Assembly: GCA_964016885.1 (NCBI GenBank)
Contig: OZ024741.1
Location: 56,358,001-56,422,000, forward strand
Reading direction: 5' to 3'
Length of the DNA stretch: 64,000 nucleotides
DNA from: Eledone cirrhosa
Lineage: Eukaryota
The stretch's first letter is position 1, and each line of letters starts with the position of its first letter. The position numbers and the translations under genes are program-made. The notes beneath the pieces are model-generated. The model did no database searches. It was not told where the DNA came from and was given only the letters and a program-made list of their open reading frames with translations. Shown here one piece after another: positions 1 through 64,000 of this stretch.

Positions 1-39
1 AATAGCATTGAGCATATTTCACTTTTAGAGTCCAGGATT

Positions 40-160
40 AGTATACCAACTACACTAAGATTGGTATGCCAACTACATCAGGATTAAGAATTGGTATGCT
101 AACTACACCAGGAATGGTATGCCAACTACAACAGAATTGGTATGCCAACTACAGGATTAC
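40..160 (+). repeat. Short degenerate tandem repeat (~23-bp unit gaattggtatgccaactacacca)
   Basis: ttggtatgccaactaca-type unit repeated 5-6 times. Confidence 0.75.
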
Positions 161-596
161 TGGATATATGAATAATCATAAAAACGGGGAATTTATGTTT
201 TGATAAATTTATGGTTTGCATAAGAGAAGTCCTATAGTTTATGTAGAATACTGACACCTGGAACTGATTACAACAGATGAGAATGATATTTTGAAATTAT
301 ATCTCGAGGATCATCATCACTGCTGTTTTACATTCATTTTTTAATGCTTGTATGGGTTGGGCAACAATATAATTACATAAATGTTAAGCTTATATGTACA
401 AATGACATACATGATTAAAAATATGGGTAACTTTGTAGAAATACCTATTAGGGTTAGAAACCAGGACCTTGTGGCTGCAATAAGAAGTTCACTTTCCAAG
501 TGATCTCATTGTAGCAACATGACAGATAAGAAATACATTGTGTGTGTGTTTGTAAATTGTAAAGAGTTACAGGTTGATACATATATATAATTATTA

Positions 597-785
597 AGGT
601 GGATTGGCAGTATCGGTAGAGGGTTGGGCGCCATGCTTTGAAGCATGGAGTTACCTCCCTTTATGATCTGAGTTCAAATCCCGCCGTGGTTAATTTTGCC
701 TTTCATCCTTACGAGGTCGATAAAATAAAGTACCAGTAATGCACTGGGATAATTGCTGGCCTTGTGCCAAAAGTAGAAACAATTA
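597..785 (+). mobile_element. SINE family A copy
   Basis: Same head, core and tail as 21474-21653. Confidence 0.85.
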
Positions 786-855
786 AATTACTGTTCATAT
801 TTTTATTATCGTTATGTATAAGAAAAACATCATCATTATTATTGTCAGGATATTA

Positions 856-1115
856 CGGTGGATTGGCAGAATTGTTACCCCGTCCTACCCATGCTAGCGT
901 GGAAGATGGATGTTAAACAATGATGATGATGATGTTAGACAAAATACCTTGTGGTATTTGTTCTGGCTCTTTACATTCTGAGTTCAAATCGCACTAAGAT
1001 CAACTTTGTCTTTCATCTTTCTGGGGTCGATAAAATAACTTTCCAGTCAAGTACTGGGGTTGATGTTATCAACTTTCCTTTCCCTCAACATTGCTGGCCT
1101 TGTGCCAAAATTAGA

Positions 1116-1146
<31 letters not shown>

Positions 1147-1150
1147 GTTG
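856..1150 (+). mobile_element. SINE family A copy interrupted by a short RTE-type (GAT)n 3' tail at ~880-935
   Basis: Head ggtggattggcagaattgtta resumes as gttagacaaaatacc after the insert; ends in a long (TAT)n tract. Confidence 0.75.
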
Positions 1151-1645
1151 TTGGTGAAGCCACGCTTCTTATCGCCTCCAGTCTTTTTCAACGTTTTACC
1201 TCTTTTTCAACCGTTCTAAACCTTTTATTCAAGTTTTAAATTTGATAAAAGTTTAGAAGAAGTGACCCACCTAATACAGGGGTTCACTAGTAAATAATAC
1301 GGCACCCCTTTACGGGGTGTCGTATTCGTATTTGTGTAAAAATATTTTTTGAAAAATTTCAACATGGATAACACAAAAAAGAGAGAGAGCGCTGTCAGAC
1401 AACAGAGAGAGGGAGACTTTATCAGCATGTCAACAAGACAGCGTTCCAGCGGAGGTAAATATAAACGAAAATATTACAAAGGAAAAAAAGATTGTTACAG
1501 ATTTAAAATTACCAAATATTTCTAACACAAACAACAGCAACAACATCACCAACAACATCACCAACAACAACACCAACAACAACACCAACAACAACACCAA
1601 TAATAACACCAACAATAACACCAACAATAACACCAACAACATCAC

Positions 1646-4600
1646 TTAATAATAATGAAATTATTGTGTACAGTGCTCAGGTGCACTACAACTCATCAAA
1701 GGTGCATGTATAGTACATAGAATAATGTACAAATGTCAGGAAAATAAACAGTGTATGAGTCATGATATAATAACAATAACAATAATGAAATATTGTGCAC
1801 AGTGCCCAGGTGCACCACAACCCATCAAAAAAGTGCATGTACAGTACATAGGGCAATGCACAAACATCAGTAAAATGAACAGTGCACGAGTCATGATACA
1901 CACGTGTGCATGTGTATGGAAGGGGCACATCAGGTGTAGTTTTGGCGTATTTCGGGAAGCATGAGTGTCTTAAAGGATGCAGTGTCTCGGCAGCTAACAA
2001 TTGACGCAGGCAGTTTGTTCCATGCTTCAGCAACTCTGAGCGTGAAAAAATGTCTGCGAAAGTCATGGGAGCTGTGCTGTTTTCTTATCTTGTAGGCATG
2101 TCCACGTGTGTTAGACACATGGAGATCAAAGAGGCGCTCAAGGTTGCAGTTGGCGAGATGGTTAAAAACTTTGTGGGTATTCACCAAGTCCATTGCCAGA
2201 CGTCGGAGCTTCAATGAATCCATGCCCAGGGAAGCAAGGCGTTCAGAGTATGGTAGGTGTCTGATGGAGGGTATGCGCTTGGTTGCACGTCTCTGAACAG
2301 TTTCCAGGAGGTCAATGTTCCGAGCAAGATAGGGGTTCCAGACTGATGATGTGAATTCCAAGTGTGGTCGCACCATAGCTGTATACAGTTTTAAATAGAT
2401 GGCTGGAGAGTGGCTAACAAAGGTCTTGCTGAGTGATGCCAAGACACCCTCGGCCTTCTTGACAATCTTAGAGACATGCTTTGTCCAACGCAAATCGTTG
2501 CTGACAGTAATGCCCAGGTCACGTTCACAAGAGGACTTTTTGATGTCAGTGTTGTGGAGGGAGTATGTGGACGCTGGATTTTTCCTTCCAAAATGCATGG
2601 TGGTACACTTGTCCACAGCCAGCTTCAGTTGCCAGTCTGTGATCCATTGCTGCATTGTGTCCAGGTTTGATTGTAGGAAAGAGTTGTAAATTTCAGGATC
2701 AGTCCTTTTGATTTCAAAGTACAGCTTGATGTCATCTGCATATTTTAGTACCGTGGCATTCTGTAAGTTGGCATCTATGTCATTAATATATGCCACAAAC
2801 AAAAGAGGACCAAGAACAGATCCCTGTGGTACACCAGATGACATCTCATATGGTGAAGAATGCTGTCTTAGAACCGTGACTACTTCCTTTCGGCTGAGAA
2901 TGAAGGATTTCAGCCAGTCGAAAAGATCATCCCTCACACCCATTGCAGAGAGTTTTGCCATAAGTCTTTTGTGTGGCACAGAATTAAAAGCCTTAGCAAA
3001 GTCAAGGTAAACAACATCCACCCATGAGCCGCTGTCAGTGATCCGGGTGATGTCCTCAAGGAACTCGATAAGCTGATCACAGCAGCTGGAGTTAGGGATA
3101 AATCCAAACTGTGAGGGCCGGATGAGGCTGTGAGAGCTCCAGAAGTTCCAAAGTGTTTCTCTGACACAGGATTCCATCAGTTTGGCCATACAGCTAGTAA
3201 GACTGACTGGACGATAGTTGACAGGTGACATGCGGTTGCCCTTTTTGAACAGGGGAATGACACTGGCAGTTTTCCACTGCTCCGGAGTAGCACCATTGCT
3301 GAGACAGTATTGAAAGAAAAAAGAAAGCTGGCGCAAAAGGAAATCCCCGCCACGTTTGAGAAGCAGGTATGTCACACCATCAAGACCAGGGGAGGCATAG
3401 TTGCGCTTATTCTTAAGGTGACGTCGCAACATTGCAGGTGTAAATTCCATAGTTGTTATGGAATTTGATGTTGGAGATGGTACATTCTGGTTTTCAACAG
3501 TAAAAATACTTGCATAGCACTCAGCAATGAGTTCTGCGCATTCCTTGGGATCGTCAGTGATCTGGCTTGTGTGGGGATTGCGAAGAGGACCAACTGGAGA
3601 GTGAGGTCTCTGCTTTGAATGAACATATTTCCAGAACACCTTACTGTCAGGATTGGTTGCGATGCACTGTTCAAATTCAAGCACTGCCTTCTTTGTCACT
3701 TGCTTGAGATGGTTAGAAGATTTATTCCGCTTTTTTCTGTTGGCATCTGATCTATGCAGTTTATATTCCCGTTCAGCGTTCCGACGTTCTTTCCTGGCAA
3801 GTCGGACCGCTGAAGTTTCCCAGATTGCACTTTTGGGGTGGTTATTTTTCCGCTTCCGTGGCACTGATGCTGCACACGCTATCCATATTGAGTCCAGGAT
3901 GCTCTGGAGTATAGAGTTCACATCTCCAGAGTTATACATCTCATGCCAGTTTGGGCGCTGTAGCTCAGTGCAGTACAAGTTCCAATCCGCCCTCTTCCAA
4001 TCAAAGCAAGCAGATTGGAGATGGCTCTGGTTTTTGTTGCTGCCCTCAAGTGCCAGATTGGCAATGATCATAGCATGATCAGAGTCGCCTAGAGGTTCCT
4101 CAGTAGTACAACTGATAACCACTTCAGGAGTAGTGGTGAAGATCAGGTCCAAAGTGTTGTCACCTCTTGTTGGAGAGGTGAGTACTTGTGACCAGTTTGA
4201 GTCCAGCACTAGTTCAAGGAAATCGTTTGCACCTTGTGGCCAACGAAAGGTTTCCCAATCGATCTCAGGATGATTGAAGTCACCTGCAATAAACACATAA
4301 GTGGCTGTTTTCTTGGCAGCAACTCTGAGGATATCGCAAAGCTGTGTGTCCTGATGGTAGTTTGGGGGGCGATAAACAACACCAAGCAGAAGTGTTGACA
4401 TGGTCATACGTATGTCACAGAAAAAAACTTCTTCCTGTGATTCGTTCAAATCAACGCAAGGAATTACCGAAAAGTTTGAACGAACGTAGACCATCACACC
4501 ACCACCACGGCGGTTAATGCGGTCCTTGCGGAAAAGGTTGTACCCAGTAATGGTGAAAACCCCATCACAGAGTAAGGAATGTGCCCATGTTTCCGTGACT

Positions 4601-5150
4601 GTGATGAAGTCAGGGTCGATGCTTCTGACGTAGGATTCGAACAGATGTATCTTGTTGCATAAACTGCGAGCATTTAAGGACAACAATTTGTACCCTGCTC
4701 GCAGTTTATGATGGTGTGTAGAGGGTGGCAGGTTGTTCTGGTTTAGTTTCCCAGAGTTGTAGCAGTTTTTACATTGCCAGTTATTGTGGGTAGATCACAC
4801 TCAGACCAGCTGGTATCTCTCTTCCACGTTTCACCAGCCTTGACAAACCTCCAGATCTGCCCATCATCACGCAGACTGAAACTTTCATCTTGTGCTGAGT
4901 TCCGATTTAAGGAAGCTGCAGCACGTAGTTTTGGACGTACATGGGGTGGTAGGCCTGGGCGTGTTCGGAAGGTAATCCGATTTTCACGCCCAGCTTTAGC
5001 AGAGGCCAGATGATATGAGGTTGCCTCTGCGGGGTCCGAGAAAGACAGCCTGATGAGTCTGGGTTTTGGACCAGGTCGACCAAGGCGGAGGGCACCCTTT
5101 GGGGGAACACAGCCTAGGTCTTTGGCTGAGCTGGCAGCAAATGCCTGAAG
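1646..5150 (-). mobile_element. CR1-type LINE, 5'-truncated within ORF1, inserted antisense into Tx1 copy 1 ORF1
   Basis: ORF1 C-terminal remnant (LRLGRPGPKPRLIRLSF), intact ORF2, tandemly duplicated 3'UTR, (ATT)n tail; candidate TSD ATCAC at 1641-1645 and 5151-5155. Confidence 0.9.
1930..4686 (-). CDS. CR1 ORF2, APE endonuclease plus reverse transcriptase, uninterrupted 918 aa, no AUG start
   Basis: LNARSL, VTETW, GDFNHP, SDH (APE); YLDFAKAF, SGVPQGSVLGP, YADD (RT); CR1-type C-terminus ERDLG, RPHLE, QRRATK, TRGH, FFTLRV..WNKLP. Confidence 0.93.
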   Translation of the reverse strand: MLSLNARSLCNKIHLFESYVRSIDPDFITVTETWAHSLLCDGVFTITGYNLFRKDRINRRGGGVMVYVRSNFSVIPCVDLNESQEEVFFCDIRMTMSTLLLGVVYRPPNYHQDTQLCDILRVAAKKTATYVFIAGDFNHPEIDWETFRWPQGANDFLELVLDSNWSQVLTSPTRGDNTLDLIFTTTPEVVISCTTEEPLGDSDHAMIIANLALEGSNKNQSHLQSACFDWKRADWNLYCTELQRPNWHEMYNSGDVNSILQSILDSIWIACAASVPRKRKNNHPKSAIWETSAVRLARKERRNAEREYKLHRSDANRKKRNKSSNHLKQVTKKAVLEFEQCIATNPDSKVFWKYVHSKQRPHSPVGPLRNPHTSQITDDPKECAELIAECYASIFTVENQNVPSPTSNSITTMEFTPAMLRRHLKNKRNYASPGLDGVTYLLLKRGGDFLLRQLSFFFQYCLSNGATPEQWKTASVIPLFKKGNRMSPVNYRPVSLTSCMAKLMESCVRETLWNFWSSHSLIRPSQFGFIPNSSCCDQLIEFLEDITRITDSGSWVDVVYLDFAKAFNSVPHKRLMAKLSAMGVRDDLFDWLKSFILSRKEVVTVLRQHSSPYEMSSGVPQGSVLGPLLFVAYINDIDANLQNATVLKYADDIKLYFEIKRTDPEIYNSFLQSNLDTMQQWITDWQLKLAVDKCTTMHFGRKNPASTYSLHNTDIKKSSCERDLGITVSNDLRWTKHVSKIVKKAEGVLASLSKTFVSHSPAIYLKLYTAMVRPHLEFTSSVWNPYLARNIDLLETVQRRATKRIPSIRHLPYSERLASLGMDSLKLRRLAMDLVNTHKVFNHLANCNLERLFDLHVSNTRGHAYKIRKQHSSHDFRRHFFTLRVAEAWNKLPASIVSCRDTASFKTLMLPEIRQNYT

Positions 5151-6985
5151 ATCACCAAAAATAACAGCGGTAAAGTCGAGAACGACAATAACAAAAATAA
5201 CAGCGGTAAAGTCGAGAACGACAATAACAAAAATAACAGCGGTAAGGTCGAGAACGACAATAACAATGACAATAACAACAGCCACAACAACAATAATAGT
5301 AGGAACAGTATCAACAAAAACAACAATAATAACAACAGCCACAATAACAGTAACAGCAGCAACAGTATCAACGAAAACAACACCAACAATTGTACCAGCG
5401 GAAACAACAACAATGACACCGATACCTGTAATAGCGACCTCAACACCACCAGTAAGACCAGTAGTGGCAGCAATAGTGGTGCTGCTGAAAAAGGGACCAC
5501 TTCTTTTGCAGGTGTCGCCCGAAATATCGAGACAGTGTTAGTCACAGAGGAGGAGATGGCAGTCGCAAGGGCCATGGTGACAAGAAGCGCAAATAGAGTT
5601 CTCCTGAAACCTCCACCTGATTTTTTTCAAGGAACAGCAGCTACGGACGGTGACTTACCGCACCGTAAGCAAAATCTCACATCGAGTGGAGAGAGCCACG
5701 GAGGCTCAAATCCAAAAGGCCTTGGGGTGTGTCTGGGCACGCAAAACCCACATCACCCGAGGCAGAAAGTACGCCACAGTAGACGTACTTTTCGCCACCC
5801 CCCAGGAAGCAAAGTCTCACTCTTTGGAAACCTAAAGAGTGAGGAGTTAGTCTTGGTGCCCTCCTACTGCGGGAAGAAAATTGTGAGGGTCAAAGTGACC
5901 CAGGTCCCACCCGACGTGCCCATACCTTGGCTGGCCGCGTCTGTCCTTGCTGGAATTGAGAACAGGGCGACCATGCTGCAAGTAGAAAAAATAGGGAGAG
6001 AGAACTGGTCAGGTATAGGCATGCAAATGCTTATACAAACTGACAAGGAATGTATCGAGGCTATCCCCGATATCATAGACTTCGAGGAAGGACTCCAACT
6101 CCCTATAAGTGTAGAAGGAAGACGGCCAAAATGTTATCTCTGTGGGTCGAAAGGTCACCTCAGGGCCTTTTGCCCGCAGAAGACACCGAAGATGGCCCCT
6201 CTCCTTCCAATACCTGGTCCGCTGCTACCAAGAGCAGGACAGGCAACAAACGAAGAAGCCCCTTCCACGGTGAGTAGGAGGGCAACTTCCGTAGCACCCG
6301 TACCAAGGCCATGGATAACTAAAGCAGCATCATCAGTAACGGCAACACCAATAGCTACATTTGAAATAGCAACAAAATTGCCGAAGAGGGCTCCACTACC
6401 ACCACCAACAGCCGTGGAGCACATACCCCTCCCAGACGCCACAGAATCCGACATGGAGTTTGAGGCGGGAGTGACGTGGCAAACAGTCTGCCACAAAAAA
6501 CAAAAAACCCCTTAGATTCACCCTCCAAAAGCGAAGGCATACAAAGAGGGGTAAAGGCAACAAGGAAACTTGCAGCAACACCACCACAAACACCAACAAC
6601 GCAAACACAAGACACACACACAAAACGGCAACAAAATCACCCCTCCCCCAAAAAAGTACACAGCCATAAACATAGCAAAAAAAGAACTCATAAAATATAT
6701 AAAGCAGCACACAGACATCACGGAAAAAAACTACTACACCCCACCAACACCAAGAACTCTCCCGACAAACATAAGTATCATCGAAATCTCAATAGAACAA
6801 TACAAACCTTTAAAACAAAAATTCCCCAACGCAGTTGGAGACTTCAGAGGGACGGTTACCAAGAGAATATACACTGACATCCTCTTGGAAACACCCATGA
6901 CCAGCGAAAGGGACGGTTCTACTGTCCCTTCACCACACGAACAAGGTAAGTGACCCTTTCTCATTTGCCCCGTTTCTCATCCAAC

Positions 6986-9900
6986 ATGGCTGTACTCAGA
7001 ATAGGCAGTATAAATGCACGTGGCCTGGGGTCATCTTGGAAGCAGGGTCACCTGCTCAATGACCTCAGGTCACTAAACATAGATGTGGTGGCCATCAGTG
7101 AAACCAGAATCTCCGAGGCATGGGCCTTCGCACCGATCTTCGGCGCCTACGATGTATACGTATCTCCCAGCCGTCCAGGATCGGGGGGAGGGGTTGCCGT
7201 CCTTTTTCGGAGAGGCTTGGATCTCGCGATACGGGCCATCTTCCTGGACCCAGAAGGTAAGTCGGTGGTGCTGGACGTGACCGGCAGCGAAGGCAATGCT
7301 TTCAGGCTAGTAGCCGTCTACGCCCAGCTGGGGCAGGACGGCCAGATTTCTTCAGACGTCGGGTCATCCAGATCGTATCTAGATGGGGTATTCTGCAGGG
7401 AACTAGATAAGGCTAGTATAAGTTGTCCACAATTTAAAATAGTCGACTACACAGACCACAAATTTGTGATCTGTGAGATCGACATAGACAGACTTCATAG
7501 ACAAGGGCCTGGTTACTGGAAGCTGAACACGTCTTTCCCGGCGCGCAAGGCCTACAGAGACCGGATTAGCGTATTAGTTAAGCGGGCGTTGACGGAAGCG
7601 GTCGTCAACAACAGGTGGTGGTTTGCCCTTAAAAGGGCAATTAAAGTAGGGTCGATTAGGTTTAGTAAAGGAGTAGTGATAGAGGAAAATAGAGTAGAGG
7701 GAGAGCTAGTCAGAAAGCTAGAAGAGGCGTTTAGGACAGGCATCGCAACCGACGTGCTTGCGGCGAGATTGGCACTCGACCAATTCTTCAACGCAAAACA
7801 CGAAGGCTGCGTTGTCAGAGCTAGAGCGCGTGCTCTGAAACACGAGGGGACAAAAGCTGTCCAATGGGCCCGGGTGGCAGAGGTGCGATGTGGCAACAAA
7901 GCCACAATTCGGTCTTTGTCTGACCAAAACGGGTGCATGATGCTCGAACTCGAGCGGATGTCTGAAGCTTTTCAGCAGCACTTTGCTGAACTGTTCGGGA
8001 GCAGCGGCGGCCCGGATCGGGGCATGGACTTCAGTGCATACCTCGACGGACTGCCTCGGCTCTCGACGACCGCAGCACAGTGCTGCGAAAAGCCAATAAC
8101 AACCGGTGAAATACGCGAAGTGATGGCTAACTGCACAAGGGGTAAATCGCCAGGTTTAGATGGTCTGCCCTACGAGCTTTATGCATTTATGCCAGACTTG
8201 TTCGGTGACCTCTTGGCAGACGTCTACTGCAACTGGCAGCAGAACGGGAGCATTCCCAGTTTTATGAGCCGGGGAGTAGAGGCGCTGCTGAGAAAAGACC
8301 CGAACAAGGGGGATGTTATCGATAATTTCAGGCCCATAACCCTGCTAAACGCAGAGTTTAAGATTTTGGCCAAGGTGTTAACAACGAGGTTAGCGCTTGT
8401 CGTCAAGGGTCTGGTGGGAGAGGCGCAGACATGCGCCATTCCGGACAGATCCATACACGACAACCTCCACCTCATGCGATACATCATAGAGAGGGTGGTT
8501 AAGGAACCTGGCAAGGGTGGGGCCCTGATCAACTTGGATCAATCCAAAGCATTCGATAGGGTCGACCATCGGTACCTGGCGGCGGTCCTCGAGGCTGCCG
8601 GTTTCGGGCCCGTTTTCAGGCGTTGGATCGCAGCAATGTACAGCGACATCTGCTCAGTTGTGAGGGTGAACGGTCACCTGTCGCAGCCATTCAGCATCAT
8701 GCGCTCAGTCCGCCAGGGTTGTCCCCTTTCGTCCCTCTTGTACGTATTGGCTCTCGAGCCGTTACTGCACAAACTGGGGGCGATGAGGGGCGTCCCACGC
8801 GAACTAGGATGCGGGAAATCCGAGTCGGCTTACGCTGACGACGTCACCGTGGTGGTGTCGAGCATCAGACACGTCCAGATGCTCGGCACCGCTCTCAAGG
8901 AATACGAAGCGGTGACAGGAGCAAAGATAAACCAGGAAAAGTCGGTGGGCTTGCAGCTCGGCACCTGGAGAGGCAAGTCCATGCCGTCTGACAGCGTCGT
9001 GGGGCGTTGGATGGATCGGTTAAATTGCTCGGGGTCTGGTTCGGACCGGACCTCCAGATGGAGAAAAACTGGAACAAGGTGACGAACAGGGTGGCCTCCC
9101 TCACCCAGAAATGGGCCGAGAGTAGGCTGTCCCTGAAAGGCCGGGCGGAAGTGGCGAATGCATGCATCACATCCGTCATCTGCTACCGCCTCACCGTCCC
9201 TTGCTCCGGCCCAACTCTCACCAAAATGGAGCGCCTCCTCTTCCACTTTTTGTGGAAGGGACGCGCTCCCATGGTCAGACGATCCATCTGCTGTCAACAC
9301 CCGTTGCGTGGAGGACTGGGCATGCCATGGCTGATGATGCGCAAACATGCGCTGAGGCTGTGACATCTCTGGTGCTTCCTTGATGGTGAACGGGTGTGGT
9401 CGGCGTTCGCCAGGCATAGCTCGTCTCCTTGACGGAGCTGCAGTCCTGGGTCAGAAAAAGACCGAGGGATAGCGCTTGGAAACTGGAATGTCTCCAGGCG
9501 CTCACTGCCCTCTCCCAGTTGGGCACCAGTATCGGTGGAACATCCACCTCGGCGTTCTATAGAGGACTAGTGGAGGGGAAGAGCGACGACATTCTCGGAG
9601 AGATCCTGGGCGTCGAAGAAGATCAGCTGTTTGCTCTCTTCCGGAGAACTCTCAGCCTGGGGCCTATGATTAACTTCCAAAAATCCCTGGCCTGGCAGTG
9701 ATACCGGGGAGCGCTGCTGGTTCGAGATAAGCTCTACAGGCACGGAAGTGCCGTCAGCCGAGCCTGTCCGAGATGCGCGCATAGCGACGAAACCGTTGTG
9801 CACGCACTCGTTCAGTGCCCGAGCATTGCTGACTTGTGGAGCTATGTCGAACAGTTGCTGTCACGTGTGGGACTGATCCGGTTGTCGACTGAGTCCATTG

Positions 9901-10181
9901 TGCAGATGGTCTCGCCGTCTTCCTTTGAGGAGGAAGGGCAGGTGGTTTTCATCTGCCTGGTGGCCATGGCGAAAGAGATTGTGTGGTGGACAAGGTTAAA
10001 AGGATTAAAGACAAACACTTTCCTCTTCGGCGAATACCTAATTAACTTTTTCAAGTTTCACTTGAAGAGGAAAATCAGGGTGGAGAGGCAAGTGCTGCTT
10101 TCTAGCAAGTTTGTTGAAAGGTGGGTGAATGTAGCGAGAATGGTCCGAGTGAACGGGACCACTCTGAATATACGTCTGTAG
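6986..10181 (+). pseudogene. Tx1 copy 1 ORF2 (endonuclease-reverse transcriptase), disrupted
   Basis: Colinear with the intact ORF2 at 12816-16235 but split across ORFs 6950-9082, 9007-9363, 9429-9701 and 9798-10181. Confidence 0.9.
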
Positions 10182-10701
10182 TTTGAGAGATGGAAAAATT
10201 GAGAGAGGGCGCTTGCCCTGGTAGTCAGGGTGGCCGTGGTCTTTTGTGTGGTTTTCGCCACGAGTAACCCTCGGAGGTTTCCTCCCTATTGGGGAATTTT
10301 TCATTGTTTCAATTTTCATTTTATTGTTTATATATATATATGTTTTATGTCTTTTTTCTTTTCTTATATAAATAATAAAAATATTTACATGCACAAAACT
10401 CACATCATACCGTCCTGTTCCGTCTGTGATGTTTTTCTTGATGTCAGCCTTGTGGCCAATAAAGAAATCATTATTATTATTATTATTGAATGCCATGGTT
10501 GACGGAGGCTCGGCTCTGTAAGGTATAGTAATTTTTAACCGTTAAAACAATTGTAAATTGTTTAAAACTTGAACCAAATTGTTGATAAAGACACCCTCCT
10601 CCTCGTGAGAGGGGTCTTTCTGTCCGTTATTTGGCCCTTCGGGGCTAAATAACCAGTTATTGGGGTTTTGTACCCAATATTCATTTTAAACAAAAAACAA
10701 C

Positions 10702-12780
10702 ATGGCTACGAAAAAGAAATTTCATACGTCACTCCCACTCATTCCGTCTTCTTCTTCCTCAATCATCACTACAGCAGAGAGAAGATTGTCTCTCTCCCTC
10801 CCTTCTTTAAATGTGTCTCTCTCCCTCCCTTCTCTTTCGCAAGTGACGAAAGAAAAGAAAAGTCTCGTGCAAAGCGTGCAAAGTTTCTCCACGACGACGA
10901 CGACAGCGACGAAACAGGTGTGCGGGAAATACGAAAACCCAGTTCATTCGTCTGACGTCAGGAATAATAGCAGTAGCAGCCGTAATAACAACAGCAACAG
11001 TGACAATGAAAACAACAGTAGCAGCCGCAACAGCATCACCAGCAGCATAAACAACAACAGCATTAGCAGCAGCAACACCAACAACAACCACAGCAACAGC
11101 GGCGGAGGCAGTAGTCGTAGTACCTGCAGCAACAACAAAAGTACCAGCAGCTCTGACGACAACAACAACAGCAGAGAAAAACCAATCTCATTTGCAGGTA
11201 TTGCGAAAAACTTGGAAACAATCCTCATAACAAATGAGGAATTAGAGGAAGCGAAGAAGATGGTTACAAAGAACGGACACCGAGCAATCTGCAAGGCAGC
11301 GGAAAAATTTTTCGAAACCCAAGAGCACTGTACGGTCACGTACCGTACAGTAAGTACAAAATCCCGTAGGGTGGAAAGAGCCACAGAGGCCCAAATACAA
11401 AAAGCCTTGGGGTCTGTGTGGCAGCGGAAAACGCACATCACCCGAGGCAAAAAATATGCCACCGTAGACGTACTTTTTGCCACACCCCAGGAGGCAAAGG
11501 CCCAATCAGTAGTGACCCTAAGGAGCGAGGAAATGGTGTTGGTGCCCTCCTACTGTGGGCAAAAAATTGTGAGGGTCAAACTAACCCACGTCCCCCCCGG
11601 AATGACCCCTTCTTAGCTGGCCGCGTCTGTCCTCGTCGGAATCGAGGACAAAACAACTGTACTGCAAGTACAGAAAAAAGTAAGAGAAGATTGGGTCGGC
11701 TCCTCCATTGAGATGCTAATCCAAACCAACCAGGAGTGCATCGAAGCTATCCCGGATGTGATAGACTTCGATAACGGCACTCAACTGCCCATAAGTGTTG
11801 AGGGCAAACGCCCGAAATGCTTTCGCTGTGGATCGAAGACTCACCTCAGGGCCTTCTGCAACGAGAAGACCCTGAGAAAGGAGAAAACCCCCCTCCTTCC
11901 GAATCCGGCTCCACGGCTACCAGCAACAGGACAAGCGGCAACCAGGAACGATAGGTCCGTGGCACCCATACCCACTCCACGGAAATCAAAAACAGCAGCA
12001 GCAGTGGAAATATTAACAACAACAACAGCAATACCAAATGCAGCTGCAACAGAGACTCCAGTGCAAACATCACCAACAACAAGTGAAAGAGTGGAGCTGG
12101 TACCCCTCCCCGACCTCACAGAATCAGACATGGAGTGTGAGGTGGGAGAGGGATGGCAAAAGGTCGTAAGAAGGCACAAACGCAGAAGCAGCGCATCGTC
12201 GCCTTTGAAAAGGGAGGAAAGAAATGAGAAAAGGGTAAAGTCTACTGCAAAGAGACCCACAGCAGCAACAACACCAACACCATCACCACCCACACTAGCA
12301 CCACCATCACCACCGCCAACAACACCTTTAACACCACCACCACAAGCACCAACATCGCAAACACAACAACAAAACACACACACCCAGCAACAACGACAAG
12401 AAAATAGTAGAACCACACCCCACCCCCAGAAAAACAAATGCACGGCAATAAATACACACAACAAGAAACTAATGACTTACATAATTGAACACACAGACAT
12501 TTCACAACAGGACTACATAATACCAGCACCAATCAAAACGCCAACTAACATAAGACTGCTAAAAATAGCACAGAAACAATACACAAACATTAAAATGAAA
12601 TTCCCCAACGCAGTTGGTGATTTCAGGGACCTAGGAGGAACCATCAATCGAAGAGTATACTCAGACATTCTCTTAGAAGAGCCGACGACCAGCCGAAGGG
12701 ACGATTCAACGGTCCCTTCACCAGACGATCAAGTGAAAAGGGATGTAAAAACCATCCCTCCTCTACCAAAAGTACGGTAA
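10702..12780 (+). pseudogene. Tx1 ORF1 (nucleic-acid-binding, CCHC knuckle) with a single in-frame TAG at 11614-11616
   Basis: ORFs 10702-11616 and 11713-12780 are in the same frame; copy 1 has TGG (Trp) at the homologous codon; CFRCGSKTHLRAFC knuckle. Confidence 0.88.
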
Positions 12781-12815
12781 GTGGTCTTTCCCATCTTTTC
12801 CACTCTATTTTAAAC

Positions 12816-15800
12816 ATGACCTCACTCAGAATAGGCAGCATAAATGCGCGTGGCTTGGGGTCGTCATGGAAGCAGGGTCACCTGCTCAACGACCTCAGGT
12901 CACTAAACATAGATGTAGTGGCCATCAGCGAGACCAGAATCTCCGAAGCACGGGCTTTCGCACCGATCTTCGGCGGCTACGATGTGTACGCATCTCCCAG
13001 CCGTCCTGGATCGGGTGGAGGAGTTGCTGTGCTTTTTCGGAGAGGTTTGGATCTCGCCATACGGGCCATCTTCCTGGACCCAGAGTGTAAGCTGGTGGTG
13101 CTGGACGTGACCAGCGGAGACAGGCAAGCTTTCAGGCTAGTGGCCGTCTATGCCCCGACAGGAGCAGGGCGGCCTGATTTCTTCCGGCGTCTGGAGACCT
13201 TTCTTGGAACGTCCCGCTCTTTAGTGTTAGTGGGCGACTGGAACGGGATCTTAGATGCACGCTGGGACTGTGTGGGATTAGCGGATAGGGGTGGAGGGTG
13301 CAAGAGCCTCACCAACCTGCTCAGGCGTTTTGAACTGTCTGACAGGTACCGATTGGATTTCCCGAATGTGCCAATGTGGACTTGGACAAACCGTATAGGG
13401 TCATCCAGATCATATCTAGATAGAGTATTTTGTAGGGAAATAGATAGGTCTAGCATAGGCTGTCCACAATTCAAGATAGTCAGCTACACGGACCACAAAT
13501 TCGTGACCTGTGTGCTTGACTTAGATAGGCTTCATAGACGAGGACCCGGCTACTGGAAGCTAAACGCGTCCTTACCAGCGCGCAAGGCCTACAGAGACCG
13601 GATTAGCGAACTAGTTAAGCGGGCGTTGACGGGGGCCATCGTCAACAACAAGTGGTGGTTTGCTCTGAAAAGAGCGATTAGAATAGAATCGATTAGGTTT
13701 AGTAAGGCTTTAGCAATAGAGAAAAATAGAGCAGAGGGAGAACTAGTTAAAAAATTAGACGAGGCGCTTAGCAAAGGCATTGCGACCGACGTGCTTGCGG
13801 CGAAATTGGCCCTTGACCAATTCTTCAATGCAAATCACGAAGGCTGCGTTGTCAGAGCTAGGGTGCGTGCTCTCAGACACGAGGGGACGAAAGCCGTTCA
13901 ATGGGCCCGAGTGGCGGAGGCGCGTCGTGGCAACAAAGCCACGATCCGGTCTTTGGTGGACCACGACGGGCGCATGCTACTCGATCCCGGGCAAATGTGT
14001 GAAGCTTTTCAGCGACACTTCGCTCAGCTGTTCGGGGGCAGCGGGGGGCCGGGTAGAGGGATGGACTTTAGTGTCTACCTCGACGGACTGCCGCGGCTCT
14101 CGGCCACTGAGGCGAAGTGTTGCGAAAAGCCGATAACAGCCGCTGAAGTACGGGAGGCAATGACTGGCTGCACAAGGGGTAAATCGCCTGGTTTGGATGG
14201 TCTGCCCTATGAACTTTACGTACAGATGCCAGACTTGTTCGGAGGCCTCTTGGCGGACGTCTACTGCAACTGGCAACAGAACGGGAGAATTCCCAGTTCT
14301 GTGAGCCGAGGAGCGGTGGCACTGCTGAGAAAGGATCCGAACAAGGGGGATAACATAGACAATTTCCGGCCCATAACTCTGCTAAACACAGAGTTTAAGA
14401 TTTTGGCCAAGGTGCTAGCAAAGAGGTTGGCGCTTGTCGTTGGTGGTCTGGTGGGAGAGGCGCAGACATGCGCCATTCCCGACAGATCCATCCACGACAA
14501 CCTCCACCTCATGCGATACATCGTAGAGAGGGTAGCTAGGGAACCTGGCACGGGTGGGTCCTTGATCAATTTAGATCAGTCGAAAGCTTTCGATAGGGTT
14601 GACCATCGTTACCTAGCGGCAGTCCTGAGGGCGGCTGGCTTTGGGCCCGTCTTCAGAGGCTGGATCGCTGCCATGCACAGCGACATCTGCTCTGTGGTGA
14701 GAGTGAACGGTCACCTGTCGGAACCGTTCAACATCATGCGCTCGGTCCGCCAAGGATGTCCCCTCTCGTCCCTCTTGTACGTATTGACTCTCGAGCCATT
14801 ACTGCACAAACTGGAGACGTTGAGGGGAGTCCCGCGCGAACTAGGATGCGGAAGATCAGTGTCAGCATATGCGGACGATGTCACCGTAGTGGTGTCGAGC
14901 GCCAAACACATCGAGGCGATCGGCACTACACTAAGAGAATACGAAGCGGTGACAGGAGCAATGATCAACCAGGAAAAGTCAGTGGGCCTGCAGCTCGGCA
15001 CCTGGAGAGGCAGGTCCATGCCGTCCAACAGCGTCGTCGGACGCTGGACGGACGGACCGGTTAAATTGCTAGGGGTCTGGTTCGGTCCGGACCTCCAGAC
15101 GGACAAAAACTGGGACGAGGTGACGAGCAGGGTGGCTTCTCTCACCCAGAAATGGGCGGAGAGGAAGCTATCCCTGAAAGGTCGAGCGGAGGTGGCTAAC
15201 GCGTACATCGCGTCCGTCATCTGCTACCGTCTGACCGTCGTACCTTGTCCTAAGCCTCGCCTGACTGCGCTGGAGCGTTTGCTCTTTCGCTTTTTGTGGA
15301 AGGGACGCGCTCCGATGGTCAGGCGGTCCATCTGTTGTCAACACCCGCTACGTGGAGGGCTGGGCATGCCGTGGCTGATGATGCGCAGGCACGCGCTCAG
15401 GCTACGACATCTCCACCTCTTCCTCGACGGTGATCAGGTGTGGTCGCCGTTTGCTAGGCGCGTGTTTCCCCAGCTCGTTTCCTTGACGGAGCTGCAGTCC
15501 TGGGTCAAGCGAAGACCGAGAGGGAGCGCCTGGAGACTGGAATGTCTTCAGGCGCTCACAGCCCTCGACCAATCGGGCAATGTGATCGGTGGAAACTCCA
15601 CCTCGGCGTTCTATAGAGGATTAGTGGAGGGGAAGAGCGATGACGTACTTGGGGAAACTCTAGGCGTCGACGAAAATCAACTAGCCAATCTCTTCGGAAG
15701 AACTTTCGGGCCAGGGCCTATGGACAACTTCCAGAAATCTCTGGCCTGGCAGTGCTACCGAGGAGCCTTGCCAGTTCGGGATAAACTCTACAGGCATGGA

Positions 15801-16235
15801 GGTGCCGTCAGCCGGGCATGTCCGAGATGCGCGCAGGGCGACGAAACCGTCCTGCACGCACTCGTCCAGTGTCCGAAAATTGCTGACTTGTGGGTTTATG
15901 TCGAACACCTGCTGTCGCGTTTAGGACGGATCCAGCTATCATCTGAGTCCATCGTGAGGATTGCCCCGCCCTCCTCCTTTAGCCGGGAAGGGCAGGCAGT
16001 TTTTATCTGTCTGGTGGCCATGGCGAAAGAGATAGTATGGTGGACACGTTTGAAAGGGCTGAAGACGAGCACTTACCTCTTCGGTGATGCTCTGATTGAC
16101 TTTTTCAAATTTCATTTGAAAAGGAAAATCAGAGTAGAGAGGGAAGTGCTCTCTTCCCAGCATTTTGTTGAAAGATGGGTGAGAGAAGCAAGAATGGCCC
16201 GAGTGAATGGGCCTACTCTGAGTATATATCTGTAA
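12816..16235 (+). CDS. Tx1 ORF2, intact APE endonuclease-reverse transcriptase-zinc-binding protein, 1139 aa
   Basis: INARGL, AISET, VYAP, GDWN, SYLDR, TDH; KSPGLDGLP, LDQSKAFDRV, VRQGCPLS, YADD; CPRC..ETVLHALVQC. Confidence 0.95.
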   Translation: MTSLRIGSINARGLGSSWKQGHLLNDLRSLNIDVVAISETRISEARAFAPIFGGYDVYASPSRPGSGGGVAVLFRRGLDLAIRAIFLDPECKLVVLDVTSGDRQAFRLVAVYAPTGAGRPDFFRRLETFLGTSRSLVLVGDWNGILDARWDCVGLADRGGGCKSLTNLLRRFELSDRYRLDFPNVPMWTWTNRIGSSRSYLDRVFCREIDRSSIGCPQFKIVSYTDHKFVTCVLDLDRLHRRGPGYWKLNASLPARKAYRDRISELVKRALTGAIVNNKWWFALKRAIRIESIRFSKALAIEKNRAEGELVKKLDEALSKGIATDVLAAKLALDQFFNANHEGCVVRARVRALRHEGTKAVQWARVAEARRGNKATIRSLVDHDGRMLLDPGQMCEAFQRHFAQLFGGSGGPGRGMDFSVYLDGLPRLSATEAKCCEKPITAAEVREAMTGCTRGKSPGLDGLPYELYVQMPDLFGGLLADVYCNWQQNGRIPSSVSRGAVALLRKDPNKGDNIDNFRPITLLNTEFKILAKVLAKRLALVVGGLVGEAQTCAIPDRSIHDNLHLMRYIVERVAREPGTGGSLINLDQSKAFDRVDHRYLAAVLRAAGFGPVFRGWIAAMHSDICSVVRVNGHLSEPFNIMRSVRQGCPLSSLLYVLTLEPLLHKLETLRGVPRELGCGRSVSAYADDVTVVVSSAKHIEAIGTTLREYEAVTGAMINQEKSVGLQLGTWRGRSMPSNSVVGRWTDGPVKLLGVWFGPDLQTDKNWDEVTSRVASLTQKWAERKLSLKGRAEVANAYIASVICYRLTVVPCPKPRLTALERLLFRFLWKGRAPMVRRSICCQHPLRGGLGMPWLMMRRHALRLRHLHLFLDGDQVWSPFARRVFPQLVSLTELQSWVKRRPRGSAWRLECLQALTALDQSGNVIGGNSTSAFYRGLVEGKSDDVLGETLGVDENQLANLFGRTFGPGPMDNFQKSLAWQCYRGALPVRDKLYRHGGAVSRACPRCAQGDETVLHALVQCPKIADLWVYVEHLLSRLGRIQLSSESIVRIAPPSSFSREGQAVFICLVAMAKEIVWWTRLKGLKTSTYLFGDALIDFFKFHLKRKIRVEREVLSSQHFVERWVREARMARVNGPTLSIYL

Positions 16236-16494
16236 ATTAAAGGTGGAAAACTGGGAGAGGGCACTTGCCTTGGTGGTCAGGGTCATTGTGGCTTTTTACT
16301 GGGCTTTCTCCACAAATGTCCCTCCGAAGTCTCCCCCCTATTGGGGAATTTTTCATTGTTATTTTCATTGTTATTTTTGTTACATCCTCTGTTTTTGTTT
16401 TTTACACGCAGAAATGCCCATTTGTACCGTCCTGCATTGTCCTGCACTGTCCTTAATGTCTACTTTATGTAAACCCTTGTGGTTAATAAAGAAA

Positions 16495-16535
<41 letters not shown>

Positions 16536-17164
16536 TTCTTCTCCTTACTCAACGTTTCATTATTTCTCTGCCGTCATTTGAATGGTTAGATGTCAAGCTA
16601 TCTAACCTCTTCCACTCTTCTTGCTGTGCCAAGCAAACAAGTCTTCTATAGAGTCAAGAAATTCAACTCTATATGCAATATCTTTAACCGGCCATTCAAA
16701 TTTCTCGCCTCTGACCCTAAGACTCCTAGTGAAAGCCCCTGTGTGGTTGTTTGATGTGCTAGAAATAGCAACTTAGTATTCCCCAATTATACCATACATA
16801 CCAATTCAAACATTGTGTAGTTGCATTACCTTTTCTTGGAAAGCTTGAATTAAATACTACACAAACCTGTGTAATTGTGTTGTTTAGATCGAGCATCCTT
16901 ATCAAGCACTATTTGTCAATTATATCAACCCCAGTACTTTAAAGTACCTGTAAAATACTGGGGGCAATATAATCGACTTGAACAAATTGCTGGCTTTGTG
17001 CTTAAATTAGAAATCTATAATAATTATTATTATTATTTTGCTTGCAGGGAAGAGATGGTGCCCTCCTGAGCCTCCTCATCCACTATTTTTATAAAAGGTA
17101 TTTCTATGAGAAAGGGTTTAACTAAGAACCCATCATCTAACCTATCAAATTCCTTATTTTTCAG

Positions 17165-17299
17165 AATGCTACCCGAGTGATTCTCTTGACAGGTACTCCT
17201 GCTCTGTCTCGTCCATCAGAGCTTTACACACAGATTGTTGGGGTGCTTCAACAAATGAATTTCAATGAATATGGTATACGCTACTGTGATGGCAAAAAG
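17165..17299 (+). CDS. SMARCAL1: SMARCAL1 internal exon (helicase motif III region)
   Basis: ttttcag|...|gtaag; translates NATRVILLTGTPALSRPSELYTQIVGVLQQMNFNEYGIRYCDGKK, matching SMARCAL1 [20 protein letters not shown]...RYCD; phase 0/0. Confidence 0.93.
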
Positions 17300-17449
17300 G
17301 TAAGGGTCATGAGGTATGTTTATGAAAGTGGGGTTCCACATTAGGACCTTTCCTTCATTAGTAGCCTTTGAAGTTGAGAGGACTCTTCAATCATGACACC
17401 TCTCTAATGCTGGTGCAATGATAAAACACATCCAGTACTCTCTTGGAAG

Positions 17450-17890
17450 TGGTTGGTGATAGGAAGAGTATCAAGCTATAGAAATCATGCCATAAAAGGG
17501 TTGAGAGGACTCTTTGGTTGTGTCAAGGACACAAGTTGTCTAATGTTGGTGACACAATAAAACACGCCCAGAACACACTAAAATAGCTGGTGATAGGAAG
17601 AGTATCAAGCTGTATAAATCATGCCATAAAAGGGTTGAGAGGACTCTTTGGTTGTGTCAAGGACACAAGTTGTCTAATGTTGGTGACACAATAAAACACG
17701 CCCAGAACACACTAAAATAGCTGGTGATAGGAAGAGTATCAAGCTGTATAAATCATGCCATAAAAGGGTTGAGAGGACTCTTTGGTTGTGTCAAGGACAC
17801 AAAGTTGTCTGGTGTTGGTGATACAATAAAACACGCCCAGAACACACTAAAATAGCTGGTGATAGGAAGGGTGTCAAGTTGTAGAAGCCA
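17450..17890 (+). repeat. Tandem repeat, 134-bp unit, about 3 near-identical copies, derived from RTE-tail-type repeat
   Basis: cataaaagggttgagaggactc recurs at 17491, 17625 and 17759. Confidence 0.9.
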
Positions 17891-18334
17891 TGCAGTGTTG
17901 GTGACATGTAGAAACTATGTTAGTGTTGGTGACACAAAAAATGTACCCAGTACACTTTGTAAAGTGGTTGGTGATATGAAGGGCATCCAGCCATAGAAAA
18001 CTTGTCAAACAAAGGGTAAATTTAAACTGCAAAATGCAACTGTAGATTATGTATAGATAGATATAATCATCATCATCATCATTTAACGTCTATCTTCCAT
18101 GCTAGCATGGGTTAGACGTATATTTGTGTGAACCTTTTGGATTGAACATTTAAAAAAAGTCAAATCAAAAAGATTTAAATATAAAAACTAAACTGACATA
18201 GACATGACAGTCCTCCACGGTCATATCATACACAAGAACTGCCTGGCACTGTCACTTTTTGAAGTTGTCTATGCTGTGTTCTGCTAACTCTTGCTGATAG
18301 GGAAAATGGTTATTAAATGATGATAATATTTATT

Positions 18335-18842
18335 AGTATCGGTAGAGGGTCGGACGCTATGGTTTCCAGCATAGTTACGTCCCTTTACGGTCTGAGTTCA
18401 AATCCCGCCGAGGTTAACTTTGCCTTTCATCCTTATGGGGGTCGATAAAATAAAGTACCAGTAATGCACTGGGATAATTGTTGGCCGTGTGCCAAAAGTA
18501 GAAACAATTATTTGGGCTTTCAAATTTAAACTTGTTTAAATTTGTATTTCTTATTCCACAATGCTTCAAGCAAACTACTAGCATCAGAAACAGGGTTTTA
18601 TTTAAATACAAAGCAATACAGTATATTATATGGTGGATTAGAATCATTTCAATATTGAACAAAGGGATTTGTGGCATTTGTTTCAGCTCTCTACATTCTG
18701 AGTTCAAATCTCTCTGAGGTTAACTTTCTCTTTCATCCTTCTGGGGTTGATAAAATAAAGTACTAGTCAAGTACTAGGGTTGATATAATCCCCCCACCCC
18801 AACAAAAATTGCTGGCCTTTTTCCTGAATTAGAAATCATTAT
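18335..18842 (+). mobile_element. Two SINE family A copies (~18335-18510 and ~18630-18842)
   Basis: B box gagttcaaatc and core domain present in both. Confidence 0.8.
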
Positions 18843-18877
18843 AGAGTTGAATAACAAAATATCTATTTCCTTTCCAG

Positions 18878-18957
18878 AATGCCTGGGGTTGGGACTTCAG
18901 TGGTAATTCTAATTTAACTGAACTACAGTTGTTTATGGAAGAAAAGGTTATGATCAG
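18878..18957 (+). CDS. SMARCAL1: SMARCAL1 internal exon
   Basis: tttccag|...|gtgag; NAWGWDFSGNSNLTELQLFMEEKVMI(R), matching SMARCAL1 WGWDYSGSSNLGEL; phase 0/2. Confidence 0.93.
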
Positions 18958-19659
18958 GTGAGTATCTGATGTATTTTCACTGTTGTTATTGTTACTGTAA
19001 AATCCTGAGGTAAGTACCATCACTATCTCTTGTTTTTTTGTCATTCTTTAACCCTTTAGTATTTAAACTGGCTGTATCTGGCCAGAATTATCCCAAAATA
19101 CAACACTATCATATCTATTATATATATACACACATACATGAATATATCATCATCATCTAATGTTTATCTTCCACGCTAGCATGGCTTAGACAAGTTTGTC
19201 CCATTTGATGTAAGTTTGGTCAGGTGACTGTGTTTTGCTCATATAGGACTGTTTCTGGTTGGTTTTCTACGGCTGGATGCCCTTCCTAATGCCAACCATA
19301 TTTACAGTGCTGGGTATTTTTTGCCATGTCTCCTACATGACCACTTTATAGTGTGGACTGGGTGCTTTTTCTCGTGACACCTACATATATATATATATAT
19401 ATATGAGATGTGAGTGTTTTAGAATTCGTAGGAAAATGGGAAGAAAACTTGGCATAAGGAAGCTGTTAAAACAGCAGAATGGCTTCAACGCAGTGTTGGG
19501 TAAAACATTACCTCAAAGGATAGAAATCAGCAGCTAGAAGTGAGTTGGCTTGAAGAATTGATAGGAAGAAAGGAGAAAGGAATAAAATGGATGAGAGATC
19601 ACAAACATTTAAATACACTCATCATCAGGCCACTTCCACTTACAGTGACATTATTCTTC

Positions 19660-20272
19660 CTTTCTTACGACGACATGAGGTCAAGTGGATGTACTTTATA
19701 TACTATAATAAATAGACTTGAGTCTATTTACTATAGTATTTATTTCTTTATTAATTTTATGGAGGTTTTCAATATTAGTTTTACAATAATTTTTATTCAG
19801 TTCCTTATATATGTAGGATTTATATGTGGGATAGTCAATGTTATATAGAATTTTAGTTTTATCCGCTAAGACAAATAAATTATTATTAAATTTGTAGTTC
19901 AAAACAGTAGAGTTGAGATTGTGTAAAAACGAGTTCATATATCTGTTATGTTGCCTAAATTTTATATTTCTGACCATGTTTATGAGGTCACATTCAAATT
20001 CATCCTGAAGAATATTATGTGGAGGGCTTCTGTATATCTTGAATCCATAAAGTTCTCTATTGGATTTTCCCTATTGTTGGACTCCATTAATGCATTTGCA
20101 ATGGTTGAAGGAGCACCATCTTATTATTTTTACAAATAAATTGACACTGTTAATTAAAAGTTTATGGTATGAGTCATCATCCGGTATCGGAATGTTCCAC
20201 AAACAATTATTAGTTAGTTTCTAGGGAAAATTCCTTGAATAACTGGGACTGCAAATTCAGCGGGTACACTGT
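19660..20272 (-). mobile_element. Penelope-like element remnant (N-terminal part of ORF)
   Basis: ORF 19696-19977 contains LFVLADKTKILY...Y.K...IN.E, resembling the ADKT-N-Y pre-RT motif of Penelope-like proteins; abuts (TA)n. Confidence 0.6.
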
Positions 20273-20391
20273 ATATATATATATATATATATCATCATCA
20301 TCATCACCGTTTAGTATCCATTTTTCCATGCTTGCATGGGTTAGACATACCTTGCTCCGATGGTGCTGTAAATTTGGCCGGGGATTTTATA

Positions 20392-20898
20392 TCTCTATAT
20401 ATAAAGTTGTATTCCTGTCTGTTTGTTTGTTTGTTCACAAACTACTCCTATGGTTTTGGAGATAGACCCCCATAACCATATATATTCTGAAACTACATTG
20501 CCCAGGGATAAGTTTATTTCATTTTAATCAAAGGTTTCCCTGGGGGCACAAAATCCCCGCTGAAAACCCCCACTGAAAATTTTTTCCCTTCGATTTATAT
20601 GAAATTTAAACCATAGGTAAATGACAAGATATGATGCCTATTCACAAAAGTTTTGAATCGATATTTAAAAAAAAATTATTTACAAGAAACAAAATAAGAA
20701 TAAGATTTAATAAGGTAATTTTGATTTGATATATTACAAAAAATAATGTTTTCCAATTTTTCATGCATTACATTTTACATTGAGTAATATTGAATACAGA
20801 GTTTTTTTGCATAAATTATATCACTGATTTAAAATCAATCATCATTTTCTTACAAAACGAATGTGTGAAACGCAGCAAGGTGTGGGTAATTCGGCTTG
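20392..20898 (+). mobile_element. Non-autonomous Helitron-like element
   Basis: A|TC start (tctctatatataaa), (GTTT/GTCT)n near the 5' end, subterminal GC-rich segment cgcagcaaggtgtggg and degenerate CTTG|T end. Confidence 0.55.
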
Positions 20899-21200
20899 TA
20901 TATATATATATTTATTTTTATATATATATATGTACAATATAGGTGATTAGAATGTAGTTCATTATTATTTTGGGTAAGGTGAGAGAAGCTGTGCACACAA
21001 AAATCCTCAGCTCATAAGGAGTTTAAAACAGACAAATAGGTCTTTGAAAGTTAAGCTTTTTGTTGTTGAGAAAAAAAACAGATATAAAATCATCATTGTG
21101 ATGACAAAAAACCCATTTTTGCTTCCAAATATAGTATATACTTTTGACATCTTGTCAGTATTTTGGCCGTGTTAATTAACTAATTAATTGTTAATTACAG

Positions 21201-21333
21201 ACGACTAAAGAAAGATGTTCTCAGGCAGCTGCCAGCCAAACGGAGGCAAGCCGTTCTATTAAACCCTAGTGCTATTAAAACTGATGCATCCATGAAGAAA
21301 ATCTCCTCTTTGGTACATAAATCAACATCAAGT
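21201..21333 (+). CDS. SMARCAL1: SMARCAL1 internal exon
   Basis: ttacag|...|gtaagt; (R)RLKKDVLRQLPAKRRQAVLLNPSAIKTDASMKKISSLVHKSTSS, SNF2 RRLKxDVLxQLPxK motif; phase 2/0. Confidence 0.93.
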
Positions 21334-21344
21334 GTAAGTAACAT

Positions 21345-22200
21345 TGCATTATGATACATCTTAGTACTTCTTGATGATACATCTCAGTCCTACATTATGA
21401 TACACCTCAGTCCTACATTATGATACACCTCAGTCCTACATTATGATACATCTCTGTCCTACATTATGATACAGTGGATTGGTAGTATCGGTAGAGGGTC
21501 GGACGCCATGCTTTCCAGCATAGTTACGTCCCTTTACGATCTGAGTTCAAGTCCCGCCGAGGTTGACTTTGCCTTTCATCCTTACGGGGTCGATAAAATA
21601 AAGTACCAGTAAGGCACTGGGTAAATACTGGCCTTGTGCCTAAAGTAGAAACAATTATGATACACCTCAGTCCTACATTATGATACATCTAGTTCTACAT
21701 TATGATACATCTAGTTCTACATTATGATACATCTCAGTCATACATTGTGATACATCTCAGTCATACATTATGATATATACATTATGATACATCTCAGTCA
21801 TACGTTATGATATATCTCTGTCCTATATTATGATACATCTCAGTCATACATTATGATATATACATTATGATACATCTCAGTCATACGTTATGATATATCT
21901 CTGTCCTATATTATGATACATCTCAGTCATACATTATGATATATACATTATGATACATCTCAGTCATACATTGATATATCTCTGTCCTATATTATGATAC
22001 ATCTCAGTCATACATTATGATATATACATTATGATACATCTCAGTCATACATTGATATATCTCTGTCCTATATTATGATACATTATAGTATTTCTTGATA
22101 ATACACCTCAGTCATATATTATGATACATCTCAATACTACTTTATGATACACCTCAGTGTTGCTTTATGATACATCTCAGTATTGTTTTATGATACATCA
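21345..22200 (+). repeat. Minisatellite, ~23-bp unit cattatgatacatctcagtccta with higher-order variants, interrupted by a SINE
   Basis: Dozens of attatgatacatctcagt units starting just after the exon ending at 21333. Confidence 0.92.
21474..21653 (+). mobile_element. SINE family A (tRNA-derived head, conserved central domain, ATT tail)
   Basis: A box tggtagtatcgg, B box gagttcaagtccc, core ttgcctttcatccttacggggtcgataaaataaagtaccag; flanked by attatgataca. Confidence 0.88.
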
Positions 22201-22790
22201 CAGTAATGTTCAAGACCTTCAACTTGATGCCTCTGTAGTCTTTTCTACCTAGTGCATCTTCTTTGACTTTGTAATAATTGATGTTGCTGCTGCTATGCCA
22301 GTTATTGGATATGATACCATCCTATATTACTCAACTTACTATCTATGTGACAAGTGTTGGCCCACAATACTAAATATTTTCAGCATCTCTGATGGTCCAG
22401 CTGTCTTTGCAATCATCATATCTTTAATTGTCTTACTTATCACACTACTGCTAACTTGGATGGCCAGTCACTCTCTTGGATCTACTTGGACCCACCTTCT
22501 CCCATGCTTTTTCCTATTTAACAGTTTCTCATATTAGTACTTCTACACTTCCTTCTTTTCAACATCAGTGAAGGTAAGTGTGCTTCTGTCAATTTGAATG
22601 TACTTCTCTCTAATGGCAGCTTAATTTTCTCCTGTACATTGCCTTGCAATCTGGAACACCTTGCGCCTTTCATCCACACAATTTACATGTGCAAACATCT
22701 TATTTTTTGTTTCTTTCAACATGAAGTGCATCTGGAACCTAGCTTCTCTTACTTCTTAGTATAACTTGCTACTTCCACCATTCTTCTAGT
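22200..22790 (-). mobile_element. Old RTE LINE fragment
   Basis: Degenerate similarity to 32050-32580 (tgatggtccagctgtctt; ccttgcaatctggaacacc). Confidence 0.55.
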
Positions 22791-23365
22791 CTTAAAAACC
22801 ATTCATTAAATGTATGAGTATAAGGAAAAATATTTCATTTTCCAAATCCTGAAAACTGATTGTAGTCATCCATATCCCCCAAACCAGAAAGATTCACTGG
22901 TGTTATCCATATCACTGACATCATCAGGGTTGTCAATACTGTCTGAAGTGTCCCTATCTTCAAACAGAATGTCATCTTTGATCTCGGACAGTGCATAGAG
23001 CCAGAATGCATACCTCAAAGCATTCTATCCAATGTTCTAATGACTCTGTCAATTCGCCATTTCTTTTCTATATATTTTTTTCTTAAATGATCGACAAGAT
23101 CCCAGACCTCATTTGCTTACTGAGTTGGGTGGAACTTATCAAACTGGACCAAGTAAACTATGTTTCCATTGGTCATTCCATTGCTGATACTATCTACTGG
23201 CAGAAAGAGCCACATGAAATAAAATGCCTTGCTCAAGGACATAACGCATCACCCAGTCCAGGAATTGAACTTACAACCTGATGATTGCAAATCCAATTCT
23301 CTAACCACTCAGCTACGTGCTGTCACTTGTATAGAAAAACCTTATCTCTCCTTTTTTGTTTACAG

Positions 23366-23430
23366 GAAAGACGGGGTCTGTTATTTCAATATTTTCAAGA
23401 AACAGCTTGGGCCAAATCTTCAAGTGTTTG
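23366..23430 (+). CDS. SMARCAL1: SMARCAL1 internal exon
   Basis: ttgtttacag|...|gtagg; ERRGLLFQYFQETAWAKSSSV(C), equivalent to SMARCAL1 ALILFFNRTAEAKIPSV; phase 0/2 fits both neighbours. Confidence 0.88.
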
Positions 23431-23781
23431 GTAGGTACAACTATATTTTATCTGTCTTTGTCAACTACTCACATATACCACACTCTCACTTCACCTTAAC
23501 ATCCACTGCCAATACTTATCTCTTTACTCCATTACCCACACATACACCAGCTGTTTTTGACATTGTTACTATCTTTTTCTTTCTTTCTTTCATCCCTCCC
23601 TCCTCCTCCTTTACATAAATTTTGTATACTGTTAATATGTATCCATTCTCTGTGTCCCTCCCTCATGGGCACTGCTATGTTACTCCCTGATTTTCCCTCC
23701 ACCTCTGCCTCTCAATACCTTCTCTTCCACTCCCATTCCTTAAAACAGATATCTTCAACAATTATATATTTCATTTAATAG

Positions 23782-23881
23782 TGATTACCTCACAGACCGT
23801 GTGGAAGCTGGTCAAAAGTTCCTGGTATTTGCCCACCATTGTGTGATGATGGATGCTATTGAAGATCATGTCCGAGATAAG
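23782..23881 (+). CDS. SMARCAL1: SMARCAL1 internal exon (motif IV)
   Basis: ttaatag|...|gttag; DYLTDRVEAGQKFLVFAHHCVMMDAIEDHVRDK with KFLVFAHH; phase 2/0. Confidence 0.93.
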
Positions 23882-25112
23882 GTTAGTCTGGTAAAATCAC
23901 CACATACGCACCCACCCACTTATACTTTAGGACTCAAAGTGTGTGTCTGTGGGGAAGGGTGTCACTAAATTATTTTGATTTATTAAATAGATTGTGTATC
24001 CAGTTCAGAATAGGTACACCAATCTCACTGTGTGGTAAGAAGTGACTAAAAGGGTTAGTATCAAGAATTGCTTCTGGATGTAAAACATTGCCTCAAAAAG
24101 TCCTTATGATGATTTTATTTAACTCTTCCTAATGATTTTGAATCAGCTATGAATTGGCAAAGTTGTTAGAATGTCTGATAGAAATCTTTGCAGCATTTCT
24201 TTCAGCTCTCTGCACTTCAAATCCCATCAAGGTCAGCTTTGCGTTTCATCCTTTTGAGGTTGAAAAAACATTACCAATCCACTACTGGGGTTGATTCTTC
24301 CTCTATATCTCTTTTTCACTTCTTTTTTCTTACTCTCTCTCTCCTTCCCTGGAAGAATTTGGCTGTGTTCAGACCTAAAGTGAGATGGGCTCTACCAGGT
24401 TTAAAGTGACCAATACATGCTGTATGTCATGATGCTGCCTCTACAACTCCATGAGGAGTTATGGGTCCATACATACTTACATACAATGATTGTTAGCAAC
24501 CCATCAAATATAATGGGCGTATATATATGACAAAAAGCACCCAGTCCACACTGTAAAGTACTCATGTAGGTGTCACAACAAAAAGCACCCAGTCCACACT
24601 GTAAATGTGGTTGGTGATAAGGAAGGGCAAAGCCAAAAATCGGTCCATTGTGAGCAGGACATGGTCACATCTGGACAACTCGTCTAACCCATGCTAGCAT
24701 GGAAAAGTGAACATTAAACAATGATCATGATGATATCTTATCCATGGAAACACTGTTACAATAAATATAAAAATTTACATACTTTTATAAACATTGAAAT
24801 GGTAAAATATTATTATGTAATGGAGTTGTGAAACAAAAACTATACTCTAAATGACACTGAAAAACATTTTAGTTATGAAAATATTAAAACTTCATAAAAA
24901 TATCCTCCACTCATAGGAATTGACAAAACTGCTCCATATAAACATAATGTGTTAATTAGATGCCTCAGTTTGTACACATTTCTCAGACATAAAATAGCAG
25001 AGAATTTGGATTATCTTATACATGAGTATATATAGTATATATAGTATGAACTGTCACATTCGACATAGCTCTTGCTATCATCACCTGCTGTTTTCATTAT
25101 TCTTTATTGTAG

Positions 25113-25298
25113 TGTAAAGTTGAGTATATTCGCATTGATGGGAAAACCACCAGTCAACAGCGCAAGTTTTTTTGTGACCAGTTTCAGAAAAATGAAGATA
25201 TTCGGTTAGCAATTCTTTCCATCTGTGCTGCAAATTCTGGGTTAAATCTGACAGCAGCAGCCTTGGTTATCTTTGCTGAACTGTTCTGGAATCCTGGG
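25113..25298 (+). CDS. SMARCAL1: SMARCAL1 internal exon (helicase C, motif V)
   Basis: ttgtag|...|gtaagt; CKVEYIRIDGKTTSQQRKFFCDQFQ...LAILSICAANSGLNLTAAALVIFAELFWNPG; phase 0/0. Confidence 0.95.
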
Positions 25299-25336
25299 GT
25301 AAGTACCATCACTATCTCTTGCTTTTTTGTAATTCT

Positions 25337-25564
25337 TTAACCCTTTAGTATTTAAACTGGCTGTATCCGGCCAGAATTATCTCAATTCTATCTGTTCAAA
25401 CCAACTGAAACTGGCTGCCCATACTTATGTCAAGGTATTGTTTTCAAAATAAATAATATCAAAATTTCATAGATTCGATATTATGTGAGGTAATTATGTA
25501 AGGTAAAGTGATTACCATGAAAATACAATAGTAAATACAGAGTAATGTAAATGTTAAAGGGTTA
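25337..25564. mobile_element. piggyBac-type MITE
   Basis: TTAA|ccctttagtattta ... taaatgttaaaggg|TTAA terminal inverted repeats; related copy at ~39721-39949. Confidence 0.6.
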
Positions 25565-25871
25565 AGACTGAACATCAAAGTTTCAATTGTATTCAAATAA
25601 AAATCTTGATGTCCTGACTTAATGTAAATGCTAAAAGGTTAAATATTTTATTTTGGCGGATTTGTGGATAAACTACTTGAGTAGTGATCAGACAATTAGC
25701 AGGTTGTTGTTGAACCTCCATTAGTTCCAATGATGAGTGTTCCAGTTGTTTGAACAACACAACTGGCTGCTAGTGAAATTAATGTACAAATGACACATGT
25801 ATCCTTAATATGATTCAGTAAAATGACTATTTTTTTAAACAAACATTTATTAACAACACATATCTGAATGA

Positions 25872-27030
25872 TTAATAATAATAATAATGAAATTATTGTG
25901 TAAAGTGCTCAGGTGCACTACAACTCGTCAAAGGTGCATGTATAGTACATAGAATAATATACAAATGTCAGAGAAGTGAATAGTGTATGAGTCATGATAT
26001 ACATGTGTGTATGTGTATGGAGGGGGAACATTAGGTGTAGTGTTGGCGAATCTCGGGAAGCATGGAGGTTTTAAAGGATGCAGTATCTCGACAGCTAACA
26101 ACTGATGCAGGTAGTTTGTTCCATGCTTCAGCAACTCTGAGCGTGAAAAAATGTTTCCGAAAGTCATGGGAACTGTGTTGTTTTCTGACTTTGTGGGCAT
26201 GCCAACATGTGTTTGACACATGGAAATAAAAATGGTACTCAGGGTTGTTGTTGGCAAGATGGTTAACAATTTTGTGGGTGTTTACCAAGTCAGTTGCCAG
26301 GCATCGGAGCTTCAATGTATCCATGACCAGGGAAGCAAGGCGTTCAGAGTATGGTAGATGCCTAATGGAGGGTATTCGCTTGGTTGCACGTCTCAGAACA
26401 GTTTCCAGGTGGTCAATGTTCTGAGCAAGATAGGGGTTCCAGACTGGTGATGCAAATTCTAAGTGTGGCCGTACCATAGCCATGTACAGCCTTAAATAGA
26501 TAGCTGGAGAGTGGCTGACAAAGGTCTTGCTGAGTGATGCTAAGACAATTTTAGAGACATGCTTCGTCCAACGCAAATCGCTGCTGACCGTAATGCCCAG
26601 GTCACGTTCACAAGAAGACTTCTTGATATTAGTGCTGTGGAGGGAGTATGTGGACGCTGGGTTTTTACTCCCAAAATGCATGGTGGTGCACTTGTCCACA
26701 GCTAGCTTGAGTTGCCAGTCTGAGATCCATTGTTGCATTGTGTCCAGGTCACACTGCAAGCAAGATCTATAGTGTTCAGGATCTGTCCTTTTTATCTCGA
26801 GGTACAACTTGATGTCATCTGCGTACTTTAGTACCGTGGCATTCTTTAAGTTGGCATCTATGTCATTAATATATGCCACAAACAAAAGGGGGCCAAGAAC
26901 AGATCTCTGTGGTACACCAGATGACATCTCATATGGTGAGGAATGCTGTCCTAGAACCTTGACTACCTCTCTTTGACTGAGAATGAAGGACTTCAACCAG
27001 TTAAAAAGATCATCCCTCACACTCATTGCA
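25872..27030 (-). mobile_element. CR1-type LINE, 5'-truncated copy of the 1646-5150 family (RT C-terminal half plus 3'UTR)
   Basis: ORF 26031-27026 closely matches the C-terminus of the 918-aa ORF2; same 3'UTR and (ATT)n tail. Confidence 0.92.
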
Positions 27031-27701
27031 ACATCAATAAACTAGTAACCCCAACTAGCTTTGAAGTTATGAACTGTTGGAAACGAGTTCAGACATGTTA
27101 GGACAAGTTATCTTGTCCTTGGCACTGGAATGCATACGTTAGGATAAGTTATCTCATCTGTGGCACTGGAATGCATACATGTTAGGATGAGTTAACTTGT
27201 CTATGGCACTGAAGAGGTTAAAGGGTTTCTATTTAAATTAAAATCTTTCAACATAATTATATATATAAAAACCATATGTTATTAATGATATAATTGATAA
27301 TTTTAATAAATTCTTCATTAATTAATTAGAATAGAGTGTATTTCATTAAAAACATGATAAAGAAAGGATTAACAGGTGGCTGTCCACTCATGTCCAGATT
27401 TGTAGTGAACTGAGAAAGTTAAATTGAGTATGGTCTGTTGAACATGTTATTTCATTTTTAACAGCCTACAAAGATTTAGCAGAAAATATCTAAAAACAGG
27501 TTTGTTAATTCAAATGTTTAAAATATCTTCAAAATTGGATAGGGCCCCTAGCCTTCCTGAGCACCCAGTTACAGTGCAGGAACATAAGTGAAACAGACCT
27601 CTAGCCCATCTGAGAAATCAGTAGCTCCACTTGATTACTGACTTGGTCTAACTCTTGCTAGCAGGGAAAATGAATTTTAAATGATGAGGATGATGTGTGT
27701 G

Positions 27702-27747
<46 letters not shown>

Positions 27748-28261
27748 ATATGTATCTCTCTCCCTCTCTCTCTCTGTATGTATATATATATATATATATA
27801 TATGAAGGATGACAGCTGCATAAAACGGTCCAGAGCACTAGAAGTCGATGGAAGTTGCGGAGTGGGGAGACTCAAGAAGACCTTACCCAATTACACCTCT
27901 CAAAGGCAATGACACATGAGTAATACAGAAGACCCGACTTTCCATCGGTACAAGCCGAAGCTGAAGCATATAGACAATATGCCCCCACCCCCTCCCACTG
28001 CAAAGTGATCGTGGAGTTGCCACGGAAAAAAAGCAGCCAGCCCACACTGTAAAGTGGACGTGTAGGTGCTATGGAAAAAAAGCACCCAGCACTCACTGTA
28101 AATGAGGTTGGTGTTAGGAAGGGCATCCAGCTGTAGAAATCAAGCCAGAATCAGTTCCCGTATGATCGGCATGGTCAGCCGACCGGCTACTGCTCACAAC
28201 AGGACAACCTGTCTAACCCATGCTAGCGTGGAACAACGGATGTAAAATGGTGATGATGATA

Positions 28262-28584
28262 TCATCATCATCATTTTACGTCCGCTTTTCCCTGCTTGCA
28301 AGGGTGGGACGGGAACTGATTCTGGCTTGATTTCTACAGCTGGATGCCCTTCCTAACACCAACCTCATTTACAGTGAGTGCTGGGTGCTTTTTTCCGTGG
28401 CGCCTACACGACCACTTTGCAGTGGAATGATAGGGACTCCAGTCCTATTATCTCATTTCTACAGCTGGTAAACTGGAGCCATCTGAAATAAAGTGTCTTG
28501 CTCAAGGAAACAGCACATCACCCAGTCTGAGAATTGAACTCACAACCTTTCAATTGCAAGCCCAATGCTCTAACCACTAAGCCA
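28262..28584 (-). mobile_element. SINE family B: tRNA head, CORE-like domain, RTE-derived 3' tail ending (GAT)n
   Basis: Minus strand reads tggcttagtggttagag...gagttcaattc...ccttgagcaagacac (CORE-like), then the tail shared with the RTE 3'UTR at 30186-30350; closely similar copy at ~37895-38178. Confidence 0.8.
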
Positions 28585-29326
28585 TATATATATATATATA
28601 TATATATTTATTTATTTATTTATTTATTTATTTCATCATCATCATCACCATTTAACATCCATTTTATACTCTAGCATGGGTTAGATGTGTTGTCATGTTG
28701 TGAGATCAGTCAAGCCAGGTGACCATATCTTGCTCATATGGAATTGTTTCTGACTTAGTTTCTATGGCTGGATGCCCTTCCTAATGTTTATCACAAACAG
28801 CATGGAATGGGTGCTTTTTATCGTAACATCAAAATGACCGTTTGACAGAATGGACTGGTTGTTTTTTCATTGTGGTACTAGTATGACCACCTATCGGGTG
28901 AACTGGGTGCCTTTTGTTGTGGCCAAGTCAGTACCGAAATGAGGCTACTGACCTCCCAGACATGCTGAGGCGTCTGTATCCTGCTTATGTGCGGCCATAT
29001 CGAGTGCAGAGGAGAAGTTGTGTCTTTTGACACAAACTGATGGGTACTACTAACTCCTTGTTTGGCAAGCTTTCTACAGCTGTATGCCCTTCCTAACACA
29101 AATCACTTTACAGTGGGTACTGGGTGCTTTTATTGTGTAGATCACCAGCACAAGGGAAGATGTCATCTCTCAACCCTTTGTTTGGCAGGTTTTCTACGGC
29201 TGGATGCCCTGCCTATCGTCAACCAGTTTACAGCATATACTGGGTGCTTTTATCGTGTAGATCACCAACATTAGACAGGTTGTGTCTTTGACACAACTAA
29301 AGGGTCCTCTCAACCTTTTTAGGCAT

Positions 29327-29371
<45 letters not shown>

Positions 29372-29376
<5 letters not shown>

Positions 29377-29572
29377 AAAAGAGTCAGGACACCGACAACT
29401 GAGCTCCGGCCATTTCGACAGCTAGATCCAAACTAAACCAGTAGTATTAGGAGAGTAGGGACCTAGCCGGGACCCAGCTAGGTCCCTACTCTCCTAATAC
29501 TACTGGTTTAGTTTGGACCTAGCTGTCGAAATGGCCGGAGCTCAGCCATCAGGGTCCTGACTCTTTTCCTAT
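29372..29572. repeat. Near-perfect ~200-bp palindrome between (TA)n tracts
   Basis: ataggaaaagagtcaggac...gggacctagc | gctaggtccc...gtcctgactcttttcctat, centre ~29471. Confidence 0.93.
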
Positions 29573-29648
29573 TACCCGCTCTACTACCCTAAGTATTGAG
29601 TACTCTGGTGCGTTATGGTCCACCTGGTTCCTTACCACACTTTCTTTG

Positions 29649-29703
<55 letters not shown>

Positions 29704-29851
29704 AATCATTTAATTGCTTTACATATGTTTCAATACATTATACTTAATTAATGTTTATGTTATGTCCATTTTATTATTACTGGACAATATTAACTCTCTT
29801 CAGATTCTCTCCATGTAACCTTGTTATGTATATATATAATCTTCTTGGTAG

Positions 29852-29952
29852 ATTCTTGTCCAAGCTGAAGATCGTGTACATAGAATTGGACAAATGGATT
29901 CAGTAAACATTCACTATCTTGTGGCTACAGGCACTGCTGATGATTTCATATG
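29852..29952 (+). CDS. SMARCAL1: SMARCAL1 internal exon (motif VI)
   Basis: ttggtag|...|gtaat; [33 protein letters not shown](W); phase 0/2. Confidence 0.95.
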
Positions 29953-30185
29953 GTAATTTTTATATACTTACATTTTTATGTATATGTGTGTCTGTGTTTA
30001 TGTGTGCATATATATATATATATATATATTGTTATACTTTGGGAGGGTCATGAAGCCAACACATAACTTTAGATCAGTTTGACAATCACCACAGATGAAT
30101 ATGGAAAAATTCTCCAGAAAGTTAACCAGGATTTAAAAAAAACTTTCTATCAAAGTTAACAAAAGACTTATTAGATCTACATACC

Positions 30186-32880
30186 ATCATCATCATCATC
30201 ATCATCAACGTTTAACGTCCGTGTTCCACGCTTGCATGGGTTTGGACGGGGGTAGTCCCACTTGAGGCAAGAGTGATTGTCTTGCTCGCATAGGACTGTC
30301 TGGCAGGTTTTCTACAGTTGGATGCCCTTCTTAACACCAACCACATTTACAGTGTGGGTCTGGGAGGTTTTTACCGTGTTGCCTACACGGCCACATTACA
30401 GCGTGGACTGTGTGTTTTTTTGTCGTGACACCTACACGATCTCATTTGTTTCGGCCTGGATGGTGTGGCACCAACATAACTTTACATAGAATGGGGTGGG
30501 GGTGGGACGGGGGGGGGGGGTATTTTGTTAGAGATGCCTACTGGCTGTAGTAGGTTTTACTATGTATTTAGGTAAGGCGGGTCTTCTCTGTTACTGAGTA
30601 CCGCCAAAGGTCTCGGTCCAGTGACATTGTCTTGGAGAGGTGTAAGTGTGTGAGGTCGGAGTTTATCAGCTCGTCCCAGGTTTTTCTAGGTCTGCCTATT
30701 CTGTGGATACCGTCTATCTTTATTGCCCTGCACTTTGTTATACAGCTATCGACTTTCATGCGCATCACGTGTCCATACCAACGTAGCCTTCTCTCGAGTA
30801 AACAACATCTGATCCCTCTTATTTCTAATTTTTTCCTTAGTTTGTTTATGCTTTGCTGTTCACGTATATTACTGTTACACATCCAGCGGAGCATGCAAGC
30901 TTCGTTCCTCTCTAGTCTGCGTATATCCTCTGCACACAATGCCCAGGTCTCACTGCCATGCAACATTGCTGTTCGTATGCAGGCATCGTACAACCTGCCT
31001 TTCATTTTTAGGGAGAACCCTTTAGCAGCTAATAGTGGCATAAGCTCTCTGAACTTTTTCCAACCAGTTCTGACTCTAGCTACTGTACTTTCAGAGCACC
31101 CTCCCCCACTGCTGATTTTATCACCCAGGTAACGGAAACTGTCCACTATTTCTATAGAACCCTCTGCGCAATTGAAAGAGCTAGTATTTTGTGGGCACTT
31201 GCTGCTACTTATTGCACCAGAGCACCGGCCACATGTAAAATCTATGTTCTTAGTTAGCTTACCTGTGATCCCACTACATCTTTTATGCACCCATACTTTG
31301 CATTTGGGACACAAAATGGAGTTTCTACCTACGCCTTTCCTACACACCGAGCACGACCATTTCCCAGAAGGGACCGCCGCCTTATTTTCTTTCCTACAAA
31401 CTAGAACTTTAGTCTTAGCCAGGTTAATTTTAAGTCCTTTTGATTCTAGGCCGTGCTTCCATGTTTGGAATTTCTTCTCTAGCTCGGCCATTGATTCCGC
31501 TATGAGTGTCAGATCGTCTGCGTATAGGAGTTCCCATGGGCAGCCGGTCTTGAACTCCTCTGTTATAGCCTGAAGGGCAATAATAAATAGTAGGGGGCTG
31601 AGAACAGAGCCCTGATGGACGCCAACTTTTACGCTAAACTCTTCACTATATTCGTTGTTAATTCTAACCTTGCTGACTGTTTCTTTATACATGGCTTGTA
31701 TAGCTCTCACAAGCCATTCGTCAACGCCTAGTTTTCTAAGAGCCCACCAGATAATGGAGCGGGGGACTCTGTCGAAGGCTTTCTCCAAGTCGACAAAAGC
31801 TAAGTAGAGGGGCTTACCTTTAGCTAGGTACTTCTCCTGTAGTTGTCGTACAATGAAAAGAGCGTCTGTGGTACTTTTGCCTGACACAAACCCGAACTGC
31901 ATTTCATCTAGGTCAATTCTCTCTCTGATTAGTTGTGCTATTACTTTTTCCGTGACCTTCATGACCTGGTCGATTAATTTAATGCCTCTATAGTTACTCC
32001 TATCTAGGGCGTCTCCTTTACCCTTATAACAGTTAACGATGATGCTGCTATGCCAGTCCTTCGGAACAACCCCATTCTGTACGACTTGGTTAACTATGCG
32101 GGTGACCATGGTGTGTCCCACCGTGCCAGATGCCTTCAGCATCTCAGCAACTATTTCCGAAGGCCCAGCCGCCTTACCCGTCTTCATATCCTTGATTGCC
32201 TTACTTATTATACTCCCCTCGACTAACACTGCTGGTCCCTCTATTGGGTCGATATGGGGGAGACCGTCTTTCTCCCATTTATTCTCCTCATTTAGTAGCC
32301 TTTCATAGTGACACTTCCAAGCTACCTTCTTATCAGCGTCGGTGATGGCAAGTATGCCATCATCGTTAAGTACACACTTCTCCCCGACAATATCACGGTT
32401 TTCCTTGACGCATTGCCTAGCAATCCTGAACACCTCACGTTTTTGGTCATCGCGTTGTAGAACATGCTTGAACTTTCTTTCCTCAGCTTCCTTTCTTGCT
32501 AAGTACACTTGTCTCCTAGCTTCCCTCCTGGCCACTTGATAGTCTTCTCTACTTCCCCCATCCCGCCATACTTTCCAAGCCTGCTTTTTGGCCTTAATTG
32601 ACCCCTCCACCTTACTGTTCCACCACCATGTTACTCTCCTCCTGCCTACAGGCCTGCTCCAGCCACAGACTTCGTCTGTCGCCAACAGCAGGTTGTCCGA
32701 CTCTAAATGTTCTTCCTTACTGTCGAAAGCATCAAGTAATATGCTTTGAAATTTATTTCTGGCTGTGGGGTCCTTTAGCTTCCATATTTTTCTCCTGAGG
32801 ATAGTCCTCTTCTGCTGTCGAGTACGTCTCGTCCTGACTATGAGGTCGCTAATTATCAGTCTATGTTGGGAGGTGCATTC
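30186..32880 (-). mobile_element. RTE-clade LINE, 5'-truncated, RT portion open (705 aa), (GAT)n tail
   Basis: GKAAGP, NYRGIKL, FVDLEKAFDRV, VGVHQGSVLSP, LYADD, YLG, MLHGSETW, LRWYGHV, GRPRKTW. Confidence 0.92.
30568..32685 (-). CDS. RTE reverse transcriptase (partial) with PHD-like zinc finger insert
   Basis: RT motifs as above; CSVC..CPKC..WVHKRC..CGRC lies between the YADD and YLG regions. Confidence 0.85.
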   Translation of the reverse strand: MATDEVCGWSRPVGRRRVTWWWNSKVEGSIKAKKQAWKVWRDGGSREDYQVARREARRQVYLARKEAEERKFKHVLQRDDQKREVFRIARQCVKENRDIVGEKCVLNDDGILAITDADKKVAWKCHYERLLNEENKWEKDGLPHIDPIEGPAVLVEGSIISKAIKDMKTGKAAGPSEIVAEMLKASGTVGHTMVTRIVNQVVQNGVVPKDWHSSIIVNCYKGKGDALDRSNYRGIKLIDQVMKVTEKVIAQLIRERIDLDEMQFGFVSGKSTTDALFIVRQLQEKYLAKGKPLYLAFVDLEKAFDRVPRSIIWWALRKLGVDEWLVRAIQAMYKETVSKVRINNEYSEEFSVKVGVHQGSVLSPLLFIIALQAITEEFKTGCPWELLYADDLTLIAESMAELEKKFQTWKHGLESKGLKINLAKTKVLVCRKENKAAVPSGKWSCSVCRKGVGRNSILCPKCKVWVHKRCSGITGKLTKNIDFTCGRCSGAISSSKCPQNTSSFNCAEGSIEIVDSFRYLGDKISSGGGCSESTVARVRTGWKKFRELMPLLAAKGFSLKMKGRLYDACIRTAMLHGSETWALCAEDIRRLERNEACMLRWMCNSNIREQQSINKLRKKLEIRGIRCCLLERRLRWYGHVMRMKVDSCITKCRAIKIDGIHRIGRPRKTWDELINSDLTHLHLSKTMSLDRDLWRYSVTEKTRLT

Positions 32881-32938
32881 TTTATAAAATTAAATTGTTA
32901 TCGAATACCAACTACAAGTGAAGTCATTCTTTTCCTTT

Positions 32939-32974
<36 letters not shown>

Positions 32975-33166
32975 AAGGGCATCAAGGTGTATAAACCATG
33001 GCAAAAGTGGAACATATAAGCAAGATGTGATCCCCTTGACTTGTCTAGTCTTGGACCATCACAATCCACCCAAACGACTGCAGATTTAAGACAATAAATA
33101 TAAAGATGACAATGTTATTGATAAGTCCAAGTGATAAACTCTCTCTAACTCTTGTATCTTTTTCAG

Positions 33167-33254
33167 GCCTCTAGTGCAAAATAAGCTGAGTATTTTGGGT
33201 AAAGCTGGTCTCTCTAAAGATGACTTTTCAGAAACAGACACAATTCTATTCCAA
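33167..33254 (+). CDS. SMARCAL1: SMARCAL1 internal exon
   Basis: tttttcag|...|gtaagt; (W)PLVQNKLSILGKAGLSKDDFSETDTILFQ, equivalent to SMARCAL1 WPLIQEKIKVLAEAGLS; phase 2/0. Confidence 0.92.
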
Positions 33255-33650
33255 GTAAGTACTCACTTTCAATTTGAATCAATCCAACAATAAGGTTGTT
33301 GTTCTTCCTCTGTAAGGCAGCTAGAGCTTGTGCCATGAAAAATGTTCTTGGTGCATGCTGTAAACTGGTTGGCATTAGGAAGAGTATCTAGCCATTAAAA
33401 AAACTAAGCCCGAAAGGGAACATATAAGTAAGACGTGGTTACTTGACTTGTCTGGCCTCATAATGTGACAACCCATCTGACTTAGTGCAAGCATTGAAAA
33501 TAGATGGCAAATAGTGGTGATGATGATGATTTCAATATCTCCTTTCTCTGTTTTCCTTTTCTCTGTTTTCTTCTTTCTTATACTGAAGGGTTGATCATGT
33601 AAGATAAGGTTTACATGAACTTCCCTGTTTTCATAATATATAGCCAGACA

Positions 33651-33864
33651 GGGCGGTGGATTGGCAGTATCGGTAGAGGGTCGGACGCCATGCTTTGCAG
33701 CATAGAGTTACGGCCCTTTATGATCTGAGTTAAATCCCGCTGAGGTTAACTTTGCCTTTCATCCTTACAGGGTTGATAAAATAAAATACCAGTCACGCAC
33801 AGGTCGATTTAATCAACTTTCCCCTCCCCCAAAATTGCTGGCCTTGAGCCTATATAAGAAACCA
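33651..33864 (+). mobile_element. SINE family A copy with clear TSD
   Basis: Flanked by ataatatatagccagaca on both sides. Confidence 0.9.
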
Positions 33865-34337
33865 TAATATATAGCCAGACATCATTCACTCCCTTTCCTT
33901 TGGTAAGCAACTCTCCACTCTCACCTTCTACTTCCTATTATTACCTTCCTAACCAAGCTGTGGACACAAGTACCCTAGTGTTGAAATGTTGTAGTGCCAG
34001 TGCCACAACAAAAAATACAGACAGTCCACACTGTAAAGTGATAGTGCTGGTGTTATGATAAAATGCATTCAGTCTATCCTGTAAAGCAGTAGTTGTGGTG
34101 CCATGATAAAATGCACCCAGTCCATTCTGCTAGGTGGTAGTGCTAGTGCCATAATAAAACACACCCAGTATATTCTTTGAAGTTTTTGGGGTTAGGAAAC
34201 CCACTCATCCATAGAAACTATCCCAAAATAAAATGTATAAGCAAGACATTTGTCTGACCTGCCTGTTTAGTTTCAGAACATGACAACCCATCTAACCCAC
34301 ACAAACATGGAAAATTGACATAAAATGATGATAATAA

Positions 34338-34880
34338 TCATTTCTATTATAGGCGCAAAGTCAGAAATTTTGGGGGAGGGGAAAGTCGATTAAATCGACT
34401 CTAGTGCATTACTGTACTTTATTTTATCGACCTCGTAAGGATGAAAAGCAAAGCTAACCTCAGTGGGATTTGAACTCAGAACGTAAAGGGCCATAACTAT
34501 GTCGCAAAGCATGGTGTCTGACGCTCTACCAATACTGCCAATCCACTGCCCTAAAATGGTGATAGTAATGATGATGATCGGCAGACTGATATGCTAGATG
34601 ATTGGAGAAGTTATAGATTTCTTGTTTCATAAGTAGCAGATGTCTTAATCCATTAATAACAGATTCATCAACAATAGATATCTAGGATCATTATTAGATT
34701 GGCAGTATCGGTAGAGGGTTGGACGCCATGCTTTGCAGCAAAGAGTTACAGCCCTTTATGGTCTGAGTTCATATCCCGCCGAGGTTAACTTTGCCTTTCA
34801 TCCTTATGGGGTCAATAAAATAAAGTACCAGTAATACACTGGAATAATTGCTGGCCTTGTGCCAAAATTAGAAACAATTA
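34338..34880. mobile_element. Two SINE family A copies in opposite orientation (~34338-34552 minus, ~34696-34880 plus)
   Basis: Core domain and B box on each strand. Confidence 0.8.
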
Positions 34881-35846
34881 TTAGTGTATGCCTTGACTCA
34901 CAAATGGCAGATGTTAGATCTATTACTAGCAAACAATTTGATTCATAAGTAGCGGATATCTTGATCTATAAATAACATGCTTTGATTCATGAGTAGCAAA
35001 TCACTAAATCTATTAGTAGCAGATGTCCCAATCCATAAATATTGTCTGATCCACAATCAGCAGATTTCTTCATCCATTAAAGCAAACACAATTGTCCATA
35101 AGTATCCAGTGTCTTGATTCACAAATACAATATGTACTGATCTATTAATAGCAGATGTCCTGATCCATTAATAGCAATGTATTGATAATCCATTAGTAAT
35201 AGCTACCTCAAGTAGTAAACATTGTAATCCATTAGTAACAAATGCTGCATTACCATGTAATAGAATTCATTGCTATTATTGTTGGAGGCGAGATACTACT
35301 AGCTAGATGTAATTAATTTTCCTCAATAAATTTCCATGGCCCTTGTACTTTAGATTTGGATGAAGGATGGACACTCCACTGTTCAGGTGTGGAGCATGAA
35401 TCTTGGATAATGACTGATAGATCATGAATATAAGTGACGGAAATGGGGTTCCACAAAGGGTCTTTAGAATAATGTTACTCAATAGTGTGCATAGCTTGGA
35501 GATTAGGGAGCCACTCTCCCAGTAGAGCCACTACTTTTCTGCATTGAGAAATCATAGCTTCAGAACTATAAACATGTGGTTAAAATGTCTAAGAAATGAA
35601 TATCTGGACATTTTACAAGCAAAGCCAACCAGTAAGAGACCCAGAGGTAGTCCATGAACAAGATAGTTGGATAACAACTATCAACTTGGTTAGTCATACT
35701 TGGAGATCCATCCAGATTATTTGGAGACGGTTGCTTTTGGGGACTTTGCCCCTATACCCTCTCGGGAATAAGTGAGTAGAGAAGGAGGAGGAGAAGAAGA
35801 AGTGTCTATGTTAGAAACAGTTATTCTTGTTATTTTGCCAATCATC

Positions 35847-36058
35847 AGGGTTGTGGATTGGCAGTATTGGTAGAGCGTCAGACAACTTGCTTTGTGGCAT
35901 AGAGTTACAGCCCTTTAGTTCTGAGTTCAAATTCCTCCGAGGTTAGCTTTGCTTTTCATCCTTACGGAGTCAATAAAATAAAGTACCAGTCACACACTGG
36001 GGTCGATTTAATCAACTTTCTCCTCCCCTTCAAATTGCTGGCCTATAGTAGAAATCAT
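35847..36058 (+). mobile_element. SINE family A copy with TSD
   Basis: Flanked by ttattttgccaatcat. Confidence 0.88.
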
Positions 36059-36573
36059 TATTTTGCCAATCATTTTTCTGGAGTTGATAAAATAAAGTAT
36101 TAGTCAAGTATTGGTGTTGGTATAGTCAACTTTCTCTTCCCCTACAAATTGTTGGTTTTGTACACAGATTATAAATCATTGTTATTAGAGCTAGGGATGG
36201 CAGAATTGATAGAGCACCTGACAATATTCAGTTATGTCCTCTTTATGTTCTGGGTTGCTTTTCATTCTTCTAAGGAACAATGTAATATGTACCAGTCAAG
36301 TAGTGGGGTCAATATATGTGATTTTGTTCTTCCAATCTGCAATAAATTTGTAACCTTGTGTCAATATTTCTAAATTCATAAATCATTTTCATATTATATC
36401 ATGAATATGTTAAAAATTTCTATTATTATTATACCTTGTGTTTTCTCTTTGGTGATGTCCTCTTTCATTTACTTGACATAAACCCTTCTCTGTGTTGCTT
36501 TTGTCCTTGTATTGCCTCCAGTGTCTTAGGCCCCTGGGGCCCAAAATAGAAATCATTATTATAATTGTTGTTG

Positions 36574-36757
36574 AGCGGTGGATTGGCAGTATCGGTAGAG
36601 GGTCGGACGCCATGCTTTCCAGCATAGTTACGTCCCTTTACGATCTGAGTTCAAATCCCGCCGAAGTTAACTTTGCCTTTCATCCTTACAGGGTCGATAA
36701 AATAAAGTACCAGTAATGCACTGGGTGATTGCTAGCCTTGTGCCAAAAGTAGAAACA
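36574..36757 (+). mobile_element. SINE family A copy with TSD, just upstream of a SMARCAL1 acceptor
   Basis: Flanked by attattataattgttgttg. Confidence 0.9.
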
Positions 36758-36791
36758 ATTATTATAATTGTTGTTGTTTTTTGCTCTCTAG

Positions 36792-36969
36792 GATCCCAGA
36801 CAGAAAACCCTTCTTGAATGCTTTGAAAAATCTTTCATTGAAGAATCAAGTCTAGATAGCAGCTCACTAAATGATGACGACTCACTGGATGATAACACCA
36901 TGCTATCTGACAGTAAGTCAGTGTCTGTAAAGGAAAATAGAGAAGCAAAGAGTCAGTGCAACAATGGAG
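36792..36969 (+). CDS. SMARCAL1: SMARCAL1 penultimate coding exon (3' boundary may instead be 36912)
   Basis: ctctctag|DPRQKTLLECFEKSFIEE..., equivalent to SMARCAL1 DPKQQKIYDLFQKSF; two candidate phase-1 donors (gtaagt at 36913, gtattt at 36970). Confidence 0.82.
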
Positions 36970-38194
36970 GTATTTGTTTGTCAATTTCAATCATTTTTTA
37001 TGGTTTAGAACTAAGGCATGGGTGTGGGGTTAAAAATTTTGCTCTGCAACCACATGGCTTGAGGTTCTTTCCCTCTGCATGTCACCTTGGTTAAGTGTCT
37101 TCCAATTTCTTGTGAATGAATTTAATAGATGAAAATTGTATGGAATTGCAACATCAACAACAGCTACAACAACATTTCTCTACACAACATTCATCACAGA
37201 TTCAATTTCTCTCATTCTTCTGCAATTTATGTATCTCTAAGTGATACTCGGCTTATCCACCAAGCCATTCTCATTTTTATTTTTACAGCCTTTTCTGCTG
37301 CTCGATGTTCATCACACATTCTTGCTCCCATGGCATTGTATGTAAGCCCATTCATCATCACCATTTAGCAGCCATTTTCCACGCTTGCATGGGTTAGAGA
37401 GTTGTTGCATGCTGAGGCTGGATGAATCAGGTGACTAGGACATGCTTGTATGCTTTGTTTTTTAACACCAACCACTGTACAGCATGTACTGTACCGAGAG
37501 CATGGTTTCTATGGCTGGATACCTTTTTTAACACCAGTCATTTTACAGCGTGTACTAAAAGCATTTTATCGAGAGTCTAGCACTACCACCATACAGGCTT
37601 GACTTGGTGATTTTTATCATGGCACCAGCACTTTCACCTTACAAGGTAGACTGAGTACCTTTGTCATAGCACCAGCACTGCCATTGTATAAGGCAAATTG
37701 GTGTATTTCATTGTGGCACCATAACTACCTCATTACATGTGGCCAATAAAGAATTTATCATTTTTTTAAATGTATATTTTTTAGTCTTCTTTATAAAACT
37801 TTCTCTCACACAAAAAAACCCATGCTTTATTGTCCTTACCCTCCTTGTTGTCTTCTTAATGTTAGCCCTGTGTGGCTAATAAAGACCCATTATTCATCAT
37901 CATCATTTTACGTCCGCTTTTCCCTGCTTGCAAGGGTGAGACGGGAACTGATTCTGGCTTGATTTCTGCAGCTGGATGCCCTTCCTAACACCAACCTCAT
38001 TTACAGTGAGTGCTGGGTGCTTTTTTGCCGTGGCAACTCCACGATCACTTTGCAGTGGAATGATAAGGACCCCAGTCCTATCATCTCATTTCTACAGCTG
38101 AGTAAACTAGAGCAATGTGAAATAAAGTGTCTTGCTCAAGGAAACAACACATCACCCGGTCTGAGATTTGAACTCACATTGTTATTATTATTAC

Positions 38195-39457
38195 AAGGAT
38201 GATAAATTGGCAGAATCAGTAGAGCGCTGGACACCATGCTTTGCAGCAGAGTTACGGCCCTTTACATTCTGAGTTCAAATCCTGCCGAGTTTAGCTTTGT
38301 CTTTCATCTTTACAGGGCCGATAAAATAAAGTACCAGTAATGCATTGGGATCGATTTAATCGACTTTCCCCACTCCCAAAATTGCTGGCCTTGTGCCTAA
38401 AGTAGAAATCATTATTATTATTATAAAAGGCTGTGGATTGGCAGTATCGGTTGAGAGTTTGACGCAGAGTTACGGCCCTTTCCATTCTGAGTTCAAATCC
38501 TGCCGAGGTTAACTTTGCCTTTCCTCCTTACGGGGTTGATAAAATAAAAGTACCAGTAATATACTGGGTAATTGCTGGCCTTGTGCCAAAAGTAGAAACA
38601 ATTATTATTATTATAAATTAACAACAACAACAACAACAATAATAATAATTGTTTCTACTTTTGGCACAAGGTCAGGAATTATCCCAGTGAATTACTGGTA
38701 CTTTATTTTATCGACCTCGTAAGCATGAAAGGCAAAGTTAACCTTGGCGGGATTTGAACTCAGACTGTAAAGGGACGTAACTCTATGCTACAAAGCATGG
38801 CGTTTGACAACAACAATAATAATTGTTTCTACATTTGGCACAAGGCCAGCAATTACCCAGTACATTACTGGTACTTTATTTTATCGACCCCGTAAGGATG
38901 AAAGGCAAAGTTAACCTCGGCGGGATTTGAACTCAGATCATAAAGGGACGTAACTCTATGCTTCAAAGCATGGTGTCCGACTCTCTACCGATATTGACAT
39001 TCCACTAATAATGGTTTTGATTTAGACACAAAGCGAGCAATTTTGGGGGTGGAGGGGAAAGTCGTTTAAATTGACCTCAGTGTGTTACTAGGGCTTTATT
39101 TTATCTATCCTTACGGGTTTGATAAAATAAAGCACCAGTAACACACTGGGGTCGATTTAAACGACTTTCCCCTCCACCCCAAAAGTTGTTGGCTTTGTGT
39201 CTAAATCAAAACCATTATTATTGTTGTTGTAAGGGCGGTGGATTGGCAGTATCGGTAGAGTGTCGGACGCCATGCTTTGCAGCATAGAGTTACGGCCCTT
39301 TATGATCTGAGTTCAAATCCTGCAGAGGTTAACTTTGCTTTTCATCCTTACGGGGTCGATAAAATAAAGTACCAGTAATGCACTGGGGTCGATTTAATCG
39401 ACTTTCCCCTTCCCCAAAAAATTGCTGGCCTTGTGCCTATATAAGAAACCATTATTG
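38195..39457. mobile_element. Cluster of SINE family A copies (+,+,-,-, palindromic pair, +)
   Basis: Repeated core domain on both strands, separated by (ATT)n/(AAC)n tails. Confidence 0.88.
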
Positions 39458-40142
39458 TGGTTTTTGTTTTTTTCTTTTTTCATTGCAGTGAAGCCTTTGC
39501 TCAGTTATTGCCTGTATAGTTGTTGTTTAACCCTAGCTTTGATAGAGCAGTCTTTTGTTCAAAGGCATCTTATCTCTTTTACACCAGCATTTTGTTCTTT
39601 GCACTACATTACCCAATGTATTCTTGCTTTCTTAAGATGCTGGGGGTGGTGGGGTGGAAGGTGATTTGAAGGAGAATTAGCTATTATTTTTAGTAGCTCC
39701 AATGACCACTGTTATTGCTATTAACTCTTTAGCATTTACATTGCTCTATATATACTATTGTATTTTTGTGGGAAAGGCTTTATCTTACATAATTATCTCA
39801 CATAATATCGAATCTACAAGATTTTGATGTTATATATTTTGAGAACAATACCATAACATCAGTATGAGTGGCCAGTTATGGCCAGTTTGAACAGAAAGAC
39901 GTGAGAGAATTTTGGCCGGATACGGCTGGTTTAAATGCTAAAGGGATAAAGTAAAAACAAAATAGCAAAGCCGATCTCTCTCCTGGTTAGAACACAGATG
40001 ATTTTTTTTTGAGAGAGAAAGAGAGATCAACTCCAGTATTAGACTGGGACTTTATTTATTGACCTCGAAAGGATGAAAGGCAAAGTTGACTTCATCTATT
40101 GCTATTAGTTAATAATAAACATCTATTTGATTAATTTTACAG

Positions 40143-40336
40143 TTTCCAAGGCTCAACAGTCGGCAATTACGTCACATTTCAAAACGAAACCTACTGATAC
40201 TACAGATAATCAGGAAGATGAAGATTTCAGCAAAGAATTTGATGATGATCTTGATTGGTTAATGGAGGATGTTGACTGGAATGATGCACTTGCTGTTAGT
40301 GAACCTGTGGTAAAAAAAATTAAGAAAGAGTTGTGA
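40143..40336 (+). CDS. SMARCAL1: Probable SMARCAL1 terminal coding exon
   Basis: ttttacag acceptor, phase 1 matches the previous exon; SKAQQSAITSHFK...acidic tract...PVVKKIKKEL-TGA; downstream AATAAA signals near 41018-41210. Low conservation, so assigned by splice logic. Confidence 0.7.
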
Positions 40337-40550
40337 TTCAGCTCATTTGGTTTGTTACTGGACAAAATTCTGTTTTTCTGTTGATATCAGCTGTGATATT
40401 ATACTTCAAAGACATCATTATTTTGATATATTTCATATACATCATATGTCTATAATGATATAAACATATGTTGCTAAATCATCTCACTCTATTTTTTTGT
40501 CTAGTCATTTATTAACATTACTTTTAATGGAAGTAGGTGAGTAGAGTGAA

Positions 40551-40842
40551 GGCGCATGGCCTAGTGGTAAGGGTGTTGGGCTTACAATCATAATGTTGCG
40601 GGTTCCATTCCTGGGCTGGGTTGCGTGTTGTGTTCTTGAACAAAACACTTCATTTCACATTGCTCCAGTATACTCAGCTGAAAATGAGTACCAGCATTAG
40701 CTGGGGGGTTTAACCCTGCGATGGACTGGCGTCCTATCCAGGGGGAAGTCTTGTACTCTCATTTGCTTCATGCCATGAAACTGGGATAAGCACTGGCCTA
40801 ACAAGTTTTCTGGCTTAAGACAGACTTTAGACTTAGACTTAG
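40551..40842 (+). mobile_element. SINE family C: tRNA head, CORE-like and V-domain-like segments, (ACTTAG)n tail; in the probable SMARCAL1 3'UTR
   Basis: tggcctagtggtaag (A box), ggttccattcc (B box), gtgttcttgaacaaaacact, tgcgatggactggcgtcctatccaggg. Confidence 0.75.
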
Positions 40843-41611
40843 GTGTTTAGAAAATTGAGAGGAAGTGTCGGAGGTTGGATTGAGTGCTTTGCGGCATATT
40901 TGCTCTCGTTTTCTGCCAATGAATAGGGAAATAATTGTCATGTTTGCTAAAGCTTCCCATTAAATTTCTACTACAGATATGTTTTATTCTTACATCATTA
41001 AGACAATTATGATAGGAATAAAAATATAAATATTACAGCATCCCATCACTCATTCTAAAAGTTTTGTAAAATATATTTTTTTTAAATGTTTTACGATAAC
41101 AAAATAAACGAGTGTTACATCTTCCCATTTTAAGACTTTGAGGCTTACAAATATGTGAAAAAATTCTTACCTATTTTATAATAATAAAGGAATTACAACA
41201 GTTAATAAATGAAAATTTTAAATGTAGCTTTATTTTCCATTTTTTTCTATTTTAATATTGTTGAAATCATGCAAGCATGGAAAGCTTGTATACTCATCAT
41301 CATCATCATTTAACATCTATTTTCCACACTAGCATGGGTTTGAGGTAAGTCAGGTCAAGTGATTGTGTCTTGCTCATACAGAACTATTTTTAGCTTGATT
41401 TTTATGACAGGATGCTCTTCCTACTAATGATAACCACATTTACAGTGTGTGCTAAGTGCTTTTTGTTGTGACACCTACGCAATCACTTTACAGTGTGTGC
41501 TGTGTGCTTTTTGTTGTCGCACCTATCGACCACTTTAGAGTGAGGGCTGGGTGCTTCTTGTTGCGACACCTATACTGCTAATGCAAATCGCTTTCTTCAA
41601 GGCCACCCCCA

Positions 41612-42662
41612 TTACACATCGATTTTCCTCTCATTGTGAAATGACTCACTGTACAAAATGAAGTGAATGTCCAAATATGACATTTGCACAAAAAAAATCT
41701 TTTTTATTATTGCTTGTACTCCATTCAAATGCCCTGCAACCGCACTCGTTCCATCATAAGTTTGTGCAATGAATTTTTGGTTACAGTTGAATTCATTAAG
41801 AAATATTCGGACTTCTTCTGTCAGCAATACAACTCTTCTATCTTTACTGACATCGACATATCACAAAAACCTTTCATGAGTCCTTTCCTTCTCATCAACA
41901 AATCACAAAACTTATGACAATTGAGATTTAATTCAAAGATCTGTAGTCTCATCAAACATAAGAGCAACAAATGATGTTTTTTTTTCGATCTTAATTTGAA
42001 ATTCAATTGTAGCAACTATACAATTAATGATCGTTTTGAATATCTCTTGAAAGTCCAGAAAATAACCATTAGCATTTTTCTTTGTGAGATGTAAATGCAA
42101 TCTTAATCATCGTATTCTACTACTGCTTCACATATAACCAGAAAATTACCCTTATTGTTTGATCCTTCTGTTTCATCGTGTCCTTGAAATGATAATTCTT
42201 GACAGGCTAAAATTTCAATACAATGAATTAACCTTTTCAATATATTACAATGTTTCTTGCCTGGTCTATTATGCACTGAATCAAAGCTACTTTCAGTGAT
42301 CGATTGTTGTATTAATTTGATGTCAGTCAAAGGTTTTCAAAGCTATTACGGAATTCAGATGGTTCCAAGATTTTTTGTGCCTTGTCAAATCACAGCAGCT
42401 GGTGTCCATGTGTTCTTTTGCTGACAAAATATCAGACATGGGAAACAGAACAATTTGTTCAGAATGGGACATCCTGTCATTCATTCATACTGTTCATAAT
42501 ACTTGGAATCAAAGTAATAATATTTTTTGCTGCCCACATTGGTTTTGATTTTCAGTTCAAGCTTTGGCTTCTCTCTTCCGAGAATGATAATATTCTTCTC
42601 TTCAAAGCTTCTTTTTGCAAAAGATCAGGAAAGTAGAGAGGAAACTGGCTCTTTTGCCATCA
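41612..42662 (-). pseudogene. hAT-superfamily transposase remnant (ZMYM1/DUF4371-like)
   Basis: Fragments LACQELSFQGHDETEGSNNKGNFL and AQTYDGTSAVAGHLNGVQA in broken frames. Confidence 0.75.
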
Positions 42663-43585
42663 TGAGAGTGAATGAAAACATGAAAAATGTTACTGGGTTA
42701 TAATTTTTTTTTTATGAATTGAAGCTGTATTCTCAGAAAAAATGTTGGTGTAGTTTACTTTTTTACGTAACTTTTAAGAAATAATTTTAAATATTTGAAA
42801 TTAAATTTGAAAGTACTGGAATGGATGAAAACTACATTTTTAATCACAAAAAATAAATCTTGCCGGTTGCTCCTTTTTTGCTCCAAATGTGAACTAGTCA
42901 AAGAGAAAATTCTAGGTGGTGGTCACATGTTGGAATCTGTGTCTTAATAGTTGTAAAAAAGGAACTTTTGATGTGACATTAGGGTCACCAAATATTCCAT
43001 ATATACTCTTCAGTGCCAAATGAAATAAAACAGAATCAACAATAAAACTTGCAAATTGACTAAATATCCATTTCTCATCTAAATCTGTCTGAAAGCTTTA
43101 AGTCCTTTGAACATGCGAGTTTTTGATTACAGCTACATGGGGCATTAAAAACGTCAGCGCTTCAGGGGAAATATGTTGAGAGCATGCCTGCAGTTTAATA
43201 CGACTGGAAGGCAAGCAGAAAAAAAATTAGGTGTCACGACAAAAATCCTCCAGCCCACACTGTAAAGTGGTTGTGTAGGTGCCACAGTAAAAAAACACCC
43301 AGTACTCACTGTAAATGGAGTTTGTGTTAGGAAGGGCATCCAGCTGTAGAAATCAAGCCAAAATCAGTTACATATTAGCAAGACATGGTCAGCTGACCTG
43401 GCATTGCCCACAACAGGAAAACCCATGTGAGTGTGGAAGAACGGATGTAAAACGGTGATGATGATGTATCGCATAGAGATATCCTTCAAGGTAGGATGCT
43501 ATCAACTTGTCGGAACACCATGTCAGGCTTTTTGAATGATTTATCCCTTCTATGGTCTGTGTTTTTCGTATGTATGTATGTATGT

Positions 43586-43905
43586 TTCTCTTTCTCTTAA
43601 TTTCGAGTACATTTTTGACCGGCCACCTTCCTGGTGGCAAGGTTGTAATAGAAAAAAAATTGTCATCCCTTGAATCTCAAGAATGTTTTGCAAATTTTGA
43701 AGATGCCAACTATTGCAGCCATTTGTAGACTATGAATTAGGGTGCTGCACTCTTTGTCCACAAATCCAAATTCAGTTATACTTTGGTCCAAGCGGGTTGG
43801 TATATAACCTGTAGCTCCAATAATGATGGGTATGAAGCTGAAGGTGTATCTTGGATACTGGATCTGCAAACTGCTCATCAATGGTCCGTAGATGTCCTCC
43901 TTCTC
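43586..43905 (-). mobile_element. 3' fragment of a restriction-like-endonuclease non-LTR element (R4/Dong-like)
   Basis: ORF ...FIPIIIGATGYIP...LQMAAIVG resembles the P-hh-h-GA-G C-terminal motif of RLE elements; flanked by (TATG)n on both sides. Confidence 0.55.
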
Positions 43906-44189
43906 TTATTTATTTGTTTGTATGTATGTATATTCTTCTGGTTTTATAATTTCACAAATTTTTTCCCATTAGAGAGAGAGTCAGTTTCTATCCCCACCAC
44001 CACCACATAAGTCATTACCCTATCTACACTAAGACCTGTTGACGAACTGCTAACTCCTTTGTTGAATGTGTGTATATATATATGTATGTATGTGTGTGTA
44101 TATATGTATGTATAACCCATGCTAGCGTGGAAATTGGACGTTAAACGAAGATGATGATGATGATGATGTCTCAGTGGATGGACCAGATT

Positions 44190-44775
44190 TCAACACAGCA
44201 ACAACTACAGCAACTGCAACAACAGCGACAGCAATAACAACAACAGCAACAACATCATTGTCTGTGTTGAATGTGTGTGTATGTGTATATATATATATAT
44301 GTGTATGTATATATATGTATGTTTATATATCACACATGCGAAGCGAACAAATTTCAGAATTTCAACCCAGCAACTACAACAACAGCAACAGCAACAACAC
44401 CATTGTCTGCAGCAGCAGCATCAGTGAAATGAACAACAACAACAAAAACAATGACAACAACTGCCACCACCATCACTGACACCACCACCACCACCACCAC
44501 CACCATCACTGACACATCCGCCACCTTCACCGCCACCACCACCACCATCACTGACACTATCCACCGCCATCACCATCACTGACACCATCCACCACCTTCA
44601 CCACCACCATCACCACCATCACTGCCACAATCCACCACCGCCACTATCACCATCACTGACACCATCCACCACCTTCACCACCACTACTACCACCACCACA
44701 ACCATCACCACTACCACTACCATCATTGGCACCATCCACCACCATCACTGACACCATCCACCACCACCACCATCA
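44190..44775 (+). repeat. Low-complexity (CAA)n, (TA/TG)n and (CAC/CAT)n tracts
   Basis: Directly visible simple repeats. Confidence 0.9.
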
Positions 44776-46775
44776 AATTTAGGAAAGCCCTTCAAGATGT
44801 GTATGACAAAAAAAGAAGACGATTTAGAGCCGTATGACATAGATAATAACTGGAATTTCTTATGTGACAACTTACTGCAGGCTACTGATGAAACTTGTAG
44901 CTGGAGCAAAGCTCCAACCAGACAGAGAGTGACCTGGTGGTGGAACAGCACAGTAGATGAGGCCATTAGAGACAAAAGACTAGCATGGAAGGCTTGGAAA
45001 AAGGGTGGGAGTAGAGAAGGATATACAGCCGCTAAGAGAGAAGCTAGACGTCAGGTGTACTTAGCACGCAGGAGGCTGAGAGTAGGAGGTTTGCCAATGT
45101 TCTGCGACGGGAAGATCAGTGGCGTGCGGTGTTCCACATTGCAAGGCAGTGTGTCAATGCAAATCAGGATGTTGTTGGAGATAAATGTGTCCGGAATGAT
45201 GCCGGTGTACTTAGTGTCACGAATGATCAGAAAAAGGAGGCCTGGAAATGTCATTATGAGAGACTGATGAATGTGGAGAACGAATGGGAGAGAGAGAAAT
45301 TACCCTCAGTAGATCCGACAGAGGGACCAGCTATTGAAATTGACGAATATAGGGTCCAAGAGGCGATTAAGGAAATGAAAAATAGTAAGGCTGCTGGACC
45401 GTCGGGGATAGTTGCTGAGATGCTGAAGGCATCAGGTGACGTAGGCACTAAACTGGTTGCACGCATCATCAATCAGGCTATTTATGGTGGTGTCATACCC
45501 AAAGACTGGTGCAGCAGTATTCTCATAAATTGCTACAAAAGTAAAGGGGATGCTCTGGAGAGGAGCAATTATAGGGGTATAAAACTGATAGATCGGGTTA
45601 TGAAAGTGGCAGAAAGGATATTAGCACAACTAATTAGAGAAAGGGTCAAACTAGATGAGATGCAGTTTGGTTTTGTGCCTGTGAAGAGTACAACAGATGC
45701 CCTCTTCTTGGTGAGACAATTACAAGAGAGGTTCTTAAAGAAAAATAAGCCACTATACTTAGCTTATGTTGACCTCGCGAAGGCCTTTGATAGGGTATCC
45801 CGATCTGTCATCTGGTGGTCCCTAAGGAAACTAGGTGTTGAGGAATGGCTTGTGAGGATAGTGCAAACTTTGTACAGAGGTAGTATTAGATTGTACAGAG
45901 GTCAGTAAAGTCAGGGTAGGAATGGAGTTTAGTGAGGAATTCCAGATAAAAGTAGGAGTACATCAAGGTTCGGTCCTCAGCCTGCTCTTGTTCATTATAG
46001 TCCTCCCTAGCCATAACAGAGGAGTTTAAGATTGGCTGGCCATGGGAACTTCTCTATGCTGACGATCTGGTTCTTATAGCAGAATCAGTAGAGGAGCTAG
46101 AGAATAAATTCTGGCTATGGAAACAGCAGTTGGAAGCAAGAGGACTGAGAGTGAACTTAGCTAAGACAAAAGTGTTGATGAGTAGAAAAGAGGACAAAAC
46201 TCTGATTCCGTCAGGCAAATAGCCATGTTCGATATGCAGAAAAGGAACTGGCATGAATTCTATAAAATGCACACAATGCAGATCCTGGGTACACAAGAGA
46301 TGTAGCGGGATAGCAGGCAAACTAACAGGTAGGGAGAAATACGTATGCAGTAGATGTACAGGGAAATTAGGCAGTAGAAGTCGCATTGATAGACACATTT
46401 TTCAAATGCAGGCGGGTGCTATAGAAATGATGGATAGCTTCCGGTACCTAGGAGATCAGATTAGCATGGGAGGAGGGGGGAAGGTGTTCCGAGGCCATAG
46501 TATCTAGAATAAGGACGGGTTGGAAGAAGTTTAGGGAGCTGCTTCCTCTGTTGATGAAGAAGGGTTTCTCCCTGCGTACGAAAGGCCGGTTATATGATGC
46601 CTGTGTGAGGTGAGGAGCGCGATGCTGCATGGTAGTGAGACATGGGCAGCAACTGCAGAGGATATGCGACAGCTGGAGAGAAATGAAGCAAGCATGCTCC
46701 GTTGGATGTATAATGTCAATGTGCGTGAATGACCCAGCATGAATGTGTTGAGAGAGAAACTGTCTGAGACGGATA
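44776..46775 (+). mobile_element. RTE-clade LINE fragment related to 30186-32880, frameshifted, truncated at both ends
   Basis: VTWWWNS, KAAGPSG, NYRGIKL, YADD at ~46055, CTQCRSWVHKRC, GSETW. Confidence 0.9.
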
Positions 46776-46779
46776 GAAT

Positions 46780-49700
46780 GCGCCCATGTCTGTAGAGCTT
46801 GTCTCGAACTGGTAGAGCTCCTCGGTAGCACTGCCAGGCCAGGGACTTTTGGAAGTTGTCCATTGGTCCCGGGCGGAAGGTCCTACCGAACAGACTGGCC
46901 AGTTCGTCCTCCTCTACGCCTAGAGTTTCTCCGAGCGCGTCGTCGCACTAGCTGCGGACCAACCCTCTATAGAATGTCGAAATGGAGTCTCCACTGATCG
47001 CCGAGTCCGTTTGCCAGAGGACTGTGAGCGCCTGAGCACATTCGATGTGCCAGTCGCCCATTTTCCTTGGTCAGCGAGACGAGTCGTGGGAAGGCTCGCC
47101 TCACGAACGGGGCCCACACCGGTTGTCCGATGAGGAATACGTGGAGGCGCCGCAGCCTGAGCGCGTGTTTGCGCATCGTCAGCCACGGCATCCCTAGCCC
47201 TCTGTTTGAAGGGTGTTGTCCCGGTTCCAAAGGGATGCCCTGCAATAGCTCCAACTTCCGCAGAAGGGAGGAGAGAGGACATCCCTGTCGGATGGATCGC
47301 GTGATATGGAACGGCTCCGAGAGGTAGCCGTTCACCTTGACCCTTGAGCAGATGTTGCTGCTGTGCATTGCAGCAATCCAGCCCCTGAACACGGGTCCGA
47401 AGCCTGCTGCCTCGAGCACCGCATCCAAGTAACGATGGTAAACCCTATCGAAAGCCTTAGACTGATCCAAGTTGATCAGGGCCCCACCGAAGCCAGGTTT
47501 ACACCCTACCCTCTCTATGATGTATCGCATGAGGTGGAGGTTGTCGTGTATAGACCTGGTCGGGATTGCGCATGTCTGCGCTTCTCCCACCAGGTTTTCG
47601 ACGACAAGTGCCAGCCTCTTTGCCAACACCTTGGCCAAAATCTGTAACTCTGTGTTTAGCAGAGTTATGGGCCGGGAGTTGCCTATGTCATCCCCCTTAT
47701 TCTCGTCCTTCCTGACTAACGTGACTATGCCCTTGGTCACAGAACTGGGAATTCTCCCGTTCTGCTGCCAGTTGCAGTAGACCGTTTCCAGGAGACCAGA
47801 GAACAAGCCCGGCATTACTACGTAAAGTTCGTAGGGTAGACCGTCGAGACCTGGAGATTTGCGTTTGCCGCATTGGCTCAGCGCGTCCCCTATCTCAGCG
47901 GCCGAAATCGGACTTTCGCAAAACTTCGCCTCGCTGTCCGAGAGTCGCGGTGGGCTGTCGAGGTATGGACCGAAATCCATAGCCCCTCCCGGCGCGCCGC
48001 CCTGCCCGAACAGTTGAGCAAAGGGCCGCTGAAAGGCCGCGCACATCTGCTTCGGCTCACGTATCACGCGTCCGTCTTGGTCCTTCAAAGACCGAATCGT
48101 TGACTTGTTGCCACTTTTCGCCTCCGTCACTCGGGCCAAGCTTTGGCTCCCTCGTTTCCCAGAGCACGTATTTTGCTTCTGACAACGCAGCCTTCATGCT
48201 TTGCGTCGAAGAACTGGTCCAAGGCCGTTCTCGTCGCTAGCACGCTAGGTACGTTGCCTCTTCTACTTTATCTACCAGTTCCTTTTCGGTTTTAGTTCTA
48301 TCTAACACTAATTCTTTACTAAAACCTATCGAGTCTAATCTAACTGCCCTCTTGAGAGAGTACCACCATCTGTTGTTGACAATGGCCCCCGTCAAGTGTT
48401 GCTTAACTAAAGTGCTAATCCGTCTACTGTAGGCTTTGCATGTCAGTAACGACAAGTTCAGCTTCCAGTAGCCGGGTCCCTGTCTATGGGTTTTGTCAAG
48501 GTTGACTAAGCAGGTCACTAATTTATGATCTGAATAGGCAACTATGAACATTTGTGGACAGCTTAACATGTCCCTATCCTTCTTTCTAACTAGAACCCTA
48601 TCTAGGTACGATCTAGATGTTCCGCTACGATTAGTCCACGTCCACAGTGGCACAGTCGGAAAATCTAGTCAATATCTATCGGCCAGGTCAAATCGGCCGA
48701 TTAACTGTTTGAGACTGTTACACCCCCATCTATCTGGACATGCTCCCACATAGTCCCAACGTGCATCTAGGATTCCATTCCAGTCCCCCACTAACAGCAG
48801 GGAGTGGGACGTTCCCAGAAAAGTCTCTAGACGTTTGAAGAAGTCTGGCCGCGGTGTCCCGGGTGGGGCATATGCGGCCACCAGCCTGAAGGCTCCACCT
48901 TCACTACCGTCAACGTCTAGGACCAACAGTCGACCCTCCGGGTCCAGATGTACCGTCTCTGTTACGAGGTCCAGGTGTTTCCGCAGGAAAACGGCAACCC
49001 CACCCCCACCCACACCTCCCGGCTGACAGAGAGAATCGTAGATCTCAAAGTCGTCGAAGATGGGGGCCAGTTGTCGCTCGATGTGGATCCTGGACTCGCA
49101 AATGGCTACTACATCCATACTGTGCGACCTGAGTTCGTTTAAGAGTTTGCCCTGTTTCCAGGGCATCCACAAGCCGCGTACATTCACACATCCAACTCTT
49201 ATATTGGCCATGTTGGTGCTAAAAAGTTAAAAGAAATCACTCACCTCTTCGTCTCCTGGGGACCAGGCTGCACAATTTCCATGGGGGTGTTGGAGGGATT
49301 GTTTGATGGGGTGGTGGTCTCTGGCGGCGTGGGGACGGAGATGTTTGGTGGGGAGGGATGTCTGGTGGGATGGGGTGGGGGCGGAGAAACATTTTAACAG
49401 GACTCGATTGTAGGGTTTGACGCAGGGGCTACCTACGTCGTTAGGAAATTTTTCTTTTAACTGTTTATGTGTGTCCATGGAGGTCCTAATCATTTTAAGA
49501 TTAGGATTCTCCGAAGAGTGTGTAAAAGTTTTCCCTTCGGTCTCCACCGAAGGGTTTTTATATATGGTGTCTGTTAAAGTTTTATTGTTAGCATTTATGT
49601 AGGTGTAATATTTTTGTTGTGTTGCTTTTTGTCTGTGGTTCTTGTGTGTGTTTACGTTTTGTAGTAGGTGTTTTATTTTCAGGAGGAGGTGTTTTTGTTT

Positions 49701-50757
49701 GTGCTGTTTGCGTCGCTTGTATTGGTGTTTGTGTGTTTGTTGCATTTTTGTTTGTGTTATGTCTTTTCTTTTTTCTTTTTACTGGTCGGAAAGGCTCTCC
49801 CTCATCGTCACTGGGTGACGATGATGAGGCCTCATCCATGTTGTTGGGGAGGGGTACATTTTGGGGAGTTGTTATCTGTGTGGGTATTTTATGGAGTTGT
49901 TTTAGGTGGGGAGGGGTTGGGTGGAACTGTGTTTGTCGTTTATTTTGTTTCACTATTTTTTTTTATGTTGTTGTTGTTGTTGTTGTTGTTGTGGTGGTGG
50001 TGGTGATTGTTGTGCTGGTGTTGCAGGTGTTGGCAGTAGTGCCTTTTTTTGGCTAGTTAGCCGAGGACAGGAAGCTCTCAGGTGACCCCTGCTTAAGCAG
50101 TGGTAACATGAGGGCCGCCTACCCTCGACCGAAATGTTTATGTATATAAGCCCATCCAGCAACACACGTTCCGGGATCCTAGCTATTCGTTCTGGTGTCA
50201 TTTGGACCAGAACTTCCAGGCTAGTTCCGCTGAACAGGTCGCCGGAGGACTTACCTACCGATATTATATAGTCTTTTTAAGGACTTACCTACCGATATTA
50301 TATAGTCTTCTAAGGTGGTAGATTGGCAGTATCGGTAGAGGGTAGGACGCCATGCTTTGAAGCATAGAGTTACCTCCCTTGTATGATCTAAGTTCAAATC
50401 CCGCCGAGGTTAACTTTGCCTTTCATCCTTCCGGGGTCGATAAAATAAAGTACCAGTATTGCACTGGGTAATTGCTGGCCTTGTGCCCAAAGTAGAAACA
50501 ATTATATAGTCTTTTTCGAGGTTTAAAAATCCACATAGTACCCACCAAATATCAATATTTGGTGTGATACTTTGGATTTTTATTTTCTGTGTTCTTTTCC
50601 CCATGTAAGTGTGGAAAAAGGTGAACAGCGGTGACACAATTGGCGACACAGAATATTTCTGTGCCGTCAATTGGTCTTTCATTAGAATGGATAAACTCCC
50701 GTAGAGTCTACCCTTCTGAATAAAAGCAATGTCTTTTAAGGCATTTTTTAAAGCCAT
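46780..50757 (-). mobile_element. L1/Tx1-clade LINE copy 3 (divergent subfamily), decayed, with internal and 3' deletions and a SINE in ORF1
   Basis: ORF1 ISVEGRRPSCYHCLSRGHLRASC; ORF2 from ATG 49211 (VNVRGL, GDWN, KSPGLDGLP, IRQGCPLS); deletion junction near 47220. Confidence 0.9.
50312..50500 (+). mobile_element. SINE family A copy inserted in Tx1 copy 3 ORF1
   Basis: Flanked by attatatagtctt; adjacent ~33-bp local duplication at 50247-50310. Confidence 0.87.
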
Positions 50758-50761
50758 ACAA

Positions 50762-53700
50762 AGATAGATAGATATATTTCTTTATTAGCCACAGGGGCAC
50801 AAAAGAAGGGGACAAATACAAAGGGGGAAGTTTACATACAATAAAAACGTGTAAAATGTTATCACAAATGGAATTTAAAAAGTTAGTCGATTTTCCCCAA
50901 TAGAGGGAGACAGTTTATATGGGTAACACATACCCCCGAAAAAACTGTGCAACTCTCATCTCCAGGAGTACGAAGAGTTTGTACTCCTTTCCTCTCCTCC
51001 TCCTTTTCATCAACCTACAGGCTGATATAGAGAGAAGGCCCATTCACTCGGACCATTCTCGCCACTTTCACCCACCTTTCATAAAAATTGCTGGGGCACA
51101 GCACCTCTCTCTCCATCCTGATTCTTCTTCCAAAGTGGTATTTGAAAAAAAGAATCAGTTGTTGGCCGGAGAGAAAGGTGTCTGACCTCAGCCCTTTCAA
51201 CCTTGTCCACCATACAACCTCTTTCGCCATAGCTATCACACAAAGGAAACCCGCCTCTCCTTCGTTTTTGAAGGAGGGTGGCGGTTTGATCATGACAATG
51301 GACTCGGTGGTCAACTGGATTGGTCCCACCCGTGACAGCAGTTGTGTGTAGTTCAACAGGTCGGTTACGCCCGGGCAGTATACAATTGCGTGCAAGACGG
51401 TTTCAATGTCCTGCTCGCATCTTGGACACGTCCTCTTGGAAGGATCCCTGCTGGGGCGTCCGTGCCTGTAGATCTTATCTCGAACTGGTAGAGCTTCTCG
51501 GTAGCACTGCCAGGTCAGAGAACTCTGGAAGTTGTTCATAGGTCCCGGGCGGAAAGTCCTACCAAACCGACTGGTGAGTTCGTCGTCTTCGACGCTTAGA
51601 GTCTCTCCGAGCACGTCGTCGCCCTTGTGACGTACTAACCCTCTATAGAATGTCGAAGTGGAGTCTCCACTGATTGCTGTGCCCGCTTGACAGAGGACTG
51701 TGAGCGCCTGAGCGCATTCAATTTGCCAGACGCCCATCTTCTTCGGTCTCCGCTTGACCCCGGACTGCAGCTCCGTCAGCGAGACAAGTTGCGGGAAGGC
51801 CTGTCTCACAAACGGTACCCACACCGGTTACTTGTACTTGTACTTGTACTTGTGTCGACATTCACCCTAGACGGGTTGAGCCGGCTTCTTCCCTTGTCCT
51901 GACGGCATCCCGAACCATGGCAGCCCAAGCACGATGGTCCCGGGCTAGGTCACTGGAGATAGCGAGCCAGTCACGGTTTCATCAGCGCAGGCCGACCACC
52001 TGCGGACCTGAGAGTTCGGAGAGGTCTTCCTTGATCGTCGTTGCACAGGTCTTCAGCTGCCTGCCAACGCGCTTGCGCCAGTTAAGGAGTGGAGGTGGGA
52101 GGAGAACATCGCGGATCAGCTCACCCTCACGGCCCGGGCTGCGTGACCAAACCATCTTAAGCGCCGTTGCAGAAGCACTGAAGGAAGGGGTCGAAGATTC
52201 AGGTGAAGACGAAGACTGGCGGTAGGAACCCGATCAACGCATCGGCAGCGAAGAATGCGGCGGAGACAGTCATTGTCGATGACCACCAGCCCCCGTTAAT
52301 CGACCACCCTCATAGGCCATGTTTCAGAGCCATAGAGGAGGATAGTGCAAACGACGGCCTGGTAGATTCGCCCTTTGGTCGCCGAGGTGATCTCTCTTCT
52401 GTCCCACAGACATCGCTGGAGGCGCTCAAAAGTGGATCTGGCAGCACCTATGCGACGCTTGACCTCGGCTGCGCCCTGTCCCGTTGGAACCACTGTTGAT
52501 CCCAGGTAAACGAAGGACTCCACATCCTCCAGGTCCACGCCCTCGAGAGATATTGGCTGCCAGGCATCAGGCGAAACCAGTGACGTCATGACTTTCGACT
52601 TGGCGGCATTGATTCGTAGACCAACAGCAGCGGCTGCAGTGTGCACCATTTCGAGAGCACATTGTACAACTGTCCTGTTAGCGCCCTTCAGCACGATGTC
52701 ATCCGCGTAGGCCAGGTCCGTCACCACGACCCCTCTCCCTACCTCTACGCCCGGGTAATCCCGGAGAGCTGTGTTGAGAGTGTAGTCAATGGCGTAGTTA
52801 AAGAGAGTTGGCGATAGCGCACACCCCTGCCGAACACCGGTTCCAACATCGAACGACTCCGTCTCCCCACCATAGACTCTCACTCGAGCCCGAGTCGACC
52901 GGTAGTAGCCTTGTATGAGACGAAGCGGCTTCACTGGGATGCCGTCCTCCTGCATTATACGCCATGGGGCTTCCCGATCTACCGAATCGAAGGCAGCTGC
53001 AAAGTCGATGAAGCAGAGGACGGTAGGCTGTTGATGTGCCCACCGTTGTTCCAGGACTCCCCGGAGATTGAAGATTTGATCAACGCACTCCCTCCCCGGA
53101 CGGAAGCCGCCCTGAGAAGGACGGGTACGGACATTACGGATGGCCTGGAACCTCTCCAGCAGAAGAATTGCGAAGGTCTTGGCAGCAACGTCAATTAAAC
53201 TGATACCACTGTAGTTGGAACACAGTTTCCTGTTGCTCTTTTTGAAGAAGGGTAGGAGAGTTGCCTCGCTCCAGTCACCATAGAACCGCTACGTCGCCCA
53301 CACAGAGGAGAAGACTTGATGTGAGCCAAGTTGCGAAGACATCAGGCTCGGCCTTGTAGACCTCAGCTGGAACGCCACCCTCGCCCGGCGCCTTTTTGTT
53401 TCGAAGATGTGTCAGGACACCACGCACCTCCTCGACCGTTGGGGGGGGGGGGGGGCAGTGCTGCACCTGTATTCTTCTCCGGAAGGCTGCACGTAGGTTG
53501 GCGGGGATGGTGGCGGGTGGTTGAGCAATTCGGAGAAATGGTCCCGCCATCGGACTAGCCGGTCATTAAGATTGGTAATGACGGATCACAGATCGTCTTG
53601 CTGATACCCGTACTGCTTCGGCTGGCCCGCTTCATCAGTTGGTAGATTTTGCGCGAGTCACCACAGGCTGCTGCCCTCCCCGTCTGCTCCGCAAACTCGC

Positions 53701-55579
53701 GCCAGTGTGCATTCTGATCGGCCCGAATAGCCCGAGATGTGCGACGTCAGAGATATCGAAGATTGGGTGCACCCTCGAGTCAGGCCACTCTCGCCCTCTC
53801 CGTGAGTTCAAGAGTGCCGCCGGAGGTCCAGTCCCGATGGGTCTTTGGGTCAACCCGAGATGCTCCCTGGCCACCTCAACCGTCGCCGCCTTGAGCGCGT
53901 TCCACTCCTGCTCCGGTTGCTGTTCCACTTCGTTACTCAGCATTTGGAATCGGTTTCGCAGCTCTAGCCGGAAAGCATTTCCAGCATCGAGCTTGAGTTG
54001 CGAGATATCGATCCTTTTCTGGCGGTTGGGGGGAGGTTTCGCCCGCAGCCGCAGAAGAAGGGTTGCTCGAACAAGAGTATGGTCTGACCCATGCTCACTG
54101 CCCGTATCAGCCCCCCTGATACGCACACGAGTCCATCACTGAGTTGGCCCACCGAGATCTGACCAGGATGTAGTCATTGGATCGCCACGTGACGAGGTGA
54201 CGCCGAGGATGTTGGAACCGGGTGTTGGTGACGATAAGACGATTGGCATCCGCGAAGGACACGAGCCGTTCACCATTGTCACAGCGTACGCCTAGGGCGA
54301 AGCGTCCTAGAATATGCCGTGTTGTATCATTAGCCGGCCCCGTCCGCGCATTCCAGTCCCCAGCGACAATGAGAACATCACTGGAGGGGACGCCAGCCAC
54401 GGTTGTTTGGAGATCGGCATAAAACTGCGTCTTGTCCGCCTCGTCCGCATTGAGTGTGGGAGCGTAGACGGCAATTATGCTGACGTTGGAGATTTGACCC
54501 TTCAATCGAACCAGCGCGAATCGATGTGAGATCGGCTGCCACGCCAGCAGAGCCGCTTGCGCGTCGGGGCTGAGCGCTACAGCGACCCCGTGAAGGCCAC
54601 TGTTGTCAGTCACGCTACTATGGTACAAGTGGTAGGAGATGTCCTCGCCAGGAACTTTGATTGGAGGATGACCAACATCGGGAAGTCAAACTTCTGAAAG
54701 GCAAGCGACACTAACGCAGTACCTGTGCAGAGCCTTCATTGTAAGTGCCTGGACACCGTCGTCACGAAGTGTTCGGACGTTCCAGCACGCCACCCTCAAT
54801 TCCTTCCTTCGTCTGAAGAGCGGGACTACTGCGGGAGTAGTCTGTAGAGCCATAGCGGTAGGAGTGCTGTTGCTTTGCATTGCTTTCGTAGCGGGAAGGC
54901 AATTCGTATTCATAGTTCGTATTTGTAGGATTCATGGAAGAAGTGCCATGGGAGTAGTGAATTCACAAGCGGTCCCCCCAAAACCCGCATGTATATCCCG
55001 AACGAGGGGGAAAAAAACGTCCTGTTTGTCGCAGATTCTCCACAGACGCAAAAACAGAAACGACCCGAAGCTGCCGGTTACCGGAGCAGACACCTCTTGG
55101 ATTTTCACCAGAGCCCCTTTTGTCGGGTTGCGGCCCTAATACCGCTGGGTGCCAGACCAATACGCCTTGGGTGGCCCTACTAGGAACCGAAGTTCCCGAC
55201 GGCATAGCTCTGACACTACCCGCTGCCACCGCCCTGCCACGTTGAGGAGGGGTTGGACTTTAGGTTGGTCGGTGAGGAATACATGGAGATGCCGTAGCCT
55301 CAGCGCATGTTTGCGCATCATCAGCTATGGCATTCCCAGCCTCCCGTTGGAAGAGTGCTGACAGTAGACGGATCTCCTCACCAGTGGAGCCTGCTTCTTC
55401 CAAAAGAATTGGAAGAGCATGCGTTGCATCTTGGTGAGGTGTTCACGGGGACAAGGCACGACGGACGCTATGAAAGTGTTCGCCACCTCCGCTCGACCTT
55501 TCAAGGATAGTTTGCACTCTGCCCACTTCTGGGTGAACGCAAATACCTTGGCCGTGACCTCGTTCCAGTTTTTCTCCAT
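50762..55579 (-). mobile_element. L1/Tx1-clade LINE copy 4, 5'-truncated, split by an RTE insertion
   Basis: ORF2 C-terminal pieces 55263-55579 (...HVFLTDQP) and 51015-51830 (VWVPFVRQAFP...) join seamlessly; AATAAA followed by a (TATC)n tail. Confidence 0.88.
51831..55262 (-). mobile_element. RTE-clade LINE of a second family, full-length, decayed, (CAAGTA)n tail
   Basis: 5'UTR; APE (WNVRTL, LSEV, VYAPT, GDWNA, SDH); RT (KAPG, GVRQGC, YADD, YLGS, LLYGSETW); short GGTT duplication at the junctions. Confidence 0.9.
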
Positions 55580-55784
55580 AGATAGATAGATAAACAGATA
55601 AATAGAAAGACAGATCGACAGACAGAGACAGATAGATAATAGATAAGTAGATATAGTTAGACAGAAGAGGTATATAGATATACATGCAGACAGATAAACT
55701 GACAGGTAGACAATTAAGACAATTAGCTAGATAGATATATCATGCAGATAAATAAATAAATATATAGATAGATATATAGATATA

Positions 55785-56035
55785 TCAGGAACGGTGGAAA
55801 CATTTCTGAATTGCGGGGGGGGGGGGGGTAAATTTGGTCAATTTAGTTGTGATTAGTTTAGCTGTTATTAAATATCAACCAAGATATAAAAAAAAACCTT
55901 CGATATGCGATAATCATAACACATACATAAATTGTAGCGCATATACAAATAGATGTGTGCGTTGGTAGTTTGGGAAGAAAATACATAATTATTCGAAGGA
56001 GGCATGCTCCCATCCCCCCAGTTCCACCGCCACTG
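55785..56035. mobile_element. Possible MITE with imperfect terminal inverted repeats in TA context
   Basis: caggaacggtggaa ... gttccaccgccactg. Confidence 0.4.
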
Positions 56036-56379
56036 TATATAGAGAGAAGTTAGATAGATAAAAAAAAAAGAAATCGTTTGTAACTGAAGGGAAATAACTG
56101 TATATTCAACCTCTGCAATAAATTGTTTTTATTTCCCTTTTACGATAGCAAAACCAGAGGAATCTGACAAAACGCAATGTTGCACATCAGTGAATAGTAA
56201 CAACAAAATATTCATGAAGTGGAAAATTTTACTTTGGTGTGAGGAAGAAAAATAGTTTAATGTTTTAGATTGTCTGGAAGAGAAACGTTAGACTTCGCTT
56301 CTTCTTCATGACAAAACAACTTATCCCTGTTTGTGTTGTTTTTACCTTTTATTGACGTATCCACAAACCCATTTTCACT

Positions 56380-57850
56380 CAGCCTAAACGCAACAGTGAA
56401 GAAACAGCTAACATTTCACTAATCGAGCACTTCCCTCCACAATTCTCTGAACGAAACTCAGTTCTGTTGTCCATCAACAGCTCAGCCATAGGGCCCCATT
56501 CCAGGGATATTTCGTCCAGGACATCCGAAATTTCACCTGTAATCTCCACCTTGATTTCCATCCACATTGCCATTTGCCCTGTTACGCAGACGACCATCAA
56601 GGGAAATACTTCCTGCCGGTAGTGTTACACATACTGTCAATCTTTTCCATTTGCTTTCTATCCGAACATTCCCCATTTTATACACACTCGGTACATTGTG
56701 GATGAACTGACACCTATCGCTGCTCCCAACCACTTTTCAAACGCTCACCCTGGTGACATCTGAATCGATTCTCCAGGCTAGAAATAGGGTCCTATCCATT
56801 CCCATGTGCGGTGTCCTTAGTTTCAGGTCACATAACCGGCACACTGTCGCCAACCCACTCCGAATCTTCTGGCACTTCAAAAAAGGTTCTTTTCACCCTG
56901 ACGAGAACATCGAAAGACCACGTGTAACTTCAGGTTGAATATGGAACTGCAAATATGCTGACTTCAAATCGACAATTGTGGAAGCTTCCATCATCTGCCT
57001 CCATCCACTCTCACAGTCTTCTCACAAGACACCTGTAGCTTCGCCACCTATGTGACATGCATTCACCTCTCAGAAGTCCAGTACCAGCCTGACTTTATTT
57101 TTTGTTGGCTGAACTACTGTTATCACTGCAGCACTCTGCCCTTCACCCCCTTCTTCCAGGGCATCAGAATACCCCACTTGATCCATCTTACCACCTCTCA
57201 TTTGAACTCGTCCCCGGTACCCACTTTTAGGGTATGTTCATTGCAACTCACCTTTTTCTCAACGCCTGGGTACTTCCAGTACTGCTCAAATATTCACGGC
57301 TCGCCGTCGAACACAGTTTGGAAGTCTTTGAACTCAATTCTGTGCGCAGCATTCCTTTTTCCAGGGCCCTCCCCACTCTCATACCGCACGCTCACGGCGC
57401 ATGGTCCTCCGTCCCACCAAATGCTACCCGTTTTGCACTGACTGTAACGCCTCCCAGCCAGCCGATCATGTCAATCACTACATCAATACCATCCACAACA
57501 TAATCGCTTGCAACCTTGTTCATATTCTCTGTACCAGTACCTCTATTTAGTAATACCTTTACATCTAGCCTCCTTCCCGTCAACTGCCCTTATACTAATC
57601 ATACCGATCCAGCTATTAACCACTTCTAGGGTTACTAGTGTTATTGTGAAGACCGTATCTATGAGGGTTCTCGACACCCACCCCTCCACCAGAACCTCCA
57701 CTTCAGGCAGCGAATGCAAGAGCACATCTACTCAATTCTCGGGATTGCTCCCTACTATCGGTTGCTGCTCCGTGCTGTTAGTTTCTGCAGTTGTTACTGC
57801 CGCAAAGTTCTGATCGCCGCACAACGTCGACACACGAGCTCTAGTCACCA
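56380..57850 (-). pseudogene. Heavily deleted Gypsy-type pol remnant (protease, RT and integrase pieces)
   Basis: LPEVEVLVEG..LIDT (protease-like); IVDLKSAYLQ at ~56950-56980 (RT-like); ELLMDNRTEFRS (integrase-like). Confidence 0.6.
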
Positions 57851-58860
57851 ATTTTTCCGAGATTGTCGCTTCGTTGCCCGGTGACTACTGCAGCCACACT
57901 GATTGGGGAAGCCATTGATAAACGTTATCTTCACTGCTATTTTCAATGCTTCTCTGGTCTTCTTAATGAATCCGGCCTATCCAGCCAAACTCCGGACTTC
58001 CGTCATGTTCACATCCACTTGCTCTCCTCTCCATTTCACTTTTCCTAGCTGGGAGATATTAAAAACAATATAAAAAACAAACAAACAAACAAAAGAAAAC
58101 AACAAATTAGTAAGGCATTACATCGAAATAGCTTGTAAATGAAAAACGTAAAACCTCTTACACCTTTCTGCTCCTCCTCGAAAACTTCCCTATTGTCTAA
58201 CAGCGTATCATATATAGCAATTATTTGTATGGTCGTGTTGGTGGTGAGTTGTGTTGTGGATACGTTTGTTACGTGCGTGCTCACTTGCTGTAGCTGCTTG
58301 TGTCGTGTGGTCACTGTTGTGTTATACAGTGTGACTAGAGGTTGCATTTGTGCAGTTAAGTGAATAAGTGTGTAACGGAATACTATGTGTGGTTGTAACG
58401 ACAAGTGGATGGATGGATGTAAGTGTTGGTATGGTGGTTTCAGTGTAAATAAAAATACCAGGAGTGTTGTTACAAAGTTTATTTTATTACAATAATATTC
58501 AATTTGAATATTGAATGATAAAATAATTGACACAAAATATTCATACAATAATTTGGTGGCTCTTCGAGCCACGTAAATTCAAATATCACAGAATACGATT
58601 ATAATATGTGTAAACAGAAATGAATGATGCGTGTACAAATGTTGGACTCACTGTGAATTGCGTGTGTGCGGCGTATCAGTATATTTACTTATTTGTATTG
58701 TAGGAGTCAGCGATCAGCCAGGAAGGTGGGAATAAGTGGTAGACTGGTTTTCGTGACGAGAGCTTGTAAATGAGACTCGTCTTGTCTGTATCCACTGCTT
58801 TTCTGTTTTTGGCGTAAACAATCCCTCTATTTATAAGAGTTGAAGTTAGAAGGATAGATA

Positions 58861-59124
58861 TGTAGTGGCTGAGATGGTCGCTTGGCAACTAGCAGTTGCC
58901 TCCCCTTAACAACCCTTCAGAGAGCGGAGGCAAAAATACACCCGGACACAGCCACAGGTTCACTCACTCTTTTTGGACCACGGACATGAACAGACGTGGA
59001 AAGATCCGCTCCTCAAAATATTGACGTTGTAGGAAATTTACTAAATTATTGCATTAAATAAAATGATTGTTAGACTTGATTGTTCATTTATTTATTCGAC
59101 AAAGAGAAACATCCCTTTCCTTTA
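58861..59124 (+). repeat. 5' LTR
   Basis: tgtagtggct...cctttccttta; preceded by GATA. Confidence 0.93.
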
Positions 59125-59125
59125 T

Positions 59126-59139
59126 TGGCGACCCTGACG
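59126..59139 (+). promoter_or_regulatory. Primer-binding site, tRNA-Trp-like
   Basis: tggcgaccctgacg versus the tRNA-Trp complement tggtgaccccgacg, 1 nt after the LTR. Confidence 0.7.
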
Positions 59140-59689
59140 ATAAAGAATGAAAACGCAGCCTATTGGAGTCCGAAATTCTTTTTAACGGCAATGTGGAATG
59201 GCTTAACATTTGGAATGTCCGAATCACGTAGCGTAAGTCCATAAAATTCTCTATATTCCATTTGTTGTAGCACGCATACAGACAAACACAAAAATACAAC
59301 ACACAAAAAAAAAAAAAAAATAAAATAAAAATAAAGGATTTCTCTGGATATAGAATTTTGCTTCCAACATTCTGTGGAAATTACAAATGGAGATATTTCG
59401 TTTTCCCGCGTTCAGCTTGTCTTCTCCAATCCCAGCCATCTGATTGGCTGCATCGTGCCACATGACGGCTTCTTCATCACGGCCACATTTTTAAATCAGC
59501 CATCTTGGATTTTCTTACCATTAATTTTCATAGAAAATGATTTTTTTTATCATTAAAATTTTCTTTGGAATATTTTTTTTTTTAAAGAAAAAAAAATAGC
59601 AGTATTTCAAAACGGCTACCACCAATTACCAGCAATCAGCAGCAACACCTGGCTAACTATTGAGGTGGACTCGAACAGCAATCAGCATA

Positions 59690-59790
59690 ATTTGTACATG
59701 ATTCTATGTACTATACATGCACCTTTGATGAGTTGTAGTGCACCTGAGCACTGTACACAATAATTTCATTATTATTATTATTATTATTAT
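59690..59790 (+). mobile_element. CR1 3'-end fragment inside the Gypsy element
   Basis: Reverse complement of 1646-1735, with (ATT)n tail. Confidence 0.88.
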
Positions 59791-59799
59791 AATCCTTAT

Positions 59800-60090
59800 G
59801 TGGCTTCAGCTTGTGTCCCTCCACGCAGTTCTTCTGTGGCCGACGGCAAACTGTTGGAGTTGATTGAAGCTCTCACCAAAAAGGTAGAGGATTTGACGGT
59901 ACATCACAGAGAACCTTCTCAACGTTTGAGGTATCGTTCGCCGCCGTCCTCTATTCATCGCCAGCACTACAACGCAGACAACAATAATTCTTCGTTGTGT
60001 TGGTATCATGCTAACTTCGGCAGTAGGGCGCAACGTTGTCGCACGCCCTGTGATTACAAGAGATCGGGAAACGCAAAGCAGAGCCACTAG
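59800..60090 (+). pseudogene. Gypsy gag, C-terminal remnant only
   Basis: CWYHANFGSRAQRCRTPC (C-X2-H-X9-C-X3-C). Confidence 0.85.
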
Positions 60091-60107
60091 GAGCGGCTAG
60101 TGAACTC
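60066..60107 (+). promoter_or_regulatory. gag-pol -1 ribosomal frameshift signal
   Basis: G GGA AAC in the gag frame, then hairpin cactag-gagcgg-ctagtg; the -1 frame is open into FLVDTGA protease. Confidence 0.8.
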
Positions 60108-63100
60108 TGGGAAAACCGACCGAACCGCCATCTTTTCGTATACGACCGGCGGTCAAAAAAATTTTTCCTTGTCGATACTGGCGCGTCGCTGAGTATTTGG
60201 CCAGTCAGTTATCTCAAAAAAAGCCCAGCCGAAGCAAATATAAATCTACGAGCAGTCAACCACACGGCCATTCGAACGTATGGGCAAATTTCCCTTCCTC
60301 TTCGGTTAAAAAATTTGCGGCGTGATTTGAAGTGGAAGTTTACTATCGCCGACCTGCCATACGCCATTTTGGGAGCGGATTTTCTCCACCATTTTTCCTT
60401 GTTGGTGGACATTCGCAGACAACGCCTTGTTGATGCTGAGACAGGCCTTTCTTTCGAGGGTTCAGAGCCGGACGTCGCCACTGTCAGCCCTTCCTTTTTC
60501 TTGGCTGAAGTGGGCAACCAGTATCAAAGCCTGTTACATTCATTCCCTCAGTTGACGCAGGGAAAGTTACGAATAACTAGCCCGGATCATGCGATTGAAC
60601 ACTTCATATCCACTACAGGTCCACCTGTTTTCTCACGTCCTCGAAGACTATCTACAGAGAAGTTGAAAGCTGCACGTCTTGAATTCGACCACATGCTGGA
60701 ATTGGGAATAATTCGGCGCTCCACAAGTCCTTGGGCATCGCCTCTACATATGGTACTTAGATCTTCTGGGGATTGGAGACCGACGGGTGACTACTGACGC
60801 TTAAACGCGATTACTGTGCCTGACCGTTATCCAATCCCGCATTTGCAGGATTTTGCATCGTCATTGCAGGGTTGCAGAATCTTTTCTAAGCTTGATTTGA
60901 TCCGCGCTTATAATCAAATTCCGGTTAACAAGGAGGATATCCCAAAGACTGCTATTGCCACTCCTTTCGGATCATTCGAGTTCCTCACTATGCCTTTCGG
61001 CCTTAGAAATGCTGCAAGTACCTTCCAACGATTTATGGATGATATTACTCGGGGCCTGGATTTTGTGTACACGTATATCGATGACGTGTTGATTGCTAGT
61101 TCTTCCCCTCAGCAGCATTCAAAGTATCTGGATCTCGTATTCCGTCGTTTACAGAGATATAATGTGCGTATTAATGCTTCCAAGTGTGTTTTCGGCTCGA
61201 CTTCACTAACATTTTTAGGCCATCTGATTGACGCCGATGGTATTCGACCTCTTCCTGAGAAGGTTAAGGCAGTATCGGGTTTGCCTCCGCCAAGTTCACT
61301 GCGACAATTGCGTCAATTCCTGGGCCTTGTAAATTTTTATAGGCGATTCGTACCTGGTTGTTCCAAATTGCTGTTCTCGTTGACAGAGATTTTTAAGGGT
61401 TGCCGGCGTAAGAATATGGACACTTTCTTAAATAAAACGCAGCTTGATGATTTTAAAAAAGTGAAAAAGGCGTTAGCGAACGCGTCTTTGCTCGCCCACC
61501 CAGTACCCAACGCCGAGCTATCGCTCTGTGTTGATGCTTCGGATAGCGCCGTGGGCGCAGTCTTACAGCAGAAGTGTGATGGGGTACAGCAACCACTCGA
61601 GTTCTTTTCGAGGAAGTTAAAGCCTGCCGAAACTCGCTATAGCACATTTGGAAGGGAGCTATTAGCAATTTATTTATCAGTGAAACATTTTGCTCATGTA
61701 TTTGAAGGTAGAACATTCACCATTTTCACTGATCATATATCCTTGACGTTTGCTCTTCGAACTAAGGCAGACAAATACTCGCCCAGAGAGACGAGACATC
61801 TGGACTTCATCTCACAGTTCACGAACGACATTCAACATATTCCGGGTTCTTTGAATACAGCGGCCGATGCGCTGTCTCGCCTGCCGATCGCATCGATTTC
61901 GTCTTCCGAGGAGATAGATTTACATCGAATGGCAGCTGCCCAACCCACTCTCGAATCGTTGGATGTTACATCACCAGAGTTTGTACATTGCAAACTGAAA
62001 TACATTCCGATCTCAACTGCTGACGGACAGATACTGTGTGATGTTTCGTTGGACTCACCACGACCTCTAGTCCCAGTGGAACATCGACGAACTGCGTTTT
62101 TCGCTTTACATGGCATTTCTCACCCAGGAGTATCAGCCTCAGTAAAACTCATAACAGCCAGATTTTTCTGGCCTGGTATGAGACGTGACATTGCTGCTTG
62201 GTGTCGTTCCTGTGTCGCTTGCCAACAAGCGAAAGTTCATAGACATGTTAAGGCTCCTCTCGGAACCTTCACCTGCTCCGATGCAAGATTTCGTCACATT
62301 CATGTGGACATCGTCGGCCCGTGGCCGGTTAGTCGTGGTTTTTCGTATCTTTTGACGATTGTTGACCGTTTTTCGCGTTGGCCTGAAGCCGTCCCTATAA
62401 CAGATATCACCGCCGAAACCACAGCCCGTGCGCTCGTATCTTCGTGGATCGCTCGTTTCGGTGTACCAACCACCATAACAACGGATCGTGGTCGTCAATT
62501 TGAGTCTAACCTCTTCCGAGAACTAACCTAAATCCTGGGGGCTACTCGAATAAGAACCACGGCTTACCACCCAGCCTCAAACGGAATGGTGGAAAGATTC
62601 CACAGGCAGCTCAAAGCCTCCTTAAGGGCTTCCATGGGCTCTTCACGTTGGAGCGAGTACCTACCTATTGTATTGTTGGGTATTCGGTCGACGGTAAAGG
62701 TGGACCTTTGGTTCTCCTCTGCCGAATTAGTTTATGGTACGCCTCTGGCGTTACCGGGGCAAATGCTGGCCCCTTTTGACCTGACTTCGCAGGACCCCGC
62801 TTCCTACGTGTCCCGGCTTCACTCTTATTTCAAGGATCTACCACCGATGGGCACTAGGAAGCAGACTGTAAAAACTACCGTCCCAAGGGATATTGCCTTG
62901 TGGACCCATGTGTTCGTTAGAGACGACGCCGTGAGACCCCTCTTCAACGGCCGTACTCTGGACCCTATCGTGTGCTTGCTCGCACAGACAAACATTTCAC
63001 ACTGGACATTCGGGGTTCCAGGGAAACGGTTTCCGTTGATCGTCTCAAACGAGCAAACCTGGACAATGACACAATGACACTTGAAACTCAAATGCCTCCC

Positions 63101-63200
63101 TCTTTTTCTTTGCCACACAGGCCTATTTCTTCCCCCTCCCCACCATCAACACACAGAACTACGACCCGTTCTGGGCGAAGGGTGCATTGGCCCCGTAAGC
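60072..63200 (+). pseudogene. Gypsy pol (protease, RT, RNase H, integrase) with stops at 60795 and 62529 and a frameshift near 62940
   Basis: [55 protein letters not shown]. Confidence 0.92.
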
Positions 63201-63687
63201 TATGCAGTAATCATCAACTGAATTGTATTTTTTTTTTTTTTTTTTTTTTTCTTTCCATCTTTGTTGTACATTGCATTTTGTTACTTTTTGATTCTTGACT
63301 GCCTACGGCAGTGTCAATATATTATATTTTGCGTAACATTACGACTGTTGTCAATTCTGACACAGTCCATTTTTTTTTTTTTTTTTTTTTTTTAGTGCAT
63401 TTTTATAACTATGCTACATATGGCATTTTCATTGCCTAGCAAAACCTTTTTTTTCTTGTTTATCGCATCTGGGGCCCCTTTATTGCGAAGAGTGTTATCT
63501 TTTCATGCATTTTGCATCTTTTACTGTACGTTTTTTTCTTTTTTTTTTTTTCTGTGTTAATGCTCGCAGACATGAACCTATTTATTATTTTTTTTTTTTG
63601 ATTTGTTGATACATTCTTCTACATTTTGTAAACTACCTTCGCTTCATTGTTAACGATTTTTCGACAAAAAATCTGCTCCGAGGTGAA

Positions 63688-63951
63688 TGTAGTGGCTGAG
63701 ATGGTCGCTTGGCAACTAGCAGTTGCCTCCCCTTAACAACCCTTCAGAGAGCGGAGGCAAAAATATACCCGGACACAGCCACAGGTTCACTCACTCTTTT
63801 TGGACCACGGACATGAACAGACGTGGAAAGATCCGCTCCTCAAAATATTGACGTTGTAGGAAATTTACTAAATTATTGCATTAAATAAAATGATTGTTAG
63901 ACTTGATTGTTCATTTATTTATTCGACAAAGAGAAACATCCCTTTTCTTTA
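63688..63951 (+). repeat. 3' LTR
   Basis: tgtagtggct...ccttttcttta; followed by GATA. Confidence 0.93.
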
Positions 63952-64000
63952 GATATATCCTCTGAACTTTGGTTAATCTCCCAAGGGATTAGTTTTCCAA

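Follow-up and report, generated by a model that had tools for sequence, protein, structure and literature searches.

The 3.5-kb LINE copy located on the minus strand of the window (the 64,000-nucleotide stretch of Eledone cirrhosa DNA analysed here), from position 1646 to about 5153, ends in two tandem 3' UTRs, and this double end defines a young LINE subfamily of roughly 1,900 copies. On the step leading to the founder of this subfamily, the inner UTR gained a burst of seven substitutions, all of them A>G on the strand of the element's RNA. With a probability of about 0.65, we attribute the burst to ADAR, which would have edited a LINE transcript that was then retrotransposed to give rise to the founder.

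The features of this copy all lie on the minus strand. At its 3' end, a terminal (ATT)n tail (1646..1656), of a kind that is nearly pure in 145 copies with a double end (hereafter doubles), is preceded by the outer 3' UTR (1657..1768), a 112-nt 3' end of the type found in an older subfamily, E, which carries the T state at the sites discussed below and a later G>A change at 1746. The inner tail (1769..1786) has two sense A>G changes that read as C at 1774 and 1780 on the plus strand and form AAC units at 1772-1774 and 1778-1780, and the inner 3' UTR (1787..1929) was traced to subfamily C by subfamily and stage comparison. ORF2 (1930..4794) is an open frame of 954 aa from stop to stop, ending in a TGA at 1930-1932, that encodes an AP endonuclease and a reverse transcriptase (RT; domain matches PF03372, PF14529 and PF00078). 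An upstream frame (4743..5153), for which no Pfam match was obtained, is probably the 3' part of ORF1 and is cut by the 5' truncation of the copy at about 5153. Two related sequences occur in the window: a single-UTR copy of the sister subfamily B (25873..27030, minus strand), which serves as outgroup and matches the double copy at about 86%, and a 5'-truncated, outer-type 3' end of 88 nt (59690..59777, plus strand).

The absence of an LTR, the short tandem (ATT)n tail at the 3' end and the scattered 5' ends of the copies, indicative of variable truncation, are all traits of non-LTR elements. The closest named relatives of the ORF2 RT are bird and turtle RT proteins (32-39% identity), which we take to be CR1, and the CR1 label is plausible for this LINE as one given by nearest relatives and not by a reference-clade tree. 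The sequence hosting the insertion (1380-1645 and 5155-10300) is the ACA-rich 5' region of another endonuclease/RT LINE, and ATCAC is found at both ends of the inserted copy, which may correspond to a target duplication or to microhomology. At 21300-22250, a SINE copy interrupts a minisatellite whose units are 23 nt long.

The original prediction was built on the two UTRs of the window copy, the inner of which was said to show an excess of T>C on the plus strand with no C>T, mostly outside CpG. Pairwise alignment of 1648-1768 with 1778-1899 (120 columns) bears this out with 12 T>C, one of them in the tail, and no C>T; the other differences in the same columns are three A>G, two G>A, one G>T and two indels (a deletion of 1 nt, an insertion of 2 nt). 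A substitution at 1903 was removed from the list of changes, a 2-nt deletion fitting better. CpG decay is ruled out, as a single one of the 12 new C's (1887) is in CpG context and the C state is derived. The C state is older at 1865 and 1885, where it is present in the single-UTR progenitor, the change at 1899 arose within subfamily C, and the changes at 1836 and 1926 are invisible to the outer-inner comparison. An assembly or consensus artefact, which had been considered beforehand, is ruled out as well: all 40 scored genomic matches to the outer UTR are 100% identical, all 40 to the inner UTR are 98-100% identical, and both UTRs and their join are covered by public contigs of two runs (X24 and X19), which yield the same change table and are uninformative on editing. 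Contigs of a relative's run (X23) leave 1770-1847 uncovered and carry no weight either way.

Double-UTR copies recur. The 17-nt junction of the double end occurs 1,914 times genome-wide (control, 1), and 30 loci fetched from outer-UTR matches all continue into the inner type. Single-UTR copies were sampled from subfamilies B (the 26 kb type), C and E. Subfamily C (848 exact motif matches) has the indel and other diagnostics of the inner UTR together with T at the sites in question, and subfamily E (185 matches) has a UTR with 1-7 differences from an early outer UTR in the majority of the 30 loci taken, a few of which are C-type or truncated, and an ORF2 that is 80-88% like that of the window copy. 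A tree built from the ORF2 of 68 copies places the doubles in a single group within C and leaves B outside. Because the doubles nest in C on this tree and their outer UTR matches E, the double element is, on these comparisons, a chimera made of a C body and C inner UTR joined to an E-type outer end. The outer UTR is thus a foreign 3' end and not the terminal duplicate that had been proposed, and since the C alleles define a large subfamily, the window copy is not itself the edited event. The double subfamily is the youngest of those sampled, end branches being near 0-0.006 in the youngest doubles, about 0.01-0.02 in early doubles and about 0.01-0.03 in C and B.

Polarity was set by the same relatives. 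B, C and E carry the T state at the changed sites, as do the 26 kb and 59.7 kb copies of the window where they overlap, and the doubles nest inside C; the plus-strand C state is derived and the changes are A>G on the element's RNA strand, both in agreement with the original prediction. The reverse polarity (G>A, APOBEC-like) is ruled out by these outgroups, the changes being A>G once C and E are used and sense-strand G>A clusters not being found. The TGA stop had been counted as part of the cluster and drops out of it, as TGA is present in subfamily C and in 22 of the 30 E loci (three have TAA and five were unread), so that TAA, as found in the 26 kb type, probably represents the derived stop.

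The burst itself is seen when 12 late-C copies are compared with the 26 earliest doubles. In the UTR, 7 of 145 columns differ (1806, 1816, 1836, 1842, 1854, 1859 and 1887) and 7/7 are sense A>G; in ORF2, 2 of 1,068 columns differ, both of them polymorphic in late C, which leaves no fixed change, and an ORF2-only tree (84 of the 159 available rows) does not separate the two groups. The UTR differs from ORF2 with p=9e-6 (Fisher) and 7/7 at a share of 0.25 has p=6e-5. Comparison with the true progenitor strengthens the bias and does not weaken it. Wider comparisons agree in kind: between B and the doubles, the 151 ORF2 differences (1,503 columns) have a balanced spectrum, with 32 A>G, 29 T>C, 28 G>A and 28 C>T, and the UTR has 14 A>G and no G>A, and between C and the doubles sense A>G makes up 11 of 13 UTR differences versus 13 of 43 in ORF2. 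The explanation that had been set against the prediction at the outset, that the C alleles mark a common subfamily with a balanced spectrum, stood as regards the large subfamily and failed as regards the balance. Six of the ORF2 A>G differences between C and the doubles (window positions 2054, 2135, 2147, 2321, 3299 and 3332) are at second codon positions; they would be changes of recoding type that became fixed in the lineage. Later stages of the doubles brought one C>A and one inserted base, followed by 3/3 A>G (1798, 1822 and 1926) as well as the AAC units of the inner tail. As UTR alleles were used to define the stage groups, these later steps are descriptive and are not tests.

No unedited form was found among 171 classified inner UTRs, 100 of which had been selected by inner alleles, nor in junction-picked loci or in 90 loci picked for T at 1806, and among 70 early-type loci, two are singles that are fully edited and have no outer end within 10 kb. 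The simplest account suggested by these copies is one event by which an already edited cDNA came to adjoin an E-type end. At L196 and L221, the fully edited UTR is the sole 3' end with no outer end over the same distance, possibly as a result of inner-tail priming; if they arose in this way, the edited end can still work at times.

Other loci illustrate how these ends are reshuffled. A second, independent double-UTR lineage, with a C-type outer end on a B-like element, was found at L122, L123 and L303 (G000:C1). This lineage accounts for 3 of the 88 loci sampled. Its inner UTR lacks an A>G cluster and its break is near the same AT-rich palindrome; doubling therefore happens without editing, and the inner UTR is not always the A>G one. 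Mosaic inner UTRs, reflecting conversion or template switching among outer, inner and C-type sequences, occur at L464 (G000:C27), L186 and L262, and their mosaic look speaks against true intermediates. Three candidate edited singles (L160, L177 and L198) are actually doubles split by later insertions. The inner tail seems to be a preferred target of other LINEs and SINEs, which are inserted there at these three loci and at L173, L193 and L270. At L282 and L297 (about 300-6200), LINEs of about 6 kb lie within the inner (AAT)n tail of two doubles, and these inserts are related, at 76% and 96% identity, to window elements at 12.6-16.5 kb and 7.0-10.3 kb.

A cluster of the same kind was detected outside the doubles. 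L199 is a single-UTR copy, placed among C on the ORF2-only tree and known from the assembly alone (contigs of runs X19-X21 and X24 do not reach its distinctive stretches or its flank), in which 10 of 13 rare differences within 1787-2200 are A>G, one of the 10 sites having been demanded by the search pattern, and none is T>C; eight of the ten follow U, and A>G accounts for 0 of 12 differences in 2001-2769. It has five sites in common with the doubles, is without six others and does not have the late-C base at 1866. Because six of the doubles' sites are absent, L199 is not a converted double and would represent an independent A>G cluster, suggesting that the process recurs. In early-stage inner tails, 30 AAC units were counted versus 7 A>G units, although each unit contains twice as many A as T, and in terminal tails 2 versus 8, tail units being partly inherited and not independent events. 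Among outer UTRs (152 copies), singleton A>G number 9 versus 4 T>C (rate ratio 3.0, p=0.03); 6 of 12 outer A>G sites are identical to inner alleles, therefore conversion may contribute, and at L464 conversion has occurred in the direction opposite to inner-to-outer.

In an unbiased sample of 86 C copies, at least three rare A>G were present in 6 copies and at least three T>C in none. The A>G excess in the UTR of these copies is not significant (ratio 1.3-1.8, p 0.10-0.34), and stands at 1.7-2.0 in 1933-2200 (p 0.05-0.14) and at 0.5-0.7 in 2201-2500. A 2.3-fold excess in C UTRs was discarded, three copies having been chosen by edited allele. A matched test at one palindromic site of terminal UTRs gave 39 versus 27 (p=0.09), mostly in old copies, and no clustering (further T>C in 5/30 versus 11/27 copies), and site recurrence between subfamilies was not consistently above chance. 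With an excess that is weak in the 86 C copies and a matched test without clustering, A>G clusters are rare events and no general feature of insertions.

As noted in the original prediction, a 5' U is favoured at the changed sites (of the adenosines preceded by U, 8 of 14 were changed, compared with 3 of the 23 remaining ones; p=0.008). Depletion of G 5' of the edited base is given as a hallmark shared by metazoan ADARs (PMC5625713) and is absent here, in small numbers: G precedes 2 of the 11 changed sites and 6 of the 37 adenosines available, and 2 of these 6 changed. In L199, a 5' G precedes 1 of the 10 A>G sites. The GA sites changed are 1806 and 1822, the latter in late doubles, L199 and L300.

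In silico folding predicts one long imperfect hairpin for the late-C UTR (z -2.8). The mean fold z of the 112-nt UTR in 6-10 copies per group is -2.7 for late C, -1.0 for other C, -0.45 for E, -0.7 for B and -1.0 for outer UTRs, a contrast that is a post hoc observation and a prediction only. Such a hairpin would offer ADAR a local substrate immediately ahead of the burst and would account for the sparing of most of the outer end. Changed adenosines are not more often predicted to be paired than unchanged ones (p 0.4-0.9), no long inverted repeat was found inside 1646-5154 (longest, 15 nt), and a small GUGC/GCAC stem-loop near the 3' end has site 1806 within its loop. The ADARs that had been assumed for a coleoid cephalopod are encoded by this octopod genome, its ADAR2 having 95% identity to that of Octopus vulgaris. 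At L405 (G000:C6:13644405-13646174), the ADAR2 deaminase domain is contained in only two long exons, and three further deaminase loci occur on C1 and C25. Repeats of coleoids are reported to undergo RNA editing (PMC9068888), and human L1 RNA is reported to be unedited, ADAR1 restricting L1 without editing (PMC5224506). Purity, strand, clustering and fold taken together make ADAR the best reading.

The preference for 5' U is compatible with ADAR and with a pol eta-like WA process alike, WA being a known A/T hotspot tied to pol eta (PMC6423074). The changes could thus have originated at the DNA level during integration, through strand-biased errors of a pol eta-type host polymerase or of the element's RT at TA near the 3' junction, with chimera formation and spread as in the ADAR reading. 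Such errors would share the strand and the 5' T context, and the clusters lie in the 3'-most 350 nt. We hold this origin to be unlikely, though more credible than the others below: the purity (7/7, 3/3 and 10/13) is above that usual for pol eta, the GA sites 1806 and 1822 were changed, 1822 in late doubles, L199 and L300, and the burst coincides with the best-folding UTR. It is more doubtful still that no special mutagen was involved and that an inner UTR shielded by the outer end drifted while selection on the RNA (loss of UA, changed fold, less internal priming) picked A>G. The stepwise continuation of the changes, the constraint on the core UTR in single-UTR subfamilies and a folding energy that becomes more negative along the series (about -35 to -46 kcal/mol) would suit such drift, yet serial selection had no time to act on a step that shows seven changes and none fixed in ORF2, none of the 171 classified inner UTRs (100 chosen by inner alleles) is unedited, L199 shows the same pattern as a one-off copy, and the fold z-score weakens after the burst. 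Finally, import of the C alleles from a more divergent subfamily outside the sample, whether by gene conversion or by recombination, the bias being due to chance on an older branch, is very improbable even in a family that is already chimeric and in which conversion exists (mosaics at L464, L186 and L262), given that all non-A>G diagnostics of the inner UTR are C-type, that the C-state UTR behind a pure tail has 7 matches genome-wide, all of them C-type singles or doubles, that two fully edited singles occur among 70 early-type loci and that import would not yield 7/7 A>G.

Under the ADAR reading, the C-type UTR would form a long imperfect hairpin, which would be at its strongest in the immediate progenitor, ADAR would deaminate this hairpin in a germ-line transcript, and reverse transcription would write the seven A-to-G edits of the inner UTR into DNA. 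The edited cDNA would end up upstream of an unedited E-type 3' end, either because it was inserted into the UTR of an E copy, because its tail received an E fragment or through a template switch. Reverse transcription would now begin at the outer end, and the inner UTR, carried along without constraint, would retain further edits. A larger proposal is made tentatively, as we rate it well below even odds: ADAR editing of the LINE 3' hairpin may have been repeatedly written into the octopus germ line, and a hyper-edited copy whose own 3' end had failed may have been rescued by the unedited, poorly folding 3' end of an older subfamily to become the youngest active subfamily, which would make it a genomic record of ADAR restriction and escape.

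This restriction and escape idea rests on the stringent 3' recognition described for related LINEs such as zebrafish ZfL2, which recognises its own 3' stem-loop (PMC4176376). The octopod LINE resembles ZfL2 in its conserved 3' UTR and short tandem tail, and in the small GUGC/GCAC stem-loop at its end. It differs from it by two tandem 3' ends that come from different subfamilies. Chimeric retrotranscripts or 3' transductions of the U6-L1 type reportedly resemble it in that a complete 3' end is fused to a truncated one from a different LINE RNA; unlike these, the octopod chimera is autonomous and became the youngest sampled subfamily.

APOBEC deaminase scars are known in genomic LTR retrotransposons of vertebrates (PMC4866542), with which the present case has in common clustered, strand-biased deaminase changes kept in genomic copies. 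In that study, the changes are G>A from cDNA editing in vertebrate LTR elements and invertebrates serve as the negative control (PMC4866542), whereas in the octopod the changes are A>G of the RNA strand, the element is non-LTR and the edited form has multiplied. ADAR hyper-editing of repeat RNA in coleoids, as described in PMC9068888 and PMC5625713, also consists of A>G clusters in repeats, with very high editing in octopus, but corresponds to RNA-versus-genome mismatches, while the changes of the octopod LINE are genomic and without 5' G depletion. APOBEC scars in genomic LTR elements and ADAR editing of repeats at the RNA level are thus known, and a genomic, amplified A>G case in a LINE is new as far as searched, no report of one having been found in a full-text literature search that covered few subscription papers, mostly titles and abstract openings, and no supplements. 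In Drosophila sigma virus, ADAR is said to hypermutate an RNA virus with edits that are heritable in the replicating RNA; inheritance of the LINE, by contrast, is via retrotransposition into the host germ line.

Edits made in RNA are not normally passed on to offspring. If the changes described here are the work of ADAR, they represent a dated entry of edits into a germ-line genome via retrotransposition, followed by an amplification of about 1,900-fold, in the group of animals that edits most. The suggested role of cephalopod ADAR against transposons, termed unexplored in PMC9068888, becomes testable with a defined substrate, progenitor and controls. The finding also suggests a screen of young LINE and SINE copies for sense-strand A>G clusters, which would be the ADAR counterpart of the APOBEC screens.
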